A DNA stretch of 64,000 nucleotides from an uncultured Hormoscilla sp. Its GTDB lineage: Bacteria; Cyanobacteriota; Cyanobacteriia; Cyanobacteriales; Desertifilaceae. Shown here piece after piece: positions 1 to 64,000 of the stretch. Within the stretch, counting starts at the first letter, position 1; every line of letters begins with the position of its first letter. The stretch covers positions 6,624,001 to 6,688,000 of the forward strand of contig OZ001293.3 in assembly GCA_963921275.4 (NCBI GenBank), written 5' to 3'. Both the position numbers and the translations under genes were made by a program. The notes under the pieces were generated by a model that saw nothing but the letters and a program-made list of their open reading frames with translations, had not been told where the DNA came from and did no database searches.

Positions 1-1877
1 GGAGAAGCTAACGCCCTTCTGTAATGGACGGGATATGCTGACGCCCTCACGGTAACGTCAATTGTGAAGTTGTAAGTAGCAATGCATACGTCATGAGCAC
101 GATCTCCGAATCGATGAATGAATGGAAGGATACCCCCTGGCGAAAGTTGGATCGGGTAGTCTTTAAGTTGCAAAAACGAATTTACAGAGCGGTAATGGAA
201 GGCAATAAGCGAACGGTTCGCAGACTCCAAAGGTTACTGGTAAAATCCCGGGCTGCCAAAAGTCTAGCGGTACGACAGGTAACTCAAGACAACCAGGGAA
301 AGAAGACAGCGGGAGTGGACGGTGTAAAAGCACTGACCCCAAAGCAACGCTTAGAACTGGTAGGACAAATTGAAATCTCAAACAAGGCCAAACCTACACG
401 TCGTGTATGGATACCAAAACCAGGGAGAGACGAAAAGCGTCCACTAGGAATACCAACGATGTACGACCGGGCGACACAAGGACTCCTCAAAATTGCGCTT
501 GAACCCGAATGGGAGGCGCATATGGAAGGAAACTCCTATGGTTTCAGACCGGGTAGGGGATGTCACGATGCAATACAGGCAATATTCGGAAGCATCAAAC
601 AAAAATCAAAGTGGGTATTGGATGCTGATATTGCAAAATGTTTTGACAAGATAGACCACAGGGCGCTACTGGAAAAACTGAATACAACATCACCCATTCC
701 TAGACAAATACGGGCATGGTTAAAAGCCGGTGTGATGGACAAAGGGGAGTGGCACGCAACCGAGGCGGGAACGCCCCAAGGGGGTGTCATATCCCCACTG
801 CTAGCCAACATAGCCCTCCACGGGTTAGAGGAGGCAGTAAAGAAACTCGCTATGACACAAAGGGAAAAGCAGAAGCTAACAGTAGTTAGATATGCAGACG
901 ACTTTGTGATAATGCACGAGGATAGGGAGATGATAGACAGAGCGCAGACAGTGGTAGCAGAGTGGCTAAAAGGAATGGGGTTAGAGCTGAAAGCCGAAAA
1001 GACAAAGATAGCCCACACACTAATCGAAGAAAACCCGGGGTTTGATTTCCTAGGATTCAACGTAAGGCAACATCAGGTGGGAAAACACAGAACCGGCAAA
1101 TCAACTCAGGGAACACCCCTAGGCTACAAAACCCTAATCAAACCCAGTAAAAAGTCCATAGGGAAACATAAAGAACGGTTATCAGAAGTGGTAACTAGCC
1201 ATAAAACAATACCGCAAGAGGCCTTGATAAGTAGGCTAAACCCAATAATACGGGGATGGTCAAACTATTACAGGACAGTGGTAAGTAAGGAAACTTACAA
1301 CGATATGGATAAATACCTATGGAACATCCTATGGCAATGGGCCAAAAGGAGGCACCCTAATAAGTCAAGTCACTGGATAGCCCGTAAGTACTGGTCCGTA
1401 GACCAGGATGGTAAATGGCGATTCCGATGTAAGACAGGAGAGGGAGAGATAACGCTGCGCAAACACTCCGAAACTGAGATAGTCAGACACGTAAAAGTGA
1501 AAGGAATAGCAAGCCCATATGACGGGAACCTTACATATTGGAGTACAAGGTTAGGCAAAAACCCCGAATTGAGTAAGAGGGTAGCAACGCTACTTAAGAA
1601 GCAAAAAGGAAAATGCCAACACTGCGGACTAACATTCAAGGACAGTGACAAATGGGAAGTTGACCAGATCAAGCCCCTTTCATTAGGAGGTAAGGACCGG
1701 TATGACAACCTACAATTACTGCACAAGCATTGCCACGACTCAAAGACTGTCAACGATGGCAGCAAAAACAGCCGTACCCATGACAAGGGTGATGTTGCCG
1801 AGGAGCCGGATGAGGTGAAAGTCTCACGTCTGGTTCTGAAGACGAGTCGGTCCGGTGACGGACTGGCTTAGTTTAAT
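1..1877 (+). mobile_element. Group II intron A (IIB, RT-encoding), 5' end outside window
   Basis: DIII-like sequence at 1-55, RT ORF, DV gagccggatgaggtgaaagtctcacgtctggttctg at about 1803, DVI ending cttagtttaat at 1877 (same end as introns C and D). Confidence 0.93.
93..1871 (+). CDS. ltrA: Group II intron reverse transcriptase/maturase with C-terminal HNH domain
   Basis: RT0 GKKTAGVDG, RPLGIP, GTPQGGVISPLLAN, RYADD, thumb NPIIRGWSNY, CxxC plus NLQLLHKHCH. Confidence 0.96.
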   Translation: MSTISESMNEWKDTPWRKLDRVVFKLQKRIYRAVMEGNKRTVRRLQRLLVKSRAAKSLAVRQVTQDNQGKKTAGVDGVKALTPKQRLELVGQIEISNKAKPTRRVWIPKPGRDEKRPLGIPTMYDRATQGLLKIALEPEWEAHMEGNSYGFRPGRGCHDAIQAIFGSIKQKSKWVLDADIAKCFDKIDHRALLEKLNTTSPIPRQIRAWLKAGVMDKGEWHATEAGTPQGGVISPLLANIALHGLEEAVKKLAMTQREKQKLTVVRYADDFVIMHEDREMIDRAQTVVAEWLKGMGLELKAEKTKIAHTLIEENPGFDFLGFNVRQHQVGKHRTGKSTQGTPLGYKTLIKPSKKSIGKHKERLSEVVTSHKTIPQEALISRLNPIIRGWSNYYRTVVSKETYNDMDKYLWNILWQWAKRRHPNKSSHWIARKYWSVDQDGKWRFRCKTGEGEITLRKHSETEIVRHVKVKGIASPYDGNLTYWSTRLGKNPELSKRVATLLKKQKGKCQHCGLTFKDSDKWEVDQIKPLSLGGKDRYDNLQLLHKHCHDSKTVNDGSKNSRTHDKGDVAEEPDEVKVSRLVLKTSRSGDGLA

Positions 1878-1993
1878 CTCTAGTAATCCTACCATTGACT
1901 TGGGCCTACTACCCAGTAGCCGTGTGCGGTGAAAGTCGCATGCACGGTTTCGAATGGGAGGGTTGGAAAGCGATTTCCAGCTCGACCCCTAAT
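1878..1993 (+). mobile_element. 3' part (end of DIV, DV, DVI) of host group II intron B, interrupted by intron A
   Basis: Second DV tagccgtgtgcggtgaaagtcgcatgcacggttt and DVI ending cgacccctaat; aligns with 3' ends of introns E-H. Confidence 0.88.
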
Positions 1994-4303
1994 TATTCTA
2001 TTGAGCCCCTGAAATTTTTTATCCGTGTTCCAATACGTTTAATCACTGATTCTATTGAACCAGAACCGATAGAACTCACTGATTCTAACTGATAATACTG
2101 ATAATCAATTATTCGAGAAAGATGTTTTTCCAAATAATTACATAAATTCTGAGCAGCTTTCTTTTTGAGACGATTGAATAATAGTATTGTTTCATCAACT
2201 TTTCCCGACCAGAGGATATTTTTAGCTTTTTTATCCTCGTGGCACTGGTTCCGCTGAACAGGATAGCCCAAAGGCTTGCCCTCTATGAATTATAGATGAT
2301 ATAATGGAGAGGCTGAGACTTTTCCGGAATTGGAGGTGTGTTATGGAACTATTCTCGCAGTGTTGTCCCTGTTGTGGGAGTGAAGAGGTACACCCTCACC
2401 ACCCTCCCTGAGACTCAACACAACGGTAGCCGCACCATCCACCATTGCCAGGCGTGTGACATTTACTACAGTGAAACCTTGGCCACTTAGCGGGTCTACG
2501 AACTCCCTGAAGTCGGATTATCCAAGTTCTTAAAGCCAGGAGTGAAGGGATGGGTCTCAATGCAGTCGCACGAACCTTTAACGTCTCCAAGAAAACTGTC
2601 ATCGATTGGGAAGACCGTCTCGGGGAGCTCAAACCAGTTCTGAGGCTCTCTGCCTGGCTCCATCAGTTGATAGAATTGATGATTGAAGGAGATGAACTCT
2701 ATACAAAGGTGGAGAAAAATGAGCCGCCTGCCCTGAGTCAAGGGTGGAGGATTGTTAGTCGGGATCTCCGGCGTCTTCCGCGTACTCTTGTCCTTCAGGA
2801 CAAGAGTACGCGGAAGACACCGCCCAGTCGTTTTTTGTGGGAGTTGCACTGTGGCTCGAAAGACCAACAACTGTTTAAGCGAGCCTTAAATACTTTGGTT
2901 GAAGTGATTTCGCAAACCGAGGATCTTAGCCTGTTTACCGATGGGGAACGGCGTTATGGTAATTTGCTCTTTGACATTTGCCATGAGGTGATCCGAGATG
3001 GCCAACCCGGTCGTCCCCCCAAACCTCTGCCTAAAGGAATACGGGTCAGACTCAAGCATAAAGGAGCCAAGAAGCGAGTGGGTCGTCCTCGTAAGAAATA
3101 TGAAGCTCCCGTGCCTGAGCATCCTCAGACAGAGACGAAAGTGGTAGAAAACGAGATTCATGCCAACCATGTTGAGGGATTCAATGCCTGAATGCGACGG
3201 CGAAATTCGGCTTTCCGTCGCCAAACCAACACCGATGCGAAGTCTCGTCAACATCTCCAAAGAACCCTGGATTTCTTCTGGGTCATCCACAACTTTGTAC
3301 GGGTGCATTTCACGACTAAAGTTGTCCCTGCTGTCAAGTTAGGGCTCTTGGAAACCGGAATATCAAGGTCTCAATTATTTAGCATACGATCTGCTCTGTA
3401 ATTCCCTAAATTCAGCAACAAGACCCCAAACACTTAACGAAACCAGTGCCATCCTCGTAGCCTCCTACTTTATGAAGATTTTCCTTGAGATGATACCAAT
3501 CTAATATTTCTCTTGCCTGGTTCGCCTATCTGTTTAAATAATTTCCAAATTCCTGCATGTCCATCTCCTAGACAATAAAATGGAGCAAAAATTTTTTGAC
3601 AATTTACCCAGTTTGTTCTTCTTAAAAAAATGCTCTGCAATATATCCCACTGACTGCTTTATAATCTTTCCATTCACAAGCTTGTCCTTTTTCTTCTGTT
3701 CTAATCCTTGCTTTTCCTCCAGGCGACTTCTTTCACTTCCAATCCTGATGTTGGCAACTTAAAATCCTGCCTTTGAAATAATCTATGTAATGTACTATGA
3801 CTAATTTTTATTCCCGTGAGATCTGCAGCTTTTTGATAAGATTCATTCGCACAAATTAACATAGCATTTTTCTCCATTTTGGGACTGGATTTCACATGAG
3901 ACTTCAAAATAATTAGCTTGTCGATTGGTGATTGATATCTTTCTTTGTTGTCAATTGACGTTTTTTCCTGTTTTTATCCCCGTATTCAATAATTTGTGAG
4001 TTCTGGACCCACTCTTTCGAGCAGAAAATTGTTCAATTTCTAAATCTTCAAAATTTTCTAAGTTTGGGAAATTTTAACCAGTAGAGCCAAATTTGTTTTT
4101 GTCTATACATTCATCAATTTCAAATTCGTCCATATCAAAAAGTTGTTCTGGGTTCATAGCAGCAAGAAAATAACTTCAATTTCAATCTATCATAGATAAT
4201 GTATAAATATCCAAAAGACTGCAAGTTTTTATTATATAATTATTAAATAGTTATTATAAATATTTATTATGATTAGTCACAGATGCAAAAGTGAGATGCA
4301 CCC
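1994..4303 (-). mobile_element. Degraded ISKra4-like IS, interrupted by IS1 and by intron B
   Basis: Fragments SIGSGSIESVIKRIG (1993-2271) and ANESYQKAADLTGIKISHSTLHRL (3701-3907); end gggtgcatctcacttttgcatc at 4303. Confidence 0.7.
2241..3450 (+). mobile_element. IS1-family element with disrupted transposase
   Basis: TIRs ggcactggttccg / ggcactggtttcg; 8-bp TSD atcctcgt at 2233-2240 and 3451-3458; EGDELYTKV and ANHVEGFN motifs; internal stop at 3191. Confidence 0.9.
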
Positions 4304-4460
4304 AATACCTTCTGGCTTATGTTTGTGGCTCAAATTGTCAATGGCGTGGCTGGAGGGGGTACTTAGCACAGCACAAGCGTACATTGCCGATGTATCTACA
4401 TCACCTCAAGAACGGACTAAAAACTTTGGTCTGATAGGGGTAGCAGCGGGAATTGGGCTT
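4304..4460 (+). pseudogene. MFS (TetA-like) transporter fragment
   Basis: GVLSTAQAYIADVST.PQERTKNFGLIG motif; truncated by IS end. Confidence 0.65.
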
Positions 4461-6134
4461 AACTTCACCGTCCAAGCTAAACAGGTCCAAATCTCTGACT
4501 AATCAGGGACTTGACTCCTTGATGGCTGTGGAGTTGAGTAACCGCATTCAGAACCAACTAGGTGTGGATGTACCCACCATGAATTTGATTGGAAGTGCAA
4601 GTATTGCTTCGTTAGCAATGGAGCTACTTCAGCAAATAACGGTAACCGACCCAACCACTTCAGCAGACGAAGGTGATTTGATCGTTCGCTTCAAACCCCA
4701 TCGGGATGCTCCCCTACGTCTGTTCTGCTTCCCTTACATGTCGGCAGGACCGTCCGCGTTTCGCCTCTGGTTTGATGATTTGCCATCCGACATATATAGC
4801 ACTACCAAAGCAGCTTAGGACGTATAATGTAAAACAAGAAGACCGATTCGAGGAGAATAATAATGCCGGCCCCTTACAGCTATGATTTTCGGAAAAAGGC
4901 AATCGAAGCTTATAAACGAGGTGAACGAAAAACAAACATATGTCGAAAACTCAATATTAGCAGGAATACTCTGGACCTTTGGTTGAAAAGAGAGGCTGAG
5001 ACTGGAGATTTTTAGGCTAAAACAGCCAGTCGCAAAGGTCTCAACCCAAAATCAACAATCAAGAAAAGTTTCGTGCGTTTATAATGGAGATAAAACTCAA
5101 AAAGAGATGGCCATATTGTGTTACACAACCAAATATTAGTAGGACCATGCTTTGGTTAGGGATAAGCAGAAAAAAAAAGACCTATGGATATCGGGAAAGA
5201 GATGAAGAAAAACGTCAAGAGTTTTTGCGAAAACTAGATAATCTCGAAAAAAATAAGAGAATATACGTTGATGAGGCGATGTCTCCGGAGTAGTGCGATT
5301 AGCGCTCTCCGGAGACATCGCAGGAATAGATAACAGAGAAGAATACCCCTATGGTTACTGCGATCCGAGGAGAAAGATTTTACGCAATAAAATCCGGAAA
5401 ACTAACCGAGAGAGTCAGTTGGATAGCGGCGCAGAGAGAAGATAAGGTCTTTGCTCCTTTAGTATTTAGTGGAGGTTGTAACAAGGATTTATTTGAATTT
5501 TGGGTAGAATTCTGTTTAATCCCTCAACTTGAGGAGGGAGATGTAGTTATTATTGAAAATGCAAGTTTTCATAAGTCAATATTCGTTAGGGAACTAATTG
5601 AGTCGGCTGGATGCGAGCTGTTATACTTACCAACCTATTCTCCCGATCTTAATAAAAGAGAGCATTGGTGGTTTGTTCTCAAGAATTGGATGAAACAAAG
5701 GATAAACGAATTTGAGAATTTCCAAGACTGCATTGATGCTGCCTTTCGAGAATGTCCTAATGTATTTGCGTAATGCAATAACTTTGTGCGGTTAACCTTC
5801 TGGAAGTGTAGACCGTCTGGGAGAACAACCCTTCCAGCAGCTAGCCACTTTGCTGCCAGCCTTGGCAGAAGTTATGCTTCCCTATCTAGACAAGCCCTTT
5901 GCTTTCTATGGTCATCGCTTAGGAGCACTGCTGGCTTTTGAAGCGGCTCGTTACCTGCGCCGAGAACATGGTTTAAATCCGGCTCACCTGTTTTTTGCTG
6001 CTTGGTTTGATCCGGTGCTCCCAAATCCATATCCTTCTGATGACGAGTCTATCCAAGCAATATCATCCATTACCGATTTATCGGAATCAATATCTCAAGA
6101 ACTGATGCCACTTCTGAGTTCGTCCCAGGAGTAG
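4461..6134 (+). pseudogene. PKS C-terminal remnant (ACP plus thioesterase) split by IS630
   Basis: GLDSLMAVEL ACP motif; LRLFCFPY; PFAFYGHRLGALLAFE (catalytic S replaced by R). Confidence 0.8.
4797..5778 (+). mobile_element. IS630-family element, degraded
   Basis: TA flanks, imperfect TIRs ending ttaggac; YVDEA, ENASFH and LPTYSPDLN motifs. Confidence 0.85.
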
Positions 6135-6140
6135 ATTAAA

Positions 6141-6464
6141 CTAAGCCAGGGACCGACTCGTCTTCAAAACCGGACGTGACACTTTCGCGTCATCCGGCTC
6201 CTCGGTCTCGTCATCTCTGTCATAGACACGGCCTTTGCTGCCATCCCTGGCAGACTTATAGTCATGGCAATGGTCGTGCAGCAACTGTAGGTTGGTGTAC
6301 CAGTCCTTGCCCCCCCGAAAGGTAGGCATTATATGGTCCACTTCCCACCGGTCGCCATCCTTGAACATTAATCCACATATTTCGCATTTGCCCTTTTGTT
6401 TCCTGAGCAGGTTGATTACTCTAGTGCTCACGTCCGGGCTTTTCCGCATTCTCATGCTCCAGTA
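6141..6464 (-). pseudogene. ltrA: Intron C IEP, 3' segment (DNA-binding/HNH)
   Basis: YWSMRMRKSP...EVDHI...NLQLLHDHCH; joins in frame to GDLV at 10583 once intron D is removed. Confidence 0.85.
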
Positions 6465-6470
6465 ATTAAA

Positions 6471-6854
6471 CTAAGCCAGCGGGTCGCTCCGCCGACTCGT
6501 CTTCAAAACCGGACGTGACACTTTCGCGTCATCCGGCTCCTCAGTTTCGCCATCCTTGTCATGGATACGGCCTTTGCTGCCATCTCTGGCAGACTTAACA
6601 TCATGGCAATAGTCATGCAACAACTGTAGGTTAGAGTACCAGTCTTTTCCTCCTCGCGAGACTGGTAGAATATGGTCAACCTCCCACTTGTCACCGTCTT
6701 TGAACTTCAGTCCGCAGTGTAAACACTTACCATCCTGCCTTTTGAGCAGATTAATTACCCTTGTGCTCACATCCGGGCTTTTCGTTAGCCTTTTGCTCCA
6801 ATAGACTAGATTACCGTCGAACGGGCTTGCTGTTCCCTTTACCTTTATGTGTCT
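6471..6854 (-). pseudogene. ltrA: Intron D IEP, 3' segment (HNH), cut off by antisense intron F
   Basis: RHIKVKGTASPFDGNLVYWS...EVDHI...NLQLLHDYCH; in frame with ETEIV at 7726. Confidence 0.85.
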
Positions 6855-7725
6855 GTGCGATTCGTTCTAGCCTAACGTGGTCAAACACGGAACGCTAGCC
6901 CGGTTTCATTAGCCGGGAACTCTGACCGCATGGGGGTTAAATTCCCCTCCCCCCAGGTACGGGGGTGACACCGGTCCTCGGTGCTACGAAGCGACATCAT
7001 CGTGGTGCTAAGCGAGGACTCAAATGTAGGATAACTGGCAGCCTAAGCCGGTGACGCCGCTAGGAAAGATATCCAAGGTTAGAGCAGGCAAACATGTGCA
7101 AGCCTCGTTATAAGGAACCAGCGAAATAAGGCTATATGCGCTGGCCTAAAAAGGAAATGGTAGCTAGTATTAGTTTTAGACTCTGGCTAATATAGTACTC
7201 AAATAGCTCCCGGGGTATAGTGTGGACCTAAAGGTATCGCGAAATGTTGTTAGGGAACGAAGTAACCTCTCGTGTGCTGTCCATCAGGACAAGTTAGATG
7301 TTAAGCGCAAGCCACGGGGGGAGGGATGGCCCAAGAAGCGAATGCCCGGGGTAATTCCTGGGATAACATCTACAGTAATGTAGATGATGCTGGGTAGCCA
7401 GCGCTGACGTGGGTCGGTGATACTAGGAAGCTGCTGGAATGAGTAATCCTAAAAAGCCACGGAACTAATCCGAAACGCAAGTGGAGGATAAGGTATGGAT
7501 AACTGGTAAAACTGACTTGAAAATGGTGATACTAACGGTTATCAGAACAACCACTCGCTAAACCAGGAAAGGGAAGAAAAGACAGGCGGCAAGGGCTAAC
7601 GGAAGTAATTCCTATTAAGTCTACCTATGAAAAGGGCCTAGTACCCAGTAGCCGGATGCGGTGAAAATCGCAAGTCCGGTTCCTCAAGGGAGGGTCGGGA
7701 AGCGATTCCCGGCTCGACCCCATCC
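6855..7725 (+). mobile_element. ORF-less group II intron F, antisense inside the intron D ORF
   Basis: GTGCGATTCGTTCTAG start; DV tagccggatgcggtgaaaatcgcaagtccggtt; removal restores ETEIV|RHIKV. Confidence 0.9.
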
Positions 7726-9138
7726 GACTATTTCAGTTTCAGTGTAGCGGGCCAGTTTTACGATGTCTCCACCTTTTGTTTTTCCAGTGAACCTCCACCG
7801 GTCACTCCCGGTCAGGGCCCAATATTTTCTGGCAATCCATCTACCCGATTTGTTGGGATGCCTTCCCTTCGCCCATTGCCATAGCAATTCCCACAAGTGT
7901 TTATCCATAGAGCTGTAAGTGACCTTACTTACCACCGTTCTGAAATAGTTACTCCACCCCCTTATTACCGGGTTCAGTTTTGCTATCACAGCCTCCTGTG
8001 GTGCTCCTTTATGGCGGCGTACTATCTGCAATAGTTGCTCTTTATGATTTCTTATGGATTTGTCACTAGGCTTGATTATGGTTTTGAATCCTAGGAGGGT
8101 TCCGTGGCCATTTCTGCCGCTTTGATATTTTCCTACTCTGTATTGTCGGATGTTAAACCCTAGGAAATCAAATCCTGGGTTTTCTCCTTCCAGAGTGTGG
8201 GATATCCTCGTTTTCTCGGCTTTTAGCTCTAGTCCTATCTCCCTCAACCACTTTTCAATCACTCCTTGCGCCTTCTCTATCTTCGACCGGTCCTTATGCA
8301 TAACCACAAAGTCATCCGCATATCTTACTACGGTTAACTCATTTTCCTCTTCCTTTGTGCGGGCGAGTTCCATCACTACCCCTTCCAGCTCATGTAGAGC
8401 TATGTTGGCTAGTAACGGTGATATCACTCCGCCTTGAGGAGTCCCGGCTTCCGTGATTTCCAATTTCCCCCGGTCCATTACCCCGGCTTTTAACCATCCC
8501 CGTACTTGCTTACGGATTAATGATGTGGTATTCAATTTCTTTAGGAGTGCAGAATGATTGATTTTGTCAAAACACTTTGCAATATCCGCATCTAACACCC
8601 ACTTTGGTTTCCATTTGATGCTGAGGAATATTGCTGCAACCGCATCATGGCATCCTCTTCCTGGTCTGAATCCGTAGGAATTGGGTTCCATATACGCTTC
8701 CCATTCGGGCTCCAGCGCTTGTTTAACCAATCCTTGAAGCGCGCGGTCGTGCATCGTTGGTATTCCTAATGGCCGCTTCTCGTCCCTTCCTGGCTTCGGT
8801 ATCCACACTCGACGTGTGGGTTTTGCCTTTGCCTCTCTGGTAACTCTGAGTTGGCCTACCAGTTCTTGTCGCTGCTTTGGGGTCAATGCTTTAACACCAT
8901 CCACTCCTGCAGTCTTTTTTCCCTGGTTCTGTTGTATTACCTGCCGAACCGCTATCATCTTTGCGGACCATGACCTATTCAGTAACCCTTGGAGCTTGCG
9001 AACTTTCTGCTTATTGCCTTCCTGTGCCGCTCTGTAAATTCGTTTTTGCAGCTTAAAGACTACCTTCTCCAGCTTTCGCCAGGGGGTCGTCTTCCATTCA
9101 TACTCTTGTCTTTCGACTAAGTTCCGTGACATATTCAC
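7684..9138 (-). CDS. ltrA: Intron D RT/maturase, truncated before the endonuclease domain
   Basis: Full RT0-7 with RYADD and thumb; last 13 aa are read into intron F. Confidence 0.9.
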   Translation of the reverse strand: MNMSRNLVERQEYEWKTTPWRKLEKVVFKLQKRIYRAAQEGNKQKVRKLQGLLNRSWSAKMIAVRQVIQQNQGKKTAGVDGVKALTPKQRQELVGQLRVTREAKAKPTRRVWIPKPGRDEKRPLGIPTMHDRALQGLVKQALEPEWEAYMEPNSYGFRPGRGCHDAVAAIFLSIKWKPKWVLDADIAKCFDKINHSALLKKLNTTSLIRKQVRGWLKAGVMDRGKLEITEAGTPQGGVISPLLANIALHELEGVVMELARTKEEENELTVVRYADDFVVMHKDRSKIEKAQGVIEKWLREIGLELKAEKTRISHTLEGENPGFDFLGFNIRQYRVGKYQSGRNGHGTLLGFKTIIKPSDKSIRNHKEQLLQIVRRHKGAPQEAVIAKLNPVIRGWSNYFRTVVSKVTYSSMDKHLWELLWQWAKGRHPNKSGRWIARKYWALTGSDRWRFTGKTKGGDIVKLARYTETEIVGWGRAGNRFPTLP

Positions 9139-9501
9139 TACTACTTACAACTTCACAATTGACGAGACCGTGAGGGCGTCAGCTTATCCTATCCATTACA
9201 GACAGGCGTTTGCTTCTCCACTCAATCTCCCCCTGTTGCGTCCTGCCTTCCGGAGAGCAGATGTTACGCCTGTGGTGGCTACTCCATCTATCGACCGGTG
9301 ATGGAGAGTACTGCAACCGGGTTATTTCGTTCCTACAGATGATTAGTCGTAACCTTAGATGGGTTCCTATACGCCGGGTTTATTGTCAGTGCTTGCCGGT
9401 CAGCTATTCATCTGCCGGTGACCATTATCCTTTCCCTTTTGGGACCAGTGTGCCAGCCTTATTTCACTGGTTTGGCGTAACGACGTTGCAAACCTTTGCT
9501 T

Positions 9502-10335
<834 letters not shown>

Positions 10336-10582
10336 TACGCTCATCATAGTTACTTGCTCGGCGGTAACCGATTTTTGGCTTTCAGTCATTGCGCCTTTCC
10401 TTCCCGCTTCACGGATTGATGCCATCGCTACCGTGGGGAGGGTGCTGTCACTCCTGCACCTGGAGGGGTGGGCTTTCACCACCATCATCTATAAGTTCTC
10501 GGGGCTAATAAAACCCCGGTAGTGGTCCCCTTTATTGATTTTTTGACATGTGTCAAGTCATTTTACACTAAACGAATCGCAC

Positions 10583-11407
10583 GACTAGGTCGCCATTATA
10601 CGGGCTAGCTGTCCCTTTCACCTTTACGTGTCTGATTATCTCAGTCTTTGAGTGCTGGGTAAGCTCTATCTTCTCCTTGTACTTGGTTTTGCCGATGAAG
10701 TTCCACCAGACATCCTTGGTAAGAGTCCAGTAATTTCTGGCAATCCATTTGATCGATTTGTTGGGGTGCCTTCCCTTTGCCCATTGCCACAGCAGTTCCC
10801 ATAGGTAGTTGTCCATATCATTGTAAGTTTTCTTACTTATCACAGTCTTAAAGTAGTTACACCATCCCCGTATTACCGGGTTTAGCTTGGCTATCAGAGC
10901 TGCTTGTGGCGCTGATTTATGGCTGCGTACTATCTGGGATAGCCGCTCTTTATGTTTCCTGATGGATTTACTACTAGGCTTAATCAGTGTCTTGAATCCT
11001 AGGGGGGTTCCGTGGGTTGATTTACCGCTTCTGTATTTCCCTACCACATATTGTCGGATATTGAATCCTAGGAAATCAAATCCTGGATTTTCTCCTTCCA
11101 GCGTGTGGGATATCCTGGTTTTCTCGGCTTTCAACTCTAGTCCTATTCCCTTTAGCCAGTCGGAAATCACTCCTTTTGCTCGCTCAATCATTGACCGGTC
11201 GTCGTGCATTACCACAAAATCATCGGCGTATCTGACTATGGTCATCTTCCTCTTCTCTTCCCTTGTGCGAACTTTCTGCTTGTTGCCTTCCTGTGCCGCT
11301 CTGTAAATTCGCTTTTGTAGCTTAAAGACTCGGCGCTCCAGCTCTTGCCAGGGCACCTCCTTCCATTCATACTCTTGTCTTTCGACTGAGTTCCGTGACA
11401 TGTTCAC
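10583..11407 (-). pseudogene. ltrA: Intron C IEP, 5' segment with in-frame internal deletion
   Basis: GNKQKVR|TREEKRKMTIVRYADD; lacks about 213 aa relative to the D protein. Confidence 0.85.
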
Positions 11408-12072
11408 TACTACTTACAACTTTACAATTGACGAAACTGTGAGGGCGTCAGCTTATCCCATCCATTACAGACGGGCGTTTGCTTCTCCACTCAATCTTTC
11501 CCGGTTGTGACCTGCCTTCCGGAGAGCAGATGTTACGCCTGTGGTGGCTACTCCATCTATCGACCGGTGATGGAGAGTACTGCAACCGGTTTACTTCGTT
11601 CCTACAGATGATTGGTCGTAACCTTAGATGGATTCCATACGCCGGGTTTGTTGTCAGTGCTTATTGGTCGGTCCAGAATCCGCCAATGACCTGTATCCTT
11701 TCCCTTTTGGGCCAGCGTGTTTAGCCTTATTCCGCTGGTTTCATGTAACGACGTTGCAAATCTTCGCATTATGCTCATCATAGCTACTTGCTTAGCGATG
11801 ACCAGTTTAGGCTGCCAGTCATTACGCCTTTCCTTCCCGCTTCACGGATTGATGCCATCGCTACCGTGGGGAGGGTGCTGTCACTCCTGCACCTGGAGGG
11901 GTGGGCTTTCACCACCATCATCTGTAAGTTGTCAGGGCTAATAAACCCTGCCAGCGGTCCCCCTTCTTGACTCGTGTCAAGTTAGTTTATGCTAAACGAA
12001 TCGCACTCTAGAGATATAATCTAGCGCGGTAATTTCTCTGGTCGAGAAGTTGAACTCAACTTCTCGACAATT

Positions 12073-12450
12073 GTGAAAAAATCAGGAATTCAAATAACAC
12101 CCAATCAATTTTTCGGAACGATGTCCCCTGGAAGCACTATTCCTACTACCCAGGGGACATCGCTTGGTGATTGGTATCTTTTGAAATCAGAGATGCAAAT
12201 GGTCAGGCGATCTACCCATTCGGCCAAGATGCTATGGGGTATATTATGTAGGCAGAAGACGGATAGGTCCGTGGCGATCGCGACTGCAAACCGTCCCCAG
12301 TTTTCCTCTAAAGATCTTGCGGTCGGAAGTACGGAGTCCAAAGCAGCCGCTACCGAAACATATATCTCCTATTGCGGTCAGTATGAAATTCAGGATAGCA
12401 AGGTGATTCATCATATTGAAGGGATCCTATTTCCCAACTGGGTTGGTGTA
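12073..12450 (+). pseudogene. Lipocalin-like domain protein remnant
   Basis: FFGTW*LVSFEI after removing a 44-bp insert; YISYCGQYEI...VIHHIE..LFPNWVG. Confidence 0.6.
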
Positions 12451-13064
12451 GATAGCATCCCCTATTTGCCTATGTATATATTTTGAGCAAATGTCGTACA
12501 TGTTAAAATAACTCCGAACAGAGAACTCCGAACATAGAACCCGAGAATTGGCAATTTCATGCCAAAGTGAGATGCGCCCCATACTATCCCCTCTTTCACC
12601 GATCGTATCGGGCTAGTTATTGATAGTATTTCTATCTCTTTTTTTTGAAATTTTCTTTGATATTTGGCGAGCTTTTTCTTGCTTAAATAAGGTGATTTAC
12701 TAAACTTATATATTTATAGAAAACCACAGCAAACTATTGTGCTGTGGATGTCTGCTTAATTTTTATTATTTTTTTATCGCACCCGATCGCTTTTATACCT
12801 TTCATCGTAGTTTTACTCAATTTTTATAGCGCATTAACCTGAGTAATAACTACTTAATTATTTTCCTGATTTCCGGATATGTTGTAGCTGCCTCTGGTTC
12901 TATCTGGACTACTAAGGCGGGGAATTTATTGGCTATGGGAACTTTCTGAAAGTTGTAATGACCAGAAATTAGAGCTAAGGCGATCGTTAGGGCGATCGCA
13001 TGCAGGGCGGCAGAACTTTTGTCCAATGAGCCAGTCATTTCACCTCAAACATGGATATATCTAT

Positions 13065-14891
13065 TAGACATCTCCAAAATAGAAATTTATGCTATAATAA
13101 GATTTGAAAATTTAATTTTGTGACGAGTATTACCTGGACATATTTGCAAGCCAAGCCTAAAGAAGCAAAACGGCTCATCGGTATCAGCTATGAAAACTTA
13201 ATACAACTTATTGCAATTGCTGTTGGATAAAAATCATAAAGAAAAGGTGGAAGAACACAAAACTAGATTGATACGTAGTGGGGGCGAAACCTAAATTATT
13301 AGTAGAAGAGCAAATAAACTTTGATGTGTCAAGGATTAACATTCCAAGTATTAGGTATACTTTTTGGGTGAAAGCTAATGATATTTTTAATTATTGGCAA
13401 GATCTTTTCCGCTTTGCCGTTTACTTGAACAAAAAAAATGGAGAAGATGAAGAATATTTATCCAAACACAGAATATGAGTTGATAGTCGATAGCGCAAGC
13501 CATATCAAGACCTAAAGACTATGAAGAGCAGAAAAAGTTTTACTCAGGTAAGAAGAAATACTTTGAAAAATCAATGTTTTACCTGGTAGCGAAGCGTGCA
13601 GATCTTGTCGATGTTGTATCTGGAGAAAGAGGCCCTGCAAGCGATATAAATCTTGCGAGCGTCGTTTTCGATCCAGATCAAATTTTTGCAGGGGATAAAG
13701 CCTATATTGGAGAACCTCAAATAAAAACAACCGAAAAAACAGGAATTAACAGCTAAACAAAAAGAAGAAAATAGAGATTTTTCTTCCCGTTTTCGTTGAA
13801 CACGTCATAAGATTGGTTTTTCCGGGTTGCCAGCGAGCGATTTCGGTTAAATATTGATAAATATGAATCGGTAATTTCGACAAGTTGTGGGTTGGTTAGA
13901 TTGCGCGAATTTTAGAAGTATTAGAATCTGTTGATAGCTCTGAAAAACTTGAGATTAACCAGTACCACCTTTGGAGCTCTTTATTAACAGGAAATCTATC
14001 AAACCGATTCTGCCGTTTGAGTAACATATGTGAGCATGGGAGGTAGAGCTTAAAACCCAGAGCTGACAAGGGTTTTGTGCGATTCGTTCTCGCCTAACCT
14101 GGTCAAACACGGAAAAGCTGGCCTAGGAAACTAGGAACTCTGGTTCTCATGGGGGTTCAATTCCCCTCCCCCAGGCACGGGGGTGACACCGATCCTCGGT
14201 GCTGCGGAGTCACATCGCCGTAGTGCTAAGCGAGGACAAATGTAGGATCAACTGGCAGCCCTTACCGGTGACGCCACTAGGAAAGATGCTCATGGTTAGA
14301 ACAAGCGAACCTATGTATAAACCTCGTGAAGTCAAACCAGCGAAATAAGGCTTTAAGCGCTGGCCCAAAAAGGGAAATGGTAGTTTGTGTTGGTTTTGAA
14401 ATCTGGTCAACAACGTGCTCAAATAACTCCCGGGGAATAGTAGGAACCTAAAAGCATCGCGCTCCGGAGACTAGGGAACGAAGTAACCTCTTGTGTGCTG
14501 TCCCCATTTGGACAAGTTAGATGTAAAACGCAAGCCACGGGGGGAAAGATGGCCCGAAAAGCCAATGCCCAGGGTAACGCCTGTGGATATGCTGACGCGG
14601 GTCGGTGAAAGTAGTCCATCTCGGGCAAAAGTACCCTTAACACGCCCCAATGCTCCTCGTAGGGCGGGATTACTGGTAAAACAGACTTGCAAATGGTAAT
14701 ACTAAAGGTTATCTGGCAGCGCCACTTACCAACCAAGAAAGGGGAGAAATTACATGAGATGAGGGGCAACGGGAGTAATCCCTAACTGTTCTAAGGACAA
14801 GCCCCAGCGGTGAAAGTCGCAAGTCCGGTTCCGAATGGGAGGGTTGGAAAGCGATTTCCAGCTCGACCCCGACTATTTTTGGAGATGTCTA
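13065..14891 (+). mobile_element. Degraded IS5-like element carrying intron H near its right end
   Basis: TIRs tagacatctccaaaa; fragments LIVDS, GPASDI, GDKAYIGE, FVEHVI. Confidence 0.75.
14077..14874 (+). mobile_element. ORF-less group II intron H (DV 5' strand deleted)
   Basis: GTGCGATTCGTTCT start; ends cgaccccgact; homologous to E, F and G. Confidence 0.88.
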
Positions 14892-14981
14892 TTATCACAT
14901 CCCCGTTGCGATCGCTACTGTGACCGTTCCTTCCGCCTTCCGTGATTTTCCTCTCGGCGTCTCCACTCACATCACCGGTTG

Positions 14982-15911
14982 TTAGCGTTGGATAAAGTTG
15001 CGCGGTCCGGTATATCCAGACAAATCAGCGAGTTTGGACAAGGATTGCACGCCGGAATATAATTGGCCGTTGATTTCCCAAGTCGGAAAGCCCGTTATCC
15101 CAACGGTCTTGCAGAGTTCTGTCTGGGAAGAAAGCCCATCGGGCGCACATTCTATATAGTTGAGCAGACTCGCGGCTTCCGAACCAAACATCTGTTTCTG
15201 CTCGTGGCAGTGGGGACACCAGTAGGCACTATACTTTTTGGCCCTGATGTTTTTCAGATGACGGGCCAGAGCAATTTCTGCTGGTCCGGAAGTGGTAGTA
15301 ACTATTGGCGGTGCCTTTCGGTCTGTGACTGCGGGATTATTAACGATGGTGGGATTATCAACGTTGGCATAGACCCCTAAGGCCCCCACTAATGTCACAA
15401 TACCTACTACAACTCCAGTAAACAATAGCTGGCCGATGTCTTCCCAAGGGCGGCCAACCAAGGTCAGGACCAACATGCTCCCAGACAATAAAGCTGAGAC
15501 AACGCAGTAAGGACAGAAAGCCTCAATCTTGAAGGCCATGATATACATTAGGTAGCTGCTACCCACCGCCATCGCCGTGCCCCCCCCAAACAGCAGCAGC
15601 CAAGTCCAGCGTTCCAGGTTGTGCCGTAGTTCCTTGTTTTTGTCTGCATTAACTAGCAGGGGAGCGATCGCCATAATGGCCATGCTGGTGTAGCCTAGAA
15701 AGCCAAATAGGGTTAAAGGCTGTCCCAAAACGGTGGCATAGGGACTGGAAAGGACTTCCTTGCAGCCACTGGTAGGGCAGACAGCCGCAGCACTTCCCGT
15801 CAGTTCAGCTACCGTGAGCAAGGCAGTTTCTAAGGCTCCTATTATGGCGATCGCCCCGAGTAGCGGACGTGACCGACGATGCATTGGATTTGTAGAACGA
15901 CTCCGTTTCAT
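14982..15911 (-). CDS. Vitamin K epoxide reductase-thioredoxin fusion (SynDsbAB-like)
   Basis: CPTSGC..VLSSPYA, FCPYC, YWCPHC, GFPTWEING. Confidence 0.93.
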   Translation of the reverse strand: MKRSRSTNPMHRRSRPLLGAIAIIGALETALLTVAELTGSAAAVCPTSGCKEVLSSPYATVLGQPLTLFGFLGYTSMAIMAIAPLLVNADKNKELRHNLERWTWLLLFGGGTAMAVGSSYLMYIMAFKIEAFCPYCVVSALLSGSMLVLTLVGRPWEDIGQLLFTGVVVGIVTLVGALGVYANVDNPTIVNNPAVTDRKAPPIVTTTSGPAEIALARHLKNIRAKKYSAYWCPHCHEQKQMFGSEAASLLNYIECAPDGLSSQTELCKTVGITGFPTWEINGQLYSGVQSLSKLADLSGYTGPRNFIQR

Positions 15912-15920
15912 AATCCTCTC

Positions 15921-16411
15921 CTAAAATTGGCGCGATCCCCGGTAGCCTGATAAATTTGCTAGTTTTTCCAGAGATTGCGTGCCCGTGTATAATTTGCCAT
16001 TGATTTCCCATGCCTCCATCTCAGCTGCTTGGCAGACCTCTGCTGGGCGGGCCCAATGACCATTAGGCGAACATTCTATATAGTCGAGCTGGGCGATCGC
16101 CTGTTTGCCAAATGCTTCATTTTCTGCTTATGGCAGTGATGGCACCAATATGCGCCATACATCTTGGCTCCTATTTGCTGGAGATGTTGCGCCAGCGCTA
16201 TTTTAGCAGGACTTGAAGTTCTCCTAATGGGTTTTCCTCTATATCTCGAAGAGGATGCCACCGCCGGCACCCCAACAGTCCTTTCCCATACTACCGTACC
16301 GCAGAGGGCGATCGTTCCAAGGGCGATCGCGCCCATCAATAGCGATATCCACCGGCGATGGCGATTAATCCAGCAAGTGAATGGTCGATCCGGAGCGCAG
16401 CGTTCTCCCAT
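15921..16411 (-). pseudogene. Frameshifted paralog of the VKOR-type thioredoxin domain
   Basis: IALAQHL..IGAKMYGAYWCHHCHKQK, then other frames give YIECSPNG and WEINGKLY. Confidence 0.7.
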
Positions 16412-16670
16412 GAGTTTAGGAAAGCCCGAGCAAACAAATTTTCCTCAATCATTATAACACAGGCGAAATTCAACTATTCACCACGGCACTCTAGCCTATG
16501 CATCTCTATCCATTTTGAACCGCCCGTGATGTCTGTAAACTCTCTCTGGGAGAGACTTACATGCTATATACTGTAGCAGCAGTCCTAACTTATATTATCC
16601 TTTTTTGACAAAAGGGTATTAGGCATGATATGAAAAACAGCAGATTAAGTATATCGGGTAGCAGCTCGCT

Positions 16671-17981
16671 ATGAATGTGAATTTACAGACTTCAGATCCA
16701 GAGGTGTTTGCGATTATCAATCGAGAAAGCCAGCGTCAAAGAGATAACATTGAATTAATTGCGTCTGCTAACTTTACTAGCTGTGCTGTTCTGGAAGCAA
16801 CCGGTTCAATCCTGACCAACAAGGTGGCTGAAGGGTATCCCGGACGGCGCTACTTTAGCGGCTGCGAGAATATAGATGAACTGGAAAACTTGGCCATTGA
16901 ACGAGCAAAACAATTATTTGCAGCTGCCTATGCTAATCTCGAACCATACACCGGTTCCCAGGCAAATCACGCGGTTTACCTTACCGTACTCAAAAGGGGC
17001 GATCGCATCTTAGGGATGGATCCTTGTCATGGGGGTCATCCGAGCCATGGTGCGAAATTTACCATGACAGGTGAGCACTATGACTGTCATTTTTATCAAG
17101 TAGATCCAGATACCGAGCGTCTAGACTACGATCGCATTGAAGCCAAAGCGAAAGAGATTCGTCCTCAACTGATTATTGCTGGTGCGAGTGCCTATCCCCG
17201 CATCATTGATTTCCAACGCTTTCGGGAGATTGCTGATGCAGTCGGCGCGTTTTTATTGGCTGATATGGCCCACATCTGCGGATTAGTTGCCACTGGATTA
17301 CATCCTTCTCCCATTCCCCACGCTCATTTCGTCACCACTAGCACCCAGAAAACCTTGCGCGGACCGCGCAGTGGTATGATATTGCTGGGCGAACATTCCG
17401 CACCAGAATTTGCTCGCAAGATTGACAGATCCGTCTTTCCTGGGGTACAAGGCGCTGTTCACGTCCATGCGATCGCTGCTAAAGCGGTGATGCTAAAAGA
17501 AGCCATGTCTGGCAGCTTTGCGGCCTATCAACTTCAAACCCTCGAAAATACCAGGATATTAGCAGAAGATTTGATAGCAAGGGGATTTCACCTGGTTTCT
17601 GGCGGTACGGATAACCATCTGATGCTTCTGGATCTACGAGATAAAGGCATCACCGGTAAGGAGGCTGAAGATCGCTTAGCTAGCGTCAGGATTACCGTCA
17701 ATAAAAACATGCTTCCCTACGATTCCCAGAAGGTTACAGTATGCAGCGGCATCCGGGTAGGAACAGCCGCAATTACAACTAGGGGATTTGGTTCCAAGGA
17801 AATGCATTGCATTGCCGATCTGATCGATAAAATGCTGAGCAGCGAACCGACGGTTAGCACCATCACCAAGGTTCGAGAGGAAGTCAGTCGATTGTGCCAC
17901 CAACATCCTCACATCGATTCGATTTACTCAGAAGAGGGGGCAAAATTTACCCTCGAATCCCAATACCAACTTCAAAGTTAA
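16671..17981 (+). CDS. glyA: Serine hydroxymethyltransferase-family PLP enzyme (divergent)
   Basis: ELIAS, EGYPGRRY, ADMAH, KTLRGPR, SGGTDNH, NKN, SGIRVGT; several active-site substitutions. Confidence 0.85.
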   Translation: MNVNLQTSDPEVFAIINRESQRQRDNIELIASANFTSCAVLEATGSILTNKVAEGYPGRRYFSGCENIDELENLAIERAKQLFAAAYANLEPYTGSQANHAVYLTVLKRGDRILGMDPCHGGHPSHGAKFTMTGEHYDCHFYQVDPDTERLDYDRIEAKAKEIRPQLIIAGASAYPRIIDFQRFREIADAVGAFLLADMAHICGLVATGLHPSPIPHAHFVTTSTQKTLRGPRSGMILLGEHSAPEFARKIDRSVFPGVQGAVHVHAIAAKAVMLKEAMSGSFAAYQLQTLENTRILAEDLIARGFHLVSGGTDNHLMLLDLRDKGITGKEAEDRLASVRITVNKNMLPYDSQKVTVCSGIRVGTAAITTRGFGSKEMHCIADLIDKMLSSEPTVSTITKVREEVSRLCHQHPHIDSIYSEEGAKFTLESQYQLQS

Positions 17982-18045
17982 TCCCTTTCCCCAGCTCTTC
18001 TTTGCTTTGACTGCACATCGAAAAGATCAGAGATAAGTAGATTCT

Positions 18046-18936
18046 ATGACCACAACAGCCAACTCCGATTTTTCCGGAACGGTACAAGCCACAGAACGCG
18101 CCCGAGTACATTACAATAGTGAAAATGCACGGCTGGCGCCGCGCTGTCGCGATCGGAATTTGTATGAAATTGCCATTGGCAGCGACACATTAAATTTAGG
18201 CATGTACGAGGACGATCCAGACCGCTCCATTGCAGATGGTATGGCCAAAACCACTGAATGGATGGCAGAACAAGCGGAAAACCTCAATGCAGATTTCCGC
18301 GTCCTCGACCTAGGCGCCGGATATGGACCGGCGGCACGACATTTGGCCGGGAAATATGGCTGTCACGTCACCTGTCTCAATATTAGTGAAGAGCAAAATC
18401 AGGAAAATGAGCGGCGCAATCGCGAACGGGGTCTTGATAATCTGATTGACATTGTGTTCGGCAATTTTAAGGAAATTCCTTTTGACGATGCCAGTTTCGA
18501 TCTAGTATGGTCTCAGGATGTCCTGTTTCACACTGACGGACAAGATCGAGTCCTAGAAGAAGCCTATCGGGTACTCAAACCAGGGGGACAGTTACTGTTC
18601 ATGGATATTCTGCAAGCAGATGATTGTCCAGATGGAGCATTAAAGGATTCACTCGGGCGGGTTAATATTCTTCACGAGCGTATAGGCTCTTTCCATTCCT
18701 ATACCAGTAAAGCCGAAAGCCTGGGTTTTGAAACCATCAAGGTGATCGACAAATCCTACCAGTTGCTGGTCCATTACGCGAAATTGAGGGATTCTGTAAT
18801 AGAACATTACGAGGAACTCAGCCAAAAATGTACCCCAGAATTTTTGGAGTCTTCTAAGAATGGCTTATGTCAATGGGTGGAATCGGCTGAGAAAGGTATG
18901 TTTAAATGGGGTCTATTTCATTTTCGCCGTCCATAA
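18046..18936 (+). CDS. Sarcosine/dimethylglycine N-methyltransferase-like SAM methyltransferase
   Basis: VLDLGAGYG, CLNISEEQN, WSQD, RVLKPGG, WGLFHFR. Confidence 0.85.
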   Translation: MTTTANSDFSGTVQATERARVHYNSENARLAPRCRDRNLYEIAIGSDTLNLGMYEDDPDRSIADGMAKTTEWMAEQAENLNADFRVLDLGAGYGPAARHLAGKYGCHVTCLNISEEQNQENERRNRERGLDNLIDIVFGNFKEIPFDDASFDLVWSQDVLFHTDGQDRVLEEAYRVLKPGGQLLFMDILQADDCPDGALKDSLGRVNILHERIGSFHSYTSKAESLGFETIKVIDKSYQLLVHYAKLRDSVIEHYEELSQKCTPEFLESSKNGLCQWVESAEKGMFKWGLFHFRRP

Positions 18937-19018
18937 GTAAGTTTTTGTCGATCGATAGGTAATAGTAGGGTGGGGAATGCCCACCCTACTCCCTGTGGTG
19001 TATTTTAAAGTACAGAAC

Positions 19019-19829
19019 ATGAATGCTCAAGAAGTTGTCAAAACTAATCAGAACTTGAAATACCAGTACGATAATGACATAGCCGATGTGTTTGAAGAGT
19101 ACCTCCAGACCGACTATCGGAGGGCCGCAAAGGAGCTATTTGTAGCAGCGGTTGGTGATGTGGAGGGTCAACGGGTACTAGAGCTATCCTGCGGAACCGG
19201 CTCCATCGCGCGAGGACTCAAGCAGGCTTATTCGTCAGCGAGCATTGTTGGCAGCGATATCAGCAGTGGAATGATCGCCAAGGCACAGGAAATAGAAGCT
19301 GCCGAGCCTTTGGGGATTCAATATCTCGTGGGGGATGCCATGACCCAGGGAGCTGTGGACGGTGGCAACTATGATGTCGTGGTTGCCCACTGCCTGTTTT
19401 GTTATGCCAAGGACAAGACAGAACTCCGGAGTATGGTGCAAACTTGTTATGATAACCTCCGTCCAGGGACGTCTGGTTTTAGCGGTTAATAATGATGTAT
19501 GGACGCGAACAAGCATAAAGCGGCCTTACAGAGCGGGCGTTTCCATCTTTCAGGCTTCAACCAGTGGGCGCGACCCTGCAGACACTCAGGAAGGCGAGCA
19601 GTGCGAGTGTAATGTGAAGCTACCAGACGGGCAAATGGAGACATCTTGGCATTATCACTGGGAAGAGCAAACCTGCCTACAGATGCTCTCAAGCGTCGGT
19701 TTTTCCCAAGCAAAGCTCGAACCTTTCACTCTGGAACTTGTGCCAGCTTCTCAGAGGTTCGATCCTGGATATACATCCTTTGTTGATTTTCCCTTCTCAA
19801 CCATTCTTCGTGCGTGGAAACCAGAGTAG
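19019..19829 (+). pseudogene. Class I SAM methyltransferase, frameshifted near 19468
   Basis: VLELSCGTG, GSDISSGMI; NLRPG|RLVL split across frames at a short G run. Confidence 0.75.
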
Positions 19830-20058
19830 TAATCAAGAACAGGACTATTGCCCAACTTCGGGAAAAATGATATAGCAGTTCTCAGATTAGTGTGATATGT
19901 TGTAGGAGATTGCTTCGGGGGGTAACTCTAGAAAAGCATAAGTTACTCGCTAGTCTCCCCCCCTCGCAATGACAAATAAACGATTATGCTGTACCACATC
20001 AATTTTAAAAATGCTATAACCAACCATCAATTATCAGAAATTGCTTAGAAATACTGTA

Positions 20059-21393
20059 ATGAACGCTCAAGAAATTGTCAAAACTCATCGCAACCACGTC
20101 TTTTTTTCCTGGGTACCTCAGAAAAATATCCAAAATCCCATAGTTATGGATCGTGCTGAGGGGGTTTACTTCTGGGATAAAGACGGCAAAAAGTACCTGG
20201 ATTTTTCCAGCCAGTATGTCAATATGAATATTGGCCACAGTCACCCCAAGGCGATCGCAGCCATAAAAGACCAAGCCGATCGACTCGCGTTCGCCCATCC
20301 GGGTACGGCCACAGAAATTCGTGCGGCAACAGCAGCTAAGTTAGCTGAAATTACACCAGGGGATCTGAGCAAGGTTTTCTTTACCCTGAGTGGGGCTGAA
20401 GCGATTGAAAATGCCATTAAAATAGCCCGTATGTATACGGGACGGCATAAAATAGTTAGCCGATATCGCAGCTATCATGGCGCTACCCTCGGTGCCGCGA
20501 TCGCGGGAGGAGACCCCAGACGCTTAGCTCACGAACCTACTATTAGCGGGATAGTTCGGGTTCACGACCCCTATGCCTACCGTTGCCCTTTTGGCTACGC
20601 ACCGGAAGGAAATCCCCAAGTTTACATCGATCACGTGATTCAAACCATTGAGTTTGAGGGGCCCGAAAACGTGGCGGCGATCCTGATGGAAACTATTACT
20701 GGTTTCAACGGCGTTATTATTCCCCCCGATGGTTACTGGCAAGCCCTGCGGGAATATGCTGACCAGCACGGCATCTTGCTGATTTGTGACGAAGTTATAG
20801 CAGGATTTGGTCGCACGGGGAAAATGTTTGCGATCGAGCATTATGGAGTGGTTCCCGATATTATGGCGATGGCTAAGGGACTCACCTGCGGGTATATTCC
20901 TATGGGTGCGGTGATAGTACGACAGCAAATCGCCGATTATTTTGAAACCAACCCCTTTGTTTGCGGGCTTACCTTTAGCGGTCATCCCATCGGTTGCGCT
21001 GTTGCCCTGGCGACAATGGAGGTTTATGAAGAAGAAAATCTGGTGGAAAATAGCCGGCTTATGGGAATACGCATGGCAGAAAAGCTAGAGGAAATGAAGG
21101 CCAAGCATCCATCGGTGGGAGATGTCCGCAGTTTAGGACTTTATGGAGTCATAGAATGCGTGAAGAATCGAGAAACACGAGAACCGATGGCCCCTTGGAA
21201 TGCCAAACCCCACGAAATGGTGGTTATGGGTAAAGTTGCTGCCCGTCTTCGGGAGCTGGGTCTGCACGGTCTCGTGCGCTGGAACTGGGTGTTTATGTCC
21301 CCCCCACTTTGCATCAATGAAGAGCAGCTTGAAGAAGGCTTTGCTATAATTGACGATGCTTTGAAAATTGCTGATGCCGCCTACGTTGGTTAA
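20059..21393 (+). CDS. Class III PLP aminotransferase
   Basis: GKKYLDF, SYHGAT, LICDEVIAGFGRTG, PDIMAMAKG. Confidence 0.93.
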   Translation: MNAQEIVKTHRNHVFFSWVPQKNIQNPIVMDRAEGVYFWDKDGKKYLDFSSQYVNMNIGHSHPKAIAAIKDQADRLAFAHPGTATEIRAATAAKLAEITPGDLSKVFFTLSGAEAIENAIKIARMYTGRHKIVSRYRSYHGATLGAAIAGGDPRRLAHEPTISGIVRVHDPYAYRCPFGYAPEGNPQVYIDHVIQTIEFEGPENVAAILMETITGFNGVIIPPDGYWQALREYADQHGILLICDEVIAGFGRTGKMFAIEHYGVVPDIMAMAKGLTCGYIPMGAVIVRQQIADYFETNPFVCGLTFSGHPIGCAVALATMEVYEEENLVENSRLMGIRMAEKLEEMKAKHPSVGDVRSLGLYGVIECVKNRETREPMAPWNAKPHEMVVMGKVAARLRELGLHGLVRWNWVFMSPPLCINEEQLEEGFAIIDDALKIADAAYVG

Positions 21394-21421
21394 TAAGCCC
21401 ATCACGATATGAAATAGGAGA

Positions 21422-22282
21422 GTGACCATGCGGATTGGATTTATTGGTCTTGGTAATATGGGCAGTGGGATGGTTGCTAATCTGCTCGCTCGAGGGTTTG
21501 ATGTTTCAGTGTACGATATCCAACCAGAAAAAGCAGAAGCCTTAATAGCAGCTGGAGCTGTTTGGCGCAATTCTATCCCGGAGGTGACAGAGGATGCTGA
21601 TGTCATTATGACCAGTCTGCCAGGACCGAAGCAACTGGAATCTGTGATGTTGGGAGATGCTGGAGTTATTGCTCGCGCAAGATCGGGAGCGGTTTGGCTC
21701 GATACGGGAACCAATTCAATAGAAATCATGGAAAAGATTTCGACCCTTGCTGGAGAACGAGACATCTCCTCTATTGCTGCGCCTGTTTCAGGGGGGGCAA
21801 AGGGGGCTGAAACTGGTACTCTATCCATGTTTGTTGGCGGCGATCGAGAGACCTTTGACAAAATTAAAGGGATATTGGAAGCCATTGGTTCCCAAATTTA
21901 TCATGTGGGGCCACTTTCCCATGCCATCCTTTCCAAGTTGTTGATCAATTATCTGTGCTTCATTAATACCAAAGCCCTGGGCGAGGTACTGTCCTTGGGC
22001 AGAGAAGCAGGAATTGACCCGCAGCAACTGACAAAGATGATTCAAGCGGGTTCGGGGAGTAGCTGGGTGGCAGAAAAATTGCTTCCTTCTATTTTAGAAG
22101 GGAATCCAGGACCTGCTTTTACCTTGAACTTAGCTCACAAGGATGCCTGTTTGATTGATGAACTCAATCAAACATTTAAAACATCTTTAGAATTTTCAGA
22201 GCGTCTGTCTGAGGTATTACGACAGGCTTGTGCGACCTATGGTGGGGATAAAAGTTTTACTCGGATGATGGACTTGCAGTAG
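21422..22282 (+). CDS. NAD(P)-dependent oxidoreductase, beta-hydroxyacid dehydrogenase family
   Basis: IGFIGLGNMG, APVSGG, SKLLIN, FTLNLAHKD. Confidence 0.9.
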   Translation: MTMRIGFIGLGNMGSGMVANLLARGFDVSVYDIQPEKAEALIAAGAVWRNSIPEVTEDADVIMTSLPGPKQLESVMLGDAGVIARARSGAVWLDTGTNSIEIMEKISTLAGERDISSIAAPVSGGAKGAETGTLSMFVGGDRETFDKIKGILEAIGSQIYHVGPLSHAILSKLLINYLCFINTKALGEVLSLGREAGIDPQQLTKMIQAGSGSSWVAEKLLPSILEGNPGPAFTLNLAHKDACLIDELNQTFKTSLEFSERLSEVLRQACATYGGDKSFTRMMDLQ

Positions 22283-22295
22283 GAAGGAGAAAGCG

Positions 22296-23483
22296 ATGAG
22301 TCATGGTAAATTGGTGATGGACCTTTCCCAAGGGATATACAAGCTATCCAAAGTCCAACAAGACAACAGCAAGCTGTTCGTCTATTGGGGCGACGGTCAT
22401 CGGAGTACCTTTCACTATATTTGGCTAAGGGATAACTGTTATTGCACTCTGTGCGGGAACCCTAGACATGGAGAAAAGCGTTTTCGGATCGTTGATGTTC
22501 CCTTAGACATAGAACCACTGTCAGTTCATGTAGATAGTGACAACACACTTAAAATCTCATGGTCACCCGACAACCATAACAGCGTTTATGATGCTCGGTG
22601 GTTGCGACAGCACTGCTATTCTGCGACCGAGAGAGAGCATCGCCAGCATCGACCCATTCTTTGGGATAGCAAGATTGTAACTAGCCTGCCGCAGATTGCC
22701 TATGAACAAGTCCTCGGTGGAGATGCGGGTCGGTTGCAACTGCTAGAACATCTGAGAAATTATGGGATTTGTTTTGTGCGAAACGTACCTCCTCAAACGG
22801 TCGAACTCGAAGGATTCGCCCAGTCATTTGGTCCCTTATTAGAGACTAATTACGGACGTATGTTCGAGATTGTTGTAGACCCAGAGTCAAGCCAGAAAAG
22901 TGTTGCAAACTCCCAACTTGACCTCATACTCCACACGGATGATGCCTATCAATATGCACCACCGGGAATTATTTTCTTCCATTGTATAATGGCAAATGAC
23001 GATGGCAGCGGTCAGTCTACCTTTGTGGATGGCTTTAAAATAGCAGAGGTGCTATGTCAGGAGGATTCGGAGGCGTTCGATATACTCTGTCGTTACGAGG
23101 TTCCTTTCCGAAAATATTACAGCGATCGCATTGATATGCAGTTTAGCAGTCCGGTTTTTGGCTTAGATAGTGGTGGTAATTTGAAGGAAGTTCGGATTAG
23201 CAATCTATTTCCCGCTCCCTTGGACTTGCCAGAGGAGATTATCGAGCCATTTTATGCCGCATACAGAAAGCTAATGCAGCTGATTACCGATCCAAGATAC
23301 TGCCTGAAACAAGGTATGCAACCAGGAGACCTGGTGATATTTGATAACCATCGTATCCTGCACGGGCGCACTGCAATCGGGAGGCAAAATCAGCGCCGCC
23401 ATTTGCGCTACTGTTCGGTAGACTGCGACTATTTCCATAGCTGGCGACGACTTCTTGAGAAGAATCTCAGCTTTCGGGGATAG
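22296..23483 (+). CDS. Gamma-butyrobetaine/trimethyllysine dioxygenase-like Fe(II)/2OG enzyme
   Basis: WLRDNCYCTLC N-terminal Zn domain, HTD, FVDGF, FDNHRILHGR. Confidence 0.9.
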   Translation: MSHGKLVMDLSQGIYKLSKVQQDNSKLFVYWGDGHRSTFHYIWLRDNCYCTLCGNPRHGEKRFRIVDVPLDIEPLSVHVDSDNTLKISWSPDNHNSVYDARWLRQHCYSATEREHRQHRPILWDSKIVTSLPQIAYEQVLGGDAGRLQLLEHLRNYGICFVRNVPPQTVELEGFAQSFGPLLETNYGRMFEIVVDPESSQKSVANSQLDLILHTDDAYQYAPPGIIFFHCIMANDDGSGQSTFVDGFKIAEVLCQEDSEAFDILCRYEVPFRKYYSDRIDMQFSSPVFGLDSGGNLKEVRISNLFPAPLDLPEEIIEPFYAAYRKLMQLITDPRYCLKQGMQPGDLVIFDNHRILHGRTAIGRQNQRRHLRYCSVDCDYFHSWRRLLEKNLSFRG

Positions 23484-24111
23484 GTTGCAAATCGGGAATG
23501 GCTTGGCGGAGTTTCGAGAAGGACCAGGCATCTTCGCGCAATAGCCGAGCCGTTGACCCTGTAAAGTCAACAAGGGTAGAAGGTTGTTGTTCGGGGTTTG
23601 GCCCTCCATCCAGAACCAGTGGAACTCGCTCTCCCAATTGTGCGGCAACTTCAGGGGCTGTTTTCTGAGTCTCCATCCCTGAGATGTTAGCACTGGTTAC
23701 GGCCAGGGGATCGCCAATCCGACGCACCAATTCCAAACAAAGCTGATGGTTGGGTATTCGGACTGCTACAGTATTCTGACCTGATGTCACAAATGATGGG
23801 ACAATTTCAGTCTTGCCGAAGATGCCAGACATGGCCCCCGGCCAAATTTTTCGGAGTTCCGAAAGCGTACTTTTGGGAATTTCTTGGGTCACAAGTTGCA
23901 GTTGTTCAAAACTAGCTACATAAATTATGAGCGGTTTCTGGGGCGATCGGGATTTAACCTCAAAAATCTTTTTAAAGCCCGATTCCCGAGCTATGCTGGC
24001 TCCAATCCCATAAATCGTATCGGTTGGGAATACGACCACATCGCCCTTTTTCAGCAACTCCACTGCCTTGCTTACGGCTGCTTGATTATCAACTGGTAAA
24101 ATTTCTATCAT
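23467..24111 (-). CDS. tsaC: L-threonylcarbamoyladenylate synthase (Sua5/TsaC)
   Basis: FPTDTIYG, KSR..KPL, WPG, AVRIP, TSANISG. Confidence 0.9.
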   Translation of the reverse strand: MIEILPVDNQAAVSKAVELLKKGDVVVFPTDTIYGIGASIARESGFKKIFEVKSRSPQKPLIIYVASFEQLQLVTQEIPKSTLSELRKIWPGAMSGIFGKTEIVPSFVTSGQNTVAVRIPNHQLCLELVRRIGDPLAVTSANISGMETQKTAPEVAAQLGERVPLVLDGGPNPEQQPSTLVDFTGSTARLLREDAWSFSKLRQAIPDLQPIPES

Positions 24112-24167
24112 CTCTTCTCCTTACCTTAATAGAATAGTCAGCCACTGGCTTGGACGATCGATCTTTT

Positions 24168-24980
24168 CTATGGTTCAGCAGTTTGACTCTGCCGCGCGGC
24201 TTCCACAAACTGACTGACTCGGATGGGATCGATCGGTTGGTCGATTTTACCGTGCCGCTTCAGGGAACTGGAAACTATCACCCCGTCTGCTGCTGGCATC
24301 AGGGTGGAAATATTTTCCCAGTTCGCCCCACTGCCGATGAACACTGGGGTGCCCTTTGCTGCTGAATATGCTATTTCCAAGTCTGACTGACTCGGAGGGC
24401 TGCCAGTTGTCTCGCCAGATATAATCACTCCATCTGCTAAACCCCGCTCGATCGTTTCTTGTACCACTGCGGTCAAAGAAGGTGTACCCAAGGGACTTCC
24501 ATGCTTGACTAATACATCAGCGAGAATTTTCACGTCACTGCCTAATTCTCGCCGGTAGCGCAGCAGTTGATGGGCTTGCCCCTCAATTAAGCCTTGGTCC
24601 GTTGCCATGACGCCAGTGAGGACGTTGACGCGGATGAACGAGGCATTTACACAGGAGGCGATCGCCATGGCGCTGCGAGCATCATTGCGCAGCATGTTGA
24701 TGCCAATTGGCAGACTCACCAAGTTCATCAGTCGCATCACTATCATAGTCATAGCGCTCACTACCGCCGGATCCACTCTGTCTTTGGTAAAAGGCGCATC
24801 AAAAAAGTTCTCTAGGATGATTGCGTCTACCCCACCTGACGCTAATGCTGCCGCCTCTTGCTCTGCCCTAGCTATAACTGCTTTCAGGTCGAAGGACCAC
24901 CGGGCCGACGTGGGTAGAGGCTGTAAATGTACCACACCAACGATCGGGTGCGCTGTGTTAAAGGTCTGAATCAAATCCAT
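24168..24980 (-). CDS. btpA: Photosystem I biogenesis protein BtpA
   Basis: GVVHL.PLPTS, ENFFDAPF, GINMLRND, ADVLVKH. Confidence 0.93.
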   Translation of the reverse strand: MDLIQTFNTAHPIVGVVHLQPLPTSARWSFDLKAVIARAEQEAAALASGGVDAIILENFFDAPFTKDRVDPAVVSAMTMIVMRLMNLVSLPIGINMLRNDARSAMAIASCVNASFIRVNVLTGVMATDQGLIEGQAHQLLRYRRELGSDVKILADVLVKHGSPLGTPSLTAVVQETIERGLADGVIISGETTGSPPSQSDLEIAYSAAKGTPVFIGSGANWENISTLMPAADGVIVSSSLKRHGKIDQPIDPIRVSQFVEAARQSQTAEP

Positions 24981-25422
24981 CTTTATGGTATATAGCGATC
25001 GAGGCTGATTGGGTCATCAATATTTAACCAGGGCTATCACCCAGCTATCAATATTCTCATAGGTTGTCAGTTGTGGCTTGTCAGTTGTGGCTTGTCAGCA
25101 CCATCTCCTATAACAGGTGATTATTTATAGCATTTCACACAAATTACGGTAATATGGGAAAATCGCGCTCAACCCTTATGCTGTCTGCAATTTCCCGTAC
25201 CTCATTAATCTGATATCGGATCGCATCTATCTGAGAAACGCTATATTTAAGTAAAAATACTGAACTCACGATCTGGACATGCTCCCACATAAGCTGTCAC
25301 GCATTTAAATTGCATAGGTCGAAAAGCGTGCCGAGTCCTTCAGGACAAGAGCAACGGAATACTGTGTTGGACTGAACAACTTACAACTCACAACTCACAA
25401 CTCACAATTCACAACTAACATT

Positions 25423-25923
25423 TTATGACATTACTTCTACAAAAGCTGTATTTTTAGCATGTTCTCTAAACTCGACACGTTTTACTCTAACTCTTCCTTT
25501 TGTTTCTGCTTGTACGAACTCATCCAGCTTTTGGAAGACCAACTCTGCAAATTTCTCTGCTCCCACTGCCAGCACAACTCTCAGCTGGATCAAACCTATA
25601 CTTTCTAACTTGTAAAACTCGTCCAGGTGTGGATCGTCTTCTGCAACTATTACTGTATGATCGAACATGTAATCCATCCATTCTTTAGGATTCATCCCGT
25701 CTATCTTACACTTCGCTCTTTTCATTCCCCCAAATTCCCATACCCAGTTACATTCATCTAACTCTCCTTCAAACCATACTTTGAAAGATACACCGTAACC
25801 ATGTAAGTATTTGCAGTGGGTTCCTGACGCTTTCCATTGTCGAAAGCAAGTTGAAAAGCCATCGAACACTTTCGTCGATACATACTTGATAACAGGTTTT
25901 TTATTTGTCGAGTTACTTGCCAT
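25423..25923 (-). CDS. queD: 6-carboxytetrahydropterin synthase (QueD/PTPS)
   Basis: HCKYLHGY, FDHT, GAEKFAE, EHAKN. Confidence 0.8.
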   Translation of the reverse strand: MASNSTNKKPVIKYVSTKVFDGFSTCFRQWKASGTHCKYLHGYGVSFKVWFEGELDECNWVWEFGGMKRAKCKIDGMNPKEWMDYMFDHTVIVAEDDPHLDEFYKLESIGLIQLRVVLAVGAEKFAELVFQKLDEFVQAETKGRVRVKRVEFREHAKNTAFVEVMS

Positions 25924-26399
25924 TATTTCCGGTTGAAAATGTTATCAATATACTTATCACTTGGGTGCGCTCAAAACCAGTTAGTAAAAGAAAGGTAAAG
26001 TCATGACTATCTCACCGGTTGATAAGTATTGATTTTCTCCTCTATAACTACTTTTGATCGCATCCCTTTCAAAGCTTCATAGTAACCTCCCTTATGTCAT
26101 TGCGAGGGGGGCCTATTGAGAGATGCTTGTGCTCCAGGAAGTAACCCCCTGGCCTTCGCAGCAGCAGATTGCTTCGTGTCTCGCAACAAGCTCCGGAGGT
26201 TTTCCCGGCAAAGACGTTATAGCTGTTTTCTACTGAATGATGTGCAGCTATCAGCAGTTGGGTAGCTTGCAGATTTTCGGCAGTAGATTTCACCTCTGGC
26301 CTTTCAATGGTCGCAGAAGATCGTGCCTCCCATTTGCCGAATCACCGCAGCATGATTGTCTCGGTAGATTTTCTCTTTTTCTCTGAATTTAGCTGTTTC

Positions 26400-26966
26400 T
26401 TACAATGCTTTACTGCCTTGATTTTTGCGAAACCACCCGAGCATTTTGATGCCAGTTGCGATGAGTCCGAGCAATCCCAAGCCGACTAACAAAACATAAA
26501 TCGGTTTCAACAAACTCCCCAGATAGGATCCTTGATGAATTGTCATGAAAATTTCGGCTTGTTCGCTGGACATACCCAACCAACTTTTGCCAAGGCGGTA
26601 GGAAATTTCAGAAAGAGCGCTGACGACTAAAGGGAGGAAAAAAATCGGCGCAAGCAGGCGATGTATTTTGCGCACGTCGATGGCGCTTGGCGGGCGATCG
26701 CTGCTGAAGCGGCGAATCATGGTGAAGCCGCTGACTATCATGCCGATGAGTCCCAAACCAAGTAACAGCACGTAAATCGGTTTTATTTGGTCTCCCAAAT
26801 ATTCTCCTTGGTGAATCACCATGAAAATGTCTGCTGTTTCACTGGACATGCCAAACCAGCTTTTGCCAATTCGATAAATTATTCCTGTGAGGGCACTCAG
26901 CAACAAAGGAATGAAGATAATTGGCGCAAGTTTTCGGTGAATTTTCCGAAATAATACTCTATTCAT
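26400..26966 (-). CDS. PepSY-associated TM domain protein (internally duplicated)
   Basis: Two RKIHR.LAPI...IHQG.YLG repeats. Confidence 0.75.
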   Translation of the reverse strand: MNRVLFRKIHRKLAPIIFIPLLLSALTGIIYRIGKSWFGMSSETADIFMVIHQGEYLGDQIKPIYVLLLGLGLIGMIVSGFTMIRRFSSDRPPSAIDVRKIHRLLAPIFFLPLVVSALSEISYRLGKSWLGMSSEQAEIFMTIHQGSYLGSLLKPIYVLLVGLGLLGLIATGIKMLGWFRKNQGSKAL

Positions 26967-27309
26967 TGTCTTTTATTCGTTGGACGAGCGGCAAGAGTGC
27001 AATCTCCACAAGTGTGAGCTAAGTCGAACCGCACACTGGGCCTCTGATTGCTAGCTGCTGCGCAGCAGCTGCCCTAACGAGGGTCTGATAGAAAAGCATA
27101 CCACAGTTACTGCGGAAGGTTTCCCCCCTCGCTCCGGACATCAACAACTCCAAGAAGCGCAAGTAGATCCAATTCAGAAGGATATCAACTAACGCATGAC
27201 CACACCCTTATCACTTTGATTGTAACATCAGCATTCAGTTTATGTGTTCCAAACCCAAGCGCTTTAGCGCTTACTACAAACCCAAGCGCTTACTACAAAC
27301 TGAACAGGT

Positions 27310-29064
27310 CTACACCGAGGATATCGAACCGGAATAGACAAAACCCCGTTGCATATCCAAAGTCACGATCGCCCCATCTCGAATGATATCCGTGGCTTGG
27401 GGAACCCCCACCATCACTGGCACTCCCAACCGCATGCCGATCACGGCGGCGTGAGAAGTGAGACTGTCATCCTCAGTGACTATTCCAGAGGCTTTGCGGA
27501 TCGCATCAATAAAATCAGCACTGGTATATTTGGCCACCAAAATTTCTCCGGGGTGGAAATGGGTCACATCCATGCCGTTGTGAGCTACCCGGGCCCTACC
27601 GCTGACTAAACCCTGACCCATGCCAGTCCCCTGAGCGAGAACTGCTGTCACTACTTCAACTTTAATCAAATTGGTCGATCCGGGGACGCCTTGGAGCGCC
27701 CCTGCTGTCATTACCACCAAATCTCCTTCCTGGAGCAAATGCTTCTCCTGAGCCACATTTATAGCTGCTTTGAAGGTTTGACTTGTAGAGGGCAAATCGT
27801 AAACCAGTAGGGGTTTGACGCCCCAGACTACCTGCAAGCGTCGTGCCACTTCTACATGGGGTGTCACGGCCAGAATTGGCGTCTGGGGTCGGAACTTGGA
27901 GACATTTCTGGCCGTACCACCAGTCTTGGTCAAGGTGATAATCGCAGAGGCCTCCAGCTGCGCGGCAATCTGGCTCACCCCTTGAGAGATGGCGTTGGGA
28001 ATAGACCGCTTGGTATCTGCTTGAGCGTGGCAAGTATTGCTTTCTCGTTCAATTCTGAGCGCAATGCGTGCCATGGTCGCCACGGCTTCTACTGGGTACT
28101 TGCCGATGGCTGTTTCATTGGAGAGCATGACGGCGTCTGTGCCATCCAGAATCGCATTGGCCACATCAGAAACTTCCGCTCTGGTGGGTCGAGGGGAGTT
28201 TACCATACTGTCTAGCATCTGGGTTGCGGTAATCACGGGGATTCCCAGTTGATTGGCGGTGACAATCAGTCGCTTTTGCAGAATGGGAACGTCCTCAGCT
28301 GGCAGTTCCACTCCTAAGTCTCCTCTCGCTACCATCACCCCATCAGATAAGCTCAGAATGGCCTCTATCTGCTCGATCGCTTCGTGCTTTTCTATCTTGA
28401 CAATTACTGGCACTTGCTTGCCAGCATTGGCGATGATTTCTTTGATTTCCAGCACGTCTTGGGGGTTGCGGACAAAGGAGAGCGCTACCCAATCTACCCC
28501 TTGATCTAAGCCAAACAACAAGTCTTTGCGGTCTTTTTCAGTTAGAGCTTTGATTGACAGGTAGACGCCGGGGAAGTTGACCCCTTTGTTATTGGAAAGC
28601 TTGCCGCCGACTACCACCTGGCAATGCAGTTGGCGAGCCTGACGGTCTACTTTCTCTACGAGCATTTCTAGTTTACCATCATCTAGGAGAATGGTGGCTC
28701 CGGCGGGGACTTCATCTGCTAGGGGTTCGTAGGTGACTGAACTTATCTCTTGGGTGCCAGGGACGCGATCGCTGGTCAGAATGAACCGATCGCCCCTCGA
28801 TAGGGCGATCGAGCCCGACTCGAACCGTCCCAAGCGAATTTTCGGACCTTGCAGGTCTTGTAAAATGCCCACAGGCTGATTTAGCTCAAAGGACAGTTGC
28901 CGAATTAAGCGAATGCTGCGTTGATGGTCTTCATGGGTGCCGTGGGAGAAATTTAACCGCAGGGTTGTGGCACCGGCTTCAATCAGGTTCCGCAATACCT
29001 CTGGAGAACTGGTTGCAGGACCAATGGTGGCGACAATTTTTGTCCGACGCTGGGAATGTTCCAT
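27310..29064 (-). CDS. pyk: Pyruvate kinase with C-terminal PEP-utilising domain
   Basis: RRTKIVATIGPA, MVARGDLGVE, TATQMLDSM, TSHAA; start at MEHSQ. Confidence 0.96.
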   Translation of the reverse strand: MEHSQRRTKIVATIGPATSSPEVLRNLIEAGATTLRLNFSHGTHEDHQRSIRLIRQLSFELNQPVGILQDLQGPKIRLGRFESGSIALSRGDRFILTSDRVPGTQEISSVTYEPLADEVPAGATILLDDGKLEMLVEKVDRQARQLHCQVVVGGKLSNNKGVNFPGVYLSIKALTEKDRKDLLFGLDQGVDWVALSFVRNPQDVLEIKEIIANAGKQVPVIVKIEKHEAIEQIEAILSLSDGVMVARGDLGVELPAEDVPILQKRLIVTANQLGIPVITATQMLDSMVNSPRPTRAEVSDVANAILDGTDAVMLSNETAIGKYPVEAVATMARIALRIERESNTCHAQADTKRSIPNAISQGVSQIAAQLEASAIITLTKTGGTARNVSKFRPQTPILAVTPHVEVARRLQVVWGVKPLLVYDLPSTSQTFKAAINVAQEKHLLQEGDLVVMTAGALQGVPGSTNLIKVEVVTAVLAQGTGMGQGLVSGRARVAHNGMDVTHFHPGEILVAKYTSADFIDAIRKASGIVTEDDSLTSHAAVIGMRLGVPVMVGVPQATDIIRDGAIVTLDMQRGFVYSGSISSV

Positions 29065-29341
29065 GGGTAGGGCCTCTCGGGAGTAAAAAGATACAGGCAA
29101 GAGACGATCATATCTTATACCTGGCCTGAGAGCGTCTTTTTCCTGGATGCCGCCGGTTGCACCCAGCCACATTTTCTAGTGAAAGATAAAGAATATGTTA
29201 AAAAAGCACTGGTTGTAAATCTATTTGTGGTATAATTACAAATCAGATCGCCTTTCCGAGGGCGATCTCAGGGTTCGATGTCGCCTTTGAGTATAACCGG
29301 AGTGAAGACGCGGCCAATTAAGCTAGGGAAAGTGAAGTAGG

Positions 29342-30010
29342 TTGACAAGTATGATAGAATTGGATATGAAAGATGAACCACAGGGAGTTTGTTATACAAC
29401 GGCTTTGGAAAAAGTGAGCCAGAGAATTAAGCCTGGAGATGCGATCGCTTTCTCTGGTAAAGGCGTTAATGGCATGGTGATTAGATGGTTCACGGCTAGC
29501 CTGTACAGCCAGATCGCCATTGTTATGGATACCGATCGGCATTGTACTACCCAAGGTACCATCGCGCTCGCAGAAGTCTCAAGTTACACGGGTTTACTCG
29601 ATTTCAGAAATGAAAAATGCAACTCGGGAGTACAAATTCACTATCTGTGGAATTGGATAAACGCTTATCGAGATTGCGGACAAGCCTGGTGGATCCCCTT
29701 AGCACAACCATTAAGCGAGTCAGGGGTAAAGAAAATGCAAGATTGGCTGTGGGAAATTCACGATCGACAAGTGTCTTTTGGCTTATGGAAGTCTATTTGA
29801 GCCGGGCTGAAAATTAATCGATATTTGGTCAGTACGGATAGCCAATATGCCGCACGCTACGCGAAAAATCGACTTTTTTGTTCGGAACTGGTGACAAAGG
29901 CCCTGCAAATTACCGAAGCGATCGATCCTGCGGTTCGGTCTTACCAACAAACACCGCACGAAATCATCAGCTTTCCCTGTTTTCAATCTCCAATTCTCAT
30001 TGAAATTTAA
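29342..30010 (+). pseudogene. Permuted papain-like amidase (YiiX-like), internal stop at 29800
   Basis: KPGD.I.F, IRWFT.S.YS, LFCSELV. Confidence 0.6.
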
Positions 30011-30023
30011 TGTCATTATAATT

Positions 30024-31226
30024 ATGTATCGACGCTTTACGAACCTTAAGGATATCTGGCGCGATCTAGCTTTTTCATGGTTACATCAAAACAATCTGGT
30101 TTACGTCACTTGCTGGGAGGATCCGAGACTGGATAGAGTAGCATTGAACCTCCAAGTAGAGGATACCATGCTTGTGATTACTTCAGCCGGTTGTAATGTA
30201 CTAGAATACGCTCTCGATCAACCGAAAAAAATTTACGCAGTTGATATTAATCCCAAGCAGAATGCGTTGCTAGAACTCAAGATTGCGGCCATTAGAGAAC
30301 TGGAATTTGAGTCTTTCTTCCAGATGTTCGGTTGTGGTAAGTTAGCAGGGTTTGGTGAAATATATTCCCAAAAACTGCGATCGCACCTCTCTTTATCTTC
30401 GAGAGACTATTGGGACAAATATGGCACAAGATTTTTTGCCGGAAACCGCTCCTTTTACTTTCGGGGGACAACCGGTAATTTAGCCCGTGGGATGTCATAC
30501 TATATCGATCGCATTCTGAAAATTCGACCGAGTTTCGATGCCATTTTAAGGGCCGAGACGATTGAGGAACAAAAGGAAATTTACGATCGCGACCTAGCCC
30601 CAGTATTTTGGAAAGACTATATCTCCAGTTTAATGAACAGCGATATAGGACTTTGGATGTTGGGTGTTCTCATACAGCAACGACGGCAAATGGAGCGCTA
30701 TTTAGAAGGAGATGTCGTCGAGTTTGTACAACAATGCTGCGAAAAAGTTTGTACTCAAATTCCTCTTAAGGATAATTATTTTTGGCGATTAATTATTAAT
30801 GGATAATCTTCTTTAAATTGCTGTCACAAATACCTAGAAGAAGAGAATTTTAATGCTCTCAAGTCTGGTTTAGTAGATCGCATTTCGATCCATACTAATA
30901 GCGTTACAGGCTTTCTGAAAAACTGTCAAGAGCGCATTTCTCGCTTCGTGCTTCTAGACCACATGGATTGGTTGCACGATCGCTACGAGGAATTACAACA
31001 AGAATGGCAAGCAATCCTGAATCAATCTCAGAACAAAACTCGCATTCTGTTTCGCAGTGGTGCATTTAAGGTAGAATACATAGATCCAATTGAAGTTATC
31101 TACCAAGGTGCATCTCGAAGGGTGGGAGAATTGTTGACGTACCAAACCGAACTTGCTCGAGAATTGCACTCAAAAGATCGAGTTCAAACCTATGGTAGTT
31201 TTTACATTGCAGATCTAGAAGTTTAG
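30024..31226 (+). pseudogene. btaA: BtaA (DUF3419) betaine-lipid 3-amino-3-carboxypropyltransferase, internal TAA at 30804-30806
   Basis: CWEDPRLD, ITSAGCN, AVDINP.QN.LLELK, DNYFW, LLDHMDW, DRV.TYGSF. Confidence 0.85.
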
Positions 31227-31323
31227 TCTGTAGGACGGGCAGGACGTCTGTCAGTTGCGTACCAGGTCCACCAGTTATCGGCCTGGTGCGCGGTCATTGG
31301 TCATTTATTGGAGAGATGAAAAG

Positions 31324-32058
31324 ATGGCGAGTTTAACAGATATTGCTCGTGATTTGAAAGTCCTTTATCATCTGGTTAAACCGACGGAAGGCGATACCCA
31401 TCAGGAAAGATTGGAAAACTTTTATCGGGGTCAAGCAACGGGTTACGATCGCTTTCGTCAGCGTTTGCTTTCTGGACGAGAACAACTCTATCGATCGCTA
31501 ACTGAATACGATGGCAAACAGTGGGTAGATCTGGGCGGCGGTACGGGGGTAAATTTTGAAGCTATAGGCGATCGCCTATCCCAGTTTGGTAAAATATATA
31601 TCGTGGATTTATGTCCTTCCTTGTTAGAAGTGGCCCGAGAGCGAAAGGCAGATCGGGGTTGGACAAACGTAGAAGTCATAGAAGCAGATGTGACTCAATT
31701 CTTACCTCCAGAAGGGGCTGCTGATATCGTCACTTTTTCTTATTCCTTAACGATGATTCCTGACTGGTTTGCTGCCATAGAACAAGCTTACAAAATTATT
31801 AAGCCCGGAGGAATTGTTGGGGTTGTAGATTTTTACGTTTCTCGCAAGCATCCTCCCGATGGATGGCAAAAAAATTCTTTCTTTGATCGCACATTTTGGC
31901 CAATTTTGTTTGCAAGTGACAATGTTTTTCTCTCTCCCGATCGCGTTCATTTTCTACATCACTACTTTCAACCTATCTCTTTTACGGAAAATATGGCCAG
32001 AATTCCTTTCCTACCTGGACTTAAAGTTCCCTATTATACCTTTATCGGACAAAAATGA
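31324..32058 (+). CDS. btaB: BtaB-type SAM methyltransferase (betaine lipid)
   Basis: RLENFYRGQA..YD.FR.RLL.GRE, WVDLGGGTG, FSYSLTMIPDW, GVVDFYV. Confidence 0.82.
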   Translation: MASLTDIARDLKVLYHLVKPTEGDTHQERLENFYRGQATGYDRFRQRLLSGREQLYRSLTEYDGKQWVDLGGGTGVNFEAIGDRLSQFGKIYIVDLCPSLLEVARERKADRGWTNVEVIEADVTQFLPPEGAADIVTFSYSLTMIPDWFAAIEQAYKIIKPGGIVGVVDFYVSRKHPPDGWQKNSFFDRTFWPILFASDNVFLSPDRVHFLHHYFQPISFTENMARIPFLPGLKVPYYTFIGQK

Positions 32059-32393
32059 TGAGATAAGTTGTTAGAGGGCAGTAGTTAGTGGTCAGTAGTT
32101 AGTAGGTTGGGATGTAATTATCTGTGTTAAGCTATATTATCGTCGAATATATTCCCAGCATGCTGGGATGATTGTCTTCCCTCTGTCCCCCCCTCGTTCC
32201 CACGGCTCTGCCTGGGAACGTGCGAGTAGCGCGCTGCGTCTCCTATGAAGTGTTTCTAGGGGTAGGGAGACGCAGCACCGAGGGACACAGCCCGAATATA
32301 TGGGTAGATAATTTAATTTTAATTTAACCTGTTTTTAAAAAAACGAGATGACAGGTGATAATAACAGATAAGGTAAAAGAAATAATTAGAGAT

Positions 32394-33113
32394 ATGGGAT
32401 ATACGACCGAGTTTGACGGGTCCTTTAAGTTAGACCAGCGACTATTTGACAGTCAAGTTCTCTACCTCCTAGAGTTTTCTCGAACTAGACGAGTCAAGCG
32501 AGATGCAGCAGTATTGGAAAATGCCCCAGACCCCAGCAGAATAGCTGTAGGTCTGCCCCTAGGTGAGGAGGGTTGCTATTTTGTGAATCAAAAGTGGGAT
32601 AAAGAAAGGGGTGAAATTTCGATAGTTGACTACAACAGACCGCCAGTAGGACAACCAGGGTTATGGTGTCAGTGGGTGCCGACGGCGGATGGTGGGGGAA
32701 TTGAGTGGGATGGCGGCGAGAAGTTCTATCGCTATATCGAATGGCTGCAATATCTGATTGATAATTTTATTGGATCTTGGGGCTATCACCTGAATGGAGA
32801 GGTAACCTGGAAAGGAGAAGATCCAAAGGATACAGGTCGCATTACTGTTGAAGCTAATTTGATTGTATCGCCAGCAGGATCGAAACAGAAGCTGCATGAA
32901 GCTGTTTCGCCAGTTCTGGTGCCCGCAGATGTTTGCCTTGGTCTATTAGCTGTACAAGAGGCAGGTATCGATCTGTGGAATTGGCACGGTGTGGTGGAAA
33001 AAGCTGAGGAACTGGGCTATGGGGCAACGGCGGCATGGGTTAAGGATAATTTAACAACTTCTTATCTAGCAGGTGTGGAACGGGGAGGCTTTGCATCAGA
33101 TGAAAAGGCGTAA
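32394..33113 (+). CDS. Hypothetical protein
   Basis: Long ORF starting MGYTTEF; PGLWCQW...WDGGEKFY.Y.EWL. Confidence 0.7.
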   Translation: MGYTTEFDGSFKLDQRLFDSQVLYLLEFSRTRRVKRDAAVLENAPDPSRIAVGLPLGEEGCYFVNQKWDKERGEISIVDYNRPPVGQPGLWCQWVPTADGGGIEWDGGEKFYRYIEWLQYLIDNFIGSWGYHLNGEVTWKGEDPKDTGRITVEANLIVSPAGSKQKLHEAVSPVLVPADVCLGLLAVQEAGIDLWNWHGVVEKAEELGYGATAAWVKDNLTTSYLAGVERGGFASDEKA

Positions 33114-33269
33114 TTTGCTTTGGTACTCGCTGTTATTTGATACTGTGGGGTAATAGACTGGGGCTTCGCCCCCCAGAGACCCCAAACCACCATGAATAGA
33201 GACTTTCTCCCCTCTCCCCTCTCCCTGCTCCCTGCTCCCTGCGCCAAATCTGGTAATTCGCCCACAGTA

Positions 33270-34080
33270 TCGCAGGTCCATCAGAATATGTGGCGATCCG
33301 GGCTGAAACGAATGCATCTGGCATTATTGCTATCACCCGCCTCGACTACCGTTCAGTTATTGCTGTCCCTGGCAACAGCAGCATCAAGTCCTAGCAGAAT
33401 TGTCAGGCAAAACGACCGGGCAAAACGACCGCAATGTCGGACGTGGGATCGACCAGTGGTCATCTCGATCCCAACAAGCTGCTGATGGAGGCGGGATTAA
33501 ATCCCAAGCATGACCTCAAAGTCATGATGTTGGAAGATTAGGGCAGTTGGGCGGCCTTGAAACAAGAGTCTGTTGATGCTTGGGGAGGTTCTACGATAGA
33601 ATACGAAAAATTCTTCCGCGATGACGGCTTTTCGGAAACAGTATTTCCGCTGATTGCCAAGGGACCGCTCCTGCCCAGCGATGTGTTTATTGGTAGCAGT
33701 CAGCTAGGTTCTGAAGCAGTCACAGAGATGCGATCGCGTATTTCGATGTCTCTCGGTCCCTCCATGTCTCCCGGTCCCTCCATGTCTCGCGAAGGCCGCG
33801 CTAGTCGCACTACCCGAGAGACATCGCTGTCAAATCAGCAGAAACTGATTAAGCCCTGGTGGTAAGAATTAGCGATAATGATCCGGGAATTACAGAAGAG
33901 ATTATATCCAAGCTGTTCGAGCCGTTTTGGACGACGAAAGAGGTAGGAAATGGAACAGGGATGGGACTTGCTATCGCTTATCAGATTATGGAAAAGCATC
34001 AGGGAAAAATTGAGGTAAGTTCCGAACCGGGAAAAGGCGCTTCCTTCGTGATCGTTATTCCTATTCACTCCCAGGCTTGA
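33270..34080 (+). pseudogene. Remnant of PhnD-like binding domain plus histidine kinase HATPase fragment
   Basis: DVGSTSGHL, GPLLPSDVF; ISDN.PGI, FEPFWTTKEVGNGTGMGL; stops and deletions. Confidence 0.65.
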
Positions 34081-34187
34081 GAGGAGATCGCCAGTTAAGG
34101 CCGCAGCAGCAAGGCTCAAAAATTGTCAGAGGGAAGGTAATGTGATATAGTAATTTGAGGAACATGGCAAATTAATCAAGGAGTTTC

Positions 34188-35693
34188 ATGAGACGCAGAG
34201 CTTGGCTGTACGTCCTACTTTTTTTGTCCGTCCCGGCGGTGGCCATTGCTGAAGATCAGGCGGCGGGTCGGGGTTTCATGGCCAGCATTGATGCAATATT
34301 TTCCCAAATAGTGGCTGCCATATTCAGCGTGCTATTCTTTAGCATCGGGGGTTTCCCCCTGATCGTGCTGTGGCTGATCGGCGGTGGGGTATTCTTCACG
34401 ATCAGAATGAATTTTATCAATCTGAGGGGGTTTAGACATGCTATAGATGTGGTGATGGGGAAATACGATGACCCAGAAGAGACCGGAGAAGTATCCCATT
34501 TTCAAGCCCTAGCCACAGCACTCTCAGCTACGGTAGGACTGGGGAACATTGCCGGAGTGGCGATCGCGGTGAGTGTGGGCGGACCGGGTGCGATATTCTG
34601 GATGAGCCTGGGGGGTCTGTTGGGAATGACCAGTAAATTTGTAGAATGTACCCTGGGACAGAAATATCGGATTGTTAAGTCAGACGGGACGATCGCTGGC
34701 GGACCGATGTATTATCTGTCAAGAGGCTTGGCTAGTATGGGACAGGAGAGTCTGGGCAAGGTTTTAGCGATTCTGTTCTCGGTCTTTTGCCTGGGTGGGG
34801 CATTTGGTGGCGCGAATATGTTTCAGGCTAACCAGTCCTACGGTGCAGTTGCTACTGTATTGCCTTTCTTACCTAAGTGGCTGTATGGTTTGATTCTCCT
34901 GACTTTAGTGGGACTGGTAATTATTGGTGGCATCAGACGCATTGCTCAGGTAGCAGGTACGATCGTTCCTGTCATGTGTGGATTGTATGTTTTAATGTCT
35001 ATCTTCATTCTGCTGATGAATTTTACCGCTATTCCCGGGGCGATCGGCACCATTATCTCGGAGGCATTTGTGCCCCAGGCAATAGCAGGTGGTATGATTG
35101 GTACGATCGTCCAGGGATTCAGGCGATCTGCTTTTTCCAATGAGGCAGGTATAGGATCGGCGGCGATCGCCCACTCGGCGGCCAAGACTTCTGAACCCGT
35201 TCGGGAAGGCATTGTCGCCCTGCTAGAACCCTTTATCGATACGGTAGTTGTCTGCAACATGACCGCCTTGGTAATTGTGATTACAGGTGCCTACAATAAT
35301 CCTGCGTTTTCCGATATCAGGAACCGGGGTGCAGGTGCAGAACTGACTGCAGCTGCTTTTGGAACAGTAATGGCATGGTTTGCTATACTGGTGGCGATCG
35401 CTGTCTTCTTGTTTGCCTTCTCCACGATGATTTCCTGGAGTTACTACGGCGAACGTTGCTGGGAATATCTGTTTGGTGCTGGCAGCTTAATGCTCTACAA
35501 GGTATTATTCTTGATAGCTATCTTCATTGGCTCGGTAACCAAACCAACGACGGTAATAGACTTCAGCGATGCCATGCTCCTAGCGATGGCATTTCCCAAT
35601 TTGCTGGGTGCCTACTTCCTATCTGGTCAAGTGGTAGCAGACCTCAAAGACTATATGCGTCGCCTGAATTCTGGAGAGATGACGTCAGTTTAG
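34188..35693 (+). CDS. agcS: Alanine/glycine:cation symporter
   Basis: ATVGLGNIAGVA, GGPMYYL, FSNEAGIGSA, ISWSYYGE. Confidence 0.93.
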   Translation: MRRRAWLYVLLFLSVPAVAIAEDQAAGRGFMASIDAIFSQIVAAIFSVLFFSIGGFPLIVLWLIGGGVFFTIRMNFINLRGFRHAIDVVMGKYDDPEETGEVSHFQALATALSATVGLGNIAGVAIAVSVGGPGAIFWMSLGGLLGMTSKFVECTLGQKYRIVKSDGTIAGGPMYYLSRGLASMGQESLGKVLAILFSVFCLGGAFGGANMFQANQSYGAVATVLPFLPKWLYGLILLTLVGLVIIGGIRRIAQVAGTIVPVMCGLYVLMSIFILLMNFTAIPGAIGTIISEAFVPQAIAGGMIGTIVQGFRRSAFSNEAGIGSAAIAHSAAKTSEPVREGIVALLEPFIDTVVVCNMTALVIVITGAYNNPAFSDIRNRGAGAELTAAAFGTVMAWFAILVAIAVFLFAFSTMISWSYYGERCWEYLFGAGSLMLYKVLFLIAIFIGSVTKPTTVIDFSDAMLLAMAFPNLLGAYFLSGQVVADLKDYMRRLNSGEMTSV

Positions 35694-35845
35694 GAAAATG
35701 GCGAATGGCCAATAGCGAATGGAAAATGGAAAATGGAAAATGGCGAATAGACATGAATAAATAATCAACTTGATTTAGTGGTTAGTGGATAACTGACAAC
35801 TAACCACTAACCACTGACAACTAACAACTGACAAAAATTCACAAT

Positions 35846-36280
35846 ATGAGTTTGTTTACTAAAGGCAGGGTGCTTGTCCCGATTGATTTCTCGGAAGCAT
35901 CTTTTAATGCGGTGGCGGAAACCAGAGGATTTGTAACAGATGCCTCTCATTTGTACATCCTCCATGTATTAACCCCTCTCCACCAAGGGGAACCCGGGGT
36001 AATGTGGCAAACTGTGAATAATGAGACGCGCAAACAGCATGTAGAACAGGAATTTTATCGGCGATGCCAAGGACCAGAATATCAGGGAGTTCATTTTAGC
36101 GTCCTGGTGGGAATCCCCAGTGAGAAAATTATTGACTATGCCAATACAAACGACATTAATCTGATTGTTATCCCCTCCCACGGACGCACGGGTATCAGTC
36201 GATTTCTTTTGGGGTCTGTGGCGGAACGGGTGGTAAGATTTGCCCATTGCCCGGTGCTGGTATTGCGACGCTCGGACTAA
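35846..36280 (+). CDS. Universal stress protein
   Basis: VLVPIDFS, SHGRTG..RFLLGSVAERVVR.A.CPVLV. Confidence 0.92.
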   Translation: MSLFTKGRVLVPIDFSEASFNAVAETRGFVTDASHLYILHVLTPLHQGEPGVMWQTVNNETRKQHVEQEFYRRCQGPEYQGVHFSVLVGIPSEKIIDYANTNDINLIVIPSHGRTGISRFLLGSVAERVVRFAHCPVLVLRRSD

Positions 36281-36293
36281 TCGAGTTAAACAA

Positions 36294-36856
36294 TATGATA
36301 TTAGACTTTTTGCCCATCACTGCCAAGGCGGCGGGAAACATTAAGGGTTTGTTAGACAGGGTAGATGCTTTGGTTTCCCAAGTTTTGGAAGTGGTAAATG
36401 ATGCTATATTTTTTAGCATCGGCGGCATGCCTATTGCAACTTGACTGCCTTAGTAATCATCCTTACTGAAGTCTATGATAATCCTGAGTTTGCTAGCTCT
36501 CAACTCGCCTCCGCTACCTTTGGAGAAGGGATCGCCTGGTTTCCTTATTTATTGGCGATCGCACTTTTTTATTCTCCTTTTCCACGCTGATTTCTGTAGC
36601 TTACTACGGTCAGGTTTCCTGGGAATATCTCTTCAGTTCCAGAGGTACAATTATTTTTAAGGTCTTGTTCTTGGTAGCGGTCTGGTTGGGGTCTATCGCT
36701 TCTCCCCAGGTAGTGCTTCAATTCGGCGATGCTATTTTATTCGCAAAGGATTTCCCCAACCTGTTGGGTATTTTCTTCCTTTCCAACCAAGTCGCTGTAG
36801 ACCTAGAAGATTATCTTCACCGCCTCCAGACTGGTCAGATGCATCATTCTCCCTGA
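36294..36856 (+). pseudogene. Degraded second alanine:cation symporter
   Basis: FFSIGGMP and FPNLLG.FFLS.QV..DL.DY match the N- and C-termini of 34188-35693. Confidence 0.65.
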
Positions 36857-36988
36857 TGACGTGGCCTCAGCCATAGGAACCGTCGCAGTTGCCCCTGTAT
36901 TTTTTTGAGTTTTTTAGATTATAATTAAAGTAGAAGGAAAAATTAATCCAGACAAATAAAGTCCATCCCGAAACGGAGGGCCACAGCC

Positions 36989-38113
36989 ATGAAGGAGACA
37001 ATCGGTGGGAACCTGACTCGCTACCGCAAAGGTTTAGGCTTATCCCAGAAAGCCTTAGCCGAGAAGGTTGGGGTCACTATTGAAAGTATCAAAAAGTATG
37101 AAGACGCCAAAACTCTACCAGACAGTAAAACCTTGTCTAATCTTGCTCGTGCGTTGAACGTAACCTTAGATAATTTGCTGCGTTCCCAAAGCTTTGGGGA
37201 TGCAACATCCTCATCGATGGAACTGCCTGATTTTCGTTTTCGCGTTCATGGCAGTTTTAAGGAAAACCCTCAATTTACCGCCAGAGTTTGGCGAATGCTA
37301 GAAACTTACAACGCTATAGAAGCCGCAGTTGGAGTTCCTCCTTTTGCCCCAGAAACTCTCTCGTGCGATCGCCTCGAAGGCAAGGAAAAATTAATTCAAG
37401 CTACGGCTACTCGGTTTCGCGGTAGTTTGGGATTGGGTGATGTTGCAGTTACTAACCTATTTCAGGCGGTGGAAAAACTAGGATTAAAAGTTTTGCGCCA
37501 ACCGCTCGAGATTCCCGGTTTTTTTGGAATTAGTGCTTGCAGCTTTGTTCGCGGTGCGTTTGTTCTCGTCAACACCCACGAAATTACTATCGAACGCCAG
37601 TTGTTTACCCTCGCCCACGAACTCGGATATTTGATATTTCATCGAGACGAGTATGGAGGTCACCTCATAGAAAAGGGAAGTAAAGAAGCAGAAAAAGCAA
37701 GGGAGAAAGTAGCAAATTACTTTGCCAGTCATCTGCTGGTTCCCCAAACTGAATTAGATCGCGTCTATCAGTACGATCGCAATATCCTTCAACTCAAGCA
37801 GCACTTTCGCGTCAGTTACCAGGTCATTTTAACTCGTCTGGCAGAAATGGGAGCGATCGACTATCAACAAGAAATTAATAAAATTCGCGCTATTTACAAA
37901 AATCGGCATGATTCGCCCCTGAAAAATTCAATGGAGTTACCGCCAGCACTTAAAGCCGAAGACTTTCCCGAAAATCAACGCTATCGACAGCTGATCTGGC
38001 AAGTTCTTGATAAAGGTAAAATTTCTGAACTGAAAGCGGCAGAACTACTCAACCTCACGGTGGAAGAACTGCGAATACGTCGTCAAGAAGCAGAGGTCTA
38101 TGCAATCTCTTAA
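36989..38113 (+). CDS. XRE HTH plus ImmA/IrrE-family (DUF955) protein
   Basis: N-terminal HTH, RQLFTLAHELG, E..ANYFA..LL. Confidence 0.88.
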   Translation: MKETIGGNLTRYRKGLGLSQKALAEKVGVTIESIKKYEDAKTLPDSKTLSNLARALNVTLDNLLRSQSFGDATSSSMELPDFRFRVHGSFKENPQFTARVWRMLETYNAIEAAVGVPPFAPETLSCDRLEGKEKLIQATATRFRGSLGLGDVAVTNLFQAVEKLGLKVLRQPLEIPGFFGISACSFVRGAFVLVNTHEITIERQLFTLAHELGYLIFHRDEYGGHLIEKGSKEAEKAREKVANYFASHLLVPQTELDRVYQYDRNILQLKQHFRVSYQVILTRLAEMGAIDYQQEINKIRAIYKNRHDSPLKNSMELPPALKAEDFPENQRYRQLIWQVLDKGKISELKAAELLNLTVEELRIRRQEAEVYAIS

Positions 38114-38600
38114 TGGAACTATTCTCGACACCACCGCCATTATCGACTTTCGCTGGCTGAACGAGTGGGAGTGGTTAAAACAAAATTACAGTCCTCTGTA
38201 TATCGCCCAAGAAGTTTTGGACTCGGACAATCTAGAACTGCCTACCCGCCAAGCAGCCAGCGAACATCTAATGCCCCTAACTCTTGACAGTGAGGAAATG
38301 TTTGTCAGTTTTCTGGAGTTTGGCACTCAAGCGCCTTTACTTAGCGAAGCCGATCGCTCTACCCTCGCCCTTGCCGGCCATCGTTTATTATTATGTGCTA
38401 GCGATGACGGGTTAGTTATTGAAACTTGTGAGAAATACGGTATTACCTACACTCGAATGTTACGGTTATTGACAGAGATGGTGCAGACTGAGCATAAAAC
38501 TGTCGCAAAAGTTAAAGCGATGGTGCAGATTTTAATTCGTGATCGCGCCAAACGAATTTCTCCAGCAGTTTTGGCAAGTTGGGAACGCAGTTTAGAATAG
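38100..38600 (+). CDS. PIN-like domain protein
   Basis: ILDTTAIID, LSEAD, SDD; overlaps the upstream gene. Confidence 0.7.
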   Translation: MQSLNGTILDTTAIIDFRWLNEWEWLKQNYSPLYIAQEVLDSDNLELPTRQAASEHLMPLTLDSEEMFVSFLEFGTQAPLLSEADRSTLALAGHRLLLCASDDGLVIETCEKYGITYTRMLRLLTEMVQTEHKTVAKVKAMVQILIRDRAKRISPAVLASWERSLE

Positions 38601-39115
38601 GATATGGGGTAACTTAAAACCGACAGAGCAAAATTTATACTCTTTTGTTAATTGCTTCCTGCAATAAATTTGTAGAAACCAGATATGTACTTTTCCAGGA
38701 GCAATTGGCAATGCTATACTGCCAACGGTCAGGAACTGAGCTTTTTTTGAGCCGTGAAAGAATGTCATTGCGAGGGGGGGATAATTGAGAGATACTTGCG
38801 CTCTTTGAGATACTCCCCCTCGTTAGCACGCTTCGGGGGACTTCCTGCCAAGCAACTGCCATGTTATCAAAACTCCATTCCTGCTGTGCTGGCCCGGCCA
38901 ACATCACCGGCTGTGATAATCTCTGACAGGAGGCGATCGACAGTAACCCTGGTAAAATTAACAGCAATGAGTACAGCTTAATTTTCTGTTTTAACAAGGA
39001 TACGATCGTCATCTTTTTCCTTAATTTTACCCAGTAAATGTCCTCCAACTATGCCCAGGCAACTAATGCAAGAACATTGAATTTTAACTGGTAATACAAC
39101 CTACCGTACTCAATC

Positions 39116-39379
39116 TTAGTTGTCCAAGGGCGGGCGATCGCCTTTAATTAAATCGAAAGGGGGGCGCCGATCGCTCCAGGCCCACCAAGCACAGCCGCAC
39201 TGACAGTGGTAAAATTCCTGGAACTTGCGGCGATGTCCTTCTGTGTAGACAGGCGATCGCCGATTTAGCCAGACCCCCTGGGCATCCATAGAACTAGATC
39301 CACACCTGGGACAGCAGAAGTGCAGGGCGTGAATTGCTGATTTAGTCCATTCTGGCGAGTTGACATCGAATGCTTCCAT
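39116..39379 (-). CDS. Small Cys-rich hypothetical protein
   Basis: CPRC and CQCG motifs. Confidence 0.7.
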   Translation of the reverse strand: MEAFDVNSPEWTKSAIHALHFCCPRCGSSSMDAQGVWLNRRSPVYTEGHRRKFQEFYHCQCGCAWWAWSDRRPPFDLIKGDRPPLDN

Positions 39380-39480
39380 AATTATTCTGTTCTCAGGATT
39401 CCGATCTGATTGCGATTTTTATTGCTGGCTGTTTAATCTTCTCATTGGTGGCCGCCACCGTCTAGTTGGAGGTAAAAGAT

Positions 39481-40884
39481 ATGAACTTGACATTAAACTT
39501 GATTTCGTTTATAGGCATTTTTGGCTTATGTCTGGTGGCTTGGCTGGGTTCTGAGAATCGCCGCATTATCCCCTGGAAGACGATCGTTGCTGGCATTGGC
39601 CTGCAACTGGCGATCGGGCTGTTGCTATTCCAGGTGCCCGGAACCCGCCAATTCATTGTACTATTAAACGATATCCTCAATCCTCTGATTGATGCTTCTG
39701 AGGCCGGGGCTAGGTTTATCTTCGGTCCGGGATTTGTCGGAGAACCGGCATCGACTCCTGGACCGGGACCGGCGGCCCGCTGGATCGCCAGGACTATTAC
39801 TTCGCCTTACGCGCCAGTACCGGGCGATCGCCTGGGTCTGGATAACCTCAACTTAGGATATATCTTTGCCTTTCGGGCCCTGCCCCAAGTGGTGTTCTTT
39901 TCGGCTATTGTAGCGATGCTATACAGGATGAATGCCATCCAACCCATTGTCCGGGTCTTTGCCAAGCTATTTCGCCGGGTGATGAATCTCAGCGGTGCCG
40001 AGTCCCTCTCCGGTGCTGTTAATATTTTTGTGGGCATAGAATCGGCGATCGCAGTCAAGCCGTTTCTATTGGATATGACTCGCAGCGAACTCTGTGCCAT
40101 CTTAACATGCTGCTTTGGTTCCATTGCTTCCACTATCCTGGGACTCTATGCCAGTCTGCTGCGACCTACCTTTCCTGGTATAGTCGGTCATTTGATGTCT
40201 GCTTCTATCCTCACCATTCCCGCCTGCTTCGCGATCGCTAAAATTATCGTACCAGAGACTGAGGTGCCGAAAACCTTGGGCGGGGTGCCCAAAGAGGAAG
40301 AAGACCCCAAGATCGGCAAACCCAGTTACATGGATAGTCTCATTATGGGGAGTGGGGACGGAGTCAAAATGGCAGTGGGGATCGCTGCCATCCTGATCGC
40401 TATTCTGGGTTTAGTAGCCCTGCTGAATTCCTTTTTTGCCTTTCTCGCTACCCGGCCCGCGATCGGACCAGTCTTTGCCGTAGTAACTTTAGATAATATC
40501 TTTGGGGCCCTGTTCTTTCCCTTGACTTTCCTCACTGGTGTCTCCCTGAATTTATCGGAACTCTGGCAATGTTCGGTGCTGATCGGGCGGCGGGTGCTGC
40601 AAACGGAAATTCCCTCGTTTATCGCCCTCAATCAACTTTCCGCAGGGGGCGCTTTGAGCGATCGGGCCTTGTTAATAGTCAGCTACGTTCTCTGCGGTTT
40701 TGCTCATGTCGGATCCTTGGGGATATTCGTGGGTGGTTTGACCAGTTTGATGCCTCAACGCCAGCAAGACATTAGTTCCGTAGCCTGGAAAGCCCTCTGG
40801 GCCGCTACCTTAGCCACCTTGATGACAGGTTGTATTGCTGGGGTATTTTATTTCGGTGACTCGGCTGCCATTTTAGGTAAATAA
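39481..40884 (+). CDS. Concentrative nucleoside transporter (NupC/CNT)
   Basis: FAF.ALP.VVFFSA, SGAES, NIFVG, LCGFA. Confidence 0.9.
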   Translation: MNLTLNLISFIGIFGLCLVAWLGSENRRIIPWKTIVAGIGLQLAIGLLLFQVPGTRQFIVLLNDILNPLIDASEAGARFIFGPGFVGEPASTPGPGPAARWIARTITSPYAPVPGDRLGLDNLNLGYIFAFRALPQVVFFSAIVAMLYRMNAIQPIVRVFAKLFRRVMNLSGAESLSGAVNIFVGIESAIAVKPFLLDMTRSELCAILTCCFGSIASTILGLYASLLRPTFPGIVGHLMSASILTIPACFAIAKIIVPETEVPKTLGGVPKEEEDPKIGKPSYMDSLIMGSGDGVKMAVGIAAILIAILGLVALLNSFFAFLATRPAIGPVFAVVTLDNIFGALFFPLTFLTGVSLNLSELWQCSVLIGRRVLQTEIPSFIALNQLSAGGALSDRALLIVSYVLCGFAHVGSLGIFVGGLTSLMPQRQQDISSVAWKALWAATLATLMTGCIAGVFYFGDSAAILGK

Positions 40885-40886
40885 AT

Positions 40887-41546
40887 ATGAAACGTAATCG
40901 CTTTTGGCTAGTTGGTTTAATGCTTCTGACCGCCCTGGTTCTGATTATCTGGTCGCCCTTTTCCCAGCCCCTCACCCCCACCCTCAAGGGTGGGGCTACA
41001 AGGACGAAGCCCGCCTGCGCGGGCTTTCTCGGGGAAACATTTTGCGACAATAAAATACTCCCAGCAGCATTGGCGACAACGCCGACTGAATCTTTTTCTC
41101 TGGGGGGAACTTATCAAGACCCTGCCGGACGGTTTCAAGTAGGAATTCTGGAGGGATATCAGGTCAGTGCGGTTGGTGTTTCTCCTTTATTTTCATCTCC
41201 TGATGGGAATTTGGCCTATACTGTGGTGGTGCGATCGCGCAGCAGTAGCAGACCTTTGACTGTTGCTACTCTGGCGCAAATCGCGATCGATACCTTCCAA
41301 CGGGGCGAGGGATTTATCCCCGATCGGTTTCGACCTTTGGGGTCGGGAAGGGTGCAAGTTCCTTGGACTGGTAGTTTAACTATAGGGGGCAATACTCAGC
41401 CAATGAATGGGATTATTTTCGTCAGTCAGCCACAACAGGATATACTCATGCTGTTGATTTCGGCAACTCAAACAGGGCGCGATCGGGTTAATACTGCTGT
41501 TGCTACCCTTGCTGACACTTTTAAACCTAGAGAGTCCCGTTCGTAG
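40887..41546 (+). CDS. Secreted/membrane-anchored hypothetical protein
   Basis: N-terminal TM segment; directly follows the CNT gene. Confidence 0.7.
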   Translation: MKRNRFWLVGLMLLTALVLIIWSPFSQPLTPTLKGGATRTKPACAGFLGETFCDNKILPAALATTPTESFSLGGTYQDPAGRFQVGILEGYQVSAVGVSPLFSSPDGNLAYTVVVRSRSSSRPLTVATLAQIAIDTFQRGEGFIPDRFRPLGSGRVQVPWTGSLTIGGNTQPMNGIIFVSQPQQDILMLLISATQTGRDRVNTAVATLADTFKPRESRS

Positions 41547-41626
41547 TAAGCACTAAAGTGCTGACGGGGTTAGTAGTAAGCACTAAAGTGCTTACGAGGT
41601 TAGTAGTAAGCACTAAAGTGCTTACG
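41542..41626. repeat. Tandem GTAG-type palindromes (gtagtaagcactaaagtgct) x3, 29-bp period
   Basis: Direct inspection; related copies near 27257, 56600-56655 and 60635. Confidence 0.85.
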
Positions 41627-42058
41627 GGGCGCGAAAGCGGCTCCAGTTTTCGCCAGAAAACGCTGCCATAATTGTCGGTGACAGAAATATTTTCGTAAGC
41701 TCTAGCCTCAATATATTGACCGAGTTTAGTTTATACCATTGGGAGCATCCCAGAGAAGCATCTGTATTATAATTTGAGCCAATCTAGTAATAGATGGGCG
41801 TTAAAATCACCGCGTAGCGTCGCGAGGTACGAAGGGATCTGAACCGCGTAGCGTTGCGAGGTACGAAGAAATCTAGAACTACTCCCGGAGAACTACGAAC
41901 CCGAGAATTTGTGCTTTTATGTGTGCTTTTATGCTTTAGTGAGAGGGTGTGGTCAAAACCCGTTGTTACTCGGCGGAGCCGCCCTAAAGGGCCCGGCTAC
42001 AGGAACAAAGCCCGCCTGCGCGGCTATATTACATGCATCGCGTCTCGGCACCTGGCTA

Positions 42059-42580
42059 TCAACTACTTGTGACCGTACCCTTAGTAAGATGCGCCCTATA
42101 CCATTGTCCTATTCTAACGAATCTAAGTAACTTGTCAGCTGTCTTTGATAAATTGGATAATTGCAAGGCTATCTTGATGGCGGTATGTACTTGAACCGAA
42201 TCGATTTCTTCATAAAGATGAACCAGTCTATTACGTAAAGTTCCCGAACGTGCTAATACTTCTGCTAACTCTGGTGTAATAATTCCGCATTTACCCAGAT
42301 ATATACTACAAACGGTCATCAACTGCGTTTTTAGGGTAGTAGTAATGTCATTGCGAGGGGGGGAATAATTGAGAGATCCTTGTGTCACACCCGGTAGATT
42401 TAGGCGGAACTTTAGGAAAATTTAGTCGGAGGACCGTGAATTTCTCCCGCTACGCGATCAACAGGTTTTGACCACACCCCTCTTTAAGGCCCTCGAAAAG
42501 CATCAAATATACCAGCTTCTTTTTCATATAATAGGATACTATCACGAGGGACAAAACGAGTCATCAGTGCGGGGTCTCCC
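42059..42580 (-). pseudogene. MNT/HEPN (HepT, DUF86) toxin-antitoxin remnant
   Basis: LRNRLVHLYEEID (RX4H); upstream fragment ILLYEKE. Confidence 0.6.
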
Positions 42581-42721
42581 GACCAGGAGATACCGCGCTG
42601 GTGGGCACCGCCCACCCTACTAGCTACATTTAGTCTACTACAGAAATTAGATCGCAGGGTTGACACAGTCAGGGAATTTATGTTATAGTATGGGCATCAT
42701 CAAGAAAAGAGTGAGGACAGC

Positions 42722-45011
42722 ATGGCATCGCGACTCTGGAGGTTCTTAAACACGGACATTCGAGAATTGTTCTCCGCCGAAACCATCACCGATTTTTCCG
42801 GAACGGTGGGGACGGAAGCAGCAGGGGCAGTCTTAGAATTGGCCAATACCCTGCAAGAAGAAGGTCCTAATGTCCAACAATTAGCGCTATTAGTGGGGAA
42901 GATTTCTACCTTACTGGATGTTTTGAACTCGCCCTTAGGGGAAATTGTCGGGGCGGGACTGCCTTTTGTCTCGATGGCGGCGAAACTGCTAGGGTTTTAC
43001 CTGGAAAAAACTCAAAAGCCGCCCACGCTAGAACAATGCGTCGCCCTTGTCAGTCAAGCAGCTTATCTGGAAAGCTTGAAGGGATTTCTTAAAGATGAGG
43101 ATCTGTTAAGTCGCATCGGCCAAACTCCGGTTTCCGCATCCGTAAAACAAAAAATTAAACAGTTATCCGAGTTGGAACTGGATGAGGATGACGCTAGGAA
43201 AGCAGTGGTTTGCTTCCATGACTGTAAATTGGCAGAAGCATTTGGTCAAGTGCTGTTCGCACGATTGCAAGATGCAGGACTAGAACCGGCAGAAGCTGAG
43301 ATTTTAACGGCGCGAGTAGCTGGGAATACTTATCGCTATATGATGTCAGCTTGGGCCGAGTCGGGGGAAGCTGTCCCACATCTCGGAAGGACAGCAGCAG
43401 TGGTTGGGAAAATGGGAAGCGATTTTCGGTAGGGAGAAAAGGGAAGCATTTGAGGCATTTTTGCAAGACAGGTGCTGTCCGGAACGGGTGCAGGAAAAAT
43501 GTGGCCAGGAACCGCTATTGTTGTATCTGTTGGCAGCAATGCACCGAGATGGGGAGTTGCAAGTAGATGATTTTGATGGTGCCAGCAGTACGGGCGCGAA
43601 AATCTTGATTTACGAGCAGTTTTTGGATTGGGTGCTGACAAAGCAGCGTCCGGAATGGCTGCAACGGGAGTTAACCGAACAGGAAATAGAAGATTGGCGG
43701 CGCATTCTTTCGGAAGCAGGGTTGTGCGTGGTGCAGTCAGGATGGGAGTTTGCTTCTGTAAAGGAGATCGAGTCCCGTCTGAAACAGGATGAAGGGGCGA
43801 AGGCGTTACTGGAAGAGGCGCAAAAAGGCATTGGCGACGATCCTTTGCGAAATGCATTGGTAGCTTTTTATATTCAGAAAGGCAGTCAAGAAGGTTCGGT
43901 GCAGTTCACCCACAAGAGTTTTGGCGAGTTTTTATGTGCAGATCGCCTCAAGGAAAGTATACTTGACTGGACAGAACGGAGTCGGAGACGTAAAAAGTTT
44001 AATATCCAAGAGGAACAACTGCATTGGGAAATATACGACTTGCTGGGATACGGGGCCCTGACGCCAGAAATTGTGGAATATCTGATGGGGTTGCTGACTG
44101 CTAGCGAGTATTTTTGCCCTGTGGAGTTGTTTGAGCGGTTGAAGGATTTCTATTTCCGCTGGTGTGAAGGGGAATTTATAGACGCGCCGCCAGAAAACCT
44201 ACCTCAGGAAAAGATGCGGCAACTGCGCGAGCAAGGAATTCAGCTCGGTTTGCTACAGGTGGACGTATATGCTGGACTGAACGCGATGATTCTCTTATTG
44301 GAGTTGCACCGCTATGCTCAGAAGAGGAGTAATCTGAAAGATAAGATTGTTTTCTATCCTTGTGGGGAACCAAACCCTGAAGGCGAACTTGACGATCCAA
44401 CGCTGTTTTTACGCATTATCGGTTATAGCTGTTGTATTGGCAATTGGGGTTTTTGCTACACCGTTGGGCAATTCCTCAGTGGCGCAAATCTTAAGAAAGC
44501 AGACTTCAGTGACGCAAACCTCAGTGACGCAAACCTCAGTGACGCAGACCTCAATGAGGCAAACCTCAGTGGCGCAAACCTCATAGAGGCTGACCTCAGT
44601 GGCGCAAACCTCATAGAGGCTGACCTCAGTGGCGCAAACCTCTATAAGGCTGACCTCAGTGACGCAGACCTCATTGATGCAAACCTCATAGAGGTAAGCC
44701 TCGGTGACGCAGACCTCAGCCGCGCAAACCTCAGTGACGCAAACCTCATTTGCGCAAACCTCTATGAGGCTGACCTCAGTGACGCAGACCTCACTGATGC
44801 AAACCTCATCGAGGCTTACCTCGATGACGCAGACCTCAGCCGCGCAAACCTCAGTGACGCAAACCTCATTAGCGCAAACCTCGGTGGCGCAAACCTCAGC
44901 GACGCAAATCTTAAGAAAGCAGACCTTCGTTGCGCAAACCTCATTAGCGCAAACCTCAGTAGCACAGACCTCAGCGACGCAAAACTTGAGGAAGCAAACC
45001 TCAGGAGTGCA
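42722..45011 (+). pseudogene. Pentapeptide-repeat protein (NACHT-associated type), exon 1; frameshift/deletion near 43400
   Basis: PLLLYLLA, FTHKSFGEFL, long A(D/N)LxX repeats; no Walker A seen. Confidence 0.75.
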
Positions 45012-45846
<835 letters not shown>

Positions 45847-46119
45847 AACCTCAGAAGAGCAAAACTCAGTGGCGCAAACCTCAGGAGTGCAAACCTCTAT
45901 AAGGCAAACCTCAGTGGCGCGAAGCTCATTGGCGCAGACCTCAGTGGCGCAAACCTCATTGGTGCAGACCTCATTGGTGCAGACCTCAGGAGAGCAAAAC
46001 TCAGTGATAACGCTTTTCGCGATTTCCGATGGGATACCGATACGAACTGGAAGCATGTTCGCGGGTTGGAGACAGCGGTTAACCTGCCCGAAGCCTTGAG
46101 GCGACAGTTGGGACTGTAG
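45847..46119 (+). CDS. Pentapeptide-repeat protein, exon 2
   Basis: [12 protein letters not shown]...[13 protein letters not shown]; in frame after splicing. Confidence 0.8.
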
Positions 46120-46380
46120 ACAGTACCAGCAAGTCAGTCTCATAGCCCGCCGTGGGTTATTTCCCACGGCTAATAGCTCAAGTCCACTAAAGTGGACTAA
46201 ACATTTTCTCAACAAGGTTTTCAGTCGGTTTTCAACCGACTTTAGCCTCGTTACCTGGCTGCGCCAGGTAACGCGGGGGTTTGAACCCCCTGGGGGTCAT
46301 CAGCCTAATCGAGAATGATGCATGAACTCACGTTATCATAAATGGAGGTAATAGCTCCGACTCTTAAGTAGGAGGCAAAT

Positions 46381-46824
46381 ATGCCCAATCAAAGCAACAA
46401 GGAAACGGGAAAAGTTTTCACCAGTTTGACGCTCATTAATCGCGCCGACCAAATTCGGGCAGAAGATGGCAATATTTCACCAGACAAAATCCGGTCGATA
46501 ACTCTCAATAATGTCTTGGTAGACACGGGAGCAACTACCTTGTGCTTGCCACAGGACGCGATCGCCCAATTAGGACTGAAACTCCTGAAAGAAGTAGACG
46601 TAGCAACAGCAATGGGCATTGGCAAAGCCCGAGTTTTTCGAGATGCAACCATATCCATGTTTGGGCGAGAAAGAACATTTGAGTGCTTGGAGTTGCCTGA
46701 AAGCGGAGATGCGCTTTTGGGAGTAATTCCTTTAGAATCTTTGGGTTTAGAAATAGACTTGCAAAATCAAACCTTGAAACCATTGCCCATCAGTCCAACA
46801 GAAACATATTTGACGATTTTGTAG
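46381..46824 (+). CDS. Clan AA aspartyl protease-like protein
   Basis: LVDTGATTL, ALLGVIPLE. Confidence 0.85.
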   Translation: MPNQSNKETGKVFTSLTLINRADQIRAEDGNISPDKIRSITLNNVLVDTGATTLCLPQDAIAQLGLKLLKEVDVATAMGIGKARVFRDATISMFGRERTFECLELPESGDALLGVIPLESLGLEIDLQNQTLKPLPISPTETYLTIL

Positions 46825-47195
46825 CAAGTAGGGTGGGCACCGCCCACCAAAACGCTATGCTATGTAAGGCAATTATTTGTCACGGCCATGCCATGAATTT
46901 GCTTTCTGGGGCGATCGCATCTAACTTCCAATTATCCAAAAATCTAGTCAAGACATCCATATCGATCGCCTCTCGATTGAGCCTCAGAACAATATCTCTA
47001 TCTTCAACAGAAATGCTGTAACTTATTGGTTGGGAGATTTTCCTTTTCATTTGTCTACCACATCCCATCCCTATCCTTGTCAAGTCCGCGATCGCTTTTT
47101 TAAAACTTGACAAAATTCGATGGGTATGTTAAAGTAGCAAAGTCCGGAAAATCAGGACAGCTAGATGCCACCCACCGTCTAATCAGGACAGAGAG

Positions 47196-47519
47196 ATGCG
47201 TATTATTAGCCGGAGGAAACTGAGAGAATACTGGGAAAAACATTCCTTAGCTCAACCCGGACTTTTGCTATGGTACAATCCTGTATCAGATGCGGAATTC
47301 CAAAACTTTAACGATTTACGCCAAACCTTTTTCACCGTTCCGGAAAAATCAGCAGATTTAGTAGGCAATTTTACCGTTTTTAATATTGGGGGAAATAATT
47401 ATCGACTCATCACTTACATAGATTACGAAAAAGGGATAGTTTTTATCCGCGCCGTGCTAACTCATGCCGAATACGATAAGGAGAACTGGAAAAATGACGA
47501 TTGGTTTGAAAACTCCTAA
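47196..47519 (+). CDS. higB: HigB-family toxin
   Basis: MRIIS, VFNIGGNNYRLI, VLTHAEYDK. Confidence 0.9.
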   Translation: MRIISRRKLREYWEKHSLAQPGLLLWYNPVSDAEFQNFNDLRQTFFTVPEKSADLVGNFTVFNIGGNNYRLITYIDYEKGIVFIRAVLTHAEYDKENWKNDDWFENS

Positions 47520-47898
47520 CAGTTATTACATGGAAATAATTGCCACATTTCTACCCCGTCCGATAACTAACGAAGCAGAATTGATAGCTACCCAAAATCG
47601 GATTAATGATATTTTGGATAAAGGGCCCTTAACCAGAGACGATCGCGACTATCTGAATGTCTTAGGAATGTTGGTTTATGAATATGAAGAAAAGCACGAA
47701 CCACCAATGCCAAAAATTCGTGGTGTCGAATTTATCCAAGCTTTGTTGGCAGAATCCCAACTTCAACCTCAAGATTTAGTTCCTATTTTCGGCAACGAAT
47801 CTACAGTTTGGGAACTGTTGAATGGCGATCGCCAACTCGCGGACAATCAAATCCAAGAGTTAGCAGATTTTTTCCATATTTCTCCATCTATGTTTTAG
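47494..47898 (+). CDS. higA: HigA-family antitoxin
   Basis: PRPI..EAE, L..LVYEYE, C-terminal HTH. Confidence 0.85.
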   Translation: MTIGLKTPNSYYMEIIATFLPRPITNEAELIATQNRINDILDKGPLTRDDRDYLNVLGMLVYEYEEKHEPPMPKIRGVEFIQALLAESQLQPQDLVPIFGNESTVWELLNGDRQLADNQIQELADFFHISPSMF

Positions 47899-48002
47899 CA
47901 GCGAATACGGAAGACCCAGAGGGGGCAGAGCCTCCGGTGGACGTTCCCGGCCAGAGTCCAGGAACGAGAGAACAGTTATACAAGTAACAAACAACAACTA
48001 AT

Positions 48003-48611
48003 ATGAATCCCGATCGAGAAATTAGCCACCTCCTAGACCTGATACCTGCCTCCGGTAGAATGATGAGCAAAATTGTCAGCAAACCGGAACAAAGATTGGT
48101 AATTGATTGTAAATTTCCCCTGCCTTGGCATCGATCTCGACCTATTTACATTAATTTCGATCTGTGGCAGCAAATGTCACGACCCCAACGAGATTTGTTG
48201 CTGTTGCGCACTGTTAGCTGGCTTGGTAATGTAGTTTACCTGAAACCGGATATTTATCAAGGTTTAGCGGCCCTGGGAGTTGTAGGCACTGCGATCGAAC
48301 TCCTGCAAGCAGATGCCGTGGGCATAGTCGTCGCTGGGGGACTGACCGCGATCGCATCCAGTCAAGTTTGGCGGATGAACCGCCGCAGTCAATCCCAATT
48401 AGAAGCAGATGAAATAACAATTCGCGTGGCCGGACGCCGGGGTTACAATGAAACCGAAGCGGCCAGACATCTCTTGGGCGCGATCGAGTCTGTTGCTAAA
48501 ATAGAAGGACGACCGAGTTTGAATTTTATCGAACTGATCCGCTGCCAGAATTTAAGGGCGATCGGGAATCTCTCGCCCCTGGGAGTTCCCGAAAGCATTA
48601 GGCGAGATTAA
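48003..48611 (+). CDS. DUF3318-like conserved cyanobacterial protein
   Basis: LLD..PASGRM, INFDLW, ELIRCQNLRAI. Confidence 0.75.
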   Translation: MNPDREISHLLDLIPASGRMMSKIVSKPEQRLVIDCKFPLPWHRSRPIYINFDLWQQMSRPQRDLLLLRTVSWLGNVVYLKPDIYQGLAALGVVGTAIELLQADAVGIVVAGGLTAIASSQVWRMNRRSQSQLEADEITIRVAGRRGYNETEAARHLLGAIESVAKIEGRPSLNFIELIRCQNLRAIGNLSPLGVPESIRRD

Positions 48612-48641
48612 CCTTACATCCAGAAACCTGGTTTCTCAGCC

Positions 48642-49032
48642 TTGCAAAGGGACTGCTATCAACGGTTGGCCCTTGTCATAATTGGTGAGAATGCCGATAT
48701 TATTCCTTGGGGAACTTCCATCATCGATCTAGACATCTATTATCCACCAAATTTAGTAATTGAAGTTGCCAACACATCCTTGCCTGATGACAAGGGAGAA
48801 AAGCGACTGTTGTATGAAGATTTAAGGGTAAAAGAATACTGGCTCGTTGACGTGAAGAACGTACAAATCATTGCTTTTGCTATCCAGAATAATGGCAGCC
48901 AGCGAATTACTGAGTCTCAGATGTTACCAGGCTTAAGCAATTAACTTGCTCCAGTCCGCTTTGCAGCCGACTCGTCAGATGAATTAAAGCCAAGTTATTG
49001 CTTGGTTATTATCCCAATTTCAGCCAGGATAA
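48642..49032 (+). pseudogene. Uma2 endonuclease-like fragment
   Basis: PNLVIEVA, DKGEKRLLYE, EYWLVD. Confidence 0.7.
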
Positions 49033-49125
49033 CGATCTCAGCTACAACTCATAATTAACTCACCCTAGCCTCACAGGTTGATTGTATAATCGAAAAGAAA
49101 ATAACAAGTAAAGAGCAAGTGAGAG

Positions 49126-49854
49126 ATGTTCAATCAACGGAAACAAGGGCGATCAAGTCGCAAAATCAGACGAATTGTGAGTTATTGCCTAACTGCTATC
49201 TTAGTGGCGATAGTAATTATTGTAGCGAAAGAGTTCCAGGTGCAAGAACTATTAAGGAGGGCCTTAGCCTGGATAGACAGTCTTGGTCCTACTGGACCAG
49301 TAGCTTTTATTATTATTTATAACCTGGCTACTGTACTATTCATACCAGGAGCCCTGCTCACTCTAGGAGGTGGTGTCATTTTTGGGGTAATTTGGGGCTC
49401 GATCTACGTCTTGATCGCCGCTACCTTGGGTGCGACAGTTGCGTTTTTGATCGGACGATATTTATCTCGCGGTTGGGCGTGCCAGCAGCTGGAGGCGCAC
49501 CCTCAGTTGAAGGCGATCGATCTAGCAGTTGCCAGGTCAGGATTTAAGATAGTATTTTTAACGCGCCTTTGTCCCATATTGCCATTCAACCTGTTGAATT
49601 ATGCCTTTGGCGTCATGCAGCTTTCCTTAAAAGACTATATCTTGGGTTCCGTTGGCATGATTCCAGGAACAGTGGTGTATGTTTATATGGGTGCTTTAGT
49701 GGGAGATATCGCCACAATAGGGACAGAGGTGAGCCTCAGTCCCCAAGCAGAAGCCCTGAAGTGGGCGATCAATATTATTGGTTCGATCACCACAGTTGCC
49801 GTGACAGTCTATATCACCAAACTCGCCCATAAGGCTTTAGCAGAAACTGTTTAA
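49126..49854 (+). CDS. TVP38/TMEM64 family membrane protein
   Basis: LFIPG..LTLGGG, RL.P..PFNLLNYAFG, PGT..YVY. Confidence 0.9.
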   Translation: MFNQRKQGRSSRKIRRIVSYCLTAILVAIVIIVAKEFQVQELLRRALAWIDSLGPTGPVAFIIIYNLATVLFIPGALLTLGGGVIFGVIWGSIYVLIAATLGATVAFLIGRYLSRGWACQQLEAHPQLKAIDLAVARSGFKIVFLTRLCPILPFNLLNYAFGVMQLSLKDYILGSVGMIPGTVVYVYMGALVGDIATIGTEVSLSPQAEALKWAINIIGSITTVAVTVYITKLAHKALAETV

Positions 49855-50615
49855 AATCGAACCTGTTGCAGCTGTAGAGTTATGGACTGAAGTAGAAGTG
49901 CTTCAGCTGAGTGGAGAAAGAAATGATCCCCTGGAAACATTTGCAGATCGAAAGCAGCAGTGGTATGACGATCCCAAGATGACAGATTCTCACGACTGGC
50001 CTTGAAATCCTGCAAGCCACCAAAGGCAGAGATGGGAAAATCAAAAGCAGGCTCATTTTTGTAAACATAGGTTTCAATCAGCTCAAAGTCTGCCCGCAAA
50101 ATAGGGAGAAACAGTTGCATCAGTTCGGCATTTGTTAGCACCTCTGAGGGAGTACCGTTGTAACCGCGCAGTTTTTCCACAAATTCAGCTTCTGGCAAGG
50201 CGTGGATGGGCGGTTCTGGATCGGGAATTTGCGGGGCGCCGCGACCGGAGATCGAGAGGTTCGACAGCTGGCGATCGCCCCGTTTGCGCAGCAGACGGGC
50301 CAGTTCAAAGCTCACCAGTGCGCCCATGCTATGACCGAAGAAAGCAAAGGGTTTGTCCAACTCTGGCAGCAAGGCAAGGGCGATCGCCTCTACCAGGGGT
50401 TCCATCCTGGTGAAAGGCGCGTCCTTGATCCGAGTTCCCCGTCCGGGAAGTTCCACAGCACAAACCTCCACAGTCGGTGGTAGACGATCCGGCCAGGAAC
50501 GGAACACCGCCGCACTGCCACCAGCGTAGGGGAAGCAGAACAGCCGCAGCTGGGCCTTGGGATTAGGCTTGAGGTATTTAATCCAGGGGTTTTTGCTTGG
50601 CCTGCTTGTCATCAT
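49851..50615 (-). CDS. Type II thioesterase
   Basis: LFCFPYAGG, GHSMG, LRADF, GDHFF. Confidence 0.92.
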   Translation of the reverse strand: MMTSRPSKNPWIKYLKPNPKAQLRLFCFPYAGGSAAVFRSWPDRLPPTVEVCAVELPGRGTRIKDAPFTRMEPLVEAIALALLPELDKPFAFFGHSMGALVSFELARLLRKRGDRQLSNLSISGRGAPQIPDPEPPIHALPEAEFVEKLRGYNGTPSEVLTNAELMQLFLPILRADFELIETYVYKNEPAFDFPISAFGGLQDFKASRENLSSWDRHTTAAFDLQMFPGDHFFLHSAEALLLQSITLQLQQVRF

Positions 50616-50802
50616 GCAATTAATCGGCTATACTTGGACATCGGCATGCAGCGGGAAGGGGTTCTCACTCCTCTAACCATACCAGTAAATTATCAAATAG
50701 TCAAGTTTCGAGATCCTATTTTATTATCATGTTGACAGATATTTCAACACCAGTGATCGAGCAGAAGATCGGAAGGAGTAAAAACTCACGGTCCTTAATC
50801 AT

Positions 50803-51690
50803 ATGCTAAAATTGCTAGAGAACTTCCAAAAACTGATAAATAGCAACCTAACAATGTCAGGGGAAGATGGCAAGTGGATGAACCAGATTTTATCAAGATC
50901 GAGTTGTCGCCAGATCGCCGGTTTGCTCCTGACAATAGCGGCCCTGATGATTAGCTTCCCATTTCTGAACCAGAAGGGAGCCAAAACCAGTCAACAACTT
51001 GATAATATTTGCCAGCAAATCATCAAAAAAGATGCCGTAATCAATCAAGCACAACTGCAGCAACTGCAATTCAAAGAAGGCGTGAAAAAAGCGGTGATTC
51101 GTGAAATCTTGGGATACCCATACTGTCTGCTCCCCAAAGCGGCCATTCGTGCTAGCACGATCGCGGAAAGTGAAGTTTACCAAAGTTCAGAAAATTACCG
51201 CTTGATTGTCGCCTATGAAAACGACCAATATATCGGCTATGGTATTGAGGGGGATAGTTCAGCTCAATACCAACCAAGGCGGAAACAAATAGAAGTCGAA
51301 AAAGTTTGGGGGATTGAGGCTAGTGAAGTAATTGCCGGTCAGCGCGGAATTGGCGGTTTGGGTGATATTTCCCTAGAATACGAGGGTTCTGTAAAAGCCC
51401 CTGTGGCTGGTGTAGTTGATAGTGAGTTTGTCCTAGTAACTGATTCTGATTTGATTGCTGGCACAAGGGATTGTGTAATCTTTTTTAGCCCCCAACTCCC
51501 GGCTTATTTGTTAAAGATATGCGGCTTGACAGAGCGATATTTAGGACCAGTAGATTCCGATAGCCCGATCGGGAAAACCGATGGCTCATTACATCTGTCT
51601 CTATTGTCATTCCGCAAAGATGCTAGCCAAACTAGCAAGTGGATTTATGTTTCTCCTTCGTCAAAACTGATCGAACAACTGGAGAGGTGA
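50803..51690 (+). CDS. Hypothetical membrane-anchored protein
   Basis: 295-aa ORF with one TM segment. Confidence 0.65.
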   Translation: MLKLLENFQKLINSNLTMSGEDGKWMNQILSRSSCRQIAGLLLTIAALMISFPFLNQKGAKTSQQLDNICQQIIKKDAVINQAQLQQLQFKEGVKKAVIREILGYPYCLLPKAAIRASTIAESEVYQSSENYRLIVAYENDQYIGYGIEGDSSAQYQPRRKQIEVEKVWGIEASEVIAGQRGIGGLGDISLEYEGSVKAPVAGVVDSEFVLVTDSDLIAGTRDCVIFFSPQLPAYLLKICGLTERYLGPVDSDSPIGKTDGSLHLSLLSFRKDASQTSKWIYVSPSSKLIEQLER

Positions 51691-51691
51691 A

Positions 51692-52744
51692 ATGATGAAC
51701 AAAAAGCATTATTACCTGGCAGCGACGCTCCTGGCTTTGCCGATCTGTGCAGAGATGAATCAGGTGGCGATCGCAGATGAAATTGGACTATATTTCGGTG
51801 TTCCTAACTAAAGCGCTCCGGTAGGATCTCCAGTAGTTGCAGCACCTGCGATCGAGGTAGTTCCGGAAAAGATGGCTGTGGCAAACTTTGAACCTTTGGA
51901 AGTTGCGGCTCCCTATTTTATCGATCGCACGCCACCGGGAAGCTACGATTTTACCCTGTTGCGGAACGATAAAGACAATGTAGAAATTCCCGCACCCTGC
52001 GCGGGGACGGTTACTCACGTCAAATACAGCAGTCAGGGTTATGGTAATCCCGTGGAAATTTACTGCGAAGAGTCTGGTTATGCTTATTTCATGGCCCATC
52101 TAGATTCAATTGCTGTCCGGATCGGACAAAGGGCGATCAAGGGAGAAACCTTGGGAGTTCAAGGGAGTACCGGACGATCTACGGGACCGCATATTCATTT
52201 GGAAATAGGCGATCGTCCTTACCTGGAATTTAACCCTAAGAACCGCATTGTTAACCAGAATATTACGGCTCCACTGGTCTACGAGTACTTGGCCTTTGTC
52301 ACCGGGACTCCCCAAAATCTACCAAATCAGAACATTGCTTCCCAAGCAGAACCAGCTATCAAGGAGGTAGATTTTAGCGATATTAGGATTAACTTTGATG
52401 TACCTGTAATAACCCATCAACCGCAATCCGATATTGGGCTCAATTTCTCTGCTACTCATATAAGTGAGAAAAGTCAAGACGCAGCTGCAATTTCTCAAGT
52501 AAGAACAATTCCCGATCGGTGGTGGGAACAAGGGTCTGACTCTCCCTTGGTGATCGCCATTGGTGCAGCGGAGGGAACCCGCCGTGGGGATGGGAGCAAA
52601 AAACTAGCCTACTATTGGCACAGAGACCCGGGCAATGGGGCAGATAACTTTGGCACTTTCAGCTATCAGCATTTGCACGCAAAAGAAACAAAGCCAGTTC
52701 AACTGGTGCGGGATAGTGCGATTCGTTCCGGCATAAGCCAGTAG
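51692..52744 (+). pseudogene. M23 peptidase domain protein, in-frame TAA near 51810, C-terminus apparently truncated
   Basis: GYGN, AHL, GSTGRSTGPHIHLE. Confidence 0.7.
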
Positions 52745-52792
52745 GTGAAAGTCGGGTCTGGCTCTATCAGCCAGATAACTGCTCACTGATAA

Positions 52793-53137
52793 TTAGGTAT
52801 TGGGGTTATCGTCTCGGTTGCGTTGGTCCAGCAGCATCTCCCACATGCGCTTATTTTCTGTTTGCAGGCCGCGAATCTCTGACTGTTGTTGAATAATAAG
52901 CCGGAGATTTTCTTGCCGTTCTGCTGCTGCAGCTCGCCGTTCCTCTGCTGCGGCGAGCCGTTCTTCTGCTGCTTCTGCCATAGTATCAGCTATAGCTTGA
53001 ATGACACGAGCGTTACTATTGGCTATATTGGCGGTCTCTTCTAGTTTCTGGCTCAAACCTTGGACTTCGGTGGCTATACCGCTCACTATGTCTGCCAGAC
53101 GGTCTAATTTTTCATCGTTCCAACGTGAGGTCGTCAT
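52793..53137 (-). CDS. Coiled-coil protein, tandem copy 1
   Basis: Near-identical to 53400-53723 and 53901-54287. Confidence 0.8.
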   Translation of the reverse strand: MTTSRWNDEKLDRLADIVSGIATEVQGLSQKLEETANIANSNARVIQAIADTMAEAAEERLAAAEERRAAAAERQENLRLIIQQQSEIRGLQTENKRMWEMLLDQRNRDDNPNT

Positions 53138-53399
53138 TGTTTTTTCCTCTATTGACTGCTTAGTTCACCAGGGCAAAAATCTCTAGCTTCCCTAAATTAA
53201 TTGTGCAATATTGGTTGGCTGAAGTCCTTACCATGCAATTGTTTTAGCTGCGATTGGAATATTTACACTAGATATTTAGGCGAGCACACAGTTTCCTTTT
53301 CTGTCTCATGTATTGAAAACAAAAGGCAATCTCGATCGCCAAACATGCATTCGTGAGGTTATATTTCGTGCTTCTACCCAACCTAGGAGTTGCTGATAA

Positions 53400-53723
53400 T
53401 TATGTGTTGGGGTTATCGTCTCGGTTGCGTTGGTCCAGCAGCATCTCCCACATGCGCTTATTTTCTGTTTGCAGGCCGCGAATCTCTGACTGTTGTTGAA
53501 TAATAAGCCGGAGGTTTTCTTGCCGTTCTGCTGCTGCTGCCCGCCGTTCTTCTGCTGCTTCTGCCATAGTATTAGCTATAGCTTGAATGACACGAGCGTT
53601 ACTATTGGCTATATTGGCTGTCTCTTCTAGTTTCTGGCTCAAACCTTGGACTTCGGCGGCTATACCGCTCACTATGTCCGCCAGACGGTCTAATTTTTCA
53701 TCGTTCCAACGTGAGGTCGTCAT
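53400..53723 (-). CDS. Coiled-coil protein, tandem copy 2
   Basis: Paralog of the flanking copies. Confidence 0.8.
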   Translation of the reverse strand: MTTSRWNDEKLDRLADIVSGIAAEVQGLSQKLEETANIANSNARVIQAIANTMAEAAEERRAAAAERQENLRLIIQQQSEIRGLQTENKRMWEMLLDQRNRDDNPNT

Positions 53724-53900
53724 TGTTTTTTCCTTTATTGACTGCTTAGTTAACTAGGGCGAAAATCTCTAGCTCCCCTAAATTAATTGTGCAATATTGG
53801 TTGGCTGAAGTCCTTACTAGGCAATGATTTCAGCCGCGCTCGCCCAACATGCCAATGCCAAAGCACTGCTCACTGCTCACTGATAACTGCTCGCTGATAA

Positions 53901-54287
53901 TTAGGTATTTGGGTTATCGTCTCGGTTGCGTTGGTCCAGCAGCATCTCCCACATGCGCTTATTTTCTGTTTGCAGGCCGCGAATCTCTGACTGTTGTTGA
54001 ATAATAAGCCGGAGGTTTTCTTGCCGTTCCTCTGCTGCTGCTCGCCGTTCCTTTGCTGCTGCTCGCCGTTCCTCTGCTGCTGCTCGCCGTTCCTCTGCTG
54101 CTTCTGCCATAGTATTAGCTATAGCTTGAATGACACGAGCGTTACTATTGGCTATATTGGTCGTCTCTTCTAGTTTCTGGGTCAAACCTTGGACTTGGGA
54201 GGTCAAACCTTGGACTTCGGTGGCTATGCCGCTCACTATGTCTGCCAGACGGTCTAATTTTTCGTCGTTCCAACGTTCAGTCGTCAT
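53901..54287 (-). CDS. Coiled-coil protein, tandem copy 3
   Basis: Paralog with extra heptads. Confidence 0.8.
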   Translation of the reverse strand: MTTERWNDEKLDRLADIVSGIATEVQGLTSQVQGLTQKLEETTNIANSNARVIQAIANTMAEAAEERRAAAEERRAAAKERRAAAEERQENLRLIIQQQSEIRGLQTENKRMWEMLLDQRNRDDNPNT

Positions 54288-54389
54288 TGTTTTTTTCCTC
54301 GATTGACTGCTTATATCATATTAGATTAAATGATCGCTTGTAGGTTGGGTTGAGGCACGAAACTCAACTCGGAACCCAACTACAGAGGA

Positions 54390-56056
54390 TTACTTTTGAG
54401 GAACGACATCAAAAGCGATACTGATCCGTTGTTGGTCGCTATCAAGAGGTATAGTGCGGTGCCAAAAATAGGAGAATAGGAGGGAAATATCAGCCTTAAC
54501 CCTGTTCGGGGCTGAATCATTTTTACTGTGGGTTGGGTAGTCTCGTAGGCATAGATCCAACTGCGACCAAACTCGATCCACCCCTATTGTTCCTCCGTGG
54601 TAACATAGTCGGGAACCTGAACGTAATATACTCCACTCTGCCAACCCCCCGGATGGCAATGTGATGTTTGATGCCCTTGCCTACGGAGGATGGTGACGAA
54701 GATCCTCAAGCTCCATTTTTGCGGGCGGTGGGCTAAGAATGGATGTTCTTTATCTACAGGTAATATACGTATATACTCGGTAACTGCACTTTCGATGACC
54801 TGTTTGAATAGGGTGATCAGGCCGTTCCATCTGCAATTCGTCCGTCTGGCAGCCAAAACGAGTGGTACCTCGGTTGCTGCAGCCCTGGGCAGGATGGGTG
54901 CCAACCCGGCAGGCCAGTGCAGTATTAAAATTAATTGGCACTTTTACGTATCGCTGGCGCAGGAAACGGTTAAAATCCACGAGTCCGTCGTATCCCGACG
55001 ATCGCCCATTTCGTCGAGGGCCACAGCCTTGTGGGCCAAGACCAGAGTGCTTCCAGGTTGAAGCTGCAACCAAGCATTGCAAGCCTGAAGTAGGACTTGC
55101 GGATCTCCCAGCAGTTGCAGAGTGCTGGCAACTTGCTGACCTAACTGTCCCGGTTCGGATGCGATGCCGATCGCCTGACGCAGAGCCTTTTGGGCCTCTT
55201 GGGTACAACTCGAACAGCAAGCCCGATAATACAGTATGCAGATCGGGGAGTTGCGGTGCTAGTTGGATAGCTTTGCAGAAAGCCTCTTCTGCTTCCGCAA
55301 GTCTTTGGCAACGGAACAATGATATTCCCAACCATTTGTATAGCTTGGCATTGTCTGTTTTGAGGGCGATCGGCTGACGCCAAGTCGTTTCTGCTGCTTC
55401 TGATCGTCCGGACTTGACCAATACTTCTCCCAGGCGACTGTGGAACTCTGGCACTTCCGGTTCGAGGGCGATCGCCTTTCCCAGGGCTTTTTCTGCTGAG
55501 GCCAGATGCCCGCAGTGGGAAGATATTCCAGCTTACCCTGAAATTCGGCATTATCGGGTTTCAGCTGCACCGCCTCACTCATAGGAGCAAGGGCTTCCTC
55601 TGTCCGCCCTGGACGAGGACTTCCGATAGTTCCCAATATAGGTCAGGATCGGCAGTTGCGGTCAGGCCCATTGCCTCGCGCAAGCAATTTTCCGCCTCAT
55701 CCAGCTGATCGCAGTTTTTGAGGGCGACTCCCAGGGTTTTTTGCCAGGTGGCTGACTTTGGTTTTATCGTCAGGGCCCGGCGGTAGCAGGCGATCGCCTC
55801 TTGCCAGCGACCCCGTCCCCTATGGATATTACCCAGATTTTGCCATGCCGAAAAGTCATCTGGTGCGATCGCCAGGGACTTGTTAATCAACTGAACTGCG
55901 GCAGGATAATTTCCTCTTTGGTCGGCGATGATGCCCAGACGATGCAATGCATGGGGATGATTTGGCAACTGCTTGAGTATCTGCTGATACAGAGTTTCTG
56001 CCGCCGCTGACTTTCCGACCCTTAAGTGGCGATCGGCCAGGGCCAGGGCTTGCTGG
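54390..56056 (-). pseudogene. TPR protein with C-terminal putative 2OG-Fe(II) oxygenase, multiply frameshifted
   Basis: AWQNLGNI, EAIACYRRAL; H.HP.GW.SGVYYV, WHRTIP, RISIAFDV. Confidence 0.75.
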
Positions 56057-56356
56057 GGTGTTAAAGTTTTGGATGTCGGAGCGATGCCTTCGGGGTTTTT
56101 GCGTCAGCGCAGCTGCTGCGCAGCCGCTAGCATCCCGAAGGCATCGTCTGGCTAGCCATTTTCTAGTTTTCTCTAGAAACTTGGCGAGCGATCGCCCCTT
56201 TGCCGCGTGCTATACTCCCAACGGTCAGGAACTGCGCTTTTTTGACCAGAAAAAATTTATCATTGCGAGGGGGGATAGAGGATCGAGAATCTCGCAAAAA
56301 CCCCCCTCGCAATGACAATCGCCGCAAAAAGTGCAAGTCTATCCCGTTCTGGGTAT

Positions 56357-56584
56357 CTATTCCTTCTTGCTAGCTGCCGCTTGCTCCATCTGCTTCCGGA
56401 GGCTGAGGGGTCGCATGTCAGTCCACACTTCCTTAATGTAACTCAAGCATTCTGCTTTTGTACCACTTTTGTCAACGGAACGCCAGCCCGGAGCCTTTTC
56501 CCTGTCTGCTGGCCATATGGAATATTGCTCTTCATGATTTACAACCACATTGTAAATTGTCTTGTCTTCTTCGTCTTGGTTCAT
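56357..56584 (-). CDS. mbtH: MbtH-like protein
   Basis: [30 protein letters not shown]. Confidence 0.95.
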
Positions 56585-56842
56585 TTTCCCTCCTTGTTTG
56601 TAGTAAGCACTTTAGTACTTCCCGCTCTTGTTTGTAGTAAGCACTTTAGTGCTTCCCAGGCGCGAAGCGCCTAGCGAATAGTTATCACCTGGGGTGGTGT
56701 CGCATCTGGCGGATAGAGGAAGTCTAGTTGCACTAGGCGTCTTTCTCCCCCTGCCATTGACAATTTTACCAAAGGTTCCCCCGCCCCGGCGCTGCACCAG
56801 ATGCACGTACCGAGTTTGGGGAATTCCTCCGTCATCATTATA

Positions 56843-57706
56843 CTATAGGCGGATGGTTCCCCGAAAGGCCACCCCTCGACCTGCTGAAAATCTCAATCCT
56901 CCTTTTGTTAGTTGGTCTTCTTTAATGGGAAAATGGAAGGCGATCGTCACCGGTTGTTCTTCCTTCCTGGGATTATAAACTGGCAAAGAGAGACTGTATT
57001 GGACTCCATAATTCCCATGGGCTTGATATGCTGTATCCTGGTAACGGGCCAACATCGGCGCACTTTGAATTTGCTTTGTCCCCAGAGTACCAGCTAACAG
57101 GGTACTAATCCCATAAGATAATGCTTTGCCTGGTTCCGGAATGGTTAAATAACTTTTCCGATCGCCATCTACTATTTTACCTTGCCATTGGGAACCTCGC
57201 GCTACCCCCGCTACCCTACCATATCTTATCTCTCCTGTGGCGCGATCGGGCCTTGTCGGTCTCGGTTCTCGTGGTCCTGCTAACTCCCCTGTTTCCAACA
57301 ATTCCTGCCATGCTGCTAAACTGGGGTCATTCCCATCTGCATTATTTTTAGCAAACATCGCCAAACTGGCAGCATACGCTACGCTATTGCACCGCTACTC
57401 CGCAACCGCATCAAGGTCGATCGCCCGTTGATTGGCGGGACAAGCGATCGCACGGGAATTGGCAGATTAAGTAACATCTGACTTGAGTCGGGTGGAATTA
57501 CCATCTTAGCAGGAAATTCCGGTTGTCGCTTTCCCCGCAGGATGTCTCGTCGCGCGATCGCCCGGTCCAGAGTACAGAGTACCCAAAGGATTTTCCAGCA
57601 ATGGCGGTAACTCGATTTCGGGACTGTTGCTGTTAAATACTGGAACTGCATCCAACTGTCCTGGTAAAGGTCGCACTGCAAGACTAAGAACTACCTCTTT
57701 TGCCAT
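56843..57706 (-). pseudogene. DUF3370-like protein remnant
   Basis: VRPLPGQLD.VPVFNSNSPE, NGRSTL.RL, AHGNYGV.Y, FRGT. Confidence 0.65.
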
Positions 57707-57963
57707 TTATCCTGAGTTGTGGGTTGTTAGTTGTTAGTTGTGGGTTGATTACTGACCACCGCCGACCACTGACTACTAACACTATCTGGATTTATTATAC
57801 CATAAAGTATTGACAATGAACAAATAACCATGAATCAGATTATTATATGCTTGACCATGATAACTGCTATCTTACCAGGACCAGTAGCGTAAGGTGGGGA
57901 TATCGGGTTAAGGATGAAAATATTATATAATACAGAGAGTTCAGCTTTCAAGGAAATCGAGCC

Positions 57964-58599
57964 ATGTCATTTATCGCCGTGGTAGACTACGATATGGGAA
58001 ATCTGCACTCCGTCTGTAAAGGACTGGAGAAGGCAGGTACAAACCCGAAAATAACTGATTCCGCCAGAGAAATCAAACTGGCAGATGCGGTGCTATTGCC
58101 AGGCGTGGGATCCTTTGACCCCACAGTCCAAAACTTGCGATCGCGCGGGTTAGAGGATGCCATCAAGGAGGCGATCGCCAGTGGGAAACCGTTCTTAGGC
58201 ATCTGTATGGGTTTGCAAATCTTGTTTGACAGCAGCGAAGAAGGGAAAGAACCGGGTTTAGGCATTATACCGGGTAAAGTGCGCCGATTTCAATCGGAAC
58301 CAAACATCACTATACCACATATGGGCTGGAACCAGCTAGAACTTACTCAACCAGATGTTCTTCTTTGGCAAAATCTCCTTGCTAACCCTTGGGTTTATTT
58401 CGTGCATTCCTATTATGTAGACCCAGTTGACCCCAAAATCCGCGCCGCAACTATTACCCACGGCAGTCAAACCGTAACTGCCGCGATCGCCCGTGGTAAC
58501 CTGATGGCAGTGCAGTTTCACCCTGAAAAGTCCTCTACCATTGGGTTACAAATGCTTTCTAACTTTGTAAGTCAATTGCCAACCAAGATTGCTGCTTAA
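57964..58599 (+). CDS. hisH: Imidazole glycerol phosphate synthase subunit HisH
   Basis: DYDMGNL, LGICMG, PHMGWN, FVHSY, QFHPEKS. Confidence 0.96.
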   Translation: MSFIAVVDYDMGNLHSVCKGLEKAGTNPKITDSAREIKLADAVLLPGVGSFDPTVQNLRSRGLEDAIKEAIASGKPFLGICMGLQILFDSSEEGKEPGLGIIPGKVRRFQSEPNITIPHMGWNQLELTQPDVLLWQNLLANPWVYFVHSYYVDPVDPKIRAATITHGSQTVTAAIARGNLMAVQFHPEKSSTIGLQMLSNFVSQLPTKIAA

Positions 58600-58658
58600 T
58601 GGTAAGTAGGGTGGGCATTGCCCACCTTACAATTATACATTACCTACTACCGTAAAAT

Positions 58659-59198
58659 ATGAGCGTGAGAATATACGGCAACCGCCAATTAAAAACCTTA
58701 CCCGGACAAGCAACCCGACCGACAACAGGACGGGTGCGGGAGGCATTATTTAATATCTGGCAGGGTAAAATAGCTGGTTGTAGGTGGTTAGATTTATGTG
58801 CTGGGAACGGTTCAATGGGTGCCGAAGCTTTGTGTCGGGGGGCCGCCTGGGTGGTGGGAATTGAAAAGTCCTCTCGCCCTTGCAGTATTATCCGCCAAAA
58901 TTGGCAAATGGTGGCATCTGATGCAGAACTATTTCAAGTATTGCGCGGAGATGTAGTCCAGCAGTTGGAAAAACTGGCCGGACAACAGTTTGATCGCATC
59001 TATTTCGATCCCCCTTATGAAAGCGATCTATATCAACCAGTCTTGGAGGCGATCGGCCATTACCAGATCTTAGCACCCAGCGGCGAGATGGCAGTCGAAC
59101 ATAATTCGGAGCGATCGCCCTTTGCGGGAAATGAGACCTTAGAAATTTGTCGCCAGAAGGTTTATGGCAATACCGGTTTAACTTTCTACCAAGGGTAG
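58659..59198 (+). CDS. rsmD: 16S rRNA m2G966 methyltransferase
   Basis: TRPT..RVREALFNI, LDLCAG.G, FDPPY. Confidence 0.93.
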   Translation: MSVRIYGNRQLKTLPGQATRPTTGRVREALFNIWQGKIAGCRWLDLCAGNGSMGAEALCRGAAWVVGIEKSSRPCSIIRQNWQMVASDAELFQVLRGDVVQQLEKLAGQQFDRIYFDPPYESDLYQPVLEAIGHYQILAPSGEMAVEHNSERSPFAGNETLEICRQKVYGNTGLTFYQG

Positions 59199-59278
59199 GG
59201 CAGAACTGACTTAAAGCAGCAGCTAGCAATCCCCCCGCCCCTTATGAGATGAAGATCACTTCCTCCAAACCCGGTTTC

Positions 59279-59623
59279 TTATACGGGAGATTTAACCCCC
59301 GGCGGGCGATCGGGAAAACTGCCAGTTCTCAATTCTAACCAACGTTTGAGCGACTTCTGACTTTCTCCTGACGGGTGACCGAGAATGATATTCTTGATAC
59401 TAATATCTTCATCTAGGTCAGGCCAGTGTATTCCCTCCTTACTAGCTGTTAATCGCCAATTATTGCGTTCTTCCTGCGAGCCATGCAAGAGCCGAGGATA
59501 CCACGCTAAGGGCACAGAAATTATTCGATCGTCCGACAGATTTACTGTTAACGAATCATCTGTAACTGCCACTTGCTGTACTTGGGAAATTTTCAGTGTG
59601 TCAATCATTATTGAAGAAGTCAT
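59279..59623 (-). CDS. DUF2442 protein (putative TA partner)
   Basis: VPLAWYPRL, GIHWPDLDEDIS. Confidence 0.85.
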   Translation of the reverse strand: MTSSIMIDTLKISQVQQVAVTDDSLTVNLSDDRIISVPLAWYPRLLHGSQEERNNWRLTASKEGIHWPDLDEDISIKNIILGHPSGESQKSLKRWLELRTGSFPDRPPGVKSPV

Positions 59624-59840
59624 ACCAGCCCTCCAGTAACTGATTTTGGTACTCTTCAACTAGCTTCTGAATGCGATTTATTTCTTTAGCGGAAAATCCT
59701 TTGTTATCTTGCAAGCGGACTGGACTGAGCCAGAACTTGGCCTCTTTGTCATCACGCTCAACATGAATATGAGGTGGCTCTTCCCGATCGCCGGCATAGC
59801 AAAAGAAACGGCACGGTCCTAGCCGAAGTAAGCTTGGCAT
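59601..59840 (-). CDS. DUF4160 protein (putative TA partner)
   Basis: RFF.Y..D..EPPHIHV, AKFWL.PV. Confidence 0.85.
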   Translation of the reverse strand: MPSLLRLGPCRFFCYAGDREEPPHIHVERDDKEAKFWLSPVRLQDNKGFSAKEINRIQKLVEEYQNQLLEGWYDFFNND

Positions 59841-60239
59841 TCAAAATGATAGTTACGAGAATTTCATTCTAGCCCAATAGGAGGCACCCGCGCCAACCCT
59901 CAGTCAGTCGAACTCCGCAGCAAGGAAACTAGGGCGACTCCCGTCAGTTCACCGACCACCAACCATGCTATAGCCAAACCCAGTACATCTCCCAGAAAAA
60001 AGTTCGTCGCCAGGCGCAACATGCCCCCTACACCCCATCCGATCGCCAGACCTATGGCCCAACTTACTGTACTTACCAATGTCCACAACCAAGCCCGAAG
60101 CACTTTCTGACTGATTACCAACCATTGTAGCGGTCCCAGCCAACATCCGATCTGCACCCCGTCCCCAAACCCAAATATTAATCTCAAAGGAATTTGCATA
60201 GTTTGCGGTACCACCCACCCCAAGGCCCCAAGATCGCTA

Positions 60240-60603
60240 GCCTTAATGTATCCCCTCCCGATCTGGCCCAACTCAGTAGAGGTTCCTGATACCTCTCCGT
60301 AACTTGCTTGGCGACCTTATTGGGATAAAAAGTATAACCTCGATTCCAAACTACAGGATATACTGTGTTAAAGTTGAGTTGGGACAGTTGCCCGATCGCC
60401 CGGTTAATGCCCCAAGGGGAAAATAGCACGCCACTGCTAACATTAGTTAACCAGACTCCTCTGATCTCGGGCGCTGGCTGCACCTCAACAGGACCCTTCG
60501 TCACCGACGGTGGCAGGGGCGAGTCCTGGATTAATACTGCCAGTGCGATCGCCAGACCCAGGCAGTAGAAATAAATCAACCATGACTGCCCTCTATTATA
60601 CAT
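60240..60603 (-). pseudogene. GHL10 glycosyl hydrolase-like N-terminal fragment, joined to a membrane-protein fragment (59900-60271)
   Basis: EIRGVWLTNV, FNTVYPVVWNRGYT. Confidence 0.7.
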
Positions 60604-60743
60604 AAAAAATCTCCTTCCTTTAAGCGTCAGGTTCGTAGTAAGCACTTCGATGCACTGCGCTACTCGCACTACCCCTCGCGCATCGAAGCGTGCTTCCCTC
60701 ACTCTCGTTCGTAGTAATAACTTTTCATCCCACAGTTGCTAGA

Positions 60744-61638
60744 TCAAATGCGTTCGTGGCGATTGGCCATTTCATCCTCTGAAAGGATATCTTCTACTTC
60801 GCGACCAAAGAAGATCGTTTTCAATGCTACCTTCTCCGGCTCTGTTAACTCCGGCGTAGCATCCACTATATCAAACCAACTACTGTATTGATGCCAACAA
60901 TTGTGAAATCGCTCGAAAAAGTCCTCAATATTCAGGTTGCCATCCGCTTCTATAAGTACAAACCCCAGCGGTTCCATAAGATAAAGCTGGCGCAGCACCC
61001 GATCGCGTTCATCTCCCTCATGGGGTTCGCTCACAATATGGTGCAGAGAGTACGTTAATGGCTACCTTGCCTCCAAAGCGCGATCGCAAATCCTGCCACT
61101 CTGCAAAAGTTAAATCTTCAGCACACTTATTTATCCCTATGTAATCTACTTCAAATGGCAGATTTTTACTGACATTTTTAATCGCTTCCCCCGCTGCTTT
61201 CATGCTGTCTGCTACAGGTTCTAGTCCTAAACAAGTGAATTTATGCGGGGGATTATCTGTTTTTCCCACCATTTCCATCACCGCGATCGCCTGATTTCCC
61301 TTACCCAGCCCCAGATCCAGATAAGCAACTTCAGATAAATTGCTTTCTGTAATGTAACGCGCTCGCACCTGGTTACCAATTTCGTATGCTTTTTTCCATG
61401 CTGGTAGTTTAGCAAAAGCATCAAATATATCTATATGAGATTGGTCATCATCTTTACCAAAATAGATGTTGCCTTGCTCGATATAGTCGAAATCAAGTTT
61501 CTTCTTCAATGCATCAGCAAAGATGTACTCCCTTGTCTGGGTGTTGCGATCGTATTCTAGACTGTGAAGCAGATGATAAGCAGTACGGACACTACCTTCC
61601 TGCAAATGCTGCACGACCTCAAATAGTGGATGTGGCAT
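60744..61638 (-). pseudogene. Bacterial GRAS-domain protein, frameshifted and truncated
   Basis: YLDLGLGKGNQ, ERF..CW..Y...FD, FFGREVEDIL, RHER. Confidence 0.7.
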
Positions 61639-62045
61639 ATTTGATTCCCGATCGCGTAGCGTGCGCGCAGCGCATTCTTAGCTAACTTTTCCTTTTCTCT
61701 CGTTTCTCTCGTTGCCAGGTAGAACCTGGCAACGATTATCTGGAGGCTCCCGCCTCCAATCAGCGCATCCATGCCAATTCAAGTATGGTAACATGGGCTA
61801 TCGATGCTCTCTGGGAATAGCGATCTCGCGACGATGGTACAGGCGAAACTAGAGGCTCTGCCTCTATTAGCCGTTCCCAGCCTGAGACTGGGAACGAGGG
61901 TAGTCAACGAAGCATGGATTAAACGCTTTCTATATAAGGTTTTCAGTCGATTTTCAACCGACTTCAGCTATTAGCCGTGGGTTTGAATCCACGGCGGGCC
62001 AGGAGACCAATTGAGAATGGTGCAAGATCTCACTTGTACGTGACT

Positions 62046-63071
<1,026 letters not shown>

Positions 63072-63512
63072 CTAACCTCCTTGAGTAATGTTTTTGCAGA
63101 CTCTCCTCCTAAGGACAAGAGTGCTCTAGATTTATATGCTCTCAACAATCTATCATGCTCTCTGCCTTACGCCCACAAATACATAAAATTTTTAGGATCT
63201 CCCTTTCGTGACAATACCTCAAGAGGCGAAATTACCCCCAGGCGTTTGGTTGTACGAACACCACGAGTTTCGACAAGTTCCGATAGAGGATCTACCCCGA
63301 TGGAAAGAAGCGGGCGTTATGCAATGGTCCCCTGGGGATATGGAAGTATTGGAAGCGCTGACGCACGCTACGCTGCTAGCGCGATCGCTGCGCTTCCGAT
63401 CGGAGATATTACTCTAGCGGAAATTATAGAGTCAGCACGAGAAGCCATCTACAGTCCGAAACACCGGTAATATCTACAACCAATCTACCCACAATTATCA
63501 TAGAAACGGAAT

Positions 63513-63566
63513 ATTCGTGCTCAGACACAGAGTATTCGTGCTCAGACACAGAGTATTCGTGCTCAG
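63513..63566. repeat. 21-bp tandem repeat (tattcgtgctcagacacagag) about 2.6x
   Basis: Direct inspection. Confidence 0.8.
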
Positions 63567-63927
63567 GCGTCGTGTAGGGCCGGTAGATATAAAAGACCGC
63601 TTTTCAGCAAGTGATTCATTTCGTATACGAATCGTAGACGAAGAAAGCCAGCGTCGGAGGAAACCTGCTGGGGTATGAGGTTGCGAAATATGGGTTAAAT
63701 TGAAAAACACCCAACTCCGACGGTATATTAGCAAATAAATTTGATAATTTCCGTAAAATATGTTTTAATGACTGTAGTTAAAGCAGGAAATGTTACCAAT
63801 GTCGCCGGTAACCAACACTTGAGTTATAATAAACAAACGTGCCACTCGTTCCGGCGTAAGTCAGAAATATGACGATAGTCGGGCTAGTATTACACCAGCA
63901 CCTCAAAATCAATTCAGCAACCAAAAA

Positions 63928-64000
63928 ATGAAGCATAAATCTTTTACCAACACCATCGTAGTAGTGGATGCCTCCCTAGAAAACTACCAGCAGCTTATAG
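63928..64000 (+). CDS. Start of probable DUF4347-domain protein (runs off window)
   Basis: MKHKSFTNTIVVVDASLENYQQLI. Confidence 0.5.
   Translation, partial: MKHKSFTNTIVVVDASLENYQQLI

Follow-up and report, generated by a model that had tools for sequence, protein, structure and literature searches.

Which small molecule is made by a compact group of enzyme genes in an uncultured Hormoscilla sp., and by what chemistry? A first-pass annotation of the window (the whole 64,000-nucleotide stretch of contig OZ001293.3 that was analysed) had described an operon of six co-oriented enzymes with carnitine- or guanitoxin-like logic. Five of these ORFs are intact and co-oriented at the coordinates, and with the families, originally given: SHMT, SDMT-like methyltransferase, aminotransferase, dehydrogenase and GBBH-like dioxygenase (Table 1). 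The remaining member, a second methyltransferase, is accessory to the set; it is frameshifted here, occurs in only five of 34 related loci and is whole in two of them, with an intact 284-codon orthologue in locus L018. The set was also incomplete, because a core YrdC/Sua5 paralogue lying just beyond the annotated operon had been overlooked. This gene is convergent to the other cluster genes and thus cannot share their transcript in this genome.

Table 1. Features of the cluster, numbered from the first letter of the window.
Feature	Position	Strand	Family, profile score or predicted role
SHMT paralogue, core gene	16671..17981	+	PF00464, 507 bits; predicted folate-dependent alpha-hydroxymethyltransferase for a D-amino acid
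SDMT-like SAM N-methyltransferase, own clade, core gene	18046..18936	+	NF041675, 248 bits (cut-off 550); best PDB match 2O57
15-base in-frame insertion in the methyltransferase, short dispersed repeat unit	18069..18083	+	
24-base in-frame insertion in the methyltransferase N-terminal region, short dispersed repeat	18129..18152	+	
Second methyltransferase, accessory, pseudogene here (frameshift near 19465-19469)	18977..19829	+	
Class III (omega/beta) aminotransferase, PRK06062 subfamily, core gene	20041..21393 (likely start 20059)	+	NF004718
Beta-hydroxyacid dehydrogenase, core gene	21422..22282	+	PF03446 and PF14833
GBBH-family Fe/2-oxoglutarate dioxygenase with N-terminal zinc domain, core gene	22296..23483	+	PF02668 and PF06155
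Stand-alone TsaC/YrdC (Sua5) paralogue, sixth core gene	23467..24111	-	TIGR00057, 179.5 bits (cut-off 123.2)

The genes are co-conserved across related loci far above chance. All six core genes are present in 16 of the 17 long loci, those with enough flank; among these, L030 retains only an 80-residue remnant of the dioxygenase and L086 is a duplicate of L037. The YrdC paralogue is found in 22 of the 34 related loci and 16 of the 17 long ones, at varying positions and on either strand; inversions do not separate it from the cluster, and it is retained in locus L089, labelled gammaproteobacterial. Within an order-level genome set, YrdC and aminotransferase orthologues mark the identical eight of 401 genomes, and the YrdC orthologue was found in no further genome among 400 phylum genomes searched. 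In L088/L089 the aminotransferase and dehydrogenase are fused, and the non-cyanobacterial locus with the fusion still has all six core genes. The dN/dS ratios of two pairs of related loci are 0.05-0.23. The closest named loci belong to Hormoscilla (92-97% nucleotide identity over genes), Prochloron and Paraprochloron are further carriers, and the named carriers are largely marine; the six-gene set is shared by cyanobacteria of marine origin and by a small number of other marine bacteria. No characterised cluster matching the gene set was found, and the literature searched describes no such cluster. This much of the original view is supported: the pathway is conserved, uncharacterised and outside PKS/NRPS chemistry, and its product is likely a methylated amine or a betaine.

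The direction of the chemistry is suggested by the SHMT paralogue, which is 52% identical to a separate housekeeping SHMT in the genome. Six substitutions (E36A, Y55V, Y65F, H228Q, G263A and L265H, E. coli numbering) are present in all 23 cluster copies and in none of 96 ordinary SHMTs. The glycine-pocket Tyr55 and Tyr65, and His228 and Glu36, of canonical GlyA are thereby Val, Phe, Gln and Ala in every cluster copy, and both tyrosines are kept in 96 of 96 ordinary enzymes. The PLP lysine, Arg363, Asp200, His126, Glu57 and the folate-site residues Tyr64, Phe257 and Asn347 are kept in all 24 top homologues. One study reports Thr and His at the Tyr55 and Tyr65 positions of alpha-methylserine hydroxymethyltransferases, and the use of D-Ala and D-Ser by an SHMT carrying Y55T (PMC6411801); another reports that putting both tyrosines back into PbzB abolished its product (PMC13351049). 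Because the glycine-pocket tyrosines are lost at the positions altered in alpha-methylserine synthases, we infer a folate-dependent, forward hydroxymethylation of a D-amino acid instead of a carnitine- or guanitoxin-type retro-aldol cleavage. The Val/Phe pair differs from the Thr/His pair of the characterised enzymes, and therefore supports a substrate other than glycine without pointing to glutamate. Compared by description, the alpha-alkylserine hydroxymethyltransferases (alpha-methylserine hydroxymethyltransferase, FmoH of JBIR-34 and PbzB of benzobactin) likewise combine an SHMT fold and intact PLP and folate sites with the replacement of both pocket tyrosines. Unlike them, the cluster enzyme combines Val/Phe with invariant E36A, G66S, H228Q, G263A and L265H, and whereas FmoH and PbzB feed NRPS lines, it is followed by free-standing enzymes for redox chemistry, amination, methylation and adenylation. 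The paralogue is predicted to work like the alpha-alkylserine enzymes but represents a different subfamily.

The next two enzymes appear to act in series. The aminotransferase scores 540 bits against NF004718 (cut-off 472), has PLP lysine and aspartate motifs that are invariant in 28 sequences, and is 89-97% identical across cyanobacterial loci. Its best PDB match is taurine:2-oxoglutarate aminotransferase 6JIX (386 bits; next 283), a kinship that suggests an amine beta to an acid group. In the dehydrogenase, the GxGxxG motif, the substrate loop and catalytic Lys172 and Asn176 are invariant in 23 sequences, and the best PDB match, by a small lead, is 2-hydroxymethylglutarate dehydrogenase 3CKY (152 bits; next 146.5). 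The fusion of the two enzymes fits two serial steps and not competing fates of a single aldehyde. The matched 2-hydroxymethylglutarate dehydrogenase works on the des-amino analogue of the substrate proposed below, a point in favour of that proposal.

The methyltransferase forms a separate long-branch clade (support 1.0) that is not nested among SDMTs and stands apart from both the fused GSMT-SDMT proteins and a second single-domain clade. The GSMT/SDMT enzymes of glycine betaine synthesis belong to the same superfamily, at about 37-44% identity, as presumably does the Trichodesmium homoserine methyltransferase Tery_2447 described in PMC5864184, but the cluster enzyme differs from GSMT/SDMT in its separate clade and an altered substrate motif. 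Its identity to the remaining SDMT-like clades within the family that L034's genome belongs to is 30-44%. A sarcosine/dimethylglycine N-methyltransferase identity was rejected on the NF041675 score (Table 1) and the separate clade. In the dioxygenase, the iron triad (HxD...H; His213, Asp215 and His356) and the 2-oxoglutarate-binding Arg368 are invariant in 20 sequences, and the nearest PDB entries are DfmD, TmpA and BBOX. Three of the five aromatic residues that we take to form the BBOX trimethylammonium cage are replaced (Y194 to N, Y205 to D and Y366 to S), so the enzyme probably does not act on a betaine in the manner of BBOX.

We hypothesize that the product of the six co-conserved genes is an amino-acid betaine disubstituted at the alpha carbon, with dysibetaine as the most likely candidate, a tentative assignment to which we give somewhat less than an even chance. 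The SHMT paralogue would hydroxymethylate the alpha carbon of glutamate, the dehydrogenase and aminotransferase would convert CH2OH through the aldehyde to CH2NH2, and the SDMT-like methyltransferase would trimethylate the new amine. The dioxygenase would add a hydroxyl at C4, probably before methylation, and closure of the lactam would fall to the TsaC paralogue, which would spend ATP to activate the gamma-carboxylate in place of a carbamate. Dysibetaine itself we take to be 4-hydroxy-2-(trimethylammoniomethyl)pyroglutamate. The D-glutamate substrate, the three methyl groups, the C4 hydroxylation and the gamma-carboxylate activation by TsaC are suggested by the fit to this structure. Dysibetaine and deoxydysibetaine would need six steps from glutamate, each with one matching gene family, a purely retrosynthetic link. 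The earlier statement that the product cannot be named was too cautious, since a named and testable candidate exists. A title cited in PMC4656251 calls dysibetaine an alpha,alpha-disubstituted amino-acid derivative and gives Dysidea herbacea as its source; the deoxy form has been synthesised via a 2-hydroxymethyl pyroglutamate (PMC2866466), and Hormoscilla is a symbiont of the sponge genus Dysidea (PMC6520454), which places symbionts of the source sponge group among the cluster carriers. The match to Hormoscilla as source is loose, because the dysiherbaine sponge also goes by the name Lendenfeldia chondrodes and is then assigned a symbiont of Synechocystis type (PMC7412112). The cluster is also far wider in distribution than the reported occurrence of dysibetaine; the literature searched contained no report of the compound in Moorena, Symploca or other carriers, and no biosynthetic pathway for it. 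The product would likely serve as a compatible solute or be exported as a small metabolite. EamA transporters follow the dioxygenase in four loci, and no GgpS/OtsA model match appeared in four distinct carrier genomes, both of which speak for this reading.

The main rival to dysibetaine turns on the TsaC paralogue. Across 56 orthologues its KxR, SxN and amino-acid-binding motifs vary little or not at all, and it passes the TIGR00057 cut-off; like TsaC/Sua5 and the YrdC domains of HypF and TobZ/CmcH, it keeps the ATP and amino-acid motifs, but unlike TsaC/Sua5 it is an additional copy that stands alone and is associated with a small-molecule cluster. A role as the housekeeping t6A enzyme was rejected, since the genome has further PF01300 matches, two of them full-length, and the orthologue occurs so narrowly within the order. 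After the same first steps, the paralogue might instead combine the amino acid with CO2 and ATP into an N-carbamoyl-AMP, on which the beta-amine or beta-hydroxyl would close to give a cyclic urea or an oxazolidinone. Such a route would yield an N-methylated and hydroxylated heterocycle that has not been described, built on glutamate or a different D-amino acid. Besides the standard motifs, this reading is favoured by the likeness of an alpha-substituted serine to threonine, by the lack of a betaine cage in the dioxygenase, and by a carbamoylase-family amidohydrolase about 6 kb upstream in L089 (one locus, on the opposite strand, with a transposase between). A review describes the YrdC fold solely as carbamoyl-AMP-making (PMC6594144), and no precedent for lactam formation by this fold was found in the literature searched. 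However, the methyltransferase's nearest family makes quaternary amines, which are unable to close a urea, and the dehydrogenase match weakly favours a glutarate-like skeleton. We know of no marine metabolite that fits such a product, and consider this reading rather unlikely.

The carnitine- or guanitoxin-like logic of the first-pass annotation fares worse, and we regard it as improbable. In that scheme, the dioxygenase would beta-hydroxylate an amino acid, the SHMT-like enzyme would split off glycine and an aldehyde, and the aldehyde would be aminated or reduced and methylated. In outline this suits the enzyme families, retro-aldol cleavage by SHMTs is established, and the invariant Asp216 and Arg371 of the dioxygenase could hold a free amino acid. 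Against it stand the absent glycine-pocket tyrosines and the kept folate site. Folate genes adjoin one cluster, that of Moorena producens 3L, with folK, a dihydrofolate-reductase SDR and a split folP directly behind it. Cleavage also leaves no joint role for the fused aminotransferase-dehydrogenase and none for YrdC. The dioxygenase falls under all three NCBIfam cut-offs (GBBH, 287 of 415 bits; TMLD, 199 of 268; a third model, 274 of 400) and scores only 20 bits on the GntD model (cut-off 345), a cut-off that no protein exceeded in four distinct carrier genomes. Carnitine biosynthesis (TMLD, aldolase, dehydrogenase and BBOX) shares a GBBH-family dioxygenase with zinc domain, an SHMT-family PLP enzyme and methylation, but the cluster has one dioxygenase, most of its aromatic cage lost, and a beta-hydroxyacid dehydrogenase and aminotransferase instead of an aldehyde dehydrogenase. 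The guanitoxin cluster, presumably gntA-J, likewise joins a dioxygenase, a PLP C-C enzyme, an aminotransferase and an N-methyltransferase in one cyanobacterial cluster; here, however, the PLP enzyme is an SHMT and the dioxygenase lacks GntD membership. The arginine oxidase, cyclodehydratase, kinase and N-hydroxylase of the other gnt genes are absent among the recurring neighbours of the loci.

Very improbable, in our judgement, is a scheme in which a threonine or serine mimic comes from the five other enzymes and the TsaC copy, perhaps together with the SHMT copy, confers self-resistance or supplies a modified tRNA base of t6A type. In this genome TsaC and SHMT each duplicate an essential gene and the YrdC copy retains normal motifs, but this copy shares only about 30% identity with other family members in the carriers and traces to a distant lineage, the changes in the SHMT are of the kind that marks a new catalyst, and no TsaD/Kae1 or TsaB partner or paralogue was seen among the recurring neighbours. 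Least probable of all is a route to a simple osmolyte (glycine betaine, homoserine betaine or trimethyltaurine): the SDMT-like methyltransferase, taurine-aminotransferase-like enzyme, TmpA/BBOX-like dioxygenase, marine carriers and lack of a GgpS/OtsA model match in four distinct carrier genomes agree with it, but the methyltransferase has its own clade, carriers G401, G402 and G458 additionally encode the other GSMT/SDMT-type enzymes, and none of these solutes requires a remodelled SHMT, a dioxygenase or TsaC.

Whichever product is made, the window's own copy of the cluster may be partly decayed, as it carries possibly damaging changes. A deletion of 2 bases relative to intact orthologues breaks the second methyltransferase into overlapping ORFs at 18977-19489 and 19362-19829; contigs of runs X1 and X2, which may be the window's own sample, match the window gap-free across the deletion site. 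L118P and L124P, at two folate-loop leucines, occur in the window's SHMT paralogue alone, and G194D in YrdC is likewise confined to the window. In the SDMT-like methyltransferase, the 15-base insertion is missing from 19 of 19 aligned homologues and from sister loci, and is seen in identical contigs of runs X1-X3. Its unit has 180 exact copies on the main contig (median 1 for 200 random 15-mers), and that of the 24-base insertion has 13 copies there at two or fewer mismatches.

The six-enzyme cluster described in the first-pass annotation is real, with open reading frames and family profiles placing every family at its position, and as a conserved unit it is a rare, horizontally spread cluster of six genes. 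Five of the six enzymes originally listed belong to that unit: a serine hydroxymethyltransferase (SHMT) paralogue, an SDMT-like methyltransferase (MT1), a class III aminotransferase (AT), a β-hydroxyacid dehydrogenase (HAD), and a GBBH-like dioxygenase (DOX). The second methyltransferase (MT2) was wrongly included, since it occurs in 5 of 34 loci (whole in 2) and is frameshifted here, and a stand-alone TsaC/Sua5 paralogue (YrdC), recovered as the sixth recurrent gene by neighbour clustering, was overlooked.

Cluster genes and other features with coordinates (L, loci from the scans; G, genomes; C, contigs; all others in the window).
Feature	Location	Strand	Basis or remark
Cluster, SHMT to DOX	16671-23483	+	ORFs and family profiles
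SHMT paralogue	16671-17981	+
MT1	18046-18936	+
MT2	18977-19829	+
AT	20041-21393	+
HAD	21422-22282	+
DOX	22296-23483	+
YrdC	23467-24111	-	neighbour clustering
VKOR gene	14982-15911
Partial VKOR duplicate	16076-16411		just upstream of cluster
Group II intron ORFs	93-1871, 7684-9138, 10568-11407		reverse transcriptase/maturase
DUF3419 gene, then methyltransferase gene	30000-32058		BtaA-like
Relocated DOX-YrdC pair	L016/L080:6227-8048
Sulfotransfer_5 gene	L018:14281-15024		also L019, L025, L034
Folate-synthesis genes	L035:15308-17828		Moorena producens 3L
Tandem GBBH-like dioxygenases	G028:C1:3634226-3638027, G003:C10:16668-19223, G004:C4:389-3482, G002:C2:2776977-2780775		sponge-symbiont relatives

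When species genomes were searched with MT1 as the query, 22 loci came up, all cyanobacterial, from genera including Hormoscilla, Moorena, Symploca, Caldora, Dapis, Lyngbya, Crocosphaera, Cyanothece, Richelia, Calothrix, Scytonema, Prochloron, and Paraprochloron. Of 77 loci from a metagenome scan, 12 were close and were added; the remaining 65, distant methyltransferases (identity ≤36%), were left out of the counts. Half of the 34 loci (17) are too short to judge synteny, and all six core genes are present in 16 of the 17 with enough flank, counting one whose DOX is a remnant (L030) and one that repeats another (L086, a repeat of L037). The exception (L036) has SHMT and MT1 only, and the other four genes lie together in a genome of the same genus (L038). 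The strand and position of YrdC vary between loci, yet its attachment to the cluster is kept. In L088 and L089, whose proteins are labelled gammaproteobacterial, YrdC lies ahead of SHMT, and AT and HAD are fused into one 759-residue protein; these two loci and the short L090 are the whole sample of non-cyanobacterial synteny. In L016/L080 the DOX-YrdC pair is relocated as a block upstream of SHMT with its convergent overlap retained.

Of 401 genomes in the order, 8 have an AT orthologue, and precisely these 8 have the YrdC orthologue (related genomes not being independent); the YrdC orthologue is found in no other of 400 genomes drawn from across the phylum. Together with the synteny and with the further YrdC-family genes present in the window's genome, this shared distribution led us to reject YrdC as a chance housekeeping neighbour. 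Proteins from Thiomargarita and Endobugula fall inside each of the tight MT1, YrdC, and SHMT subfamilies, and that of MT1 additionally has Nitrospira-labelled ones. Two pairs of related loci give dN/dS values of 0.05-0.23. Among named loci, those of Hormoscilla are closest (92-97% DNA identity over the genes), and the G+C content of the cluster is that of the genome. A housekeeping SHMT 52% identical to the paralogue is encoded elsewhere, and no close second copy of AT, HAD, DOX, or the methyltransferases was found on the genome's contigs. A promoter and terminator scan of the cluster was uninformative, and a plasmid search gave a single match, at 37%.

The SHMT paralogue is described here in E. 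coli numbering. It retains the PLP lysine, Arg363, Asp200, His126, and Glu57, as well as Tyr64, Phe257, and Asn347 of the folate site, and Glu36, Tyr55, Tyr65, His228, Gly263, and Leu265 are replaced by Ala, Val, Phe, Gln, Ala, and His in 23/23 cluster copies. In a broader comparison, 23 of the top 24 homologues fall in a single clade that shares the substitutions, and both tyrosines are retained in 96/96 ordinary SHMTs. Passages of PMC6411801 report that the two tyrosine positions are Thr and His in α-methylserine hydroxymethyltransferases, unlike the Val and Phe found here, and that SHMT with Y55T accepts D-Ala and D-Ser; PbzB is reported to lose its product once both tyrosines are restored (in part of PMC13351049). 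Given these precedents, the pocket changes suggest that the paralogue performs forward hydroxymethylation of a D-amino acid, building a quaternary carbon whose side chain would be neither methyl nor hydroxymethyl. Regardless of what the product is, this SHMT subfamily, with its own pocket for α-tertiary amino acids, looks new in function, and α-tertiary amino-acid formation is described as a sought-after biocatalytic reaction (in part of PMC13351049). An AlphaFold model of the paralogue (mean pLDDT 57) was set aside.

The remaining core enzymes appear intact as families. The catalytic lysine and asparagine of HAD are invariant, and 2-hydroxymethylglutarate dehydrogenase is the best of its 16 PDB matches, by a small margin. 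AT is nearest, by a wide margin, to taurine:2-oxoglutarate aminotransferase. A tree against SDMT, a check suggested by the first-pass annotation, places MT1 in a clade of its own, separate both from GSMT-SDMT fusion enzymes and from another single-domain clade. DOX has an intact iron triad, 2-oxoglutarate arginine, and zinc domain, scores under the GBBH, TMLD, and TmpA cut-offs, and, at what we take to be the positions of the trimethylammonium cage, lacks most of that cage and has invariant Asp216 and Arg371 instead. YrdC scores above the cut-off of the TsaC model and has its standard motifs; as a stand-alone TsaC paralogue linked to a small-molecule pathway, it likewise looks new in function.

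We hypothesize a pathway with one job for each core gene. The SHMT paralogue would add a hydroxymethyl group at the α-carbon, and the resulting α-hydroxymethyl amino acid is a β-hydroxy acid, the substrate type of HAD, whose oxidation would yield an unstable β-oxo acid. The fused or adjacent AT would capture this as a β-amino acid, the substrate type of Toa-like enzymes, and MT1 would then methylate the primary amine. Starting from glutamate, a choice based on its fit to the final structure, C4 hydroxylation and lactam closure, with YrdC adenylating the γ-carboxylate in place of its normal carbamate, would give 4-hydroxy-2-(trimethylammoniomethyl)pyroglutamate, which we take to be the structure of dysibetaine. 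For this YrdC step the passages of the review PMC6594144 on the family contain no precedent. The general logic of quaternary carbon, conversion of alcohol to amine, and N-methylation is probably correct, and a dysibetaine-type product is plausible at somewhat short of an even chance. The first-pass annotation held that the product could not be named from sequence; dysibetaine is now a named candidate.

Dysibetaine is titled an α,α-disubstituted amino-acid derivative from Dysidea herbacea in the reference list of PMC4656251, its deoxy and 4-epi forms are named in those of PMC10820836 and PMC11193748, and 2-hydroxymethyl pyroglutamate is used in its synthesis (in part of PMC2866466). Passages of the Hormoscilla genome paper list sponge betaines among compounds without a known producer (PMC6520454). 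No paper describing the six-gene cluster or a dysibetaine pathway was found in full-text literature that takes in no supplements and few subscription papers, the original dysibetaine and homoserine betaine reports being outside it; a prior assignment could stand there.

The chief rival, in our view unlikely, is that YrdC keeps its normal TsaC chemistry, yielding a cyclic urea or oxazolidinone. Three others fit worse. The carnitine- or guanitoxin-like scheme first put forward, in which hydroxylation precedes retro-aldol release of glycine, is improbable, and the chemistry of the cluster probably differs from it, the glycine-pocket tyrosines being lost in every cluster copy. A resistance or tRNA role for YrdC is less probable still, and simple known betaines are very improbable. 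Homoserine betaine, our initial reading, was dropped because MT1 forms a separate clade and carriers have other SDMT-like genes, and BMAA made via serine and diaminopropionate was set aside because it needs no remodelled SHMT, DOX, or YrdC. For the alcohol-to-amine conversion dabABC was considered as precedent, and its mechanism differs (in part of PMC10906522).

More tentatively than the dysibetaine-type product itself, we suggest that the cluster could be the missing pathway to such betaines, with TsaC repurposed as a stand-alone ATP-dependent ring-closer and a new SHMT subfamily building a quaternary carbon on glutamate, its product being a compatible solute or signal that has been overlooked and that gene transfer has spread in reef cyanobacteria (Moorena, Symploca, Caldora, Dapis, Crocosphaera, Richelia, Prochloron, and Hormoscilla) and other marine bacteria. 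A GgpS/OtsA model found no match in four distinct carriers, in a search with sucrose and TreYZ routes outside its scope, so on reefs the product may amount to a methylated-nitrogen pool that has gone unrecognised. The cluster is carried by abundant benthic and symbiotic cyanobacteria, exporters (EamA) adjoin four loci, and for an orphan sponge metabolite the scheme offers a hypothesis at gene level that can be tested directly, with Moorena producens 3L as a cultured carrier.

Accessory genes vary, including a sulfotransferase, a PLP decarboxylase, and an EamA transporter (4 loci each) and, in some loci, SDR, glyoxalase, or extra oxygenases, which suggests one scaffold with tailoring that varies by locus. 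A 653-residue PLP decarboxylase-family gene lies between the methyltransferase and AT in L022, L028, L083, and L087, with SDR and glyoxalase genes further along in L028 and L083, and may mark a decarboxylated variant. The Sulfotransfer_5 gene lies between HAD and DOX, suggesting a sulfated variant. At one locus, in M. producens 3L, folK, a dihydrofolate-reductase SDR (TmpR family), and a split folP lie directly behind the cluster.

In this strain MT2 lacks two bases, near 19465-19469, that its intact orthologues have and is split as a result, and MT1 carries two in-frame insertions, both short dispersed repeats, absent from 19/19 homologues. Contigs from sequencing runs X1 and X2 span the deletion site, identical and gap-free, and read contigs contain the insertions; as far as these contigs show, and the runs may be the source sample, they contradict sequencing error. 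One inserted repeat is about 20 bases long and dispersed genome-wide (window 18069-18083, 42793, and 47334), its 15-base core having 180 exact copies on the main contig, and the second is 24 bases with 13 copies. MT2 looks as if inserted via duplication of the AT start, the likely first nine codons of each (19019-19045 and 20059-20085) being identical at 25/27 bases. Changes private to the window include prolines at two SHMT folate-loop leucines (Leu in 24/24 and 96/96 others), a substitution adjacent to the first iron ligand of DOX, and, in YrdC, G194D at a position that is Gly in 55/55 orthologues. SHMT and YrdC show lineage dN/dS values of 0.68 and 0.70, raised at Fisher p = 0.024 for genes chosen after the fact. 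For each gene the number of private amino-acid changes falls inside the spread seen in other orthologues, and cluster decay is thus possible, the signs being suggestive only.

Several neighbouring features were also observed. The partial VKOR duplicate corresponds to the C-terminal thioredoxin-like part of that gene, and of the three intron ORFs one has an HNH domain, one is truncated, and one is internally deleted. The DUF3419 and methyltransferase genes form the pairing known from betaine-lipid (DGTS) synthesis, though the DUF3419 ORF seems truncated or split, its 268 codons matching positions 7-247 of a 385-position profile. The tandem GBBH-like dioxygenases of relatives (31-33% identical), with fragment matches only in the window's genome, are possibly a second small-molecule cluster. 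Finally, assembly contig C3 (31 kb) has a G+C content of only 17.6% and is probably foreign to the organism.
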